Positions 1-64,000 of a DNA stretch of 64,000 nt are shown one piece after another. The translations under genes were made by a program, and so were the position numbers. Under the pieces are notes generated by a model. The model was not told the origin of the DNA, ran no database searches, and saw only the letters and a program-made list of their open reading frames with translations. Numbering within the stretch: the first letter of the stretch is position 1; each line of letters starts with the position of its first letter. The stretch comes from Oculina patagonica (Eukaryota). The stretch spans positions 12,400,001 to 12,464,000 of the forward strand of contig NC_135761.1 of the NCBI RefSeq assembly GCF_052425735.1, given 5' to 3'.

Positions 1-1
1 A

Positions 2-316
2 GTTAAAGTTGGGGACGTAGTTACAGTTTTTGAAGAGAACAAAAAGAGAGGAAAGTGGAAATTGGCAGTGGTAGAAAGTCTTATCACAGGTAGAGATAGT
101 GTTGTCAGAGGCGCAAACGTAAGAGTCATTGCCAAGGGAAAACCTGTGCGCATTTCCAGACCTGTTCAAAAGCTGTACCCCATAGAAGTCCAAAGTACCT
201 TTGAAGGGAGGAATCAAGTTAGGATTAGGCCGGTAAGGGAACACGCTAGGCGAAACCCGACAAGATCGGCTGCTTTAGATTCTAGATGGAAAACAAAACA
301 AATGCTTGACTCGTAG
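2..316 (+). CDS. C-terminal end of BEL/Pao LTR-retrotransposon polyprotein (post-integrase DUF5641-like region), 5' partial
   Basis: Open frame from base 2: VKVGDVVTVFEENKKRGKWKLAVVESLITGRDSVVRGANVRV...RPVQKLYPIEV. This matches the BEL/Pao motif GDxVxV..W.L..V..L..G.D..VR...V....RP..KL.P.E. Stop TAG at 314-316 is followed by a polypurine tract and an LTR. Confidence 0.9.
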   Translation, partial: VKVGDVVTVFEENKKRGKWKLAVVESLITGRDSVVRGANVRVIAKGKPVRISRPVQKLYPIEVQSTFEGRNQVRIRPVREHARRNPTRSAALDSRWKTKQMLDS

Positions 317-335
317 GCGAGTCAAGGGGGGAGAG

Positions 336-852
336 TGTCGGAAAATATTCCACGTATAATTGATTATTAATTTAGACCGTAACGCAATGCCACGAAATAT
401 TAACTATTATACTGATTATTATTAAACAAAAAGGTTGTAACTCGTAGATTTCGTGACATAATTTCGCAACAATGTAAACAAAGTCCGTAGTTTTATTACT
501 GTAAAAGAACTGATGTAATTGCACGCGTATAGCTAGCTAAATTAGGGAAGAGAACGTGCTATTGTGAAATAGGAATTAAATTTAGTAATATTACAATACT
601 TAGGCTTGGGATTTTACAGTACTCGTGATCGTGGGGAAATTACTAGTTTCGCAAGATATGCTATGAAAATTGTAGTAACGTATATTGTAAGGTCAGATCG
701 TGTTAGAATTGTTAACGTAAAGAACTACTGGAATGTTAGATTGTTGAATCGCTAGATTGTTGGATTGTACTTGAGAATAAATCTGTAACGAAGAAATACA
801 GTCCTCTTGATTGTTAACCAGCGACTGCGGGATTTACAAAGATTCCGCGACA
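336..852 (+). mobile_element. 3' LTR of BEL/Pao retrotransposon, inserted antisense in a KIF28 intron
   Basis: Polypurine tract AAGGGGGGAGAG (324-335) is immediately followed by TGTCG. The LTR ends CGACA at 852 (TG...CA inverted termini) and contains AATAAA at 776-781. Confidence 0.85.
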
Positions 853-1732
853 TCCATAGTGTCTAATTTGTTTTAGTTTTGGGATCTTCCCACATGGTTC
901 TGAAGTATAGGGTTACTTCATTTTAATGAGATTTAATGTGATCTCTTTTTAATGCAACCTTGCCTTTATTTCTTAATAAGTCAGTTTTTTAGAAAACAAT
1001 GTGTATGTGGTAGAAAATAAAGCATTAGCTGGAATGAGCCAGAATGAAGTAAGGGCAGGGCTAGGATGGATACTTGAGCTAATGTGAATCAACGGTCAGC
1101 CAGGCGACATACAGGGGCATAGCAAAACATGGAGTACAAGAATTCCTGGATTCATTATTTCCTCCTACATGTATGATGTATTTAACTGCAGCTGTACTAA
1201 GGTAAGTAAGTTAGTGAATGTAAGCAAGTGAATAATGTGAATAGACAAACTGAAAAAAGCAACAGGACAGAAGCTTTGTTTTGAATGTTTTTTTTTACTG
1301 CAGCTAAGCTGTGTTTGTGCAGGTTTTCATTGTTGGTTTTTTTTCTTTTGTCATAATAAAATTTTAGCAAACAGTGTATTGTACAATGTGTTGTTCCAGA
1401 AAATATCCATACCCCTCCCACGGAAGGCTTTTTTGTTTGAATCCCCCTGCCGCTCCATAAATTCCAGGTAAGTTCCATACTTTCCTTAAAAGTTTGGGCT
1501 TTTGAGATCCCCACCCCCTCTTGGAATTTCCAATGACCTTCCATGGGGTGGGTATGGATATTTACTAGAACTGCACAATAGGTTTAACAATAACAACTTC
1601 TGTAAATTAATAATGCAAATTTACAGAAGAGGAAAAATATTGCAAATTAGAAAATGATACTTATTGACCATTTTGTCAAAAAAGAAAAGGCTATATTAGT
1701 ATTCCCATACAAGAACAATGTATAGAACATAC

Positions 1733-4700
1733 TCATTTCTCTGCCACCAGTGTCCAGGGTGAGTCCTCCACCTTCAAACATTTTCTTTAGCTTTTCATTT
1801 TCTTCTCGTAACTCACGAATCAGTTTGTCCATTGGATTTTCATTAACCACTGCCTTGTTTTTGATCTTCTTTGCACGATCGGCATATCTGTTGAAACAAA
1901 ATGCAGTCTGAACAACTGGTACTAGTACATAAAAGAGAACTCTTTGGTCAGGAGAGCAATAAACACAAGCAATTTGCTTTGTCTACTGTATGTAGTGTTC
2001 ATTGTTTGGACTAAAATCTAACATTGCCTTATCTGTAAAATGGAACAGAAAATCAAATTGATTACAAAATCTACATTTTGGATTGACTGAATTAGGACCA
2101 CTACCAATGCCTGTAAGTTTCTAAAAAAATTTTCTAACATTTAACGATTCATCAAGTTAAATCAAAGGAAATCATAACCGTGACAGTGGTATTAAATCTG
2201 ATCTTAATTAGCACAATTTTTCAGGATTTAATTTAACCATTTTGTCCTTATTTTCAGTTGCAATTAAGAAGGTATTTAACACGAGAGACAGTGTTTCATC
2301 ATACTTCCAAACACCTCGAGTTTCGTCAAAAAGACTGCACTGCGTATTGTATGACAATGTTCAACCCTCTTTCTCTGCTTAGTGTTTGGAAATGCAATGA
2401 AACACAGCCTCTTGTGTTTGATGTATCACATAAATGTCATGCTTACGGCACCTCAACGTTCCCAGAGTTTCATCATAATTGATATCAGCTGGAGACAATG
2501 CAGCTATCATGATGGTCTTGCTGTTGCCGCCCAAAGCATTCTGAAGCAGTTTGGTGAGCACAGAGTCACGGTATGGTACCATAACCTTTTTTTTACCCAT
2601 AGACAGGTCAGCCAAGGCGGAGATCACGTTACCCAGTGCGGACAGGGATTTGTTGATGTTGGCGCCTTCCTTGAGTCTGTCTCCTGTGGCACCAGTGCTG
2701 TCTGCTCTTTCACTTCCTGGTAAATTTGTGACAAATAAATAAAAATGATTTATCGTGCTGCAGTTTTCTAATTAACAATTAGACTACGAGCCCAAGTTTA
2801 TAATGAGTGAATAGTCAACAAGGGGCAGCCAAGTTGACTATGGCTCATAGAAAACGAGGGCAAGTAGTCTTACTAATATTGTTTTTGTACAAAATGTAAA
2901 GAATTGTTGTTGTAGAATTGTGAGGCTTGAACCAAGACCACTTAATCTTGGAGTCTAGTGCACAAAACCATAGGTCAAAAAGCTGCCCAGTGGAGACCAA
3001 ACTGTACCCTCCCTGTCCCTGGGAGGTGCGGTGACCTAATGGTTAGTGCGTCGGACTCTGGATCTAGCATTCTGGGTTCAAGCCGTAGCCGGGGCACTGT
3101 GTTGTGTTCTTAGACAAGACACTATGCACTCGTAGTGCCTCTCTCCACCCAGGTGTATAAATGGGTACTGGCGAATTAAATACTGGGGGTACCTAACCCT
3201 GCGATGGACTAGCATCTCATCCAGGGAGGTGTAGAAATGTACTCCCAATGGCTTCATAATACGGATACCAGGATAAGCTCCAGCATGATGGGCCACTAGG
3301 CTTGTATGCAGACTTTACCTTACCTTCTCAAACACATTAATAATTCATGATTTGACAAGCCAATCAGGATACGCCAATTTGGTCAGGTACGTGTGGTTTG
3401 AAAACCCGATGAAGCACTGGACAGAGGCTTTTCCACGATAGTTTGATGAAATATCAAACTCTAGAGTTTGATAAAACGTCAAACCCTTGTGATGCAAGGT
3501 TATCCTAATTTAAATATTAATGACACAAACACCGACTGAATAGACAAGCTTCTGTTTCTCGGGTTAAGTAGAATCACTCTAAAATTTACGTTTATAGTGC
3601 TAGTGTAAGTCAGAAACATTCCTGAACATCTCGTAGGGATCGACCACCGTTCTTATTCCCAACCAAGTTTTTGGTGAACGAATTTTGTGAGCCAATATTT
3701 TAAAAATAGACCATCCAGGTCCTCCAACTTCTCTTCAAGACTTTGCACGCGGTGAACATCATAATCCTTAAACACACTTCCCGGGTCAAGTAAAGAAGCT
3801 TAAAGGGATTTTTGCTTGCGCACTGTCTGGCAAGTTTGATTCTCAAAACCTCAACGGCTCACTTGTCCACTATGCTTTGACTGTGCAAACAAGAAATTTT
3901 CTTGCACATTTTTGGGCGGCCGAAACCGGCGATATTCATCCTCAGCAAACCTGTCCAGGTTTCAAAACTAGCAGGACGCCACTGCATGCAAATTGTGGCG
4001 GCTTGAAGTAAACAAGCTTAGTTGTGAAAAACACGGATCTTACATAATCATCTCAAACTATGCGCTAATTAAACAAAAGATAGCAACAGTTCAATGTTTT
4101 CGTGAATAGTATCCTTTGTAGGCAATAAGGCCCCGATTGAAAACTGTACGCTAGTTAAACAAAAGAAATAAAAAATTAAGTTTTCGTGAATAATATATTT
4201 TGTTTGCAATTAGGTGCCGATTGAGAAGCCATTTCAAAAACTCATGCTTCGTGTTTCATCGGGGTTTCCAAACACTCGAAAACAATAAAAGCACTCGGCC
4301 TGCGGCCTCGTGCTTTCATCAGTTTTCTCGTGTTTGGAAACCCCGATGAAACACTCGCATTCGTTTTTGAAATATTACTTACCTTGCCCTCCCTGCCCAC
4401 TTTATAAGATATGAACAGCTTGTACACAAACCTGCCAAATCCACCAAGTTGATGTTACTACTCTTCTTTGTTTCCTGTCCTGTAGCATTCTTGCTGATCT
4501 GGTCAAACACAATTGTCACCACTGTGTGAGCCCTAGAGCTTGTCGCATTCATCTGCGTCGCAGCCACTGTTCGATTGGCTGTGCCTAAAATTTGAAATAA
4601 AATGAGTTTGTCAGTAATTGGTGCATTTACTTCTTCCCCTATCCTTCGAAACAGGATTTTGAGTCAGCATATCTCCATTCCAGTTATCACGCTGGGCAAG

Positions 4701-7700
4701 CTGCGGGAATTTTTGCTACCAAATCAATGCAATTCTGTAGGGGCTTTTAACACTTTGACACATTATGACCAACCACCATCTACAGGTCAGGAGAGGTAAG
4801 TTTGCAGTTTTATGCCTTGATACCTTCTCATCATTGAAAAGTGGAATCCTGACTCAAAATCCTGACTCAAGATCCTGACTTTAACCTTAGATTATTTCCT
4901 TAATGTCATGTATGTCATTGTGACATAAAGGCTAACTTGTCACCAAAAGATGAGCTTACCGTATTTTCTCGGTTATAAGGCGCACTCGGTTATAAGACGC
5001 ACCCTAAACTTGGCAACTTTGTCATGTCAAGTTTCCAAACTAAAAATTTTGCGAAAACACTCGGTTATAAGACGCACCATGAGTTTGGGAGTTAAAAAGA
5101 TGCAGTCATCGATTTAAGGACAGTTCTCCATACAGAATTTGAATGTTTGAATGTTGTTCGTACTCCTTGGCACAATTTTCGAGTAAAGAGGTGAGATTTC
5201 TTGCTGATATAAGACGTAAATTTGCTCGAGGTAAACATCTTTTCATCGTTCATGCTTCGAATTTGGCTGCTTAGTAACCTGGCAGATGTGTAGTTACCAG
5301 TGACCACTGAGTTTGTAGCTTGGTTACCAAGTACCCAAAGCATGCTTCGTCTCGCTTCGCACTTTGTTTATCGAGTGTTTTTCAAAGATTCTCAGGCCTT
5401 TTTTGGTGTTTTCCTTGTCTTCTAAAGTCATTTATCAACTTTCCACGATGAGAAAGGTTTGTTTAATATAAGTATGCTTGATTTTCTTTGTCTGTTTCAA
5501 CATAATGCTGACAAAAGCAGTTGTTACCAAAACTTGTCAACTCATCAATGCCGCGATAATAAACTTCACGTTAAAACTTGCTGTTTCTTGTTCTAGAAGT
5601 GTGAAATATTATAAAAGTGAATGACCAACACCAAGAGTTTTCTTTTTTCTTATTTTAACTGCAAGTTTCGGTAAAATGGCGGCCATACTTGATTTTGTTG
5701 GGCGAAAATACTCGGCTATAAGACGCACCCCAATTTTGGTAAAAAATTCCTTAGAAAAAACAGATTTTTCTTGAAAAAACCGTGCGCCTTATAACCGAGA
5801 AAATACGGTATATAAGGCCCTTCTGGAAAGGTAGAGCCACACGTGCTTCAAGCAGGGTGACCAGGTAGTCTTAGTAACCCTGGCAGCAGCAACAGCAAGG
5901 CACTGTCTCACTGAAGGAATCAGTGGAAATAACTTCTATCTATCTGACAATGTTAACGTTACACTCTTCATGACAGTCATGTACCTTCTTCAATTCGACT
6001 TTCGATGTCTGCATAACTGACCACTGCCACTCTCTTTAAGTTTTGAACAAAGAAATTCCCCTCCTTTGGGTTTTGACGAACCTGTGATGAGCAAAATTCA
6101 GCAAATATCAGTAATTTGTACTGTCTTGTTAGCTATGAAACTTGTTATTTTTTTGGGTCAAGGATCTGTCACGTCTTTTTTTGGTCTTTAATAAAAAAAA
6201 TATGCATATTTTTTTTAGTCTTATCTCCTAGTGAACTTTTCATTTCGGGTTTTCGTTGCGATCAGTGGATCAGAAAATATTCATTTGAACTTTTTTTCAG
6301 TGACGTGTGTTCCAGAGATATTTAAGTCTTGTATTTTTTGGGTTAGAAATTTTGATGCCAGGTATTTTTTTGGGTCTAAAATTTCAGGCTTGTGTATTTT
6401 TGGGGGTTTGCAATATGAAGCTCCGTCGGACCCCCCCCCCCCCCCTGTCATGTATATGTTGTGGTTTAATTTTCATCTTGGTTCATTTTTTTCAAACCAG
6501 TTTATTTTTTTCAAACCAGTTCAATTTTTTTAAACCAGTTCAATTTTTTCAGGTCTTAGCACTTGTTGACAGGATTTCAGTAAATTTCCATTAGGTATCC
6601 ACTTTGTTATTATGGCTAATATTTGTGGTGATGCTTCTGTTCCAAGACAGAGGCTCTAACAAGTACTATTAGGTTTTTACGGGTAATTATTATTGTTTTA
6701 CATTTTATTTTATTTTTAACTTCATGATTTACTCTTGAGTAACAAAACAGAAAGTCACTGCACATTAATCTAAAAGTAGTTAAGTTATTGCCATGATGTT
6801 TTCATAATAAACAAGCTGCAAGACTTAATTTGAATTGAGTCTTTTTTTTATCGTTGTCATTATTTAATTTTCACCAGTGCTGTACAAGCAGTGTCTGACA
6901 TTTGCAGAATTTAGAATGCCGAATTCCAAAGGCGGAAATATTACAGACTGTAGAATCGCTTTGCTTGCGGTTAGCTTCACCCCAGTTTGCTTGCGGTTAG
7001 CTTCACCCCAGTTTGCTTGCGGTTAGCTTCACCCCATTTTGCTTGCGGTTAGCTTCACCCCAGTTTGCTTGCGGTTAGCTTCATCCCAGTTTGCTTGCGG
7101 GTTAGCTTCATCCCAGTTTGCTTGCGGTTAGCTTCTGTTTGAGCTTAGGGGTATTTGTACATGCTTATCAGGGTTAGGCACTTGTTTAAGTGAGAAGGAT
7201 TAAGCACTCAGTTTAGTGATTAGGGTTAAGCACTCAGTTAATAAGTGATTAGGGTTAAGCATTCAGTTTGGACGGTTAGCTTTTATTTGAGGTTAGGGCA
7301 TTGCACAACAAAGTCACCTATGCTTTTTCACCCAGTCACTAATTAAAAACAACAGGTATTTAGAATTTGATATTTGAGTTTAACTTTATTCTAAGAAAAA
7401 TGCATTTAAATACCCTTTCTACATGCTGCAGAAAATGACAACACAGTAGTATATTCAAGTTTAATGTTCTGAGTGCTAGCTGTTCAAGGATATGAACTGG
7501 TGGGTGAAAAAAGTAATTACAATTTCTTCAATTTTTCCCAGAAGGAGATTTGAATGAAGGAACAATGTCTTGTCGACACGATCAACTTTAATAGAGATTA
7601 AGTCTCCAACTGAAGAAGTAGCGTTTGAATACTCTTTGTGTCTCTCCGGAAGTTTTAGCGCCTTAGGCTACACCATGATTTTAAAAGCTAATGAGCTGTT

Positions 7701-10700
7701 ATGTTCATGGCCCACTTATGTTCCTTGCTGCAATCGCATGAACAGTTACGAGAATCCATTAAATCAATCTTCAGGAGAGATAAAAGTTTCGGACATTGAA
7801 TAGGTTTATCAACAATCTTAACACAACTTGTGCTCCACTGCTGCTCCGCATGAAAAACTGTACGAACAGATGGACAAACATGGCTGTCACTTTCACGTTG
7901 ACTTCGGAATAGTTGTCATGTCTGTTTACAAGTAATTTCTCAACCACGATGAGCAGCTCGAAGGAGAAATAGCACTTCGTAAAAATCTCTTTTAGCCACC
8001 ACTTTACTTTTGTCTGCTGAAATAAGCCCACTTCTTACTTGTCATTGTCGAGATATCCCACTTTGATCGTTCGATCGCTGTCTTCTTTCGAGTGAATTCC
8101 AAGCTGCTTCACGGTCTGGTATTTCAGGTAAGCTTGGCTTTGCTAATGTTAAAGAACTTGTCTTCGATAAATAGCGTTATTGGCGGCGATTCTTTTTTTC
8201 ACTTGTTTCTCTTTCAATGCCGCTAATTCTTTACAAAATGTTTCTTTCGAAACACATATGGCACGGTTCAGCCATCTTTCGAATTTTTTTAAGTCTCATT
8301 TGCTGTGAAGTGCGCATGTACGCATATTTAGCGGAGCGAATGGGAGTCTGGGACCGAATAAGTTATAATAACAACAAATCTGGGTGAAATGTGCAACAAA
8401 TCCTTCGTGGTCAAGAGGTTAAAGGCGCAGTACTACAGAGCGAGAGTTGAGCGAGAGGTCAGTGGATCAGGACCAGGTAAGGTTAGAGAAAAAAAAAAAT
8501 ATCTGTGTATAGGGGGTAGTGGGGATAGCAAAAAAAGGGGGGAGGGTGTAGGGTATATCAGGGGGGAGGTGAAGGGGAGGAAGAGAGGGAGGTAGGGACT
8601 GGAAATTTCCCGTAATTTTTCCGTGTTTATTCTTTTCACCCTCCTAAAAATACCATGCCCCTATTTTTCACCACACCCCAAAAGATGAAAGCCCTTTTCA
8701 GACAGTTGATAAATAAACTGGTTTAAAAAAATTGAACTGGTTCAAAAAAAATAAACTGGTTTGAAAAAAAATGAACCACTGACAAAAATTAAACCACAAC
8801 ATATACTTTGAGTACCCCCCTGGGTCAATTCTACACAAAATAAAAGATAGTTTTAACTTACCTGTAGACCACCCTTGGGGTTATTCTTGACAAGAAGGTC
8901 ACGAACTTGTTCATTGTAAATCTCTAACATACTAAAGGACACTTGGTATTTCTGTGCAATGGAAAAACAAATCAAAATTAAAAGGCCTAGATGAAACTTC
9001 TCTCCATGGTACACACAATTTACAGTTTGTATAGAGTGCAATCGTCTAGGTAGGAGTAGTTCTGAAAAGAACTGTTGTTAGTGACTGACGTTTTGAAATT
9101 TGACAACCACAGCAGAAGTCGTCTTCAGAGTCAAGTAAAAAGTTGTTGTCAGTCAATGATGTTATAAAGTCTGGTCCGTTGAAGCTGATTGGTCAGTTCT
9201 GTCATGATGTTATTGTTAGTAAGCCTCGTGGGAAGATTGTCTTGAAACAGTAATTGGTCAGTTTCGATCCATCTAATTTGACCAACCAGACGAATTAAGC
9301 GGCTTGACTTTTTTCCCTTCGTTTCAGATTATGACAATGAATACAAGACAGTGAAAAATAAAAATAAAACTGGTTTGAAAAAGAGAGCAACTCTTTACAA
9401 CCAAAGGGCTTCAAATCATGCTTTTCTTTAATGCAATTTCTATAATGATTATCATAATAAACTATTTGGCATCAGGACCAAGTCACACTTGACTTGCACT
9501 TACGATATCTCCTGAACTATTGGTCATTGCTTTAAACAACTCGTCGCAAGTGATGGGAACAATTCCCCTAAAAACAAAAAATGTATTTTCTGATTGTTAA
9601 TGTGCAGTTCCAAAAATTGCCCATAACAACCTCATAAAAGGTCACTGGGGTCTCAAGGGGTCTCAAAGGCCAAATTTTTTAATTGACAGCATGAAACTTA
9701 ACTGGAATTTCCAGAGGGGTGGGACCATGAGGGTTTCAACCAAAAGACAATCAAGGTTATAAGCCTGTCTGGAGGATTGTTCTGTTCAGATTGTGGAAGA
9801 TGCTTAATCCTCACAGTGCTCCCTCTTTACCCAGGGATTTAACTGGGTACCAGCAAATTCTGGGGTTAACTGGGCGAAAATGCTGGGGGGAGGGACCTGC
9901 TAATAGACTTGCATCTTAATCAGAGTACTGCTTTTGTCATTCCTTTATTAACAGCTCAAAGCATGGTTATGTTCTAATACATTGACATGAAAAATGACAG
10001 CTATCAAACCAAATCAAGTTAGTTCCGACTACTTACTTGTTGTTTCCATATCCAACCATGGAATATGACTTGCCAGCCCCTGTCTGTCCATAGGCAAATA
10101 GTGAACAGTTGAAACCTGCGAGTAAAATATGAAGTAAATTATTAGAAACAAGTGAAAGTACAGTCAAACCCCTTTATTTATTTCCAGTCTGGAATGGGAT
10201 ATCAAATTATACATTTTGGACTAGGATAGTGTGTGGAAATGCATCTTTAGGTCTAAGAGGGATAGAGGTTCTAAGGTTGCAGCACAATAACTCTTCTTAC
10301 AACATTCTAGAGTAATTCCCTCCCTCCCTTACTGGGAAAGAAAGGCACCAAGCTGAGCTGCCATAAAATGCTGGTTATAAGCCCTGGGCTTATACAACTT
10401 TGTAAGGGGTTTTGGCTGGGATTATAACTGGGGGAGCCTATATCCAGAGGGGCTTATATGGTAAGCAGCATTAAAAAACTGATTGGAAATGAGCTGGAGT
10501 CTGATAGTACAATGTTTTGGGAGAACCTTGGCAAGTTTATATGGAAAAGTTAATAATAATAATAATAATAATTTAAAAATTTATATAGCGCTTTTTACAT
10601 GTGCTGATCAAAAGCGCTTTACAGTAATTTCATTAAAAACAATAAAAAGAATACATATACATAAAACAACTAGAACCTAAAGATAAAATGTGATAAAAAT

Positions 10701-12980
10701 TTAAAAAGATACATTAAAATGCTGATCTAAATAAAAATGTCTTAAGTTTACTTTTAAAAACACCGAGTGTCGCAATAAGACGCAGGTCGGCAGGCAAACT
10801 GTTCCATAAAGCGGGTGCTGATGAAATGAAGGACCTGCCGCCAAGTGTAGGGCGCATTGTCTCCCGTGGAACTTCTAATAATAGGCTACTATTTGAGCGT
10901 TGGATATAAGTTGGATATAGGGGAAACTTTATATTTGGAAGGCTTAAAACTGGAATGTTTTTTGTTAGCAGAATAGTGGCCCTATTACCAGCAGGGCTTA
11001 TAAGCAGGCATTATAACAGGCATTTAACAGTATGGCAAATTAAAAAGGTTTGATAAAGGAACAACTAAGCATGCAGTGAAAAAACAAGTGAAGCCGTGTG
11101 TCTTTTGTACTGAGGTACAAAATTCATACAACCATATCAGTTGCCATGGAAACTGAATTTTTGTTAGTTCTTTAATGATTTTGACTGTTTCTTTGCCTGT
11201 GCAAACAGAATTGATTGCATGCATAGCCATAGCTTTACTATATTGCAAAAAGGAAAAATATTTTAAAAAAGTAACATTGTACTGCTAATTAAAAATAGGT
11301 ACATTTGTACAATATGTTTATTAGGCTTCTCAAAGTAGCCAGTATTTAAATACGGAAAAAATAATTAATTTTAACACAGGATAGCTGGTCAGCTGGAGAG
11401 CTTTTCATGACACTAAATAAATAGCGAGATAAATAATTTACATTTAATCAATTGGAAATTGAACAATACATTTTATCTACTTCCTAATTATGGAATCAAC
11501 AGACTTTGAATAAAGGCTCTACAGAGATTTGAATCAAACGAGAATCTCAGAAAGTCGCACTTCTGTTCAGCTGTTTTTATAGTACCAAACAATTAAAAAT
11601 AGGTGAGAGCATGCAGCTAAAAATATATACAGACAGAGTAATGTATTCAAACTGAAACAGGAACTAAAATCACAATCTTCATATAAATATAAGGCGACCA
11701 CTTCTACTCTCGATACTTCACCAAACTGGACCAAATATAACTATAGAGAGTCTTATTGTAATATTGCACTTATAAATTTGCACACTACTAGAATGAAGAG
11801 TATGATTAACTGAAATTAAGTTTACGTGGAAACCAAATGATGAATAAATTAAAGTTAACATCACTTTAATTTATTTATGCCGGTGCGGCATGCTGATTTT
11901 AATATAAAGTTTGAGAAATATAGCAAGTTGACCACGCTTAACCTTTACCGTGTGGCTAAATTATACATCGATCTCTTTTAAAAGTAAACATCGTGGATTG
12001 GAAGATATCTAGATGTTGTCTGGTTTACAATAACCTCACCTTCAAAAGCGTTTTTCAAGACACCCTGTCCTAAATCATCAAAAACTTTACGCTGGGTCGC
12101 GTATTTGTCATTATCCGCCACAAGGTAGCCATTTTCATCCTCGTGAAAGCCATCGTGAGACCTGTAATTAAGTAAAATGGCTCTTATCTTCGTAACGATA
12201 AACAGTTAGGCCCTCAAATTGAATATAGGAGTTTGTTTAGGGTGTGTATACATCCATAAGCTTTTAATATAAAATGAACTACGCTATAAGCTGACTCCAA
12301 ATCGGCAAATCAAGGTACATGACATTTACAATCAAATTTTGGAGACTCACCAATAAGAGAAATCAAACGTGAACTGTACGACGGGCAGGATGAAAAGGAA
12401 AGGAAAAGAAATAAAATTTGGTTAGTTAGATGACTTGTTACGCAACGCAAGCTAAACGAGAAGAGCTGTCGCTGTAATCGCCGGTAGCGAGTTGATGACA
12501 GCGCAAACGAACAAAAACATTAAAGCGAAAGCCACTTTCTCACCTCCTTTGGCGGGTTTCCTGTGTGAAAGAGTAAAAAAAATAACAAGAAACAAATCAG
12601 TTGGTACAAGAACTAAAAGCATCTTTGGGAAACCTTTCGCAGAAAGTTTGCCGTAAAGCAGCAAAGTAAACATTCCAAAAGCGCGAAGACGAAAAGCTCC
12701 AATCCTACCTGGATTCTCCGGGTCCGTGATTTGGGTGAGAGCTCCTATCATGTCAAGAACAAGCTTCGCCCCACGGTCTTTCTCTCTGCAAGGAAAAGCA
12801 AGCGTTAACGTTTTGGAACACTATAAGAAAAATTGAGCTGTTGTGATTTACTTACCGCGAGTTGAAAGGCCGGACTCGGACGGCCACCTTCACCCTGCAA
12901 GATCATAAAATCGCGATTAGTTTTTTCGTCGCTGTCCAAAGAGTTAAATCCCAGACAAAGATAACTTACGACTCCGCCAT
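1733..12980 (-). CDS. KIF28: Kinesin-3 family KIF28-like motor protein, 5' part (motor domain and neck); gene continues beyond the left edge
   Basis: Exons, all GT-AG with consistent phases: 12970-12980, 12856-12894, 12709-12785, 12544-12560, 12351-12373, 12040-12161, 10037-10115, 9504-9567, 8862-8951, 5985-6081, 4432-4584, 2452-2716, 1733-1887. Translation: [18 protein letters not shown]...[13 protein letters not shown]...[32 protein letters not shown]...[14 protein letters not shown]...MNATSSRAH...LVDLAGSE...ANINKSL...[21 protein letters not shown]...[20 protein letters not shown]. It carries the P-loop and switch I/II motifs. The KIF28 subfamily call is from motif recognition only. Confidence 0.9.
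3021..3326 (+). mobile_element. tRNA-derived SINE (full length)
   Basis: tRNA-like head with A box (TGACCTAATGG) and B box (GGTTCAAGCC), core CTCTCCACCCAGGTGTATAAATGGGTAC shared with copies at 24955-25252 and 63839-64000, and a short TTACC-repeat tail. Confidence 0.75.
4959..5808. mobile_element. Non-autonomous Tc1/mariner (pogo/Tc2-like) MITE
   Basis: TIR CCGTATTTTCTCGGTTATAAGGCGCAC at 4959 with its exact reverse complement ending at 5808. TA flanks at 4957-58 and 5809-10. Internal repeats of CTCGGTTATAAGACGCACC. Confidence 0.85.
6960..7135. repeat. 26-bp minisatellite, about 6.8 copies
   Basis: Unit TTTGCTTGCGGTTAGCTTCA(C/T)CCCAG repeated in tandem inside the Ginger2-like element. Confidence 0.95.
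7565..8275 (-). pseudogene. Disrupted KRBA2/SCAND3-type (Ginger2) integrase/transposase remnant
   Basis: Fragments [43 protein letters not shown] (7688-7830) resemble the KPI...QIDLIDM...KWIL..xDH start of the rve core. A second fragment reads [15 protein letters not shown] (about 7570-7613). Stops and frameshifts occur throughout. Confidence 0.6.
9043..9136 (-). mobile_element. Penelope-like element fragment with a degenerate minimal hammerhead motif
   Basis: Minus strand reads TGACT-CTGAAGA-CGACTTCTGCTGTGGTTGTC-(aaatttc)AAAAC-GTC-AGTCA: stem I TGACT/AGTCA, a CUGANGA box, a disrupted GAAA box and a GUC site. Confidence 0.5.
10551..10900 (-). mobile_element. 5'-truncated L2/CR1-group LINE 3' end
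   Basis: Minus strand encodes [61 protein letters not shown] (stop 10714-16), typical of the L2 ORF2 C-terminus. A 3' UTR and an (ATT)n tail follow. Confidence 0.8.
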
Positions 12981-15560
12981 GGCAGGCTTATCGAAGAATC
13001 AAACGATTTCTTTCTCTTGAGACCCCAATTACGACGACTATCAAGTTAGGTACAAACTTATCGGCGCTTCCACTCAACTGCAAGCTCTCCCTCCAGGCAC
13101 AAGCGAAAGTCTGATTTAGCGACGAGGGAAGAGGGGGGACCTGAGCCTAGTGCGGGGGTGGGGAGGGTAGTGGCAACGCAAACCCTTGGTGGTTTGATTT
13201 TGGATTGCAGCACTGTGATTTACAATGTATTCACGTTAAAAAAAAAATGATTTTGCAAGGTTAAAATCGCCATGGCAGACGACTTCATTTATGAAAACGA
13301 CTTTTTATTTTATTTTTGCCTTTAAAAACACCTGCACTACAAAAGAGGGGAAAAAACAAATAAACTTGCAAGAATGTCATGACACGGTGAAGAGAAGTCC
13401 GCCTACAGGAGAGCAGAATTGCGACATAATTTTACCATTCATTATTTCGTCTACAGAGGGTCTTCTCAAGTTTGTTTCGGGTTTATTTTTTTAATAAACT
13501 ATTGTGTTTCCGTCTCGTTCAATATTCCTGTTGGCATTTCAGTGGTGTCATTAAGCAAACAATGTAACAGTCCAATCAAACAGTAAGTTGAATTTCATCC
13601 AGAAATTTGACAGACTATCAAACTAATTTCTTTTAGTGTTTGCTAATTTTGTGGACAGTAACAGCAGCTGCACTGAAATTGATAGGACTTACGAAGATGA
13701 TTTTTAACTAGAATTCTAAGAAAAAAATCGAAAAGCTTACAGCGATCCTCTTAATTTTATTTTTGGAATTGTTCCATTTTAAATATTTCTCGATGATTTC
13801 CGATGTTTAGAGGTAATTTGTGAATGGAAACTTGTGTCGCGATAAAAATTATGAAACGCTGCTTTGTTTATAAAGTGAGAGTTAAGTAAGAAAAAATACA
13901 AAAATATGACAGACACGAAGTGATTGCAAGACTCCTTATTATTTCAGTGACACACGGCTTAATATTGAAACATAGACGCGCAAGACAAGCGGATCAAAGC
14001 AAAAAAAAAAAATTTAATAATGTTGTAATGGCCTTTACGGCAAGCTCCAAGGTGAAATCACGGCATCTACGGCAAGATCCAAGTTGAGACAGCGATCATT
14101 CCCCCCCCCCCTGACCTCAAACGGGAACCATTCGATGCTGTATCCATGACAATAGCTGAGTATTGATCCATAACAGTTTAGAAGAACAATGGAGAGAGGC
14201 TATGGATTGAATACCTCTGTTGTTACATAAACTGGGCCGATGTAATTCCTTCGACACGGCGCTTTCGAGCTTTCGTATTCAACCACAACATTTTTAAGGA
14301 AGATGATTCCATTATTAACGCTACGCGGAAATCGGTCTGTTTTAAGCTGAAACACTATAAAATAAAATAAATGCAATTTTTATTTAACGTTCATATAACT
14401 TTTATAACGACTTGAGCTAATTGTGAACTCATGGAACTTACATACGTCACTGTATTGAAGTGTTTCTTTGCAGTTCACTGCGTCCGAATTACATTCAAAT
14501 TTAATTGCGTCAAGTAAGTACAATAGTTCAGTTCTAGTTAGCACAATAATTACTCAGTCCCACCGGTTTAAAAATCACTAATTTATGCACGGACAGATTA
14601 AAAAGGTGCGAAATGTCACTTAGTTTTGTTCAATTTCCATTAGACTCCAAAGAAACCATCACTTTTGAAGCACTGTTTTCACTTCATAATTCATTAGAAA
14701 CGGCCCCAGCTGTCTGGAACATTGTTGTTCTGAGGTGTAGTGAGAATAATGAAAGATCGAAAACCATAATATAAGTAGAAACAAAGCTCACAAAGAAACC
14801 CAACTAAAAATGATCAACATAGGAAAAATCAACCAACTTATATTCGTAACGTGAAGCAATTTTATGCAGGGCTAAGAGGGAATTAACGAATGTCTTCGGT
14901 GGTCCATGCTGCTAATTTACGACATTCATGAAAAAACAATTGTAATAGACAATGATGGTATTGTCACTGAATATTGAAAATGGCAAAAAAGCAACTAAGC
15001 AGTTTAATCCGTGAGGATTCATGATAAAATTGGAAACAGGTGAAAAAAAAAACATGGAGTGACTGTTTCAAAATGATATACTGTAGAAATCGTGCGTTTA
15101 ACCCAACGAAAATGCTGTATCTATACATGTGAACTGAATCCATAAGCATGAAAGTATACTAAAGGGCCTCTTCACATGAGCCCGGTTTACGGGCTGTCTC
15201 AGTTACCAGGACGGATTTTGACGTCTGTTCATATGGAAAATTTTAGCCCGGTTGACGGGGATAAAATTCAAGAAACGAAGGCAAAATGGCGACACATAAA
15301 GTTGCATCTTTCGCGACTATCGTAGCTTTATTGACCCATGTAACTTTATTAATAAAGCTAATTCGCATATTTCTGAAGTGGAAATAGATACAAGGCAAAA
15401 TTAAACCATTTGGACCACCCAATTACGAAAGGGAAGATATTTTCTCAAAAAAAGTTGCGTCCCGGCGACCGGGCTGGAGCGTTCATATGGGAAAATATTC
15501 TTCCCGGTTGTCGAGATCTCGGTTGCAGAAACCGAGATATCGGTAACCGGGCTGGCCCAC

Positions 15561-16930
15561 CAGGCGGTGTTGGACACGTTCACTACATTTTTCGACCAAT
15601 CTTGTCACTGTGGAAGATGGCGGAAATCGAGGAGAGAACTCATCCGCGCGACGAATAACACGGATATATGAGTGGAAGAATAATAGGCCAGTCACTGTCA
15701 ATGAATAAGGATCACATCGGAACAGCCATATGGTAGGTGTTTGCGCAAGCGTCGACCGATGAACATTTGCCACGAAAACAAGACATGCGTAATATTCAAG
15801 ACTAGTTCGATAGTTGAACTTAAGAAAAGTACGGTGGGCCCGGGCGGGCCCCGCCGTTCGGTCAATGATAATTGGCCTGATATGTCACTCAGTCTCTTTC
15901 GATTTGCGGGAGTGATGTGTGATATTCGATGTTCTAGAGGCTTAATTTGTACTCCCGTTGTGTGTATTTTTGTTCACTTGCCATTTTGTTATTGTAGTGT
16001 ATATCACTTTTTGCCGACGGCCGGACGATTGCCCAGCAAATAGTTAACTAAAATGCTCCCGTCCCGCAGTCGCGATAATTATCCTCGCTCAGTGAAGAGA
16101 AATACAATGATTCCCTTATCCCCCATACATCGACATACTCAACTAACCCTTTGAAAAAAAGCGCCAAAGATAAGTTCAATTTTAGCCCGTTTACTCGATC
16201 ACAAACGTCTAGAATATATTTCCAGTCGACGAACCCGATGTTTCGAACCAAAATATGAGTTGTTCCGCCGTAAAATGTCGCCTTTATGAATCCAGCAATA
16301 CGCCTCTATGATCATCTATAGGTTACTAGGCTCGCGAAAGTTTGAATGGATTTCCTACGATATTTTTTTCATCATCGGAATATCTTCACCGCGAGGAGAT
16401 GTTTACAGATCGGCGATCAGACGATAATTAAGGATGGGCCGATACTCGATACCAAATATTCGATACATCGATATTTTGACAATTTTGAAAAGTATCGATA
16501 CTTTCGAAAAATATCGCACTTTCGATACGCTTTCGATACTGCACACGTGACCTGAGCCTGCGATCTTCTGGTCAGCACCTTTTGTTGAGAAAATAGCAAT
16601 TCCCTTTCTCAAAGAAATATTGATGTTCTTGTTAATAATTGAATTTTTCTTGCCTTGACTTTATTTCCACACATTCTGATGCAACAGTGAAAAAAAAGAC
16701 CAAAATCAGCTTTCTTACTAAATTTATAATGCCAGGTCTGTCCTTTGTTGGCGCAACCTGACATCAGGACGGAAAGACGAATATCGATACGAGATCGATA
16801 TCGAGAAAAAAGGCAAATATCGTATCGATATCGTATCGTTTTGAAAAACCAGTATCGGCCCATCCTTAACGATAATAAGTGCAATTGAATTTCTTCCGGC
16901 ATGCTTTGCGAGTCGTGTCCACACCGCCTG
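15561..16930. mobile_element. Non-autonomous hAT-like element nested in the Harbinger MITE
   Basis: TIRs CAGGCGGTG(T)TGGACACG and CGTGTCCACACCGCCTG. 8-bp TSD TGGCCCAC (15553-60) / CGGCCCAC (16931-38). Confidence 0.75.
16432..16865. mobile_element. TTAA-specific (Kolobok-like) MITE nested in the hAT element
   Basis: TIR GGATGGGCCGATACT / AGTATCGGCCCATCC, TTAA on both flanks, dense subterminal ATCGAT/CGATA repeats. Confidence 0.8.
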
Positions 16931-17541
16931 CGGCCCACCTTAAGCTTCATATGAACACAAGTAGGAGGAGCCGAGACCGCGGCCAGCCGGCACGGAGAAG
17001 AGGCCCAGGGCCAACGCCACCCATGAAGATGCAACTTTATGTGTTTAGCCCGTCAACCGGACTAAAATTTTCCACATGAACAGAGGTCAAAATCTGTCCT
17101 GGTAACCGAGACAGCCCGTAAACCGGGCTCATGTGAAGAGGCCCTAAGACTACTAATATCCATTATAAATTAAGGTATAAGTTAACATAAAACATATGAT
17201 AATTTTAGATAAAGAGGTAAATAAACTACGACTGCCTGTGGAAAATCCGATCAGTATCACAGTGTAAAAGTCCTCATTTTCGTCATTCTTTCTTCTTAGT
17301 TTTAAAGGCGTGTTGTTCAATTCGCAGTGGTTGTTCCATTGAGTAGGCGTTAAATTCTGTTATATCATGAAAAATTTGTCAAAACCATTACTTAATAGTA
17401 AGGAAAGCCACTGACAATAGCTGAGTTTCTATATAAGATCGAGTAAAATTTAGTGAATCCCGCGAGCCCAGACTAAACTTCTCGAAGCGTCTGAGCTGGA
17501 GAGCCTGAGACTGACAACAAACTTGACACACATCTTATCAA

Positions 17542-17576
17542 TGACGTCAGTGATTGACGTGACGTCAGTGACGTCA
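17542..17576. promoter_or_regulatory. Cluster of CRE (CREB/ATF) motifs
   Basis: TGACGTCA at 17542, 17560 and 17569 plus TGACGT at 17555, all within 35 bp. Function is not demonstrated. Confidence 0.4.
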
Positions 17577-18909
17577 ATAAGGTCACTAACCACGGGCAAC
17601 CAGGATGCGACTCTGCTGTCACTTCTCGTCCAATCATCTGCGTGCAAAACAAAAACGAATCGCTTATTTTCGCTCCTGAAACTGAAGTTTCCCGCGGTTG
17701 CATTCCATTGCATGTATAATATAGCCAGGGTTGACACAATAGCAAAGTCGGAACAGCGAACATAATGTCGGCATGACGGTGCTATTTTGAGGCATAATAT
17801 AATAGCGCTATTTTGTCAAAAATGAAACATTGCGCGTGCTGCTGAGAATTAATCTTCTGAATTCTTTTGTTACACTGTAAATCACTAATAGACCTAATAG
17901 TATCTTTTGTTTGTATGAAGCCGGTGTGTCCAGTTTGCAAGACACTTGTTTCTGAAAAAAATTACCTTTATTTATCTAGAACATGGTTGTGTTTAGTAAA
18001 AGCTAAAAGCTTATGGGGCAGAGTGCTCCCGATTGAATTCGAATTAAAACAAAAGAAAAGAACTCGAAGGAAAACCCTCCGAGCAAAGGCGCGGACTGAA
18101 CAACGAACTCACCCCACATATGACACCGGGTCCAGGATTCGAACTATAAAGGCTGTCCTAAAAATGAAAGATGCTTGGCAACTTTTGGGCACTTTTCATA
18201 TTTCGAGCAACTTTTTGTATTCTGAGCAATTTCTAGACCGAACATTTCCGAAGATAATCCGAAGTTATTAGACTTGCATTGATGTATTATTCAATGAATT
18301 ATAGTTATTTGTTTACTCAGTAAATAAAACTTTAAAAAACAACAACAACGAATTCAGTTTGACGTCATAGGAATCAATCTAGGGTTAATCCTCGACAAAT
18401 TTGTGCTAGTTGATATTCGTCCACATTATGTGTAGCATTTTAATGTTTATACCATGCGCGCCATAGAAAATACAACCAATCAGAATACAGGAAAGCCGTT
18501 GTATATTCGACGGTATTCAACCCTGCCTTCCCATCGTGCGCTGCGATTGTATTCTCGACGAAATTTAGTAAGCGTACTTTCTATGGCATGGTATAAATAG
18601 TTACACAACACTTTCTCGTGGTAAACTATGGAATATCCCAAACAACGTGGACGAGCACAGAGGACCGGACCCCCACAGCCAGAGGAGCGAGCCACCCGGG
18701 CGCGAGGGGCGCCGCGCGCAGACACGTAGGAGAGGACGCCCCGGGGGGAGAGACGGGCGGAAGGGGAGCGCCGGAGAGGAGGGGAGGGGAGGGGCGAGAC
18801 GGGAGGGGGAGGAGGGGGGACGGGCGGGGGGGGGGGCCCCCGACACGGAAAGGGGGGGGCAGGACGGGCGGAGCCGGGGGGGGAGGAGGGCGGGGGGGGC
18901 GGAGGGGGA

Positions 18910-18941
<32 letters not shown>

Positions 18942-20782
18942 GGAGGAGAGGGGAGAGAGGGGGGCACAGAGGGGGGAGGGGGGGGGGGGGGGGTTTATCC
19001 CACTTGTCACTTGTGTTTTCTTGGTATACACACTCGCCTAAAGGCTCGTGCACCGAGAAAATCACTACGAGTGACTCGTGGGATATTTCATAGTATACCA
19101 CTCTAAAGCGTTGCATAACTAGTATATACGTAGTTCAAACAAACGGTTGGTCGTCTTTGGTATACTATCACAGCTACACTAAGCGATTCAAAAGGTCAGA
19201 AGCTCTGTAAAGATGGGATTCTCGTAAAAAATTAAAATAAAAAGAAACAAGAAGAAGTTTTCACAGCCGCTATACTGTTTTTTCATAAAATGACCCCATT
19301 TCTCAAAAGAAAAGAAATGGCCTTATAGATTTAGAAAGACGAATACCTCTTCAAAGAGCGTGAAGACAAACTCAAAGAGCAAAATTTTTTCAATTACATT
19401 TAAAATCATCAAGAGTTTATTTTCATTTCTGTCAGTGATTTTGTTACCACCTTGACTAAAAGGCCAGTGAACAAGGGCAATTTATTTCTCCGCTGTCTCA
19501 GACAAATGATACGTATGCTTAAATGGCAAATGATACGTATGGTGTCTGTCACGATGTTTTGCCATTTTTTCCAATTTACAAAGTAATTAGAAATTGAACG
19601 AAAACGCAAAATAATAGTTTTCTTCGGTAGAACACCAAAGAAGTAATAAATCGAAAATAAACAAGGATGGCTACAACTGAGTAAGATTGTGACGGATAAT
19701 AGATGGCAAACTTGAAAAAAATTGAATTTTTTCAAGATAAGCCGGCTTTATTATTCTCGACCCCAGAGCTGCTTGTCCCTCTTTATAGCTAGCTGTGCTC
19801 AAGAAACAAGTGGCTCTGGTAACACATGATTTGATTGGCTGGATTTTAACAAAAGGAACAACCAATCCCTTTGTTATACAAGAGTTTGAAACGGTTGATT
19901 TGAAACTCCCTTTGTTAAAATGTAGCCAATCAAATCAGGTGTCCCCCACACACGCTCTGCCGGCTAAGAGGGACAAACAGCTATGTGGACAAGAATGTCT
20001 TTAAATCTATTAGCTATACATCTTCTCCAAGATAAATATGACCCTACCTTGTTTCCAGGCCCCCTCTCAAGGGAGGGAAAGGAAAGAGGGTCTGGGAACA
20101 TGTAATCAGAGCCATTGTGACGTCACACAGAGATTGTGTTGGTTTTGCAATATTTATTGTTATTATATATTCTTATATGTACAAAATACTTCGTTAAAGG
20201 AGAAAAATGGATAGCAATCAGAAGAAAGATTGTTATGGCCAACATTGAACAACAGTTTCTGTTGTACGTTACAAAAATTGCTGAAGAAATAACAAACAGA
20301 TCGAAGGAAAAAGAAATGTTATAGAGCTAATGTACGATTATTAAAAGCATTTAGTCCCATTTACAATATACATGATGTAGAAAATATATCAAATAAAAGA
20401 AATTAACACTCTTGTCTGGCAGAATAAGCTAAGGCAATAGAAAACTGAATAGAAGTTTAAAATTAATGTTCTTCTTGGATGAAATGACATTGAACTATTT
20501 TTGAGAAAGATCCAGGTTTGAAACACACTTTTCTGATTTCTTACTTACAACATTGCCTTCTTTTGTTAGAGTACGCATGTTCTGCACATCATATTATAGG
20601 ATAGTAAAGTAGGAAACCTGGGTATTTAGAGCTTTCTTGATGTAGGATATCCAGTTTAGGTTATATTTTCACAGGTTTTCATTGCAAAAAGCATGATGCT
20701 AGACTACGACCAGTCCCTATTTTTTTCGCAGAGTCCGTCGAGCTTGAAGCGAAAAATTTTTTGTTAGAGTCCGTCGAGCTTG

Positions 20783-20833
20783 TAGTCAGCAAAGAGAAAC
20801 GATAGCTGGAAATACATCTGTGTTCGCAGGCTA
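20783..20833. mobile_element. 51-bp mini-transposon with 9-bp TSD (AcademH-like)
   Basis: TAG...CTA termini with imperfect TIRs, flanked by the direct repeat TCGAGCTTG (20774-82, 20834-42). Confidence 0.55.
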
Positions 20834-22230
20834 TCGAGCTTGAAGCGAAAAAAATGAATGCGCAGAAGGGAGGAGGTGGGGCGAGGCGAGAAGCAAAGCC
20901 TCCTCCCGATAGATTTGTTTGCATTAAATCACATTAAAACCCAGGTTTTCAGCAAAACTTTACCACGATGATGCACAAAATGTGTGCACACTAACAAAAT
21001 TTGGAGGCAACATCTATTAAATTATGTGATAGACATTTGCCAGCCATAAGAATGTGGTCTATGTCCACATCTTTTCAGAAAACATCAGTGTGTGCTTTGT
21101 TGATAAAACATGCTCCATCAATAGGTCACTTTTTTATTTTCCTTAGCCTTGATTCAAAAATGAAGTCTAGTGCAAAATCTTGCAGGTAAAATGAGTAACA
21201 TTAATCAAGCAAGTTCAATTTTTTCCATGATAGGTTTTGTACCAGGCATTAAATGGTCTTACTGACTTTTGTTGTAATGATAGCATTATGCCGCTAAGCT
21301 ATTTGTAAGCTAACAAACTATAAGTATTTTGTAGAAATGTTGTAGCAAGAAAACTTGTAGGAGCTCTCATATGAGAAAAAAATTCCAAGCAAAATTATTT
21401 ATAGCTTGACTTGTGCAGCGAGTTCAGTAGCTAATGCTTTGGACCAATCAGTAGATACAGGTGGTCTGTAGGCTGCGAAGCCAGTGTTTTGGAAAATAAC
21501 CAGCTTTACAAGAAACCCATACATGTAGCAAAGCCATAATATAATCATGAGGAATCACTTGAAAACTCAGGATCCAAACTAGCTAAAAATGGGCCTTCAA
21601 CTTTCAAAAACAATACCGAGGAACTTGCCAGGTCTGTACTCAAGACATTAATGTTTGCTTTAAGTAAAGGACATCCAAAGATACATGTATGCAAGGTTTC
21701 ATAGCTAGCCACTTTTTTGTCAGCAAAACAGATACAACTTGATGTACATACAATGTATGAAGGGAAATGAAAAGTCCTTATCAAGCTAAATGCATCTCAA
21801 AACCATTAGTTAAACCAAAAACTCTTGTTATTCAAATAATTGAAGCTCAAAAAATGTCCCCTCTAAGCACAATGTACATGTGATCCAATAGACTGGGCTC
21901 TTTAAAGACAATCGGTAATGCCCTCAATCAGGATTCCATCTTCTGCAACAGTGTTGAAAAGTACACTTCTCAGAGAATTTGCACATCCCAGATCTTGGAT
22001 TGCCACTAATCCTGATCACATTACTGCAATCATTTGTAATCTACACTCCCATCACAATTATTTTATCAATCATTTCCAACTGGATCTGTCAGTAGCTTCT
22101 GTATACCAGCCATAGGCTAAATGTATAAAACACAAATGCAAAAGGCATCCAAGCCACTTGACATAAACTGCAGCCAGAAGCAGATTGCAAACACTTGGCT
22201 TGACAAGCAGAACAACAGGAAATCTGTTAA

Positions 22231-24072
22231 TTATGAAGATGCCATTGCCCCAGGTAATGGAGAAGCAATATCCAGGTTTGGAATGTCAAATAAATCACAG
22301 ACACCTTCTGAATCGTCAAGATTGAAGTAGTAGTCGTGCTCGCCAGGTGGAGGTGATAAGCGAAGAAGGGGTGCATACACTGTGAATAAAAATTGCTGAG
22401 AATGTACAGTTCGATTCTTTGCTAAGTTTAATATCAAATTTTATTTTGCAAAACATGGAAAAACAGCACTGCATGAGAAAAAAAAAATGGCTCAAAAGCA
22501 TTCTTATGAATGGTCGCACACTTAGATTTCAAGGGTGCACCAGTGTAAATCATTTCAGCTACCCAGGCCTACCCTATATTTTTAAGCAGTTTTTACAGGG
22601 AAATTAAATTTTTAACAGCAGAATACCCATTTCTTAATCATCCAAGAGAAACAGAAATTGGTTTGCAAAATTGGGAAGTTCCACAAATCGGGGAGGGGGG
22701 GGGGGGTGGGAATTGAAGTGTTCAACTAAGGATTGGAAAACAAATTATTTTTGGTTTGAGTTATCAGGAAGTTTGAGAAATCAAGATTCCACTGAAGTGA
22801 TAAAGACTGATAGTCACTGCATGTAATAAACTTGATGTTAAGTCATAGGCCTTATGGTTAGGCCGGTGTTGAGATCTGGATAGATAAATTTGAGTTTGAA
22901 CTCTGGCTAGACACCTCACTCTCAAAGTGTCTCTCTACTCCACCCAGGGGTGACCTGACAAAATCCTGGGGGTGGGGAATAACCTACAATGGACACGCAT
23001 CTCATATTTCAGGCAGAGTAGCAATACTCCAAGTAACTTTGTGTTGTATAAATTGAAATAAGCTCTGACAGCGCAGGCCACTTTGGTCAGAGTGTATCCT
23101 TTACAATCTTTAGTAAACAAACCCCTTCAGGCAGCTGGTATATTTGAGGGTAAAGCTTGAGGCTGGAAGATTGTCTGAAAAATTAACAGTTGGCTGAGAA
23201 GCTAAGCTTTGAGGGAACTGTTGGCAGTTGTCGATTGATTAGGTTGCGAGGCAAAATGACATGTTTTTTCCAAGACAGAACGTTGTATTCTCACCAAGCA
23301 ACCTTTGTAATTTAGTCTTGCAACCTAATCAATCAACCAACAAATGCGACAACTGAGACCGTTAAATGCTCAACCTGAATCTACTGTTCGACTACTGATT
23401 TCAAAGTCCATTGACTACCTCTATGCATTCATACATGTAAGATGTTGAGGAGATGCTTAACCAATTTAAATTCTGGAGGGAGCATAAAAAAGCGCTCAAA
23501 ATTCAAAAGCTTGTAAGCATACCTTCTGCTGACATAAACTCTTCCATAACTTCTTCAGCAATACTGGGTTCTGAGAAAGAAACAGAAAGGTACCTTACTG
23601 GTTTAGTTTTGATAGGAAGAACCAGAATGATTATCTTTAAATTAGATGTTTTGTTCTGTCTGTTTGAAGAAAACCTGTCGTTTTGGGGGATGATCTTCAT
23701 GAATGGACCGACCAACAAAATCACAAACTTTTTTGATAAACACCTGAGTGAGTGGTGCTAATTAAAAGAGTTCGTGATTTTTATAAGCCAGTTAAAAACA
23801 CTTCTAAAAAAAATGCAGTTTACAAAACAACAAAATAACATTTTACCTTTGAGGCTATTTCCAAATATAATGTCATTAGCAACCTCTTTAAGCTCATTGG
23901 CTGAGGACAGAAAAAATAAAACCTTAAACCTCTGAAACCGACATGAAAAGGGAGGTTGAAAAGCAAAAAAAAAAAAGAAGAAGCAAAAATGAGTTGCTAA
24001 GTCCTCAGAAAACATTCAGGGATTGAAAACACTTGAATTCCAACCTGCCCCTAGCGAGAAGCAGCTCTTATT

Positions 24073-24126
<54 letters not shown>

Positions 24127-27100
24127 AAATTTTTTTTTTAAATTATTTTAAAAATTACTTGCCTGGGACAATTACATGCTTGTCTTAACTTACTTGTTTA
24201 TCATTGAGTCAGCCTGTGACTTGCATGGGCCTTTTCCCATTGGCCAAGTGAGCATGAAAATTTATTTCCCCGGCAGGAAAATCTACTAGTCCTAGACAGA
24301 ACTTCCCCCCTGTACATGGTGGTTATTCCTAAACCTTCTTTCACAGCTTACACAGTGTAGATATTTTAGCAAACGACAGTGTTTGAAATATTAGTCATTG
24401 TTTACAGGAAAACCACATTGCCGCAGGACAAAAAAGAAAGTAGATGTATTTGACAGCTTTATTTTTAGTCAGCAGGTGAAAAGAAGCAGTGTAAGCACTT
24501 GGTTGAAGTTATATCAGGTCAATTTGTTCGACATCAAATTTCAGTAGAGTCGTGAGAAATTATAAATATTATGATTTTAGGCTGAGCCACCCATGTCACA
24601 GACCATTTCATACTTACTGTAAATCTAATTCCTTAACAACCCATAAAGAGGGAATACAATACCTCTACTACTCTCAATAACTTCAGTCTTGACAGCTCCC
24701 AGTTTAGCATTGACATCATTTGTGTGTTTAGAATTGGCATTAGTCTCCATGGGTTCTTCACCACCCTTCACTGCTGCATGGTTGTTTGAGTTGATGTCAT
24801 TAGCTGGCGGCGGCACGGGAGTTACGACAGGGCTGTTAGCAGCAGCATCCTTGTTCACCAGAAGTACATGGATTGGACCACTCTGAGACTTCAAATGGAT
24901 CTGGTATTTTTTACTTTGTTGAATTGAGCTTGGGGTCTTGAGAGAGAAAGTAAAAAAAAGGTTAAGATTGCATTTGAGCCAAGTGGCCCAAAAGGCTGGA
25001 GCTTATCCCAGTTTTAGTAGCATGAAGTGACTAGGAGTATTTCTAGTTCCCACTGGATGGGATGCTTGTCCATCACAGGGTTACCCCCAGCAGTAAATTT
25101 GCCAGTGCCCATTTATACCCCTTTGTGGAGAGAGACCCTATGAGAGTAAAGTGTCTTGCCCAAGAACACAACCCAGTGCCCCGGCCAGGGCACCAACCTG
25201 AAACGCTCGATCCAGAGTCTAGCGCATTAAGCATCAGGCCACCACGCCTCCCAAGAGAGAAAGTATCATTATAATAATTTATTTATACATGTATTTATTA
25301 AATTAAAAAGCCATGACTTAGCTTTGTTCAGTTATCAAAATGCTTAGAAAGTGATAAGGATGCACAAGAAATAGAGAAAACCATTTGCCCAGGGTTTTCA
25401 ACAAGATTTAAAATAGGTGCCTGCCCATGTGCAGCACCCACCAGAGAGCAATTTAAAAGCTGAACTTCTCTACAGACTTAGTCTGAAATAAAATTGGAAG
25501 TACTCATGGGACTCAAAGGGTTAAGGATTCTAGTACTATTACGGGGCTGCAAATAACAGTCGGTCATCGGACATTGGCCGACCAAAATATGCTCATGTCC
25601 GACGAAATGCCAAGTGTGGTCGGACATGAGGTCCAGACAATTTTTTAAATGTAAATCATTTTACGGCAACAATGAATAAATTCAACCTTTTGTTTTTGGT
25701 AATGTCCGACCACAATTTTGTTTTGTCTGACCAAGATGGTGTCTTAGTAGGACATACAGTTGAATCCCGATAACTCGAACCCTCAGTAACTCGAACTCCC
25801 GCTAACTCGAACCTTTTTCGATTCCCCTTCAGGTCATTTTCTAACTAATTTTACCCTCAGTAACTCGAACTCCCGATATCTCGAACCTTTTTCGATTTCC
25901 CTTGAAGGTTCAAGTTATCGGGATTCGACTGTATTTCAAGTGAAAAAACTATTTGCAGCCCTGCTATTATGATTGCATTTCTCTGGTAAGTGTAAGCAAG
26001 CCGTCAACTTACTGTCTCTGGGATTGGAACTTCAAGTTGCGTTCCAGATGGTGCTTGAACAACCAGCAATGTGTCCCCTCTAAAACTGTGGCATACGTCT
26101 TCATAGGTGACGTAAGCCAGCTGTTCATTCTCAGGATCTTCTGAAACATTCTTTAGACTTTGCTGAACCCACAATCTTTGTTCATCAAGTTCTCTTTCCT
26201 TGTCTTCTAGTCTTTCCAATTCTCCCTTTAGATGTACAAGTTTGTCTGATATCTCTCGCGTGTTACATCCTGGCCCAGCTCCCCTGTGAAAAAAGAAGAA
26301 TAATCAAACAGTTAAATTACCGCAAATAGACCAAAAAGTTTATGTTAATCATGGCCTATTATTATTAATGTGTAATTTACCAAAAGGAGGTTTTCAAGTG
26401 ATTTTACAAGGCACAAACCCAAGCATAAGCACAAGTACAAAATTCAAAATATTTTGATTCTTGATTAATAATAGTAGTTGCATTGCATAGTTGCCATCCT
26501 AAAAAGTAGGCTTATTAATAAGTGTTTCACTTGTTCACTTGTTGCATTGGGAGTGATTGCTGACCCTAAAGGCTCAATTTTAAGATGGTGGATAGGTACA
26601 TGACAAAATATTGTTATTTTTACGCACTGTACCAATTTGAAGCAATCATAAGTTAATGTATGTTGTATCTGTTAAACAAGAGTAGGGAAAGAACTTTTAT
26701 ACTTATAATATACTTATAATTTTCATCCCAGAATTTCTGCAGTCATAATGACTCCCTCTTTACTCAGGCTTTTAGCCAGGTGGGAGTCCAGGAGTCCTGT
26801 GGACGGCCACTTATCACAAAAATTTAATATGAATTACTGTATACAGAGGTTTTTACCAGCAAATTTGGAAGTTTTTAGACACGTTTGCACTCATAACTGC
26901 AGAAAAACACCTTGCATGCTGCTCAGGCCCTCCTATGGGGACAAAGTCAGGCTTTATAAAAATTTTGGACTCCCACTTTTTATATCCTGGCTAAAAGCCT
27001 GTCTGTACTGCTCTGTAACAAAAGTGGAGTCATTTGAAAAAGTTTGGCATAAAATATGCAAAATTGGCTGTATTTGCGAACCCTGACGGTAATTCCAAAG

Positions 27101-29358
27101 GGCTTGACGAAATTACAGAAACTCCAAACGGGCAAAGGGTGGTTAAAATATGAAAGCATATTTTCTGGAATCCCCCATTCACACTGATGAATATGTCATC
27201 ATAATTACACTGACCATATTTTGATGAAGGAGTTATCTAGGAACGTTCATTTTGAACAGCATTTAAAGCACTCCGAAAATACTATTCACCACTTTTTGTT
27301 AATTATTTTGATTGCAATGCAGCAAAATCTCTAAGAAGTGAGACTAAAACCGCTTAATTAAGACTTACACACATTTTACAGCTTTCCTATGTTTCTTGCC
27401 GACTACATGTATTTAATTTGCTTCAAGTTTTGATTGGTTCACTCGATTGTCTGTGTTCTTTGTGATTGGTCAGAGCAATTACTTTGGTTTTGGTTTTAAG
27501 ACACTCAGTTGAAAATTGCTCGAAGATGAATGCATTAATTTAGTTAGGCACAACAGGACGTAAAATTGCGCCTAATGCAGCCCCTATGCTTTTAAATTTT
27601 TCACTTTGGCGACGAAATCCTGAAAATTGGTTGCCAAATTGGCGACTAGAATTTGCATGATTGACCTCAAATTGCATTCATTTCAGAAGCCATGCATTTG
27701 CCAGGCCAGTCAGGCTTAATGCTTGAATTAGCTGTTAGCTGTTGCAGTGTAAGTGAAAGCATGAACTCTGCATGGCATGTACTAAAACCCAAAACAAAGA
27801 AACGAAACCACCAAAATGAGTGAAACAACTGAAACGACTGAAATAAGCAAAATGAAACGAAATCACCAAGACAAGCAAAACCCATAACAATTTGCTATCA
27901 ATATACAGGCTAACCGGAGTGGAAGGTGCACTCCGGTTAGCCTGCTTACTGTTAGCCCTCAATAATTGTAATGGGTTTTGCTTGTTTTGGTGATTTTGGC
28001 AATTTCATATTGGTGGTTTTGTTCCATTGTTTTAGGTTTTAGTACTTGCTCGTCTGCACTGGGCATGATCTTGATAATTAAAAGACAACTTGCAATATTT
28101 ATGGACCAGGGCCAATGGATGCAGAGGAGGGAATATCATAAATAATATTTGTTTATCAAGAAAGCAATGAAATCTCAAAATTTAGCAATCAGAATCCCTT
28201 ATCTTAATTCCAATCTTTAATAGGGAATATACAGAGCTAAATTATAAAAGTAGAGTATGTTTTGGCGGGAATCCAGTTAAAATCCCAATATATTTTATGT
28301 GGCCATCATTAGGTTGTCCTTTCACATTAAAGCTCCACAATCACGCCACAAATATAACGTCACAAGATTTTTAAAGTGCAGACGAGATCTTAGTGATTTT
28401 GAATGTTTAGAATAAATCAAAACTTGTTAAAGGGTATTTAAGGATACCTTTAATATAAATTTATTTTCCTACGAGGTACGCACTGTATTTTAACCGCAAA
28501 ATCACTGAACGATCACACGAAATTTTTCCGACTTCCTCTTTTGTTTTAGCTTACATAAGCTTACCTAAACAAGAACATTTTTCGCAAAGGTAACACACTT
28601 TCGATGTAAAATAGCATTGCGATCTGTCTTCGAGAGAAATTAATTCCATTTCTTACACACATTTTCTATTTACCGCGTCCAGCAAAGGGCGCCAAAATAA
28701 TGGCGGTAAACGAGTCTTCGAAATCAAGTTTGCGCGCTAGAAACACGCGTCCGAACGCTAATAAGCGAAGAACTCAGAAAATGTAAGATTTCCTTCGCTC
28801 TAGAAGTATGATCGTATCAAAACAATTGACAAATAATGGGATTTAACCGTAACAAATGTTGGTTGTGCGAAGTTCGGTGATAAAATTCTGCCACTGCACG
28901 TCCCGCGAGATTAAGGGAGCTGCGATGGAATTCGTTCGTCGTCCCGCGCGATTGCCTTTGTCACATGAAATAATTTCCCCTTTATATTTGTACTTACTTC
29001 CATTGAATGCTATTCTTCGATTTCTTCTCGATCAGTCCAATTCCTTCAAGAACATTTGTAATGTCGTAAATCCTTCGCTTTTGACGAACAGCAAGAGTAT
29101 CCGCTGCCTAAAATCGACAAAGGTAAACACTTCAAAAGGTGAATGCTAAATGCAACGGGGGCACAAAGGAAAGCCAAGCCGAACACGAAAATTTCTTCTT
29201 TCGCCGGTCGGAAAACCCAGATTTCTCCATGTACTCACCACTTTAAGATCTAAGACACCATCTTTGGCTTCTTGCAGCAAACTAACGAATTTTGTCGTCA
29301 ATAAACCGAGAGATTTTTCGTGTCTGCTTGGCGTTCCCGGAGAACCGAAATCCGCCAT
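22231..29358 (-). CDS. E2F4: Transcription factor E2F4/E2F5-like (323 aa, 6 exons)
   Basis: Exons 29239-29358, 28998-29107, 26013-26283, 24663-24936, 23523-23570, 22231-22379 (972 nt, phases consistent). DNA-binding domain [14 protein letters not shown]...[30 protein letters not shown], marked box LAYVTYED...[10 protein letters not shown]...[16 protein letters not shown], and pocket-protein motif [17 protein letters not shown]. The short N-terminus fits E2F4/5; it is probably a co-orthologue of both. Confidence 0.93.
24955..25252 (-). mobile_element. tRNA-derived SINE
   Basis: Reverse complement of the 3021-3326 family (head GGGAGGCGTGGTGGCCTGATGC..., same core). Confidence 0.75.
25542..25963. 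mobile_element. hAT-like MITE containing a nested pogo/Tigger-like MITE (25757-25931)
   Basis: Outer TIR GGGCTGCAAATA / TATTTGCAGCCCTG with CTATTA on both flanks. Inner TIR CAGTTGAATCCCGATAACTCGAACC / GGTTCAAGTTATCGGGATTCGACTG with TA flanks. Confidence 0.7.
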
Positions 29359-29399
29359 GATAGCCGAGCTGCATGCTGCAAAAAGACCGTGCGTTGATA

Positions 29400-29725
29400 T
29401 GATTGGCTAATGGTGAAATTTAAATAGTGCGCCCGTTGGAGTCGCCTTTGATGCGGTATTTCGAGCAGGGGAGGGCTGTTTGCTTTGTTTTAGCTTGTCG
29501 CATTTACCGTAGTTTTTCTGCAGTTTGAATTTTAAAACAGCATTTGTTCGAGAGAACATGTAATTTAATGCGTATAAAGAGATAAATTTGTTTGTTTTAA
29601 CTAAATAACGCAAGAACATTTAAAAACTAAAATGCCAAGATTTACCCCACCCCGGTACGTTTTGTCCACGATTCTTCGTTACCAGGGTCCCAAGACATAG
29701 TCGTCAATTTTTTCCCGCGCGCGGG
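29400..29725. promoter_or_regulatory. E2F4/5 promoter region, possibly bidirectional
   Basis: CpG-rich, with a CCAAT box (ATTGG 29402-06) and an E2F-type site TTTCCCGC (29711-18). A strong plus-strand donor AAG|GTAAGT lies at 29850. Confidence 0.5.
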
Positions 29726-30938
29726 TTTTTCTGGGGACCGCACCTCAAGGTCAAGGCAAACTTTCCCCGAACAGGGAAAGAAATTCTCTCAATTTGCTTA
29801 AAATATTAACATTTTACTGTATAAAGACAAGTTTAATACAGCGTTTAAGGTAAGTTCTAGCTTTAAATCTTTCCAGAGCCAGTTTCTAATTTCACTTTTA
29901 CGCTTTTATGCTCGCGAGATGAGTTTTTATTGCAGCTCAACAGGAGGGGGTTTTCTTTGTTTGTTTACATGTACTGACAAGAAATTTTCGAGGCCGTCAA
30001 AATGAAGTTCTATATCCAGTTTCTTCCTTTCAGGCATTTTTAAAATTATAGTAAATTGGCGCCCCAAAAATACTTTTATTTTTGCTGAACTAGAGTGGAT
30101 AAATAAATATTTCCGAGGAAGAAGTATTCAGTGCATTGACACCTTCAGGCAACACCACGAAAAATAATTAAAGAACTATCATGCAAGCAGGCAAGGTTTG
30201 TACACATTTATTTCAATGCACATTTTGTTGTCCATTTTATGACTTTTATATTCCTCTTTATTCGGCTTTCAACCCATGCCATTTTTTTTTTTTTTTTTTT
30301 TTTGGGGGGGGGGGGGGAGGGAATAACGCCCGTACGCCTATGCCTCCCTGGATTTTAAAATACTGCTACCTACCCTTTCACCTCCCAATTCCCATAGCCT
30401 GCTCATCCTCCTTTTCTTACAGGTTTCTGCCCCAGTGCATGTTACCCCATCAGTGTAAAGGCAACCGCCATTAAAAGGCTATTGCTCCTAACCCTGGGAC
30501 AAATAACCCGAGAGGCTCACAAATCACAACTTGAGTGAGAAAAATGGGCAGGAGCACCATAGGAAAGCCTGCCAGTTTGTACTCTCCTCATACTTCTCAC
30601 GTCTTAAATATGCTCATGATCAGGTAATCCAAAATTAGCCTGGCGAGGATCCCATTTAGGGTATGAAGCAAAACTCATGGTTGCTTCACATGCTACAGCA
30701 AGTAGAGTTCAGTACTAGCACTACCAGGGGTAGGGGGACTCCCATATAAAAAAGAGACTGGGATGCTTGTTATCTCGCATAAGGGTGCAAATTACAGATT
30801 TTGATCTCATTTAACGTAATGGGGTGTTCAGGGCAGAACACCAAGAAACCTTGAGCCACCCCCAGATTGGTCTCCTTTAGGTGTTAAATTCAAATTGCCC
30901 TGTGAAATAAGAAACATGTCATCAGTGCAAAGTTTTAA

Positions 30939-31018
30939 GGACGGTGCCTACTAATAACGAGGTTTTTTTGCCCGGCCGATGACTATGCAAGAAATGTAGA
31001 TGTTATCAAGGGCTACTA

Positions 31019-31051
<33 letters not shown>

Positions 31052-31838
31052 AATTTTCGAGATAATTAAGTTTGAAAACTGGAAAAAATGCTGACGTGGC
31101 ATTTTAAAAAAACGTAAAACAAAATAAAATTTTCTTGCAAATTCCATTTGAAATTAGTTTTTCATGCACAAAATCAACATTAAATATAACAATCTCTAAA
31201 ACAACTTACAAATAATGTATTTGAAACTGCGTGATCCACGATTTTATTAACAAAATAATTGTGTTTGAGCAATTTTTGACTCTAACAGCTCTCACTTGCA
31301 CGGCCAGAAAATTGGCCTAACTTTTTTTTTTCACTTAATCACAAATTAAACAAGCGCTCTATAGACTTTCCGCTTCCATTTTATAAAATAAAAAGTAGGG
31401 GTCACCACGCGTTTTTAAAAGTTATACGAGTTCTTTTCAAGCTTTATCAAAATCGTTTTTGGGGTCTGTTACATTTTTCCTTTCCCCTCCCTAGCGAGTA
31501 AAATATTTGCATCTCGCGCGCGCACGCCATATATAGTTAGCAGTTTGCGAGTTACATTTAAGCGCTTAGCGATTTGTTTTTGACTGTTAATGTGACCATT
31601 TTTAGAGGTCAATGGGAACTAAAATGTTGCATTTCCGCTGTACCTGGCTTAGTATATGTCCACAAACTGGATTTCGTTGCAGCAGAAATCTTTCTTGATT
31701 TTTAGTCACGCGCTTGGTCGCGTAGTTGAATTCGTCATTTTGAGCGAGCAAATTAGTCAAAAGCGCGCGCGTCCAGTGTGTTCGATGCATTGCGTGATGC
31801 GCAGAACAAGTGCGCAGTAACAATAGGAGGCACTGTCC
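30939..31838. mobile_element. TTAA-specific (Kolobok-like) non-autonomous element
   Basis: TIR GGACGGTGCCTACTA / TAGGAGGCACTGTCC (2 mismatches), TTAA on both flanks. Confidence 0.75.
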
Positions 31839-32084
31839 TTAAGAAAGCCATCAAGACCTTTTTATTTTCAAAAGCTTTTTAATTGTACATTTCTTTTTAT
31901 AGTTATTAATCCATTTTAAACTTTTTTGGCTTGTGAATTTAAATTTTAAATTTTTAGCTTTTTTTATTTTTTAATTATATTGTAATGCGCAATTGAAAAT
32001 TTTTAAATTGATAATTGCGTAATATAAGTTAATTATTTATTATTATTATTAATAATTATTATTGCCCAGTGAAGTCACCCTCTC

Positions 32085-32448
32085 CAGGAGCCCATTACCC
32101 GGAGCATGCAACTTCCATACTGCATCTGTCAATTACGGCCTTTTCACAAGTTAAGTTATTTTTAGATACGATTTTCCTGCGAATTGGTTTCGGATAGCCA
32201 ATTACAAGCGACTTTGTATTTGACTGTTGATATGTAACTACAGTACCACACCCATCAAAAATGCTAAAATGGTGGATACATGCGAGGAAGTATTCTGACA
32301 GTATTTCAAGCGATGATTTTAGTATTTCTTCACAAAATAGTAGCTAACTTCATCGAATTTGATTTTCGCAGGAAAGGCTTAGTTAAAAATAACTTTACTG
32401 TGAAAACGCTATTCCACAAAATTACGCTCCGGGGGTAATGAGCTCCTG
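32085..32448. mobile_element. MITE with CAG...CTG termini and about 7-bp TSD (P-element-like)
   Basis: TIR CAGGAGCCCATTACCC(GGAGC) / (GCTCC)GGGGGTAATGAGCTCCTG. Flanks CCCTCTC / CCCTCTT. Confidence 0.6.
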
Positions 32449-32685
32449 CCCTCTTGCGGTATTTACTATAAAGAACTGGTAAGCCAACTGGGTCCATTTT
32501 AAGGTCATAACTTTTGTTGGTACTTTTTAGGGTGAGCCATGTTTAAACATTAAAAGGAGTTCAAGTTTCATTTGTACAGGGGAGTGGGGAGAGGAAATTT
32601 TTCACATGGCTATTCTGGGGGGCTACCTCCTTTCCTCTTGTTAATACATACAGCCATCCTCTCCCCCCATCATTTGATTTAGTTC

Positions 32686-33271
32686 CCAGGGGGTACTCCT
32701 TGGAATTTTTGGCGGGGGTGTGCCGCCCACATCTCCAAATCTAGACCCAATTTCAGACCAAAAAATGCCATTTTCCACACCCGTTTTCAGACCTGGCCTC
32801 AAAAATCCATACCCGTTTTCAGACCATCAGTGCTGAACGGAAGTCAACGTAACAAAGATGAATAGGTAAAATTTAGCTGGAATGATATATTTTAGATAGG
32901 GTACCTAAATTCTATTAGCTAAAATAAACGCCCAGCTAAACGAAAAAAAGATATCTTAAAACTGAATTTTCAGTTCAGGTATTAGAAAAGCGATTTTATA
33001 AAGATTTGTGTCTTGCCGTGCGCGGTTAGCCGTTATTTGGGTCGTCACGGAACGCTTTTCCTCCCCTTGAATAGGGTGTCATTTTTCGGTTTTGGGCCTT
33101 TAAAAGGGTATCAATTTTCGCTTTATTTATCCTTAAATAGGGTCAGGGTTTAAGAACCCTGGCCGCACATCCCTATCCGAAATTTATGGGAGTACCCCCC
33201 CCCCCCCCCCGGGGCCATACCCTTTGGGGCGGCACATACCCATATACCTGATATAGGGGAGTACCCCCCGG
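32686..33271. mobile_element. Composite MITE with CCC(A/G)GGGGGTACTCC termini
   Basis: CCCAGGGGGTACTCC...GTGTGCCGCCCC on the left and GGGGCGGCACATAC...GGAGTACCCCCCGG on the right, with an internal second terminus near 33190-33213. A related element lies at 49931-50361. Confidence 0.6.
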
Positions 33272-34221
33272 ACTTTAGTTCTAACTAAATCAGCTTATTT
33301 CTCAACTTTTTTTCTGATATTTCAGAATGACACCATGCAGTAGGTATCATTTGGAATTGTCACCAAAAAGGGTTTAGATGCTAATCGCAACTTACCGGTA
33401 TGTAACAAAATTCAAATTATGGCTAAAATATTGTTTCTATTGTTTGTTTGCTTCTTTTCTTTTAAACTTATAAAATTGTTTTATTTGTTATTGTTTTACC
33501 CGCACTTGAAAGTTACACAAAAGCATGTGAAATTAACATTCAGCAATGAATGGGTTAAAACATTTTGTTGAAAGTTTTGAGCTAGCCCTTAGAACTTTTA
33601 AAACATTTGAGCCAGAAGCATTAGTTTCATTACATTTTTAACAGCTTTGTTTCAAGGTCTTAAACTGGATCCACTACACGCAAACGCTCATGATCAAATT
33701 TCGGTACTGGGGGAGCTGCAGACCCCAACTTCCCCCCCCCCCCCGCACCTTGTACGCATATGCTATGCGTGGAGGAGGGAGGCCTCAACTGGTGTCTAGG
33801 AGGCCAGGGGTTCGTTTCCGGGCGGGGACTTAGATTTTTTTGTTTGTCCCATGCTAGTGTCATTGTTGAACAATTATAATTCATCTTTATTATTTAAATA
33901 TCACCCAGCTTAAAATTTACCTTTTTTATTATTATTTAGTACATAATTGATGATTTAGACATTGCTGATCCTAGCAGAACTAGTATGCAGGACGAGTGTC
34001 TTTTTTATCAACCTAGTAAATGCCCCCCCTCACCACATGTCTCTCGAAGCTCAGTTGGTTAGGGCACCCTTGGAACTGGGATCTGGGAGGCCATGGGTTC
34101 AATTCATGTTGGGACTCAGATTTTTTCTTTGTCCCATGCTTGTGTCATTGTTATACAATTCATCATCATCAATGTCTTTAATTTATACATTATCATGAAT
34201 GCCAACTGGTCAGTCTGCATA

Positions 34222-34745
34222 CCGTATTTACTTGAATAAGTGCCGCCGCCCTCGAATAAGTGCCGCATTTAGAGCAAAAAAGTTAATAAGTGCCGCCCCC
34301 GAAAAAGCGCTGTAGTCCCGATGCGGCGCTTATTCGATTAATTCCGTATAACTAAAAAAACACTACAAAGCATCTCTAACACAGTATTGGCAAATTTTTT
34401 TCATCAAAAGCGATGTTCTTCAGTTCAAAAAGATTTATTAAAGTTCTCTCAGAATTCTTGCAATACGCAGCTCTGTTGTGAAGGCCTTGCTTAAAATTGC
34501 AGTGACATTTTGTTAAAGTGCCAGAAGGGACGAATGGTGACAATCAAGAGATGCTCCTGTTAGTTACTGTAAAATTTTCGTTCCGATATAAGATATACCG
34601 TTAAAAATTAAAAGAAAAGATTTCTTTGTCGCGTCCAATTTTCAAATAAGCGCCGCCCTCAATTAAGCACTGCCCTCGAATAAGCGCCACATCTGAGGCA
34701 CGAAAAATTCAATAAGCGCCACGGCGCTTATTCGAGTAAAAACGG
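34222..34745. mobile_element. pogo/Tc2-like MITE
   Basis: TIR CCGTATTTACTTGAATAAGTGCCG / CGGCGCTTATTCGAGTAAAAACGG, TA flanks, internal AATAAG(C/T)GCC repeats. Confidence 0.8.
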
Positions 34746-35098
34746 TATGGCTAATTTTTCTGAGAAAAGATTAATTTTGATAAAAAAATAATTTTGATAA
34801 AATAACTTCTGTTCCAGATTTTTATGCAAGGAAAGCCATTTCTGATTTGCTGTGAAAGCTTGCCATTCACTTCATCTGGTAATGCAATATTTTTTAATAA
34901 ACCATCTGAAAGCAATGGTCACACTACACATCTCCGCGGTCTGGCCAAGACCTGTATGCGGCAAGTGCACAGCCTATTAACTGTGGAGTGTTAGGGCTCA
35001 GGTTTAAAGCAACGTTATGGTTTGCCTGGTAAAAGGGGGGTTGTTGCCTGGAGTAAAGGGCAGGCAGGGTCTATGTGAGACCCTTGCGCCTAGCTAAT

Positions 35099-35143
35099 GC
35101 CATGCTGATGAGTCCTAACAAGGACGAAACAGCTGTCCATGCC
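35099..35143 (+). ncRNA. Type I hammerhead ribozyme, copy 1 (catalytic core intact)
   Basis: GCCATG-CTGATGA-GTCC(TAACAA)GGAC-GAAAC-AGCT-GTC^CATGCC. All conserved core nucleotides are present; predicted cleavage after 35137. Confidence 0.9.
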
Positions 35144-35434
35144 TGCCACTCCACGGATATTAGGCTGTTCACATGTGTACAGGTCTTGGCCAGATCGCTG
35201 AGATGTGTAGTGCCACCATTGCTTTCAGACAGTTCATCATGACATATTTATGTCGTCACACGTGCATTAGCCATTAATTTGGTTATTCCACATCTCCTTA
35301 CGCATTGCCAAGACTTTACAGTCGCAGCCACAGCTCCAAAATGTTTTTATATGGAGCTGGCATTTAAAGCAACCTTCAGGTTTGCCACTGGAGTAAAGGG
35401 CAGGGTCTATGAGAGACCCTTGCGCCTAGCTAAT

Positions 35435-35479
35435 GCCATGCTCATGAGTCCTAACAAGGACGAAACAGCTCTCCATGGC
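35435..35479 (+). ncRNA. Type I hammerhead ribozyme, copy 2 (core mutated)
   Basis: GCCATG-CTCATGA-GTCC(TAACAA)GGAC-GAAAC-AGCT-CTC-CATGGC, with CUGA changed to CUCA and GUC changed to CUC. Confidence 0.8.
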
Positions 35480-35777
35480 TGCCACTCCACGGGTAACAGG
35501 CTGTGTGCATACGTACAGGTCATGGCCAGACCGTGGAGATGTGAAGTGCCACTATTGCTTTCAGATTGTTCATTATGACATATTTATGTCATCACATGTG
35601 CATTAGCCATTAATTTGGTTATTCCACATCTCCTTATGCATTGCCAAGACTTTACAGTCCCAGCCACAGCTCCCATATGTTTTTATGTGGAGCTGGCATT
35701 TAAAGCAACCTTCTGGTTCGCCACTGGAGTAAATGGCAGTGTCTATGATCTTATGTGAGACCAATACGTCTGGCTAT

Positions 35778-35822
35778 GCCATGCTGATGAGTCCTAAAAA
35801 GGATCAAACAGCTGTCCATGGC
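35778..35822 (+). ncRNA. Type I hammerhead ribozyme, copy 3 (GAAA box mutated, cleavage triplet intact)
   Basis: GCCATG-CTGATGA-GTCC(TAAAAA)GGAT-CAAAC-AGCT-GTC^CATGGC. Confidence 0.8.
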
Positions 35823-37914
35823 TGTCACTCCATGGGCAATAGGCTGTGTGCAAGCGTTCAGATCTTGGCTAGACCATGGAGATGTGTTGTGTGACCACTG
35901 CTTTCAGATGGTTTATTATGCAATATTTTTGTACTAAGTAATATGTAAAATAATGGACAGCCATAGAAGTTGGTTCTATATAGTGTCCCTATAACCAATA
36001 GTAAATTTATTAGGTTGTATTTCCAATATAAAAATTCTTAGAAACACTCACACTCTGGGTACCGACAAAGCATTGAATTAAAAAACTAGCCACCCCCATA
36101 TAACCTTTGCAAAAGGGAGCACAGAGAATGCAGTCTATAACTAACACAACCAGTACATATTTTAAGAACTCTTTATTTTTAAAGGCATCATTCTAAGGTG
36201 TAGTTCTTGAAAGTGGAGTATAGAAGGATTTAATATTAAGTTAATGCCAAGGAAAGTGTATTAGAAATGAATTTATATTATTGCTGGGGATGACACTAAA
36301 AATACATTTTTGTGGCACTTTTAGTATATTTACTAGTTCATCTATCAGTATAATCCCACTAATTACTGAGTATAAAGTTTCTAATTTTCCTGATCTAAAG
36401 TAATTTATCACCATAAAATAACAGAATAAAGCTGTTTAGAAATATCTACATGTCAGATTGAGATAGCTTGGAATAACCCTACTGCCTTTTAATTGTGCGA
36501 GGACAGTTTGATTCAGGTCCAATTATCAACCTTTGAAGTGCTAAAGTGATTAAATTGTTATGACAGACTAGCTAAATTGAACAGTAGTTCAAAACACATA
36601 ATCTAGTAGTATCCCTTTTCTAAAGTTGCAGAAATAAAAATAAACCTCTCCTTTCATTTTGTTATCTTAATGCACTGAACATTTAATCCTCATCACAATT
36701 ATGGCCTTAGGGTATCAATAGCCCAAAGTAAACAAGCATGTTTTGCACTCCACTTCTGGTCCCCAAGACCATACAGTGTTGTCTTCATTGACGACCAGAA
36801 GTGGAAGTTGCTGAAAAAAAAACATCAGTTAACTTTGGCTAGCAGAAGAAAATTATATTTTAGTGACTGTATTAATAATTTGCATTGCAATCTGTTAACA
36901 AGGCACATATACTTGAAATAAATACATCTCTATTCTATTTAATTCTTATTTTACATCTCCAGCATATAATATATTATACAAATTAAGATAATCACCTTCA
37001 AGATTTTCAGAAACTTGATAGATTCCATTTTTTCATAGGCATATATTTGCAGTATAAACTCTTTGCACCCAGGATATAAGAAATTCAGTTAAAAACTTGC
37101 ATTAATAATAGATTTAAAACATATAAAAGTAAAAATATCATATGTATAGTTTCTGATAAGAAAATATATTATTGTACATCCAAGGTAAATATATGATGTT
37201 TTCTGGATTGAACATCTAGTTGAGTTAAATTGAGAAGGCTGTAATAAAGCCAGAATATTATTTTACTTGATTGGCATGTTGATGATTGTTACCGGTACCA
37301 ACAACAGCATGACAATAAATTTGCTTATTCATTTGGAAGTGCACAGTTCCACACTGATCAGTGTCTTAATTATAATTATTCTCATTTACTTATGACTTGA
37401 ACAGATAAAAATATATTATACATCCACAATAACAATTAATTATAGTAAAAGTAAATCAGATACATTCATTTGAGGATTGAAATATTTCAACAACAAAAAT
37501 AATGGTATGATTAAGTATATTTTTGATAGTATGTGTTCTTCTCAAAACCATTATTGCTTACAGTGACAATGCAGAAATATTGTGACAAGTACAAGAGTCA
37601 CAAGAGAATAAAACTTTTTTTTGCAATTTCAATGTCTCAGAAGACAGAAGTACTATAGGGGGCAGGGAGAGTTAATTTCAAAGTTTCTGATATGGCAAAG
37701 AGGTAATCCAGCCATTGCGTTTGTAAGTTCAACAATACTGCAAAGAAGCCTGAAAAAAAAAATGGCTTCAACAGAATCCCACTGATGCCCTGCTTCTTTG
37801 CAATGTGGGTAAAACTGCAAACATATTGATCTTGCACGTATGGTGTTTGCACTCATACTTAGCAGTGAACATTTGCCACAACATTAACTGTGTATTGAAA
37901 AAAAGTGTTCTTAA

Positions 37915-38460
37915 AGTGCCACTATGATCAAATTTTCGATTTCCATTTTTTTACCTTTTTGTGTACAATAAGACTTTCCTACTCACCTTGCCAATTTTCA
38001 ATCCATTACGAACAGCAGAAGTCGTTTTATTTTAACGTTTATTTCTGATAATTTACAGCCGCCATTAGGCTTGGTTGCGAATAGGCAGAAAATGACATTA
38101 AAGGCTCCAAAATACCTCACGGGTTGAAATTATAATAACAATATGTATTGAAAATCACTCAAAAAAAAAAAAAAAAACTTTGGACTTGTTTTTCGTGCAA
38201 TTTTCTATGCTGATTGTTATTCTAATTTCAACCCGTGAGGTATTTTTGGGCTTTGACGTCATTTTCTCCCTATTCGCAACCAGACTTTGGAACAAGGCTG
38301 ATTAATGGCGGCCGTAAATTCTATGGAATAAATGTTATAATAAAACGACTTCTGATGTTTGTAATAGATTGAAATTTGGCATGGTGAGTAAGAAAGTCTA
38401 ATTGTTCACGAAAATGTAAAAAAAAAAAATGAAAATCAAAAATTTGATCATAGTAGCACT
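37915..38460. mobile_element. Foldback (long-TIR) TTAA-specific MITE downstream of the PSKH1 stop codon
   Basis: Arms of about 225-245 bp are near reverse complements (AGTGCCACTATGATCAAATTTT...AATACCTCACGGGTTGAAATTA versus TAATTTCAACCCGTGAGGTATT...AAAATTTGATCATAGTAGCACT). TTAA on both flanks. Confidence 0.85.
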
Positions 38461-38613
38461 TTAAAGTCCCAGTTGATAATTCTTGTTAGAATGGATTTAG
38501 GTATTGCTTAAAGTATGAAACAGTAACAATTACAATTTTGAAACACTGTACTCGAAATACTGATGAGATTCTCTCTACATAATTCAAATATCTAAAAATA
38601 TAATACAGTATCG

Positions 38614-41600
38614 CTAACTACTATCATAAGCACAATATACTTTGTTTTTCCTCGGTGAGGGAGACAGTGAATGGTGTCTGGGAGGAGAATCCCCAGTAAA
38701 AGAAGTTCTAACACCACTACCCTGATCTTGCCGTGCCTCTTGTATATGCTGCTGTTCTAAGAAGTTGTCCCTCATCACTGAACGCGAGAGTTGTAACCTT
38801 TCGTTGACAGCTGGGACTGGTATCCCTCTCGTTTTCTCTTCAATAGCTTCATGTGAAGCAGCACGTTGCACAGATTTGGAATCAACTGTTTTAATCTCAT
38901 AAGGATTTTGAATTTTCCTATTTGAGCCAATAGTAGGACTGCTGCTTGTTACAACATTTTCTGTCACCACCTGTTGTCTGTCGGTTTCACATTCTGCAGT
39001 AAGCCTTAGTATAGGTGGTTCGCATTCAGCGGAAGTGCTACTAAGAAGTTCTCTGTCATCTTCATTGATTACAGAGTGAAGTTTCTCAATCAATTGCTTT
39101 GTCAGTTTAACATTGGACTCCCTCACATTAGACGTTTTGTTTCCACCCTGTTTGCTTTCTTGAGCTTGCACACTTGTAAGAGCCGAGATCAAACTTGTGT
39201 CTTGAGGAAGGGTAGTACAATTTGCCCGTCGAGTAAGCGAAAGCACAGATCTGCCTGATTTTGCGGATTTGTTGGAATTTTGTGAAGTGTTTGATCTGGC
39301 ACTGTTTAGCCGTGAGGTGCTTTTAAGCCAGTTCTGACTGACTGACCTGTGAAGGTTTTTCATACTTGAGGAAGCAGCACTAGATGCAATCCAGGGGTCT
39401 CTCAGAGCCTGCTCTGCTGTCATGCGCTTCTCTGGATCTACCACAAGTAATCTGTCAATGAAGTGTCTCGCATGATCTGACACATCTTTCCATGCCTAAA
39501 AGGAAACAAGTTAAAACATATTCAATTACTTGAACCCCGTGAATTCCCAAAGTAAACATTGCTATCAAGTAGACTGGTGATAGAAAAAGAGCTCTTTGAG
39601 CCACAACTGAATTTTTTTATCCAAGTTTTGAACAAAGTATAGTTTTCATTCCTTGAAAATATATGACCAGCAGGTGATTCAAACATTTCTTTGATGCACA
39701 TGATTACAGATAAACTGCAGAATGTCTATTACACTGATATAAGACATTTTAGTCTCATGTGACTTAGTATGTCTGAGTAGCACACACTGAGTAGCATCTA
39801 AGTGGGATGCAGGAGGTAGTGGGTTCGAATCCCAGGAGACAAATTTTTTCTTTTTTTTTTTAACCCGTAGCACTAAAATGGTTTGTTTATTATATCGCTC
39901 TGTAGATATGCATTGCAGAATAATTTACATGTTAGCCGTAAATAAATTTATCAGAACATATAGACTGATTCAGGTACAAATGTACTTGTGCTGTTTCAAC
40001 TGAAAAGCTTTTCCTTTTCTTGCAAACAAGCAGCCACGCACTTGATTTTAGCCAACGCTCTGGTTTCTAGATAGATCCATCGTTAATGAAGCTTATGTGA
40101 AACCCGATTTAATTTTCGAATGCTCCTCCATGTAGGACACTAGCTCGAAAGATAGACACGAAAGTCATCGATCGATTAATGCTGATTAATCGCTCTCAAT
40201 GTTCACTTTTTTGGAGGTCGATTACTTAATTCTACATGTAATTGTCGGCCATATTTTGTTTCTTTGCTTCTGGTTTTTCTTGTAAACCCCTTTAAATTTT
40301 AAAGACTGCCTTTATATAGCCGCTTTTATATGGCCGCCTTGCTACACTATTTCTACAAGTATATCTGCTGGTCAGCGGAGTTGCAATGAGAAGTTTACAG
40401 ATGATGGACCAACCGACCAACCATGGCTACCCACTATACTCCTGAATAAATTCAGTCGTAAAAAGAGGACCTCATAAACTAAAAGAGAGAGACTTAAATG
40501 AACACAAATTGGAGGGAAACTTACTCTAAAAAAAGAAAATTAACACGAAAGAGGTAAATTTTTAAAATGAAGGAAATTTTTAAACACAAGGAAGCGCAGT
40601 TTGTGGCAACAAATTTTATTTCAACATTGAATGTTTTTGGCAAATCATTGTCAGATGTTGAACTGCCCTTCTGAAAACAGGCATGAACTGAAAATATCAT
40701 AAACAATATACCCGTAAACTATGTCTGGACGGGATCCTGAATTTGGGGTAGTATTAACGGAAATTAAGGTCAGGGAAATAAACATTTCACTTAGTTTATG
40801 TCGACAAAAATTTACGCTGCTTAAATTAACATGAATTTTATAATAATATTTTTTTACAATTTAAGGTATTCAGAACTTGAAAAAGGCCCATCCAGTTGTC
40901 CAGGGCAACTGGATTTTCTACCAGGCAATTAACATTCATGCTCATTTGCCTGATGGGCAAGGGCCCAGGCAAGATGTCTGCTGTCTCTATCATATAAGAA
41001 TAAAAACAAAGTAAACTAAGCATGCAACTGCCCCAGGCCAGTTCAAATTCCTGTAGGTGATCACTGACCACGAAAATCCAAAGTATCTGAACAGGAGAAA
41101 ACACAGAAGTTTACAGTCATCATGCTAATGATACGCAAAACAGAGTATATCACAACAACAGGAAAACTCATTGAGTCTCACTTACGAGATGAAGCGGCCG
41201 CCGTACAGTTAATCAAACTACTTTCCTTCACCCAGGATGAACAGATGGAACTTACGGAACCAATCAGATCGTCAAACTGATTTACCACCAATGCAGGATA
41301 ATATCATGCAGGAAAATATTCCAAGTCTGACTAACAAAACGACATCCCGTACAGACTGTGGGATCATATAGATCACTACACATCTTCGAAGGCATGTATC
41401 GGTATGTGTTTAATGGACACTCATAGCTGTCGCACTGCTCAGTCCGGAATGTTTCAATTTGATATTTCAGAGAGCTAATTGGTTAATGTTATAACTGGAT
41501 TGAATTTTTATAGTATATACTGCACTGCTATGAGTATTTGCCTGCTGTGGTTATAGCTGCGATCATAGCATGACCTGGTGGTTACCTCAAATTAATCTCC

Positions 41601-44600
41601 GACATTCCTATTGTGGTTGGGAGCCAAACCGCAAAGAAATTCTAAGGATGTGTTGTTTAACGTACACAGTCGCTCTGAAGTGTTTTGATGTATAGCCCAT
41701 GTAATCACTTAAATTAATGAAATTGTTAACACTTATCATTAATGAAATTTTTAACACTTGTTGACACTTAATCATTTTACAACACTATTTACCACACTAC
41801 TTATAACATTTAACACATGAAGGATCATCACAGTTATGTTTGCAACTTAAGGCAGCCGAGGAAAGAAAGTGTGAAAAAAAAATGGAGCTTGAACAGGGTT
41901 TCGAACTCATGACCCCTGTGGTACCGGCGCAGTGCTCGTTTTGTTGCTTACATGAAGCAGTGGCTGCGAACAATAGTTTTGTCAACGCAATTGTCTCGAT
42001 ACTGCTCATGCTAAACAAGGTGTTGACATCACCTATTAGAATGACAAGACATGGTAATGATATGCCATAGAAGCAATTAAATTGATCAAACTGCAGCCTT
42101 GGCAGTGACCTACAGCTTTGTCGATGTAATTGCCTCCATCTATATGAGAACTAGACACTTATAATTATCACTGAAAAATCAAACCATTACCTTGGCAGAG
42201 GTCAAGGCAAAATTTCACAAATGCTTGACTTTCTAGAGTTTTCTCTTTTTTACTTCTTTTTATACTTCTACTAATAATACAATACTACTTCTAATAACAA
42301 CCCATGTCATTAAAACCTTTTCATTTATAATTTATCTTCTCTATCGATTGGATTGACAATCATATAAGCCACACTTTGTTACCACAAAAAAACAACTTTA
42401 CATTGCAAATTATGACTTTCCAGAAAATTCCTTGGAAGTTTCAATTGACATAAAACCTAATATGTGCCTTCTGTCTGCCATACATGTAACTAAGGCCAAA
42501 CTTTATTATATAATCATTCGTCCTTGAGAGGAATGTTTGAGCTGTTTTGACTGTAAGCAACACATGGAACCAATGACAGATGTAAGCTTATTTCAATTGC
42601 ATTCCAAAGCAGAATTTTATGCTCAAAGAAATTAACACTTCGGTTCTAGAAAGATATCAAAATAGGTTTAACAATGACCCCTTTCAACCAATGAAGGCTT
42701 AAGATTGAGACAGTCAAAGTCTGTTCTCTTAAAATTTCAGCAATGTCAACTCCTCAGGCTACTGCTACTGCATGTTAACACTTACAAATAAACCTTATAG
42801 TGAACCAATATTACATCTTGTTATATACAAAGGTCTTCAGGGCTGGCTACTTCTGATAAAATTGAGGTCAATGATGACTGCTGCTGATCTTACAATGATG
42901 CAGGTGACTGGAACATCTCCACAATGAAAACAGCATTATTGATGCTCAGACTGTCTCCTGCCTAAACTTTCAAACCTTGTTAGGTTGCGATTTTGGAAAA
43001 TTTGCATGTTGCTGTCAGAATTTTGTCCAAGGTCATCAATGTCTAGACTGCTTGGTAATCTACATCTTAAATATCAAACATTGCTTATTAAGAACATTTG
43101 CCAGTTTAGGGCGGTGGTGTTCCCTTAAATATTGTACCCAGTATCTTCTTAACACAATGCTTCTGTAAGAGGGTTACAATGCATGCATGCATGTGAATAC
43201 ATTTTTGTAAACTGCACCATTTCAACTATTTTGGATGTGACATTCTCAAACTCATTAATAATTTATCAAAAAAAGAAAATCGTTTCTCCATTTACTCTAG
43301 TTTTAGTTTTGATTAACATGTATCCAAACTTGAGACAGTGTTTTATAGCATTTCCAAACACCTCGAAGTTCAGTTCGTCAAAAATGCTCAGCTGCTGCAC
43401 ATCGTGTTTTCAACACTATTCTGGGTGTTTGGAAATGTTGTACGTGAGACACTAGTACTGTCTCTTGTATTTGATATATTACGTAACTTGCTAATCAACT
43501 GAAATAACATTTGTTTCTTTTGTTGCCCTTAACATTGTTTTTTGTTGGAATTTACACTAATGGAGCCTCAAATGTGAGTAAAAATGTTCAATATGAAAGT
43601 GATGAATTGAGTTACAAAATAGTTGATGTGTAGAAATTAGCAAGTGACAAAAAATGATGCCTGTAAATGCACCAAAAGTACCCTCTAAAGTTATTTTATT
43701 GTTGTCACCACCTTATAGAGCGGTTTTCAATTGAGTGTCGAAAGTAAATTGCGTTTGCTTTAATGGTTTTGCATTACTACGCTTAGTGATTGGCTTAAAA
43801 ATCTCGCGCCACTTTCTCAGCCAATTAGAAGTAAAACCAAAACCAATCGTGACTAGCTCGAGTACGTTTTCCCGCGCTTCATGCCAGCTACGTGTATTTG
43901 CTTCAAGTTTTGATTGGTTCACTGGATTGTCTGTGTCCATTGTTATTGGCCAAAGTAATTACTTCGGTTTTGGTTTTACGACACTCGATTGAAAACTGGT
44001 CTATATTGTAGGGCAAAACCTTGATCACGAACCAGTATCAAGCACACAATGTTTGAGGAAAGGGACGCAAACCAAAAAAACAGTGGAATTCCGACTTCTC
44101 AAACACCTGATTTTTCAGTTTTCCAATAACTTGAACCAAAGTCTTTTCCCTTCCTTCAGTCAAATGATGTAACTTTTAACCCCAATTTCTTGACCTACCA
44201 GATTTTTCAAACTAATTTTTGTTTACTTTGGAGGTTCAAAAATTCCGGATTCCACTGTAGTCGGTTAACTAACTTTTTATGAGCTTTTGGCTAGAATTCA
44301 AGGTAAACATGGCTTTTGCTTTAGCTCAAATAGATATCAGAGCCCCCTTAAAAAACAAAGGTACTATTCAACTAAAATACATAGCCTCCGTTAGGGGCAT
44401 TGAATGGTAATATGTGAGACTTCGTAAGACAGCGTGACTGAAGTCTTTCTTGTGAGGCTGAAACTTTCATAGCTTTTCAGAAACATTGAGACTCTGAGGT
44501 GTCTCAGAAAAATTCGACATGACCGCTGAAATTCAGAGCTAAAATTCTGCGAGACATGCATTTTTGAAGAACCATTTTCAACCCTTCCTCTGTCATACAC

Positions 44601-47600
44601 TGAGAACTTTCCAAAAGCACATTTTAAAACACCAGATTACACCATGAACAACAAAATGCTACAGACATGTCCTAACACACTGTGACTGACACACCCACCT
44701 AACAGCAAAACACACTATTGCCTGTGAAAGTGGAAAAACTCATATTTTGATTTAAAGATTGGGCATGGATCATCACAATATGATAAGATTGTAATGTTTT
44801 ATTAAGTAGCTAGCTGGCATGTAGCTGTGTTCTTGTTGGTCTCTACTACTGTTGAAAATTTCCACTATATTGATAAACTAAGTAAAGGAAGGGATGGGTG
44901 TCACATACTTATCCTAAATCAATAAGCACTTGGCTGATCTATTTATTACCACACTCATACACCCGATCGAGGAAAGATAAAAGATGTTTTAAATTTTTGT
45001 ACTTGCTATTAAGTCAAAAATTAGCACTTACTGGATTTCCAGTCTACTGGCTAAAATAAAATAAATTATTAACAAAATATTTGCAAACAGGCAACCACCC
45101 TAGATCTGTCCCTGTGTCAAATATTTCAAGACAGTGCAGGCAAACTTGCCTTTAAAATGAGCGTGTCTGGCAATGTTCCTGTTGCAGCAAGTACTTGTTG
45201 CATGAAGTAGAATCAAGTCCTTACTACTTTTTGTAGTGTTTGTGGAAATGCTGCAATAAAGTTCATGTGGGTTGCTTAAGGCTTTTGTGTACGTAACTTG
45301 TCTTATAGTAGCACAACAAAACTGCGAGACAAGTTGAATGAAAACAACGCCCTAGTTTGTTTCATTTCGTTCCATGGGTTTGACTGCATACATTTAAACT
45401 ACTGTAAAATGATTATGGACCTTTCGTGATAACCATGGAACATTGTCTAGTACTTTTGAGGTGCAAAGGAAATTATCTTAAATATCCTTGTGTCTGAACA
45501 TTGGACGGCAATATATAGTTGATGGGGAGCATCCTTCTCGTATGGCATTTTTGAACAGTGGACACGCAAATGTCTCTGTCTTGGCAAGACCAATTTATAC
45601 AAGATTTGGCTGCTTTGCAAGAAACTGAGGTATAGTTGGGGCCTAAGTCTTGAGCTCAGGGCACTTCTTGTGTTAGAGCTTGGCAAACTCAAGCAGCATC
45701 TCAGAAGTCAGATAAATCTACAGTCTTCTCTTTATCGTCAACATCTTGGCCAAAATCATCATTTTTTGCAGACGATTGTTCAAAACTGTATTTACTTTCT
45801 ATAGCTTCTTATTAATCACTTTTCAACAGCAAACGTGCCAGTTGGATTCCTAGAAATACCCTTCATACAAAGCCAAAATTAATAAGAACTTCGGAAAAGC
45901 TACATTGCTGTGCTATTGATTTCCAGAAGACAATAGCTTTTGTCACTAAATATAGGTTTTGGTTTTCAGCCAATTTAAATTATATTCAGTGGCATACACC
46001 AGTGGGCACATAACTGTCTTTGTCAATTTACTTGATCGTTTTCAAGTGCTTATAGAGTTGAAATTGCTGTGAAGTGTTATGCAACCAAAAAAAATTTTCC
46101 ATACAAACTACAAGAAAGTTGTGCCCCCATCTTAAGACTGAAAACATTTCGTACATGAAGTTATTGATCTTAATACGATTTAACATTAACAAAGAGAGGT
46201 TACACTGCCTTCTGCCAAAATACCGGATCAGGTTGAGGGAAATCCTGTCAATTCGATCTAAGCATAATAGCAGGGATCAGGAAAAAACCCCTGCCCAGAA
46301 TATACAAGTTTTCACAACTGGACTGAGAAATATGCCTAAAAATAACAACAAATCGTTACAAATAGCTGAAATGTAAACAATGCGCCGTATTCAAGCGAAT
46401 GTTTCTACGATGACAGTGGACCGCAACTGGGCGCTAGGTTCACCGCAAAATGTACGGAATGTTTGTAGATAGCTAAAGGCCCACCCGAAAAACGCGATCG
46501 CTGCGACCTTGACGGCACAGCAAAGAACTGCTTTCAAGGTCTTCGCACAACAGGTGGAAATCGCTAAAGGCTATAGTAGCGGCGATGGATTTCTTATCTG
46601 AGGTCGGCAGCGAAAGGCAATAACATAAATGAACACAGGAAATATGTCAAGCTGCTTTCGTTACGACATCTGACCACATTTCCTACACGAAAGAAGTCAC
46701 GGGGGTTAACTCTTTCCGCTATGCCGACTGTATCTTGTTATTACTATAAGAAAACCGTTGATCCCTTTCCTGGCTAAAAAGAAACAATAATCGTTATGTC
46801 GAACAAATCGCGCGTATCCAAGAAACAAGAAAATCGAATGTTCCAGACCGCAATCACCAAAACAGTGGTTGTTCGCACTTGGCGCGTAGACAATAGCTTC
46901 GCTCCCCTTGAGTTGTGATACACAAAATTGCACAAAACAAAGTTTAGAAGATAATTTGGTTTCTTCAATAAAACAATTATGCGTTGAAAGTGATTCTGTT
47001 CAACTGAGGTTAATTATAGAGGTCACAGTCCTACAGTTCACGGCAAACGATTTGCATTGTGTAATTACAACGAAGATAATAACAAACATTGTAGCAGTTG
47101 ACGCACGAACGCGGCAAGTTCGTACGAAATCACTTACTACATTATCCCAGCTTTTAATTAAATAACCAAGGCAACATTCGTTCGTTATTCGTTAAACACG
47201 AATTCTGCCCGTGTTCAGGTACTGCCTTCAATATCTCAACAGGAAAATCTTGTCAAAATTTATGACACAAAAGATCTGTGAAAACTTGCCAGCGAAAAGT
47301 GATCGTCAACCGATACCCTTCACATACTATAAATTCACTGGAACGCACGTAACAACAATAAACGTTCTCACGGTTCTATTCTAGGCCTTCCATAAAGAAA
47401 ACGAAGTAGTTAACAGCGAAAACAATTAAGCTGATTACCATAAAGCATCAGGCGAAATCAAGGACGAGTGAAATCGCTAAGGTCGAATAAACAACGACAA
47501 CACGCGCCCATGTAAACCAGCTTACTTACCTCTCCATTGTAAGAGTACTTCGCCTTCAAAATCGCTTTGTACATTCTCGTTCGATTCTCGTCCAAAAAGG

Positions 47601-48393
47601 GCATCTCTCCGCTAAGAAGAATGTGCGTGATTACTCCGATAGCCCACATGTCCACCGCATTTGTGTACGATTGTCTCTTGAGAATTTCTGGCGCAATGTA
47701 CTCCGGGGTTCCGCAAGTTGTGTCCATTGTCTCGCTGTCCGAGTTTTGCCGGGTGTTCGATAGACCGAAGTCGGTGATCATGATTTTGGAATCGTTTCCA
47801 GGGTGATAGTACAATAAATTTTCTGGCTTCAGATCTCGGTGAGTTATTCCAAGCGAGTGAAGATATCGAACCCCATCTAAAACCATGTACATGACTCGAG
47901 TGGCATCGCGCTCGGTGAACGATCCTCTGCAAACGATTCGATCGAACAGTTCACCGCCCGTTGCGAGTTCCATGACCAGATAAACTCTTTCTGGACATTC
48001 ATACACTTCGTAGAGTTGAACAATGTATTCGTGCTTCACCTTCCTCAACACAGCAACTTCGGACTCAAACACGTCTTTGCCCCCTCGAACCTTTATCATC
48101 TTAATCGCGTACGGTTGTTTTGTTTTCTTGTGTTCAACACGGACAACTCGACTGAATGATCCTCTTCCTATTAGAGCTTTGATCTCGTACTTCTCTGTCA
48201 CAACGGGATCAAAGCTGAGTTTTCCTTCAAACACACGACCCTTCTTTGGCTTCTTCTCCGAGTTCTTCCCCATTTCATTGTTCACAGTTTCTTTTACAGG
48301 CCACACTTCACGTGCCCCTTTCCCTTCATCAGGCAACTTACTCGATTTTACGCAATCTTCATCGGCAAGTTTCTTGCTGTGGTTGCAACCCAT
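38614..48393 (-). CDS. PSKH1: Serine/threonine-protein kinase H1-like (CAMK group), 581 aa, 2 coding exons
   Basis: Exon 1 47530-48393 (MGCNHSK acylation motif; FDPVVTEKYEIKALIGRGSFSRVVRVEH, YAIK, ELATGGELFDRI, GITHRDLKPENLLYYHPGNDSKIMITDFGL, TTCGTPEYIAPE) ends GAG|GTAAGT. Exon 2 38614-39495 begins TTTTAG|GCATGG (AWKDVSDHARHFIDRLL...AASSSMKNLHRSVSQN); these motifs are characteristic of PSKH. Confidence 0.93.
43716..44003. mobile_element. MITE-like dispersed repeat
   Basis: TIR TAGAGCGGTTTTCAATTGAGTGTCG / CGACACTCGATTGAAAACTGGTCTA. A partial related copy lies at about 27415-27522. Confidence 0.7.
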
Positions 48394-48554
48394 CTTTACC
48401 CGAAAATTCTTTTCAACCCAACAACGCAGCTCTTTATCGCACAAGGCATAACACTGTCGCTGAAGAGTGTAATCTACATTGAGAAACTCGAGTACGATGA
48501 CCGCTAAACCTGCCTAGCTCCATACAAACCTCGCTATGTTTATTCAGTTCAGAA

Positions 48555-48755
48555 ACGCGTCATGCGTCACTGCATAGCTCGCGAAATCGCGCGTACTGCG
48601 CGCGAGGCCAATCAAACCCAAATCAATCAATCCCAGGGGAGTTCTTTGAGGGACCAATCACATACGGCATAAAACATTAACAATTTTACATGATAAGGTG
48701 ACATTCGTCAGTCAAACTGAATCAATCCCTTGGGAGTCACCTAGAAACCAATCAG
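48555..48755. promoter_or_regulatory. PSKH1 upstream CpG-rich promoter with CCAAT boxes and paired TCCCNNGGGA sites
   Basis: CCAAT at 48608, 48654 and 48748; TCCCAGGGGA at 48631-40 and TCCCTTGGGA at 48726-35. The region lies 160-360 bp upstream of the ATG. Confidence 0.45.
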
Positions 48756-49930
48756 ATTTTAGAAAATCTTATCCAAACGTTGACCCCCGGATAGAGCCAA
48801 ATTTTTGGCTTGTAATCCAGAGCCGGACCGTCCAGAAGACCTCACACCAAGCATATTAGCTTATTTTCCCGTCAGTCGAAAGTAGTAACTAAAATCATGC
48901 AAAATTCCGTAACATAGCTCATTTTCGCTTTGCTTCAATTCAGTGCAAGCGAATAAAAGTTGATCGTGTTACAACGTCAAGACTTGACAATAACCTGGCT
49001 TGTATCTGGCTTTTATTTGACAATTTATTTCCCCGCGTTTTCCTTTGTGTTTGCCGCGCTCTTCTTTACGACGCAATGTTTTGCCAACTGCATGTATGTT
49101 TGTTTGACAGATGTTTGTTTTGTCTTCTTCGTGCGAAGGAAACATATTTACGAATGTCCTTATTTCCTGAGCTGCCGGACAGGTTTAAGAGCTTTTTTTA
49201 TCGGACCTAAAGGGTCTTGAGAATGTCAACGGAGTCTTTCGTGTATAAATAGCTCACTCTGCAGTGTTACGTTGGGGGATATCTTTTGACTCTTTTGGCT
49301 GTGTTCTAAAATTCCTGCCCAAAACCGGATGGGTCCCATTTGGTAACCCAGGCTTTATGCTCTACTGCGTCTACTACGTAAGAGCTCTTCCACATACAAG
49401 AAGATTTATCGGTTGCTGAATTGCATAGAAATTACAAGTAACGGAGTTTGGAATTCTAGGCCGAGGAGCAATGTTAAAGGTTGCTTTGTTTTCTTTTTCC
49501 CCCTTCTTCTTTTTTTCATTTTTATACGCTTACAGGTTTTTTGACAAGATACGTGAGACACAATTTATTAGGAAAGGACTATTAGAAAGTTTCAATACCA
49601 AATCTTTCCCCTGAGTAACTACATCGTCCACGCCGTGCAGTCGGACATCGAGTCTAGCGTTAAAAAAAATCCACTCGCACGCACGGATCTTACGAAAAGA
49701 GATCAAAAGAGGGCAACCTCTCGTACCGTAATCTAACGGCACTATGCCAATTATATGGCAAAATTATAACTGCACGCCCGTAACTACTTTATACGGGAGG
49801 TGTCCGTTTATATCCTTCAAAAACACTGATACGTCCACTCGTCCAGCTTTCCAGCAAAAAGGGCTGAATTACGCCGTTTCAATGAGAACTTTGCGAAAAG
49901 GTATCCGCATGCGTCTACGGGAGGTGTGTG

Positions 49931-50361
49931 CCCGGGGGGGGGGGAGCACTCCCTTATTAGGGCTTAACGGGGACGTGCGGCCCGATAGGGTATGGTTTTC
50001 AGGCTTTTTTGTCTTGAGGGGTATATATTTCACCCATTTTCTGTCTTAAACAGGGTATCTTTGCATGGACCAAAGTCAAACAGGATAGGCTTATATGCCT
50101 GTAGAGGTGTAACAAACCGAATTTTCACAAATTCTTCCGTATTACTGACTCACGTTGATTTCGGCATTGATACTTAGCTTAATTCACGATCACAACAAGC
50201 AATTAAGGTACTTGTTTATGTCTTATACGGGGTATCAAAAATTGGCATTCTGTCTTAAACAGGGTAGGAAAATCAGAGGTTCGTGTCTTAAACAGGGTCA
50301 GGGTTTAGGAGGCTGGGCCGCACCTCCCTACCCGAAATTATGTCAAGTATCCCCCCCCGGG
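49931..50361. mobile_element. MITE with CCCGGGGGG termini
   Basis: CCCGGGGGGG...CACTCCC on the left and GTATCCCCCCCCGGG on the right, with internal TGTCTTAAACAGGGT repeats. Flanked by GTGTGTG-like sequence. Confidence 0.65.
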
Positions 50362-53300
50362 GGTGGGGTGTGTGAGTAGGCTGTCCGCGGAGTTTCCGAC
50401 TGTAATGATGAACAACGAGTTAAATTCAGGAAAACTACTTCTGACAAATTTTAAAACAGCTCAAATTGGTGTTTGCAATATTATATTCTTAGATTGAAAT
50501 TTAGGGGTGTAATAAAAGCCCAACTGACTTAACTTAATTGATAACATGCAAACCCGTAAAGAAAATAGACTTTCTCTCTTGCCCGCTCTCTTGACCCTTT
50601 ATTTTGTCATATCACTCGTTATTTCTTTACGAATAAAACAGGGAAGGTAAATTGACGGTTCATGTACATATTCTGTTGTTCAAACGTGTCCACAAACATT
50701 TGCGTCATTTAGCACGGTCAAGAGAAAATTTAACGATTCATGTGTTCTTTTCTTCCTATACGTTTCGTATGTCTTCCGTGAAGGGTCGTAAACGCACGAC
50801 CCAAAGGAGCACTGCTGGAAAGAAGGGACGAAAAAAGCTATCCCCGCGCTTCTATTGCTCGGTCCGTTAGGTGCTTTGTCGTTTAGCTTATGTAAGAAAT
50901 CGAAGTAACTACTTTGCTAGCCTAGACTACTGAGCAAACAACACAAGCGTCCATCTTTAATGATCGGATCGTCAGAACTTGTCGACCCCACCTTACAACA
51001 TGACAGACCGCGCACTGAAGCTTAAAACGAGAGGCTCGCGCGTGACCGAAACGTCTCGCGCAATTGTCGCAATGTTTTGATTGCGCTTTGCGTAAAATGT
51101 GACGTTCGTATTTTCCTGAAGACTTGCCAATTTTTTTTTTTATAAAAATAAAGCCATATGTTGAAAGCTCGTACTTGATCAGGAAATTTCCCGTAAGTGA
51201 AAATTAAAGCGTGAATTCTTCAATCGAATAACAACACGCGCGCACAGGAGAAAACGAAACCGTATCGCTATTGATGCAAAAACCTCTAAGAATCTCAGCA
51301 ATTGCTATTAGAGCAGGTATCTATTCTTAACCTTGGCGGCTTGTGAAACCTCATCTGTTGCACTGCAAGTTAACTGAGTAGGGAGATTCATTTTAATGAT
51401 AAAGTTCGCAAAATTCACCTGTTGTACCATGAAAGAGTTTTGCTGCCTGTCTATGTGCGGTAACCCGCCTCTAACTGTTGTTTACAAGCTTAGTTTACGA
51501 TTCCCACACGGAGCTTCCGCCAAAACAAAGTTAGCGGTTTGTTACAGGCCGACTGATGAGTTTCGTCAGTTTTGACGGCCTCTCATAGTTTGCTTATATT
51601 TCTTTTAAGAGATGCGCAACAAAAAAACGTGAGTTCCCACACGAGGGGTCGTGCAAATACATCGCACGGATCACAGATGAACGCCAAACTTGAAAAGTCC
51701 TTGAACTGGCTTTCATGCCGCCAGATTCTCAGAGTGCTGTTTTAAACTAAAAAAATCCAAAATTGACAGGAAGCTATTAATTTAAATACATAAAAGGTTA
51801 GATGTTACTTGGCTATCGTTTTCAAACGTTTCAAAATAAGGCATCCGGCACGAAAAGGTAAAAACCGCCCTTCTCTCCATAAAACTACTTTTCTTGCAAC
51901 AGATTTAAAAGTTGTAGTATTGCGAAATCAAACTGGCCTGTTTCGTGCTGAATTTCCAGTGCTAAAGTAACTGTTGAGGCCGTTGTTCGTAGCAGTAGCT
52001 GGAGAACGCGCAGAAAGGTCATGAAGGGGTGGTCCTTATTTCTAATCGGATATCTTGTTTTATCGGGTGATATGCGACAGAACGTATCCGGTAAGAGCTA
52101 ACCACGAGTAACAGATAACTAAATTCTTCGAACTGCCATTCTGTTTTCAATCGTGGAAACGTTCCAGGGTCAGTGAATAAAAATCGAAAAAAAAAAAATC
52201 AGCCCCAAAGTGTAAATATTGAGACCTAAAAATGCATTTTTGAAATTAACCCCATGAACTGTTTTGATATCTAATATTTTGTTAGCATAGATTTTCGGAC
52301 ACAAGTACTTCCGTAGAAAAACATTCTAAATTTCAAACATTTTCTCTCCTTTCCAGGATACACTATATCATTTTCCCTGCAATTAAGTAACAATTTAACA
52401 ACTCAAGACAAACAGAAAAGTACTTGTACTAATATTTTGCTATGTGATATTTTCTGCCCGGTGGATTCATAAGTGTCCCTCATTCTTTCTTGGTATAGGC
52501 CCGTCCGCATCCTTAAAAGCGGAATTTTTGAATAAAACGTGATATCAAATATTGGAGTTTTTGAAAACACTACAAAACGTACTTTAATCTGAACCTTTCA
52601 ACCAGGCAGTAAAATAAGGTGTAACCCATTTTTGTTTATAAACTTTCTGTTTCCTTCGAAAGAAGTCAAACGCATTTTCAGCCTTGACTCCCCGACGACC
52701 CACCTATTGTGGAACGCTCGAAGTTTTCTAAAATAGTATGAAAAGGAAGTACACAATATTTTCTGCATTTCATCAGGCAAAAAGCGAGAAAAGTGATTTA
52801 TTTTTCCGCACTGTTTTCAGCGATGAGAGTAAAAGTAGCTTGTCTAGCACTTGAAATGGCAGTCGCAAAGAGGGAGTTTAGCTTCTGCTACCAAAAGATT
52901 CCACGGCAGTTCTACTAGTCCGTGCCAAGACTTATTTAATGGTTTTTACGTATTTTTGTACGTACGACGTGCAGGTATTCCACGCTAGATAAATTATACT
53001 GTTATATATGGGCACATTGTTTTTCACACGTCTCGTTTGTTGAAGAGTTCGTATGGTGTTGGACCAATCACGATCGACCATGGTATTTTTGTTTTATTTG
53101 ACCGTCCATGCAGCTATAAGCCGTTCCGAACACTACACACATGTTCAACAATATTGGAAGCATGCAAAAATGAAGCTAATTAGCGTCCTTCACAATGTGG
53201 AGTTACTCATTAAACAGTACCGTTTCGCTTTCCCCACTCTCACTTAAGCAACTGAAGAAAGTGGAAAGAAAAGTAAAGTTTGTTGAAGTTACCATGAGTT

Positions 53301-55902
53301 AGACACATAACTGACAGGGCCTTAAAGACGATCAAAGTTACTTTAAGTGCCAAAATCTTTTTATATTTCAAGCAATACAAAGTTCACGTCAGGTTCATGT
53401 TTTCAAGTCACGTTTGCACATTGCCTTGTTCTTGCTATTCGATGTATTTGTTCTCCATCATTCAATATTTTTTTCTGAATATCTGTCATTTTGATATGTT
53501 ACATGTATACATAAAACTATGTTATGTTACATGTATACTGTGTTATGGTCTGAAGAGGACGTTAAAAACCCCACACGCTTATCGGAAAGAGTAGGGCACG
53601 AAGTTCCCGGTGTTGTTGTCTGGACTTTGCCTGAAGTCATGTCAAGGTTGGGGTGTGAATTATAGGAGACATTACCTGATTAAGGCACTTTATAAATCCG
53701 AGGGTTAATAAAGTATTCTCGAAAGTATTCGTGCAGTTCACTTCGTACTGCTAACTGAGCTTTTCATGATAAAAGTTAATTTTTTTAGATCGAGCCGTGG
53801 CCAATTGTTATCAGACATGTATTTATTAATCTCTATTTCTTGAAGCGTCTGTGGTTATGAATGGGAAGTATCGTTGGCTATTTTCTGACGCCATTACAGT
53901 CATAAGTTGCCAGCTAAATTCCGCTATTAAATCGAAAGCGGTATAGTTCACAAAGTTTGGCAACCGGGAGAAAGTTTTGAAAGCCGACGTGTAGAACTGG
54001 TTTTGGCAGTCAGTCAACATTCAAAATCTCAGAAAGAGGACTTGTCACGTGACATTGTATATTGTTGGCCTCAGAACAGTTCTCCCTGAATCTTCGCTTT
54101 TATTTTTCTCTTCAGTTCCCTAAACGTTTAATCTACTTTTCTCTCAGTCTTTTTTCAGCTTTCTTGGCTAGCAAGTTTTCTCAGTTTAAAATACATCGGT
54201 TATTTCTATTACGTTTCCTTTGTGCTCTCTTGGTAAAATTTACCAGGCGGTGATGGAAAAAAAAGTTGTTGGCGGTCTTATTCTTGCCAGGGACATCCTT
54301 TCGGTGCTGGTTAATTCCGGTTTAACATGGCAGTAACAATGAAACACTGCGGCGGGTGGGAAGGGCTGGTTTTGCATCGGAAACATTTGGCGGTCATTAT
54401 GATCGTGTATAAAGCTGGTTTTGGCAGCCAGTCATTGTTGGTAGTCATTAGAAATATTAAAGTTTTTGTTTTTTGATTCCGACTTTTTTGCGCACTTTGG
54501 GCACGAATTTTCCGGTAATTGGACTTTTGAGATGACGATATTTCATAATAAAAGAGGGGCCTGAAGGAGTATGGTATGGTTTGGTATGGTTTGGTATGGT
54601 ATAGTATTTAAAGTCGTAGACGTTGGGAGTGGTTGCTCAATCTCCCGAGCCCGGGCACATGTTAACAACGCACGACTATTCATGAGGGTGCAAACCAATC
54701 CCAGCACAGTATTCAGATCACATGTACACAACTGTAAACCCCAATTCAAATCAAACAATAGAATCAACTCTTGATGCAAACTCCTGCTCAGCTTATTAGT
54801 ATTCATTAACTTTTGATACAGATCTCTACCGAATCGCATAACAATACTTTGCATTCACAAGTAGAATAAAATATTCACGTCCAATTGTAAATGCCGCCAT
54901 TGTAAACGCCCATACAGATCTCCCCGGCTCATATTTTATCTACTACATAGAACTTGGACTGGGATTTGGAAAATCAGAAAAACAATGGGCTAGGAAATGG
55001 GACTCTCATAAAAAGATAGCACCTTGTTGCTGGCACAGACATTCCCTAAGACGATCTTGGTTCTGAAAATGGAATGTTAACGATTACACCACTTGGAGTC
55101 AATGGAGTGGTCGAGTAGTACCGTAATGCGCGCCTTGTCAGTAGCTATCACTTGCCATTCACGCAGTGCGAGGGAATTGCGGAATGAAGAATTACTCTTG
55201 ACAAAATATTCTCAAAAGAATCTTATACTAGAAACTATATTGTTTTAAAAATAATATTCGTTATGTCAAGTGACTTTCAACCCTACTTTAGAAAATAGTA
55301 CTCGTAAAATACGCAAAAAGCCACCGACAACAACACTTGGTTTCCGCAGCCAGTTATTTCATGAAACGATCAACAGATAATTGACCCTGCGACGATTTTG
55401 ACGAATTTCTACTACTCAGGGCTTTTTTTTCGCAATGACGTAAACTAAAGCCAACGTCATCACTTCTGGCCAATCACAACAGACGCAGATAACTCAATGA
55501 GCCAATCAGAACTCGAAGTAAAACCTGCAGTCGGTGTTAAGCTCGGGAAAACGTGCCAAGCGCTCCCGATTGGTTGAATACAGAGCAAGTTCCCTTGGTT
55601 CATTGCACAAGTTTTTTGTTTTAGACTTACACACAAATGAAAAACCAAATCAAATACAATGAGCAATCAAATATCGCTGAGATTTTCGACATTGAAAATT
55701 TTCTCACTCGTATATCGATATAACTAAGGTTGAGATTGAAGGTAATACATGCAAGCCTTACTCTACAAACTCAACAAGGAAACTTCATTACTGTTTTGGA
55801 CTGTTTATTCGACATTTTCAACGAAGTAGAGCAGTGAAATAAGAGACCGTTATATTCTAGTATGAGATTAACCAATAGCAAGAATGCGCGTGCAAGAAGC
55901 AG

Positions 55903-56262
55903 TGACAGTTTGGCAGGCAAAAACACGGAAGCCGATCATAAACAAGAAGAGTCCTTGAAAGTTAGGCATGGCCGTACTTTTACAATTACTACTCAATTCC
56001 ATTACGTCACGGATGTTGCTCTAAGAGTAAAAGGAAGCTTTATTGGACAGAACTTGAAGATCTCGTCTCAAGTCGTATTGACAGTTTGGCAGGCAAAACC
56101 GGACGGAAGCCGACAAAACAAGAAGAGTCCCGAAAGTTAGGCATGGCCGTACTTTTACGATTACTACTCAATTCCATTACGTCACGGATGTTGCTGAAGA
56201 GCTAAAGGAAGCTTTATTGGATCACTGAAAACTTGAAGATCTCGTTCTCATAGTCGTATTGA
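55903..56262. repeat. Tandem duplication, 2 x about 176-184 bp
   Basis: TGACAGTTTGGCAGGCAAAA...AGTCGTATTGA occurs at 55903 and again at 56079. Confidence 0.9.
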
Positions 56263-57790
56263 AATTTAAAGGTCTCTACTTTAAGGAAGGAACATTTTGC
56301 TCAGCATGCAGAAAAGTCCTTCATGCAGTACCCCGCTTACACCCAGTATAAAGCCAAGTTTAAAAGGAAAACAGCTCGTACTTATGGTAAAGAAAGGGCT
56401 GAGTGGTTCGGGCGCTAGTCTTGTAATACGGAGGTCCCAGGTTCAACCCCTCCACTAGCAGGATTTGTTCTCAGTCGTCACGAGTTAAAATCCTCGATCA
56501 CGCTTTGTATAAGGCCAACTGGTCTGCCTTCTCCTGCCAGTTGGGATTTTTAACCATATTTTATTTATTTTAAATATTTGTTTCCACTGTATGAGTGCCA
56601 TGCCTAAAAGCTAGCTATCTTGATCGAAGCTAAGTTCATCATGATGACCAATACAAAAATATTCATTTTTTTTGTTTATTGACACGGGATATAAAACTGG
56701 AACAAGCTTTGTTACATCGGTGCAGGCCTGCTCTTTGTAAACAATGTTCTTGATAAAAACAAGTGTGAAAGATGGCTCCACCCTGTGGCTATAAAACACG
56801 AGATAAATTAAACACTTATGCACAACAGTACGATAAAATTAAGTGCAAAATAAATTCTATTTGTATGTACAATAATTTCCGCCTCTCTAGTTTTGATATC
56901 TAAACAACATTGTGTGTGTCTTGCACTGCTAGACGTAATCTCTCAACCCACCACAATTTGGAAATATTAAAGGAATAGTCCTGGAAATTGTTCTCAGGGA
57001 AGACCCCTCTCGATTCTTAGGGCTTGTAGAGCTGATGAACGACGTGAAGAAGAGTATATGGGCACGAATTTTAGTTGAGACCAAGAAAAAAATTCTTGTT
57101 GAGACGTAACATGATGTTTTGTTTGAAGAAACTCAGTATGGGTGTCAAAATGGCGACCTGAGGATGTGCGGGTGGGTCCTGACCCAGAAATCAGTCACCC
57201 AATTCTCCTTACTAATCGCCATACATTTCTTTTACTTTTAATTCAAAGGATTTGGTGGTATGTCAGCGGACACTGGATTGTGGCGACCTCCCCTTAATTC
57301 TCGTTGCTTGCCTAGCTGACCATTCGTCGATACTCTAAGAAAAACTTTTGGTTACTAAATTAACCTAATGGGGTGATAAAAACAGCCTTTTCTGTGAGTC
57401 TCCGCACTGCCTGAAGGAATTAGAAGCTTTTTTAATGATGGGTGGTCCCGGCGCGTTTATTTTCTGTAACATTCTTTCATCTTTTGACGCCCACTTGTAA
57501 GCCTGACGTACATAACCTTCGGCATCAACAAGGAAACGTCACGAGTTTCCCGCGCAAACACGCACACGGAAACCGGCTCTACTTCCTCACGTACTGAGCC
57601 ACAAAACAACACTGCAAAGATTCTACAGCCACACTGGTTATACCCAGCATCAAACATTAACAAGCTTAGCAAGCAACTTAAATGCCCGCAGTTTTCTTTC
57701 ATCGTTTGATGTTTCTTCCTTGAGGCGATTTTCTTTCTTCGCGGGTGTTTCTTGTGAGAACTTCCGTAGCCGCTGTCAACAGGTGCACTG

Positions 57791-60700
57791 TTACGTTTCT
57801 TTCCGGTCATTGCTTGGTTTCTCATAAGGCTTGCTGCCGTGTGCTTTAAGCTTCTCCACGGCTCCTGAGACAGCCTGGCAGGGGAAAAAACAAACGTCAA
57901 GATCAATTTGTAACTTACTTCTAAGTGCATTTTTAATACGTGATTTCCTTCCGGAATTAACATTGCAACAACACGACAATGCTGTCGTTCAGCTTTCAGT
58001 TTGTAAAGTTAAATAGCGCAGGGAATTTGACCAGTATAAATAGAGAACGTATGTAAACTATGTGTAATAATCACTAATGTTATTATATATCATGCCTGCT
58101 TCAGCTCGACCTTGAACTGAGCTGGCATTATCCTAAAACCAAGGTTAAGGTTGGTAAAAGGCGGAACTGAAATAATCACATGATTTTAATACTCTGACTC
58201 ATCTCGAGTTTCTTTGAACGAACAGTCACCGGCCGAAGGTGTAGCCGAGTTCAGTATCACAGGTTTAGAGAGCGAGTAGGGTAAATTGAGTGTTCCCTTG
58301 GTTTCCCTCACAAATAATGATTAAAACTGACACATTATGTAAAATAGTAGAGAGAACCTTGATGTAACAATGGCTAAGTCTGTGGAAAAAATTTAAACGT
58401 CAGTTCCGTTACGCAAGTAGTTTCAGACGTTTTCTGGCGACCTGCATGAGTAGAGCTAAACAACGTCTGTTGACTCAGACGCATGCCATACATAATTTTT
58501 TCTCTGATTCCTATTTTTACGCACGCAAAGACAGGGAATTGACGACCGTTTGCGCGCGAAAAATTGGGGCACGCAAAAGTGGAAGCCAGTTAAAGTTCAC
58601 GTCCGTACACAGGTAAAAATTAAGCGTCATGAGATAAGAGAAAAAGAAACGGCTAAATTTTTTAAATTAGGAATAAAAGTGGTTTAATTAACTTTTCAAG
58701 TTGAAAAATAATGTAACGCGCGCGATTGTCGACAGCCGCTGGGTTATGCTAATTGTCATTAGCATAATCCAGCGTCTGACTATGGGCAAAACGCGCAATT
58801 TGATTGGCTCCACAGGTGCCGTCAAAGTTTATAAAGCAAAGCAAAGTTTGTAAAGGATAAAGACATTCTTGAATAAGGATTTCAGTATATAAGGCTTTGC
58901 CGGTCAACAGTCGCAAATACTCTGAATCGAGTCCTTTGTCCCAGCATAATAGTGTCAAAATAAGAGTTCCAGTTATACGGGGGCAAAGGACTTGATTGGT
59001 AAACTGGCGCAGGGAGCACCTGACCAAGGATCGTACGTTTGCCTAACTGTGTCCGTCTCTGCAGCACTGGGAGTTGTGCAAAGTAGCACTAAGGGTTACT
59101 TGCTGCAATTTTTAGCACCGTTACGTTTTGTAACATATGTGGGATTATTTAGACTGCTTAGCACGCGTTAACCGGGCGGGGATAGGCTTGCAAAGTAGCA
59201 GGTTAATGAAATCTCAAATTACTTTTTTACGCGCGTGAATTACGCAACCGTTCCAGTTCACTGACATCGTCTACGGACTTTCTGAGCTGAGGCAAAGTGT
59301 TCGGAATATTGCCTAGTGCAACATATCCATACATGGCACTACAAAAACATTAGCCATTGCGAGAACACTGCTTCTATAGACTGTTGTCAACCACGTGAAA
59401 TAAAACAACAAGAAAGTCAATATTGCGGAGCCAAGCAGAAAGAACCCATTTGCCAAAATTTTAACTCTTCAGTCTCCCTTCTAACCAGAAATTACCGAGA
59501 AAAGAATATTTAGAAATGAAAGCATGCGTGCGTTATGTTGATGAACCGGCATTTTAGTCCTTTAAAGCAGATTTCAATATCGTCATCATTATTTCGAAAC
59601 TCTTTCGATATCAGCTTTAAATTTTTACAATACCTGAAAATTTAAAATAGCGCCTTAATATTGTCCCTTGTGATATTTTAAGAGACGCGCCGAGAAGCCT
59701 CGTCAGAAGTTTGGAAACGCTCCGAACATTTCCGAAACGATTTGTATGGTCAGAAACTTTGACGAAATCCTCTAAACCTGTTAAGCTTAATTAAAAGTCT
59801 TGAAAGCTTTCTAATAATTGGAAGATAATGATATTGATATGATAACGATAATGGAATTTAATGACGTTCCGGATATAAGGGATCGCGGAGCATAACTTAA
59901 CAGGAAAATAAAAAAGAATTAAGGGAGATTCAAAGATTAGTAGATGAAGGTAGCGAAATATTTACGAGGATTTAATTACAAGCATTACTAATTTAAATGT
60001 GTATATAAATAATTGCTGTCGGGCCTAAGTTTCCGGAGGCAAAGTTATACATGTGGCGCAGGGGCGCGCGCGCGTTTGCTTAATATATTGCGTGTTAAAC
60101 GCGCGTGTATAACTGAGCACGACCGCAACGCGCGAGGAAGGCACTAAAAGAACGTTCGCTTCTCAGTCATTCTGACTCGCGCTTCTCGCACGAGATACCA
60201 ACCTCACGGTCGCTCTCCGGTAAACCGGAGATAAACTGGCCACTCTGCTCGCACAGATTCTATTCAGCCTCCACCATTCTCTCTGCCATCTAAGTTCGGA
60301 CATTTCGCATGTTGAAAAGAAATCCTCGCCCATCCTTGAGCGTTTGCTTTACTGAGGTCTTAACCTGCCACAAATGCTTATTAAAATTATCGGTGCTTTC
60401 TAGTTATTCTATCATTCTTTTGTTTGTTTGGAGTGAAATTTATTAGTTGAACTTAAAGAATCCTAGTCAGCCTCCGCCATTTTCGATGTCATAGAAATTT
60501 GGCGAAGCGAAATCTTATTGCACTTGAAGTCTTTTTAATTACTTTAAGCAGTTTCACAGTGATCTCTTACCTTTAGACACGCTCCGTGAAAAAGATAATA
60601 CCGAAATTCTTGTATGTAAACAAAAACAAAGGCGTGGCTAATTAGGGTCCTTTAAGCGAAGGACTTTTTAGCAAGTATAATCCCAAAGAAACCCGTGTTT

Positions 60701-63178
60701 CTAAATCTATCGACGGACGTTCTTTGCGCGATTAATGTATAAAATCTGCTTTTACGCCCCTCTGTTCGTATAAGAACTTCCTAATTACAGAGCCTTACGT
60801 CTAGATTGATATCAAAGTTGGCGTATTTATAGTCGAAGTGACGTGTTAATGAGTAGTAAAGCTTGTAACCGTCAATATAATCTGGATAATAAGAGACACA
60901 ATCCCCAAGAAAAAAGGAGAATACAGTACGCCCTTTGAGGGGGATAGGACACGCTATGTCGGACTAAGATTTGACAATGACATCCCTTAAAATCGAACGA
61001 AACTTCGAAATAATCCTGTTAAACTGTGAAAAGACACAGGAGATGTATTAAGGAACTAAAAGAGAGTGATGATGGCTCAACCTGACTAAGATTGAAGGGG
61101 ATTGCACTGAACGCACACTTGATTTCAATGCGATGGAAAACAAAAGCAAACTGTAGTCAGTCAGTCGGTCGATCAGTCAGTCGGTCGATCAGTCAGTCAG
61201 TCAGTCAGTCAGTCAACAAGCCAAGAAAGATATAGTGTTTTTCTCTAAAGCTGTGCGGTCTGAACACTACCAGGCGAGGAGACATAACTAAAAAGACGCT
61301 AGAGAGGTCCTCGCCTGAGTGAATAGGGGTGGAGGATTAGGAGGGAGTCGATCGAACTCCGGGAGAGGCAACAAAAGAGATCGTTGACGTACCTCGTTGG
61401 ATGTGAAAGAGATGGCCGAGCAGGACGTGGGACAAGATGGCGAGCCGATGACGAGGACGTCGGGGACGCACGGTGGAGGGACCGGACACTTGGGCGTGGG
61501 CGAGAGGGGAGGGGACGGACACGCCCAAGACCCGCCGGGATCCCAAAGTTGTCGCCGGAGACCCCCACGTCCAAGGGCCGGGGGGGGGACCCGGGCCCGC
61601 CTGGGCCCCCACCCCCGAGGATGGTGCCGCCCGGGGGGGGGGGCGGCGAGGGGGGGGGGGGCCGGCCGCGGCACACCGGGAACGCCCGCCCGAGAGGAGA
61701 GGAAAAAAAGGGGGGGCCGAGACCACTGGAGGAGGGGGGGGACGGGCGGAGGGGGAACGGCGGCGGCCCCCACCGGGCCCCCGGGACGGAGGGGGGGGGG
61801 GGGCCGGGGCGGACGGAGACAGACAGGGGGGCGGCAAGTAAGAACACAGAGACGCGCACGGGCGGAGCCGGGGCGCCGGGGGAGACGGGCGCGGACGCAG
61901 ACACGGGCGACCGGGGAGACGAGAGGGACCGCCCAGGGAGAGGACACAAGAACAAGCCCACACCGGCCTCCAGCCGGAGTAATAAAACGTCGTGCACGCG
62001 TAAGCCCACCCTTACACAGGCGACGCAATGTTTTGTCGCAAAATATTCAACTTATTGAATTTCTCATTCTCGTGATTTTTCAGCTGAGAGAGTGGTAAAG
62101 TGGCTGTCTACATGTGCGATATTTTAACACGTCCACGACGACATGTTTTAAACTTGGATTGAAAATGAAGTATATTTTCGCCTATCGGAGATGCAGCTTA
62201 AAGTGGAGTGGGAAATGTCAGTTCAACTGATAGAGATTCACGAATGTTTCGCCAAGAAACGGTTTTGATTAAAAAAAGTAGACTTCTTGTCCCATGTTTC
62301 ATTGACGTAGTTGGTCTCTTAGCAACAACTGATTTTTTTAAATGCCCAATTTCCTTTATGCAACGTGTCTCATAGTATCGTGGCTATGTTCAACATACGA
62401 AGTCCAAAATTATTTTTACGTGTGGGTTCTTGTTCAGATACTGTAAAAGCTCTATCAAGTCCCTGGGGGCTTATTTCCTTTTATGACCTTTAAGAGGGGG
62501 TTATTAGAGACTTAAAGAAATAAAGTGTTAGTGCTATTTGGTAACACATTTTCACAAAAAGCAACAACAACAATAAGTAAATGTAGTGGTAACCTGCGAT
62601 CAGGCGTTATTTTTCCCTTCGCCGCGAAAAAAAAGGAAGCCTAATCGCAGGTTAATGTAGTGGAGGAATACCTTTTAAAAGCGTAAAGGTACCTCGTTCC
62701 CTTGTTTATAAATTGTCATGATTTACCATCTAGAGAAAGGGTGGGGGCTTAATAAAGGGGGAACCTTTTTTAAAAATTGAACTTCAAGACTGGGGGCTTG
62801 TGAGAGACTGAAGTGTCAGCCGTCTTCTCGATCTAACCCTTCGAGACGGAGAGATACAACAATTCGATATTTTTAGGCCTTTGCTACTGAAATACTCCGT
62901 TTAAAAATCAGAAATTGGTTTCTGTTGCACTCTCGAGGAGTGCAGGCTCAATTTCCAGAAGAGCGGTTAGTAATCGAGCCTTGGTGGTTTACGGAACACT
63001 TCAAACGCGTGCAAAAACCTGCCAGAATACCGGATACAACTAAACCAACTTCTCTCGGAACACAACAGAAGAGAGATTAAACTCATTCACTCACCTTGCC
63101 AGTGAGGCTCGTCTGAGGCTTTGCAGACTTCCAACAGGAAATTATCGAGTCCTCCCCTCCCGTCAGTAATGTCTCGGA
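57791..63178 (-). CDS. WDR89: WD40-repeat protein WDR89-like, last two coding exons; 5' part lies beyond the right edge
   Basis: Exon 63095-63178 (TTACAG| ... AAG|GTGAGT, phase 0) encodes SETLLTGGEDSIISCWKSAKPQTSLTGK, resembling the terminal WD repeat LLTGGED...W of WDR89. Exon 57791-57874 (TTTCCCCTGCCAG|) encodes AVSGAVEKLKAHGSKPYEKPSNDRKET*. Only 55 aa are visible. Confidence 0.6.
61156..61214. repeat. (GTCA)n microsatellite, interrupted
   Basis: GTCAGTCAGTCGGTCGATCAGTCA... run. Confidence 0.9.
62590..62654. mobile_element. 65-bp palindromic mini-transposon with 9-bp TSD (AcademH-like)
   Basis: TIR TAACCTGCGATCAGGC / GCCTAATCGCAGGTTA, flanked by the perfect direct repeat ATGTAGTGG (62581-89, 62655-63). 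Confidence 0.7.
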
Positions 63179-63838
63179 CTGTAATTACAATACAATCAAG
63201 AGTTAGCACAAGGATAGCGTTGACAAATTTATGAAATAAATGCGCTGCAATATCGATAGGACGAATATTTGCGTGCTCATTGCTAACCACTTTTATTTTC
63301 TTTTTTTAGTAAACGACTTTGGAACGGTTTTCGAAAACTCCCAAAGCAGTTTTTAAAATGACAATGAACAGGAAGTATGAGTTTCAAAGGCGAAATAATT
63401 TTGTGCAACAAGTTGCTGATTGACTGGGCCCCACATGGAAAGTGGGGTTATGACGTCATACCACAAGCGGTACATTTTTGTGATATTTAACGGAGAAAAA
63501 AGCGATTTTTCTACTGTGCATATAGCCAACAGTACTCTGTCTAGAAGACTTTAAGAACTTAACATAAAACTTTTAAAAACAGTCTGGTTGAGTATATTGA
63601 ATGTTACGATGGTTTGCTTGAAAAATGACATCGTTTATTCTCCGCTTTCAGAGGTGAGTCGAGACTAGTAAAAAGCTGCAACAAATTAGAACTTCAGCCA
63701 CTGGATAACTGGGATTCAATGTTGTATTTGACGGTATGAAAATCCCGCGCTGGCTACTCCTCAATATTTTTACTGCGCCCGCTTCCTAAACCCTAACTCA
63801 AACCAAAGTACACGATTTTCCATACTCTAGTCTATTTT

Positions 63839-64000
63839 GGGAGGCGCGGTGGCCTAATGGTTAGACACTTTACTCTCACAGTGCCTATCTCCACCCAGGT
63901 GTATAAATGGGTACCGGCGAATTTACTGCTGGGGGGTAACCCTGCGATGGACTAGCATCCCATCCAGGGGGGGAGTAGCAATACTCCTAGTCGCTTAATG
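63839..64000 (+). mobile_element. tRNA-derived SINE (internally deleted, runs off the window)
   Basis: Head GGGAGGCGCGGTGGCCTAATGGTTAG joined directly to the core CTCCACCCAGGTGTATAAATGGGTACCGGCGAA, as in 3021-3326. Confidence 0.75.

Follow-up and report, generated by a model that had tools for sequence, protein, structure and literature searches.

Within the analysed window, a continuous stretch of 64,000 nucleotides, positions 34895-35917 hold a 1,023-bp non-coding insert with a repeat period of about 336-343 nt, in which an inverted 5′-truncated piece is followed by about 2.7 tandem units and which ends about 100 nt past a ribozyme cleavage site (Table 1). Tandem Repeats Finder reported the array at 35063-35932 (period 336, 2.6 copies, 86% matches) and each unit carries an RF00163 motif, confirming the tandem array of units of about 340 nt that had been proposed in the first-pass annotation. 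An exact 13-bp direct repeat, read as a target duplication, brackets the inverted arm together with the array, so that the boundaries given earlier (34895-35918) proved to be those of an insertion to within one base. The outer end of the inverted piece is the same terminus (...GGTTTATTA) that closes the insert on the right. Instead of LTRs, pieces of the unit, inverted or in tandem, form the ends of the insert. The four copies of unit segment 1-102 within the insert have pairwise identities of 75-83%, and the GC content of the insert is 0.47. No tRNA-like module was found in or near the insert, and the only ORF of at least 90 aa inside the element (99 aa) gave no Pfam match; a 289-aa ORF about 3 kb away belongs to no clear Pfam family, its only match, to Pkinase, being sub-threshold. 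An RT or GIY-YIG ORF was found neither in this insert nor in 30 loci of the same family, in keeping with the protein-free element described earlier, and lacking an RT plus GIY-YIG ORF of the Penelope-like type the element is therefore non-autonomous at most.

Table 1. Parts of the insert and its flanking duplication, in window coordinates.
Feature	Position	Strand	Basis
Target-site duplication, left copy (ATGCAATATTTTT)	34882..34894		exact direct repeat of 35918-35930
Inverted 5′-truncated piece, reverse complement of unit positions ~10-102	34895..34990	-	minus-strand BLAST match to the unit, q10-111, 80%; alignment
First forward unit, 5′-truncated (unit positions ~215-336; ~20-nt internal duplication), stopping at the hammerhead 1 cleavage site	34995..35137	+	alignment; BLAST q251-336, 92%
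Hammerhead 1, sole copy with an intact catalytic core	35099..35143	+	RF00163, 35.1 bits
Full unit 1, 336 nt, between two cleavage sites	35138..35473	+	tandem-repeat finding, alignment, BLAST
Hammerhead 2, inactivated	35435..35479	+	RF00163, 21 bits, under cut-off
Full unit 2, 343 nt, 86% identity to unit 1	35474..35816	+	alignment, BLAST
Hammerhead 3, inactivated	35778..35822	+	RF00163, 32.8 bits, under cut-off
Terminal partial unit (unit positions 1-~101), closing at the family's fixed 3′ terminus ...GGTTTATT(A)	35817..35917	+	BLAST, alignment
Target-site duplication, right copy	35918..35930		exact direct repeat of the left copy

The three hammerhead motifs are spaced 336 and 343 nt apart, as had been claimed, and were scored with the Rfam Hammerhead_1 model (RF00163), for which the curated gathering score is 34 bits. 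Hammerhead 1 exceeds this cut-off by about 1 bit (E = 4.6e-5 for the whole 64-kb window) and has the core CUGAUGA, CGAAAC and GUC, with a predicted cut after C35137, the same position as in the earlier prediction; its stem I carries one C-C mismatch. The other two motifs fall below the gathering score. In hammerhead 2, CUGAUGA has become CUCAUGA, with loss of G5, and helix III carries a G-to-C change, while in hammerhead 3 GAAA has become CAAA, with loss of G12, the last helix II pair is altered and the cleavage-site strand is intact. Because of these changes in copy 2 (CUCAUGA and helix III) and copy 3 (CAAAC), the core is intact only in copy 1. Thus, of the three type I hammerheads with CUGANGA boxes originally described, all three motif sites stand, but the box at 35441 does not, since it reads CTCATGA, and the core of copy 3 is likewise broken. 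Copies 1 and 3 share a perfectly palindromic helix III (ACAGCUGU).

The hammerhead fold is supported by comparison of 12 sequences from four families in the same genome, which contains several other hammerhead repeat families: 98.6% of the cells of this alignment are paired and four pairs are changed on both sides, whereas none of 500 shuffles reached the observed pairing and slid controls were 22-39% paired. All complementary word pairs reported for the unit were found at their expected places, and the unit folded as a circle at -99.1 kcal/mol, compared to -79.5 ± 5.9 for mononucleotide shuffles (z = -3.3), with 106 pairs in the consensus structure. Covariation in the non-ribozyme part of the unit is thin, with four compensatory pairs among five sequences.

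The insert is one of at least 70-100 family pieces dispersed over the same coral genome (at least 101 and at least 70 matches with two different queries), which are spread over at least 14 large contigs, differ in their flanks and duplications, and share a fixed 3′ end with scattered 5′ truncations. The common terminus is present in 55 of 70 genomic matches, whose starts are scattered from 1 to 282. Every insert shows the 336-to-1 junction between units, and several inserts contain more than one complete unit of about 340 nt with no ORF between units. The core of the hammerhead is intact in about 12 of 19 independent family copies. Duplications of 10-13 bp were found in four independent inserts, and head-to-head inverted copies in many; for example, the independent inserts L003, the L007 group and L026 have duplications of 12, 12 and 10 bp, respectively, and head-to-head copies. 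Since they share flanks, the six near-identical copies L007, L008, L009, L013, L014 and L015 were counted as one event, and the apparent 8-bp duplications of L016 and L023 were left out of the count of those of at least 10 bp because 8 bp is too short to exclude chance.

These family-wide features bear on whether the locus might instead be a DNA transposon with terminal inverted repeats (MITE), or a simple satellite in which hammerhead-like words occur by chance. Inverted ends of about 96 nt next to a target duplication, around a tandem-repeat interior, are what such an explanation would draw on. Nevertheless, the inverted arm is missing from many family copies and varies in length where present, the duplications are anywhere between 8 and 13 bp long, a constant 3′ end is combined with scattered 5′ ends, the copies are dispersed over many contigs, and the hammerhead fold covaries between families. 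We therefore consider that the locus is almost certainly neither a MITE nor a satellite.

The same features do match the insertion mode of Penelope-like elements, which is characterized by 5′ truncation, partial tandems and an adjacent inverted 5′-truncated copy (Craig et al. 2021, PMC8557442); the family inserts show each of these and a variable target duplication, so that the architecture of insertion strengthens the Penelope-like link suggested at the outset. To look for an autonomous partner, GIY-YIG candidates were collected from the genome, which holds about 860 of them, many as head-to-head pairs, and in which GIY-YIG/RT elements number in the hundreds. The 3′ tail of the family was not shared with an autonomous element in any of 30 sampled GIY-YIG loci (150 of the roughly 860 candidates scored), and the only match to the unit or its tail among these 30 was at L066/L068. 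At L066 a closely related hammerhead segment directly abuts a 5′-truncated Penelope-like copy, which has a different, minimal hammerhead of its own near its 3′ end. We rejected the L066/L068 segment as the own end of the Penelope-like element in favor of a separate sister retrozyme abutting a 5′-truncated copy with a C-terminal endonuclease. Pieces of the sister family also lie directly next to Penelope-like copies at C10:17.877-17.893 Mb and on contig C1784:1-9,000. A Naiad-type arrangement at L066, with an N-terminal endonuclease following a canonical hammerhead, was also rejected, since the ORF at L064, the one ORF checked, has an RT YxDD motif upstream of a C-terminal GIY-YIG domain.

Another reading is that an autonomous Penelope-like element left the insert behind as a heavily 5′-truncated fragment or as a solo pseudo-LTR, and that there is no separate non-autonomous family. 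Penelope-like pseudo-LTRs do carry hammerheads and most copies are 5′-truncated (PMC8557442; preprint 10.64898/2026.07.22.740005), and the adjacency at L066 could be read in the same way. However, the neighbouring element there has its own hammerhead, the family tail is not shared by the sampled GIY-YIG loci, the 30 family loci are devoid of RT and GIY-YIG ORFs, and the 336-to-1 junctions present in every insert, with several inserts containing more than one complete ORF-free unit, also speak against it. Such an origin is thus very unlikely, and we conclude that window positions 34895-35917 very probably represent one ancient retrotransposition of a non-LTR retrozyme, that is, of a non-autonomous retroelement of the Penelope type. 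The first-pass view of the locus as a genomic copy of a retrozyme replicon family is supported as far as the retrozyme is concerned, by its published non-LTR retrozyme features, but viroid-like RNA-to-RNA replication, implied by the word replicon, found no support.

Judged from its sequence, the window copy is most likely a decayed relic, with one of three ribozyme cores competent and about 10% decay per repeat, that would be unable to release monomers by itself. Because it is old and decayed and has only one of its three cores intact, it is an unlikely live source of monomeric circles. A locus that still produces self-cleaved circular RNA of about 340 nt, as in the strongest version of the first-pass view, could draw on copy 1, which scores above the Rfam cut-off, and possibly on help from a double hammerhead in which the core of copy 1 cuts the site of copy 3. 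Since helix III is palindromic in both of these copies, inspection suggests that an extended helix III could form between molecules, and dimer-dependent cleavage has been documented for amphibian retrozymes (PMC7229834). Nevertheless, copy 2 has lost G5 and copy 3 has lost G12, which leaves room for no more than one or two cuts, and these would yield a product of about 680 nt instead of a monomer. In addition, words specific to the window copy are nearly absent from the RNA-labelled runs (shares of 0.02-0.10), which together with the decay of the repeats makes continued production from this locus very unlikely. The sequence was found in no run recorded as RNA. Most of a young unit is covered, at word depths of tens to hundreds, by contigs from four runs (organisms A, B and C) whose RNA label is a guess and whose fragmentary contigs, with no informative joints, cannot show ends, strand or circles.

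Hammerhead retrozymes are a recently recognized source of abundant circular RNAs in animals, and for the present family we infer a life cycle that covers cleavage, circularization, the identity of the reverse transcriptase and the choice between a circle and an uncut multimer as template. Tandem units would be transcribed, and the type I hammerhead of each unit would cut after GUC to yield monomers of about 340 nt, which a host RNA ligase could circularize into a compact, highly self-paired RNA. An RT with a GIY-YIG nuclease, presumably supplied in trans by an autonomous Penelope-like element, would then prime cDNA synthesis at a nicked AT-rich target, starting always at the same point of the RNA, in a predicted unpaired stretch about 100 nt 3′ of the cleavage site. 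The inserts of the family, and likewise those of a sister family of the same genome whose copies are 99-100% identical, end at this one point, which lies in an A/U-rich stretch predicted to be unpaired, at the distal end of the long paired arm. With such a fixed start 3′ of the cut, an uncut or religated junction would therefore have been copied across, for 0.3-2.7 unit lengths. Resolution would often add an upstream inverted 5′-truncated copy and leave a target duplication of 8-13 bp.

If the template was the ligated circle, the inserts may record that Penelope-like machinery reverse-transcribed a ribozyme-made circle by a target-primed, site-specific rolling-circle mechanism, a possibility that we put forward tentatively and regard as rather doubtful. 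Were it true, the rolling-circle reverse transcription step, so far only hypothesized for animal retrozymes, would gain a sequence-level footprint, and the junction at L066 between a retrozyme terminus and a 5′-truncated Penelope-like copy could be a template-switch product that names the RT. The clean integration landmarks of the family (the target duplication, the inverted arm and the fixed RT start 3′ of the cleavage site) link animal retrozymes by architecture to the way in which Penelope-like elements integrate, whereas the preprint of Li, Clavereau and Pollet (2026; 10.64898/2026.07.22.740005) argues from co-occurrence and from the similarity of pseudo-LTR sequences. With these landmarks, the choice between a circular and an uncut multimeric template also becomes testable, in a coral that keeps near-identical and probably active sister copies.

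The class of element to which the insert belongs is already known, stony corals included, and the locus adds nothing new in kind. Its occurrence in metazoans including cnidarians, as stated in the first-pass annotation, has been described: retrozymes of 220-350 nt that carry type I hammerheads and give rise to circular RNA have been documented for cnidarians, stony corals among them, and metazoan non-LTR retrozymes are known from the stony coral Acropora millepora, jellyfish and sea anemones, among others (Cervera and de la Pena 2020, PMC7229834). As in these, the hammerhead of the present family is of type I and its 2-bp helix III is closed by a tetraloop, the tandem units are non-coding and fall within the range of 150-450 bp, the GC content stays under 50%, the target duplication exceeds 4 bp, the unit is predicted to form a compact self-paired circle, and the host is a cnidarian in which Penelope-like elements co-occur (PMC7229834). 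It differs in unit length (about 336-345 nt, compared to 220-245 nt in A. millepora; PMC7229834), in array length (0.3-2.7 units, compared to up to 62-mers in metazoan non-LTR retrozymes) and, for the window copy, in its decay. A literal search for the ribozyme sequence gave no match, either in the searchable literature or in the supplement of PMC7229834 (NAR 2020).

With Penelope-like elements and their non-autonomous derivatives the family shares its insertion architecture, with inverted repeats flanking the unit and with a hammerhead that lies in the repeated part (PMC8557442; 10.64898/2026.07.22.740005), but here the RT/GIY-YIG ORF is missing and the repeated unit is the whole element. The likeness to plant LTR retrozymes and viroid-like circular RNAs is that of a non-coding RNA processed by hammerheads and circularized, as proposed for the present family. 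Plant retrozymes, unlike this family, have type III hammerheads, LTRs, a PBS and PPT, 4-bp duplications and mobilization by Gypsy elements, and RNA-to-RNA replication has been proposed for them and for viroid-like circular RNAs, although nothing here points to such replication. Finally, satellite 2 of newts and axolotl (about 330-350 bp) resembles the family in unit length, type I hammerhead, short palindromic helix III and tandem arrangement. The satellite 2 ribozymes depend on acting as dimers, and their units form huge arrays of about 120,000 copies, whereas the coral family consists of about 10^2 pieces in dispersed short inserts.

At gathering thresholds (34 bits for RF00163), an Rfam scan of the 64-kb window returned a single Hammerhead_1 match, copy 1 (35.1 bits, E 4.6e-5), and a permissive scan of positions 34000-37000 added two further RF00163 matches in register with the repeat, copies 2 (21 bits) and 3 (32.8 bits). 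The latter two score short of the cut-off because of changes evident in the alignments: copy 2 lacks the essential G5 and its helix III is broken by a G-to-C change, and copy 3 lacks G12. In copy 1, the second pair of stem I is mismatched (C-C). The first-pass annotation had listed three CUGANGA boxes; the core is intact in copy 1, whereas the box at 35441 reads CTCATGA. The cut that this annotation predicted after 35137 agrees with the full core of copy 1. Since only one of three cores appears competent, a transcript of the array could be cut once, and, by inspection, a second cut could occur if the copy 1 core acted on the intact copy 3 site through the palindromic helix III (ACAGCUGU). Neither one nor two such cuts would release a monomer.

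BLAST of the unit (reference 35138-35473, numbered from the cleavage site) against its own locus revealed more than a direct array. With an inverted piece at the left and a terminal forward piece at the right, the insert terminates on both sides at one sequence point (...GGTTTATTA). The whole complex is flanked by an exact direct repeat of 13 bp (ATGCAATATTTTT, at 34882-34894 and 35918-35930), so that the limits first assigned to the array, 34895-35918, correspond to insertion boundaries; we roughly estimate at ~1e-4 the probability that a repeat of this kind would lie by chance no more than a few tens of bases from both ends. GC content is 0.47 inside the insert versus 0.39 for the window, and the surroundings are AT-rich non-coding DNA. 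At its start, the nearest sizeable ORF weakly matches the final ~30 positions of the protein kinase domain (E 4.6e-4, under the Pfam cut-off); it may represent the terminal exon of a kinase gene. Window positions 34642-34740, upstream of the insert by about 150 nt, contain 17-nt repeats (TCAAATAAGCGCCGCCC, 2.8 copies) and palindromic words (AATAAGCGCC...GGCGCTTATT), probably another small repeat element.

Features of the insert, its surroundings and the related sister locus
Feature	Position	Strand	Remarks
Inverted piece	34895-34990	-	reverse complement of unit positions ~10-102 (BLAST)
5'-truncated forward unit	about 34995-35137	+	after the inverted piece
Two full units	between 5'-truncated unit and terminal piece	+	
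Terminal piece	up to 35917	+	unit positions 1-~101
Hammerhead copy 1	35099-35143	+	RF00163 35.1 bits; full core, GUC then predicted cut after C35137
Hammerhead copy 2	35435-35479	+	RF00163 21 bits; CUCAUGA for CUGAUGA
Hammerhead copy 3	35778-35822	+	RF00163 32.8 bits; CAAAC for GAAAC
Nearest sizeable ORF, 289 aa	38614-39483	-	~3 kb from insert
Sister retrozyme segment, 253 nt	L066:994-1246 = G000:C10:17882957-17883209		duplicate on C1154

The tandem repeat spans 35063-35932 with a period of 336 (2.6 copies, 86% matches). Circular folding of the reference unit gave -99.1 kcal/mol versus -79.5 +/- 5.9 in shuffles (z = -3.3), which supports the earlier description of a strongly self-complementary unit, and all of the complementary word pairs listed with it were found in the sequence. 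The predicted consensus fold of five full units comprises 106 pairs, with the molecule closed by ribozyme stem I and a long arm formed by positions ~46-79 paired with ~121-180; in this small set only four pairs are compensatory. The unit was also rightly called non-coding, the sole ORF of at least 90 aa inside the element having no Pfam match. A search for a tRNA-like module found none.

An alignment was made of twelve hammerheads representing four repeat families in this genome (the window family, its sister family at locus L066 and two abundant families from a genome-wide RF00163 search). Standard pairs occupied 98.6% of cells, and four pairs had changes on both sides, as in helix II (GUCC/GGAC to GGCC/GGCC and GACC/GGUC) and helix I (GCCAUG/CAUGGC to CUCUG/CAGAG and CAGUG/CACUG). 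The observed pairing values were reached in 0 of 500 shuffles, and pairing dropped to 22-39% when partners were slid as a control. The comparative data indicate that the hammerhead fold is real. Helix III consists of 2 bp closed by an AGCU tetraloop, an arrangement typical for hammerheads of invertebrate retrozymes (NAR 2020, PMC7229834). A rough first-look count gave 69,566 hammerhead candidates genome-wide. The most abundant canonical hammerhead (50.8 bits) is identical in dozens of loci (L031-L056), where it lies in non-coding arrays, either head-to-head or in 554-nt tandems, with 99-100% identity (e.g., L034:1398-2484, L054:1402-2899); another family (47.3 bits) forms ~377-379-nt tandems at L058.

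The window family is dispersed: the unit had at least 101 matches in the 529-Mb assembly, which includes the window and whose sequencing-run labels indicate a coral, and a younger copy had 70 scored matches among 240 candidates. A common terminus (query 389-393) was found in 55 of these 70, with starts spread over 1-282, a distribution that indicates a fixed 3' end and variable 5' truncation. Flanking duplications of 10-13 bp were present in four independent inserts (the window, L003, the L007 group and L026), six near-identical copies being counted as one event because their flanks are shared. Several inserts are head-to-head complexes, in which an inverted 5'-truncated copy lies beside a forward copy. 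Independent copies of the young subfamily are 95-99% identical, and about 12 of 19 independent copies retain an intact ribozyme core. In one 1.6-unit insert of this subfamily (L004), the hammerhead at 1456-1512 is intact, whereas a second (~1795-1843) differs at about five of 45 nt by substitution, well over the 2-5% divergence elsewhere in that copy. Identity between the window copy and young copies is only 78-88%, and the four copies of segment 1-102 within its insert are 75-83% identical to each other, implying one ancient insertion event and, since then, decay of roughly 10% per copy. The window copy's words were almost absent from RNA-labelled runs (shares 0.02-0.10), and we regard the locus as a relic. 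A young copy reached shares of 0.3-0.57 in putative-RNA runs of three organisms. Contigs of four of these runs span most of the unit, though contigs hide ends, strand and circles; some have a single mismatch over ~150 nt, with word depths of 75-137.

The sister family, which is probably recently active, is present at at least 15 loci with 99-100% identity and one terminus common to all, some loci being spaced by 339 nt, in tandem or head-to-head. Its hammerhead departs from that of the window family solely in a compensatory change of helix II, and flanking similarity extends over ~150 nt. At L066:1246/1247 the sister terminus is joined exactly, in the same orientation, to the truncation point of a 5'-truncated Penelope-like copy of the C-terminal-endonuclease type (1247-2165), and a (TA)n microsatellite lies just beyond the inverted arm. 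This join could be a template-switch chimera or could reflect chance neighbouring insertions. On contig C1784, a GIY-YIG match lies ~0.5 kb or less from sister-family pieces. The Penelope-like element (L064:541-1770) encodes an RT YIDD motif, a C2H2 finger and, C-terminally, a GIY-YIG domain, and carries its own, different minimal hammerhead (L066:2096-2135; CUGAAGA ... GAAAC GUA, without a helix III loop) about 40-65 nt from its 3' end. Just upstream of the retrozyme/Penelope-like complex, L066:600-900 holds three tandem-like pieces with ends GGATTCGAACCC, preceded by A-runs, that look like tRNA-derived SINE-like fragments. Among 30 sampled GIY-YIG loci, no autonomous partner of the window family was identified, L066/L068 being the nearest lead.

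Every insert crosses the cleavage junction (336 to 1) and ends at a fixed point ~100 nt past it, within a stretch unpaired in the consensus fold. Given this crossing, the template for reverse transcription must have been uncut or religated, i.e., a circle or multimer. The genome is rich in Penelope-like elements; about 860 GIY-YIG candidates were found (150 scored), many as head-to-head pairs. Penelope-like elements have been proposed as mobilisers of metazoan retrozymes (Cervera & de la Pena 2020, PMC7229834), as also argued for Xenopus from co-occurrence and pseudo-LTR homology (2026 preprint, 10.64898/2026.07.22.740005). In our reading, the window family is a non-LTR retrozyme integrating in a Penelope-like mode; the dispersed hammerhead family and its insertion architecture favor both the retrozyme assignment and the Penelope link of the first-pass annotation. 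The integration landmarks form a clean set in the window family and in its near-identical sister, and might be useful more widely. The ribozyme sequence had no literal match in the searchable literature; figures or repeat libraries outside it may carry the family. The class itself is already known, stony corals included: Cervera & de la Pena (2020, PMC7229834) showed non-LTR retrozymes to underlie the type I hammerhead repeats of cnidarians, among them one stony coral. The retrozymes of A. millepora measure 220-245 nt, in contrast to the ~340-nt unit of the window family, and the window insert has the same insertion architecture as Penelope-like elements (Craig et al., PMC8557442).

Follow-up and report, generated by a model that had tools for sequence, protein, structure and literature searches.

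Where on the RNA of a mobile element that encodes no protein does reverse transcription begin, and by what kind of machinery is the copy pasted into the chromosome? The question is raised by positions 34882-35930 of a 64,000-nucleotide stretch of the Oculina patagonica genome (hereafter the window; contig NC_135761.1, positions 12,400,001 to 12,464,000). Judged from its sequence and from its relatives, this locus holds a single old insertion of a retrozyme, non-autonomous and non-coding, with Penelope-type scars, and comparable scars at about 40 other places show, as read from their junctions, a Penelope-like pasting of the retrozyme.

Anatomy of the insertion

The insertion is framed by a 13-nt direct repeat, ATGCAATATTTTT, at 34882-34894 and 35918-35930 (100% identical in a repeat search, with the letters read directly). 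A first-pass annotation had proposed a 12-mer target-site duplication (TSD) at both ends, and this is borne out with one further A that is attributable either to the element or to the TSD. Inside the left copy lies, on the minus strand, an inverted and 5'-truncated arm of 96 nt (34895-34990, unit positions ~120-214), the 3' tail of which, minus-strand GGTTTATT plus A, points towards the left TSD. The inverted-repeat search aligns it in two blocks, 34886-34959 with 35854-35927 (74 nt, 85%) and 34968-34990 with 35826-35848, and local alignment places it at 34896-34990, matching unit positions 120-213. Between the two arms there are 0-5 nt that are filler or cannot be assigned to either (34991-34995). 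The earlier description of an inverted tail followed by a 5'-truncated unit stands as far as the inverted arm is concerned, but the start of the direct part is found by local alignment at ~34993-34996 and not at 35003.

The direct part is a plus-strand tandem array (TRF period 336 nt, 2.6 copies) that spans about 34996-35917, or 2.7 units by alignment. It opens with a truncated start comprising the final ~7-11 nt of a unit (34996-35002) and continues with unit 1 (35003-35362; 360 nt, including a 20-nt G-rich insertion at 35027-35046), unit 2 (35363-35698; 336 nt, our coordinate reference q1-336) and a partial unit 3 (35699-35917; q1-213), which terminates at the fixed 3' end of the family, GGTTTATT. 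All three units match the type-I hammerhead model RF00163 on the plus strand, and two of the three matches in this old copy carry lesions: copy 1 (35099-35143; 35.1 bits against a gathering score of 34) is predicted to cleave after 35137, copy 2 (35435-35479; 21.0 bits) has a CTCATGAG core and a broken helix III pair, and copy 3 (35778-35822; 32.8 bits; cleavage position 35816) has GGAUCAAAC. In the main subfamily, whose unit is 342 nt long with a GC content of 0.50 (against a 336-nt period and 0.47 here), the hammerhead core is intact, CTGATGAGTCCTTACAAGGACGAAACAGCTGTC, and the hammerhead pattern occurs at 148 genome sites, with none for the control.

The outward ends of the inverted arm and of the direct array both read ...GGTTTATT(A), or in a longer reading ...TTTCAGATGGTTTATT(A), and the 3' end of the element at 35917 lies 101 nt downstream of the cleavage position 35816. 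It closes a segment (35894-35917, plus strand) in which the fold of the main-subfamily unit predicts a terminal hairpin, ACCAC TGCTTTCAG ATGGT, beyond which lies the U/A-rich start zone, TTATT. Internal units run on from this point as ...ATTATGACAT, whereas the flank reads ATGCAAT, so that the first three nucleotides of the right TSD copy (ATG) are also the continuation of the template. This 3-nt overlap is the microhomology pointed out earlier between ATGACAT and ATGCAAT, and it agrees with an excess of template-like bases that follows the end across the family (below).

Metazoan non-LTR retrozymes are described (PMC7229834; PMC7761336) as tandem repeats of 150-450 bp with a type-I hammerhead, a GC content of at most 50% and TSDs longer than 4 bp. 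The Oculina units are of this size (336-342 nt), are arranged head to tail, each with a type-I hammerhead, are non-coding and without LTR, PBS or PPT, and occur as dispersed copies with TSDs of 9-13 bp at ~14 loci. A tblastn search of Penelope-like element (PLE) ORFs against 45 retrozyme loci gave no match, RT or EN similarity being absent within 1.5 kb of them. On these features the element is a metazoan non-LTR retrozyme of the type-I hammerhead kind, for which self-cleavage and a circular RNA (circRNA) are predicted; it is a new family of a known kind, and the classification of such elements is unchanged.

A fixed start zone throughout the family

The 28-nt tail of the element recurs at 129 genomic sites (57 of them exact), compared with 0 for the reversed control, and its end is therefore not a chance feature of one locus. 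From these copies we tabulated 38 independent loci and 52 arms of what is a small and fairly homogeneous family, with 42-52 ends examined for the start zone. Every end has the sequence ...CAG(A)TGGTTTATT. The arms are between 15 and 874 nt long and have their 3' ends at GGTTTATT plus 0-5 nt, such that 5' truncation is variable and the 3' end fixed. In the 342-nt unit this end falls exactly 100 nt past the cleavage site, and in the circular minimum-free-energy fold of that unit it is predicted to lie inside an unpaired linker, UUAUUUUU. The slight scatter of the start zone is templated: of 42 ends, 10 are followed by at least 3 nt that match the continuation TTTGACAT, where the null gives 4% (p = 6e-6), and 40 have A or T at position +1. 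The ends are thus neither random nor at the cleavage site, in agreement with the first-pass proposal, made on this single locus, that both termini stop at one point ~100 nt past cleavage and that priming used a fixed internal site. As far as such ends can tell, reverse transcription is begun in a fixed zone ~100 nt beyond the ribozyme site and not at the ribozyme-made end.

Two clean arms with outward tails are present at 15 of the 38 independent loci, and opposed pieces at 6 more. The inverted arm is 15 to 480 nt long, and there is none at ~17 of the 38; where two arms meet they do so head to head, with a gap or overlap of about -7 to +2 nt. The TSDs have a mode of 11 bp. More than two-thirds of the arms (36 of 52) exceed 105 nt and hence span the cleavage site, and 7 of 52 reach or pass about one unit (339-874 nt), which makes them partial tandems; at loci other than the present one, none is above 1.6 units. 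The lengths show no pile-up at 100 nt, where run-off on cleaved RNA would place it (2 arms, 1.7 expected). A separate pile-up at 227-237 nt lies where a strong palindromic hairpin of 13 bp has its base and is read as a pause of the reverse transcriptase.

These features are those of published PLE insertions, for which 5' truncation, partial tandems, an adjoining inverted and 5'-truncated copy and a fixed end have been described (Craig et al. 2021, PMC8557442). The view that the locus carries Penelope-type hallmarks consequently extends to the whole family.

Empty sites and a proposed integration mechanism

For a sister insertion, C10:13859127, the predicted empty 41-mer with a single TAAAAACAGTGT has five exact copies in the genome and two further copies with three mismatches, the control having 0. 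This paralogous empty site lacks both arms, as a clean one-step insertion with duplication would have it. The corresponding allele of the 34882-35930 site, suggested earlier as something to look for in other haplotypes or species, was not found in the assembly, in the contigs of a coral metagenome run or in three other coral organisms (B, C and D); all carry the insertion, its left and/or right junction being spanned by contigs from the metagenome as well as from each of the three organisms. In organism C a 'skip' joint of 676 nt, equal to two units, was set aside: it depends on a side of 37 nt with 88% likeness, and a paralogue or an assembly collapse could produce it.

Both tails point outwards and lie directly against the TSD, and neither arm is present at the paralogous empty site, which together argue, as the first-pass annotation had supposed, that both target strands prime. 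We put the probability at roughly 0.8 that a non-autonomous type-I hammerhead retrozyme was here integrated by Penelope-like target-primed reverse transcription, with an RT and a GIY-YIG endonuclease. The footprints show a target opened by two nicks with a stagger of 9-13 bp (13 bp at 34882-35930) and, at both nicks, cDNA that begins in one zone of 5-8 nt, GGUUUAUU plus 0-5 more bases of the template, which lies 100-101 nt downstream of where the ribozyme cleaves. They also show arms that stop at variable points (5' truncation) and meet head to head, most after crossing the cleavage site and some after passing the start site into a second unit. At each nick the 3'-OH of the cut strand would pair with a few bases of the unpaired U/A-rich linker between two hairpins, and a PLE RT acting in trans would extend it. 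The RNA template would be unbroken over the ribozyme site, either a religated circle or an uncleaved multimer. The two nascent cDNAs would then prime one another by microhomology and finish the insert; in the 34882-35930 copy, one of units 1 and 2 would be a later local duplication.

Form of the template

The first-pass annotation had explained the array by a circular or multimeric template copied for more than two rounds, an idea that Cervera & de la Pena (2020, PMC7229834) had already put forward as a hypothesis. Arms that extend over the cleavage site as well as over the start site speak for such a template, but the number of rounds is doubtful for the 34882-35930 copy: common to units 1 and 2 are a deletion of 8 nt, an insertion of 1 nt and the changes GTGCCAC/GTTCAT, all absent from unit 3, from the inverted arm and from the main subfamily. 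These shared derived changes are not expected if a single circle was copied repeatedly, and they make it more likely that one of the two units arose by later local duplication, or that the templates differed. Unit identity is 92-100% within an arm and 91-97% between copies, and the comparison of the two, tried as a rolling-circle test, does not discriminate.

The main competitor keeps Penelope-type target-primed reverse transcription at both nicks and dispenses with the circle. It has a substantial chance of being right, though somewhat short of even. The RNA would be linear, either an uncleaved read-through multimer on which synthesis starts internally or a unit-length molecule ending in the U-run, GGUUUAUUUU, and extra units would come from the PLE RT jumping from the 5' end of one template to the 3' end of another. 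Autonomous and presumably linear PLEs, including one of the same genome (L074), do show partial tandems and inverted arms of the same kind, the direct arm of C12:3700460 begins exactly one unit back (q215), arm lengths drop quickly (with the 7 of 52 arms at about one unit or more), and copies differ by ~1 T in the internal T-run where two units join. Against this, no known process would make a unit-length RNA with q213/214 ends, as the hammerhead cuts 100 nt upstream, and the 5' ends show no clear pile-up at q214. The terminal T5 run is read through in every multi-unit arm and is not an obligatory terminator, which also weakens a role for it as a Pol III terminator. Young copies retain an intact hammerhead, and coral retrozymes have been demonstrated to circularise (PMC7229834). 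We give a circle a little under even odds, regard an uncleaved linear multimer as a less probable template and consider unit-length linear RNA with template jumping improbable. Circle and linear multimer cannot be separated with these data; a circle fits them and is not required.

For a closed circRNA, analogy with telomerase suggests a tentative reading, for which we would claim a minority chance, in which the PLE RT starts cDNA internally on the ribozyme-made circle, with the 3'-OH of each nicked target strand aligned on the short unpaired U-rich linker next to the hairpin, as the related telomerase positions a DNA end on its internal RNA template.

LINE-type and DNA-level alternatives

Very improbably, the family could be a SINE-like passenger of a LINE, with only a 3' recognition hairpin in common and with inversions produced by L1-style twin priming. 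Stringent LINE/SINE pairs fit TSDs of 9-13 bp, 5' truncation and a 3' stem-loop near the start, all of which are seen here, and the genome is very rich in LINE RTs (5,470 RVT_1 candidates). Twin priming in L1 likewise uses the second nicked strand as a primer, and an inverted 5' segment is joined by microhomology; this inverted piece lacks the 3' end of the element, its primer having annealed internally. Both arms of the Oculina insertion, in contrast, carry the 3' end and stop in the same zone. The ends have no poly(A), and an A-rich or simple-repeat tail is absent at all 42 examined; about half of the loci are two-armed, a PLE trait, and the hammerhead ties the family to PLE terminal repeats.

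An object formed at the DNA level (a MITE or foldback transposon, or a local satellite reshaped by unequal crossing-over and the formation of a palindrome, with the 13-mer arising by chance) would account for inverted termini of ~95 nt around a tandem array, but is scarcely credible given inverted arms of 15-480 nt that are missing at ~17 of 38 loci, TSDs of 9-13 bp without fixed length, inner ends that are random truncations, a paralogous empty site that implies clean one-step insertion with duplication, and the same end at 129 dispersed sites; the variable arm lengths refute a MITE with fixed-length TIRs and TSDs, the behaviour that the first-pass annotation had named as contrary to its reading.

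Search for an autonomous Penelope partner

The first-pass annotation had suggested a search for an autonomous PLE sharing the hammerhead and tail of the retrozyme. None was found, either beside the 45 retrozyme loci or among the GIY-YIG matches listed; of these matches, none lies within 5 kb of a tail match (coordinates compared by eye). The genome-wide RVT_1 search is uninformative on this point, its candidates being swamped by LINEs. One autonomous PLE of the same genome (L074; RVT_1, zinc finger and GIY-YIG) has the same two-armed structure and a fixed end of its own, ...ATATTTATT(CTT), ~62 nt past an apparent minimal hammerhead identified by motif inspection only. The hammerhead of the one PLE family examined differs from that of the retrozyme and is minimal, and the terminal TTTATT is all that the two have in common, perhaps by chance. 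A retrozyme-like piece beside a PLE fragment (L073) belongs to a separate family of ~245 nt and was rejected as a partner. We also observed a canonical hammerhead 2.76 kb upstream of a GIY-YIG match (C2:2850685/2853444).

Comparison with known systems

The Oculina family resembles the retrozymes of Cervera & de la Pena in its coral host and its non-coding tandem units with type-I hammerheads, with units of 336-342 nt where the coral family described in PMC7229834 has units of 220-240 bp. In the model given there, a 'properly primed' circRNA is reverse-transcribed into tandem cDNA, with PLEs as candidate helpers, and the primer is left open as 'DNA target-primed or a small cellular RNA' (PMC7229834; PMC7761336). 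A fixed start, inverted arms and junctions, tabulated here, are not described in the available text of these two papers, and the tabulated junctions point to target priming at both nicks.

With the endonuclease-positive PLEs of Craig et al. (2021) the family shares frequent 5' truncation, tandems, an inverted arm, a hammerhead within the repeated terminal region and a 3' end that lies tens of nucleotides past the ribozyme (PMC8557442; Evgen'ev & Arkhipova 2005, cited there), and one PLE of the same genome shows all of these. Autonomous PLEs form partial tandems although no circle is known for them, and their transposition cycle has no in vitro system (PMC8557442). The Oculina element differs in having no ORF and the total length of a pseudo-LTR (pLTR), and in its canonical type-I hammerhead, whose helix II has 4 bp and whose helix III is palindromic, that of PLEs being a minimal variant.

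That PLEs mobilise retrozymes, with primed circRNA as the substrate, has been proposed before (PMC7229834; bioRxiv 10.64898/2026.07.22.740005), and vertebrate retrozymes have been interpreted as pLTR derivatives of PLEs on the basis of co-occurrence and pLTR similarity in Xenopus, with local amplification into arrays (Li, Clavereau & Pollet 2026, bioRxiv 10.64898/2026.07.22.740005). We arrive at the same view of animal retrozymes as non-autonomous PLE derivatives, but the evidence here is an insertion footprint, in a cnidarian and with no detectable pLTR similarity. Plant LTR retrozymes (Cervera et al. 2016, PMC4918200) are likewise non-autonomous and hammerhead-bearing, but their hammerheads are of type III and they possess LTRs, PBS/PPT, TSDs of 4 bp and a helper of the Gypsy type; none of these distinguishing features occurs in the Oculina family, and circRNA formation, established for plants, is predicted here.

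For the reverse transcription and integration of animal retrozymes, the family thus provides a start zone, an adjoining hairpin, junction statistics and an empty site within the same genome, and Penelope-type scars of a known kind are seen in unusually clear detail. By this footprint evidence, the Oculina family supports the existing hypothesis that PLEs act as helpers of retrozymes. If priming inside a closed circRNA were true, its junctions would constitute the first record from nature of target-primed reverse transcription on an RNA that has no free 3' end.

Structure of the insertion

Combining sequence reading, repeat search, TRF and local alignment, we delimit a composite insertion of a small non-coding hammerhead retrozyme at 34882-35930, from one target-site duplication (TSD) to the other. 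The left TSD copy, the 13-mer ATGCAATATTTTT, starts at 34882, and an identical 13-mer ends at 35930. Between them lie a 96-nt inverted segment (34895-34990, minus strand), a junction of 0-5 nt, and a direct, plus-strand array that starts at about 34996 with ~7-11 nt from the end of a unit and continues through a full unit 1 (35003-35362, with a 20-nt insertion), a full unit 2 (35363-35698) and a partial third unit up to 35917. Every unit carries a type-I hammerhead according to Rfam (RF00163, 3/3), one of them above the gathering score and the other two with lesions in the core or helix III; cleavage is predicted after 35137, 35473 and 35816. On either side, the composite terminates in ...TTTCAGATGGTTTATT(A), 101 nt 3' of the cleavage position. 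The TSD, the inverted tail and the common outer end about 100 nt past cleavage reported in the first-pass annotation are thus all present, and the direct part is indeed 5'-truncated after the inverted arm, with its start at about 34996 rather than 35003.

Just upstream, a repeat in which TCGAATAAGCGCC-type motifs stand in direct and inverted orientation (34230-34740) is a very high-copy element, because in each of the four runs its summed contig depth is 100-1000x the depth of the unique flank. At about 33977-34150, the loose-end consensus of many contigs (...GGCCATGGGTTCGATTCCCGTCG) contains a tRNA B-box-like motif, suggesting a tRNA-derived repeat; ARAGORN found no tRNA in 33000-37000. A 289-aa open frame with a GTG start lies 2.7 kb downstream of the insertion (38614-39483, minus strand). 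One contig of organism C, another coral organism, joins 35182 to 35859 and omits 676 nt (two units), which could be a species difference in unit number, a paralogue or an assembly collapse.

A family with a constant 3' end

Querying the 529-Mb assembly with unit 2 (336 nt) returned 91 matches at about 45 places, and 129 copies of the 28-nt tail GTGTGACCATTGCATTCAGTGGTTTATT are present in it (57 exact; reversed control, 0). The loci retrieved, a set made up of best-scoring candidates and first-listed pattern matches, were merged into 45 places, 7 of which were dropped as copies of one event inside a larger repeat or haplotig, leaving 38 independent loci. Among the loci listed, the 3' end is constant (...CAG(A)TGGTTTATT) and the 5' end is variable, with 52 arms, or 5'-truncated cDNA copies, extending 15-874 nt back from the tail. 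A second, opposite arm, also tail-terminated, abuts the first in 15 of the 38 loci, and 6 further loci hold opposed pieces in a more complex form. About 14 loci have TSDs of 9-13 bp (mode 11) on the two sides of the complete composite, and the inner junction between arms shows a gap or overlap of about -7 to +2 nt in most cases.

The start zone of reverse transcription

In the main subfamily, which has an intact hammerhead core, the unit is 342 nt long, its internal continuation is GGTTTATT-TTTGACATTTTTATGTC, and the end lies exactly 100 nt beyond the cleavage site. In a minimum-free-energy fold of the circular monomer, predicted like all our structures from a single sequence and without covariation support, this end falls in an unpaired UUAUUUUU linker between a 7-bp hairpin (ACCAUUG-CAUU-CAGUGGU) on one side and a GACAU...AUGUC hairpin on the other.

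At 42 independent ends, the bases that follow GGTTTATT are strongly enriched, relative to other flank positions, in matches to the template continuation. Three or more bases match at 10/42 ends (null 4%, p = 6e-6); A or T occupies position +1 at 40/42 (background 62%), T occupies +2 and +3 at 23/42 and 25/42 (background 31%), G occupies +4 at 14/42 (background 19%) and A occupies +5 at 22/42 (background 31%). Given this excess of template-like bases, the 'fixed site' is a zone about 5-8 nt wide, in which junctions are templated or microhomologous; the ATG overlap already noticed at the right TSD is one instance. The proposal that reverse transcription began at a fixed internal site, not at the ribozyme-generated end, therefore holds for a position about 100 nt past cleavage, as a zone and not as a point.

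Template form and unit number

More than two-thirds of the arms (36/52) are longer than 105 nt and were therefore copied through the ribozyme cleavage site, and 7/52 are about one unit long or longer (339-874 nt), with the start zone internal to them. No excess of arm ends was seen at 100 nt among the 52 arms, so the arms did not generally arise by run-off on self-cleaved linear RNA. Lengths cluster at 227-237 nt, where a 13-bp palindromic hairpin has its base, and we read this cluster as a pause of the reverse transcriptase. Arms that cross the cleavage site, together with the missing 100-nt excess, point to an uncleaved or religated template RNA that ran unbroken through the hammerhead site.

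Such continuity fits the 'circular or multimeric' template of the first-pass annotation, and the sequence data would suit a circle and a linear multimer alike. The serious rival has the same enzyme, of the type used by Penelope-like elements (PLEs), copying a template that is not a circle; partial tandems are also formed by autonomous PLEs. Within arms, unit identity (92-100%) is not higher than between copies (91-97%). Units 1 and 2 of the window are 88-90% identical to each other and 81-84% to unit 3, and they share an 8-nt deletion, a 1-nt insertion, GTGCCAC for GTGTGACC and GTTCAT for GGTTTAT, all of them absent from unit 3, the inverted arm and the main subfamily, whereas three turns around one circle would give units identical at birth. 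The simplest reading would be a 1.7-unit insertion followed by a later duplication of the internal unit; alternatively, the 2.7 units may come from heterogeneous templates. With these shared derived changes, and with a maximum of 1.6 units among the other loci examined, the claim of 'more than two rounds' of copying is not secured.

Empty sites and age

Coral-metagenome contigs are identical to the insertion across 1.1 kb, and contigs spanning the left and/or right junction show it to be present in organisms B, C and D, three other coral organisms. The assembly holds no empty allele, and the site is occupied in all samples examined; the insertion is therefore old, in keeping with 10-19% divergence among its units and CpG loss. 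An empty site with a single copy of the duplicated target, which the first-pass annotation had named as a check, was found as a paralogue of a two-armed sister insertion in repeated host sequence (C10:13859127) but not for the window locus. For the sister insertion, the predicted uninterrupted-host 41-mer with one TAAAAACAGTGT has five exact matches and two further matches with three mismatches (control, 0), which shows that both arms came in a single event, that 12 bp of target were duplicated, and that TTTG beyond GGTTTATT in one arm is element-derived, not target.

Relationship to Penelope-like elements

As published hallmarks, PLE copies show heavy 5' truncation, partial tandems and, next to the 5' end, an inverted copy that is itself 5'-truncated; they also have hammerheads in the terminal region that is repeated, and a short extension at the terminus (Craig et al. 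2021, PMC8557442). The retrozyme family shows all the structural hallmarks among these. The same genome holds 860 GIY-YIG candidates, frequently as inverted pairs. One autonomous-type PLE (L074:6007-9708), with an open frame for RVT_1, a zinc finger and GIY-YIG, consists of two inverted, 5'-truncated arms with 99.9% identity; it borders an (AGAT)n microsatellite on one side and has no evident TSD. The fixed 3' end of its family, ...ATATTTATT(CTT), lies about 62 nt past CUGANGA...GAAA cores, a putative minimal hammerhead recognized by inspection only and with no Rfam match, suggesting that a 3' end tens of nucleotides beyond the ribozyme is normal for PLEs of this genome.

Among the retrozyme and PLE loci compared, no autonomous element with the tail or hammerhead of the retrozyme was found. 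A canonical type-I hammerhead (CTGACGAGTCCCAAAGAGGACGAAACAGCTGTC, C2:2850685) lies 2.76 kb upstream of a GIY-YIG match on the same strand (C2:2853444); together they mark a candidate for an autonomous PLE whose ribozyme is of the retrozyme type.

A SINE dependent on a LINE is unlikely, as the retrozyme copies end in neither an A-rich nor a repeat tail and the 3' end is found on both arms, in contrast to L1 twin priming, in which the inverted piece lacks it. A MITE or foldback DNA element is excluded, since arms vary or are missing, TSDs differ in length and inner ends are random.

L073:5960-6205 is a hammerhead unit of another family, about 245 nt long, the ends of which form a perfect 36-nt inverted complement (rod-like fold) and the helix II of which differs from that of the window family by a compensatory change (GGCC/GGCC versus GTCC/GGAC). 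It directly adjoins a 5'-truncated PLE copy (6211-7129), an arrangement repeated on contigs C10 and C1154. At L069-L072 and at least 10 further places (for example, C3:1323294), the GIY-YIG match comes from identical 1371-aa open frames, a 671-aa piece of which, at L069, matches the SF1-helicase domains AAA_19, Viral_helicase1 and AAA_30; these frames look as if they belong to a different type of multi-copy element. At L075, a PLE fragment is flanked by long tandem arrays (1-5140 and 8466-10000) whose period is near 44/88 bp.

Coral retrozymes are given as 220-240 bp by Cervera & de la Pena (2020, PMC7229834), and animal retrozymes have been argued to derive from PLEs on the basis of co-occurrence and pLTR similarity (Li et al. 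2026 preprint). Full-text search of a partial literature found no paper that describes inverted or truncated insertions of animal retrozymes, which is weak evidence of absence. The window retrozyme is a new family of a known kind, and it contributes a defined start zone and, from its insertion footprint, evidence that both nicks served for target priming.
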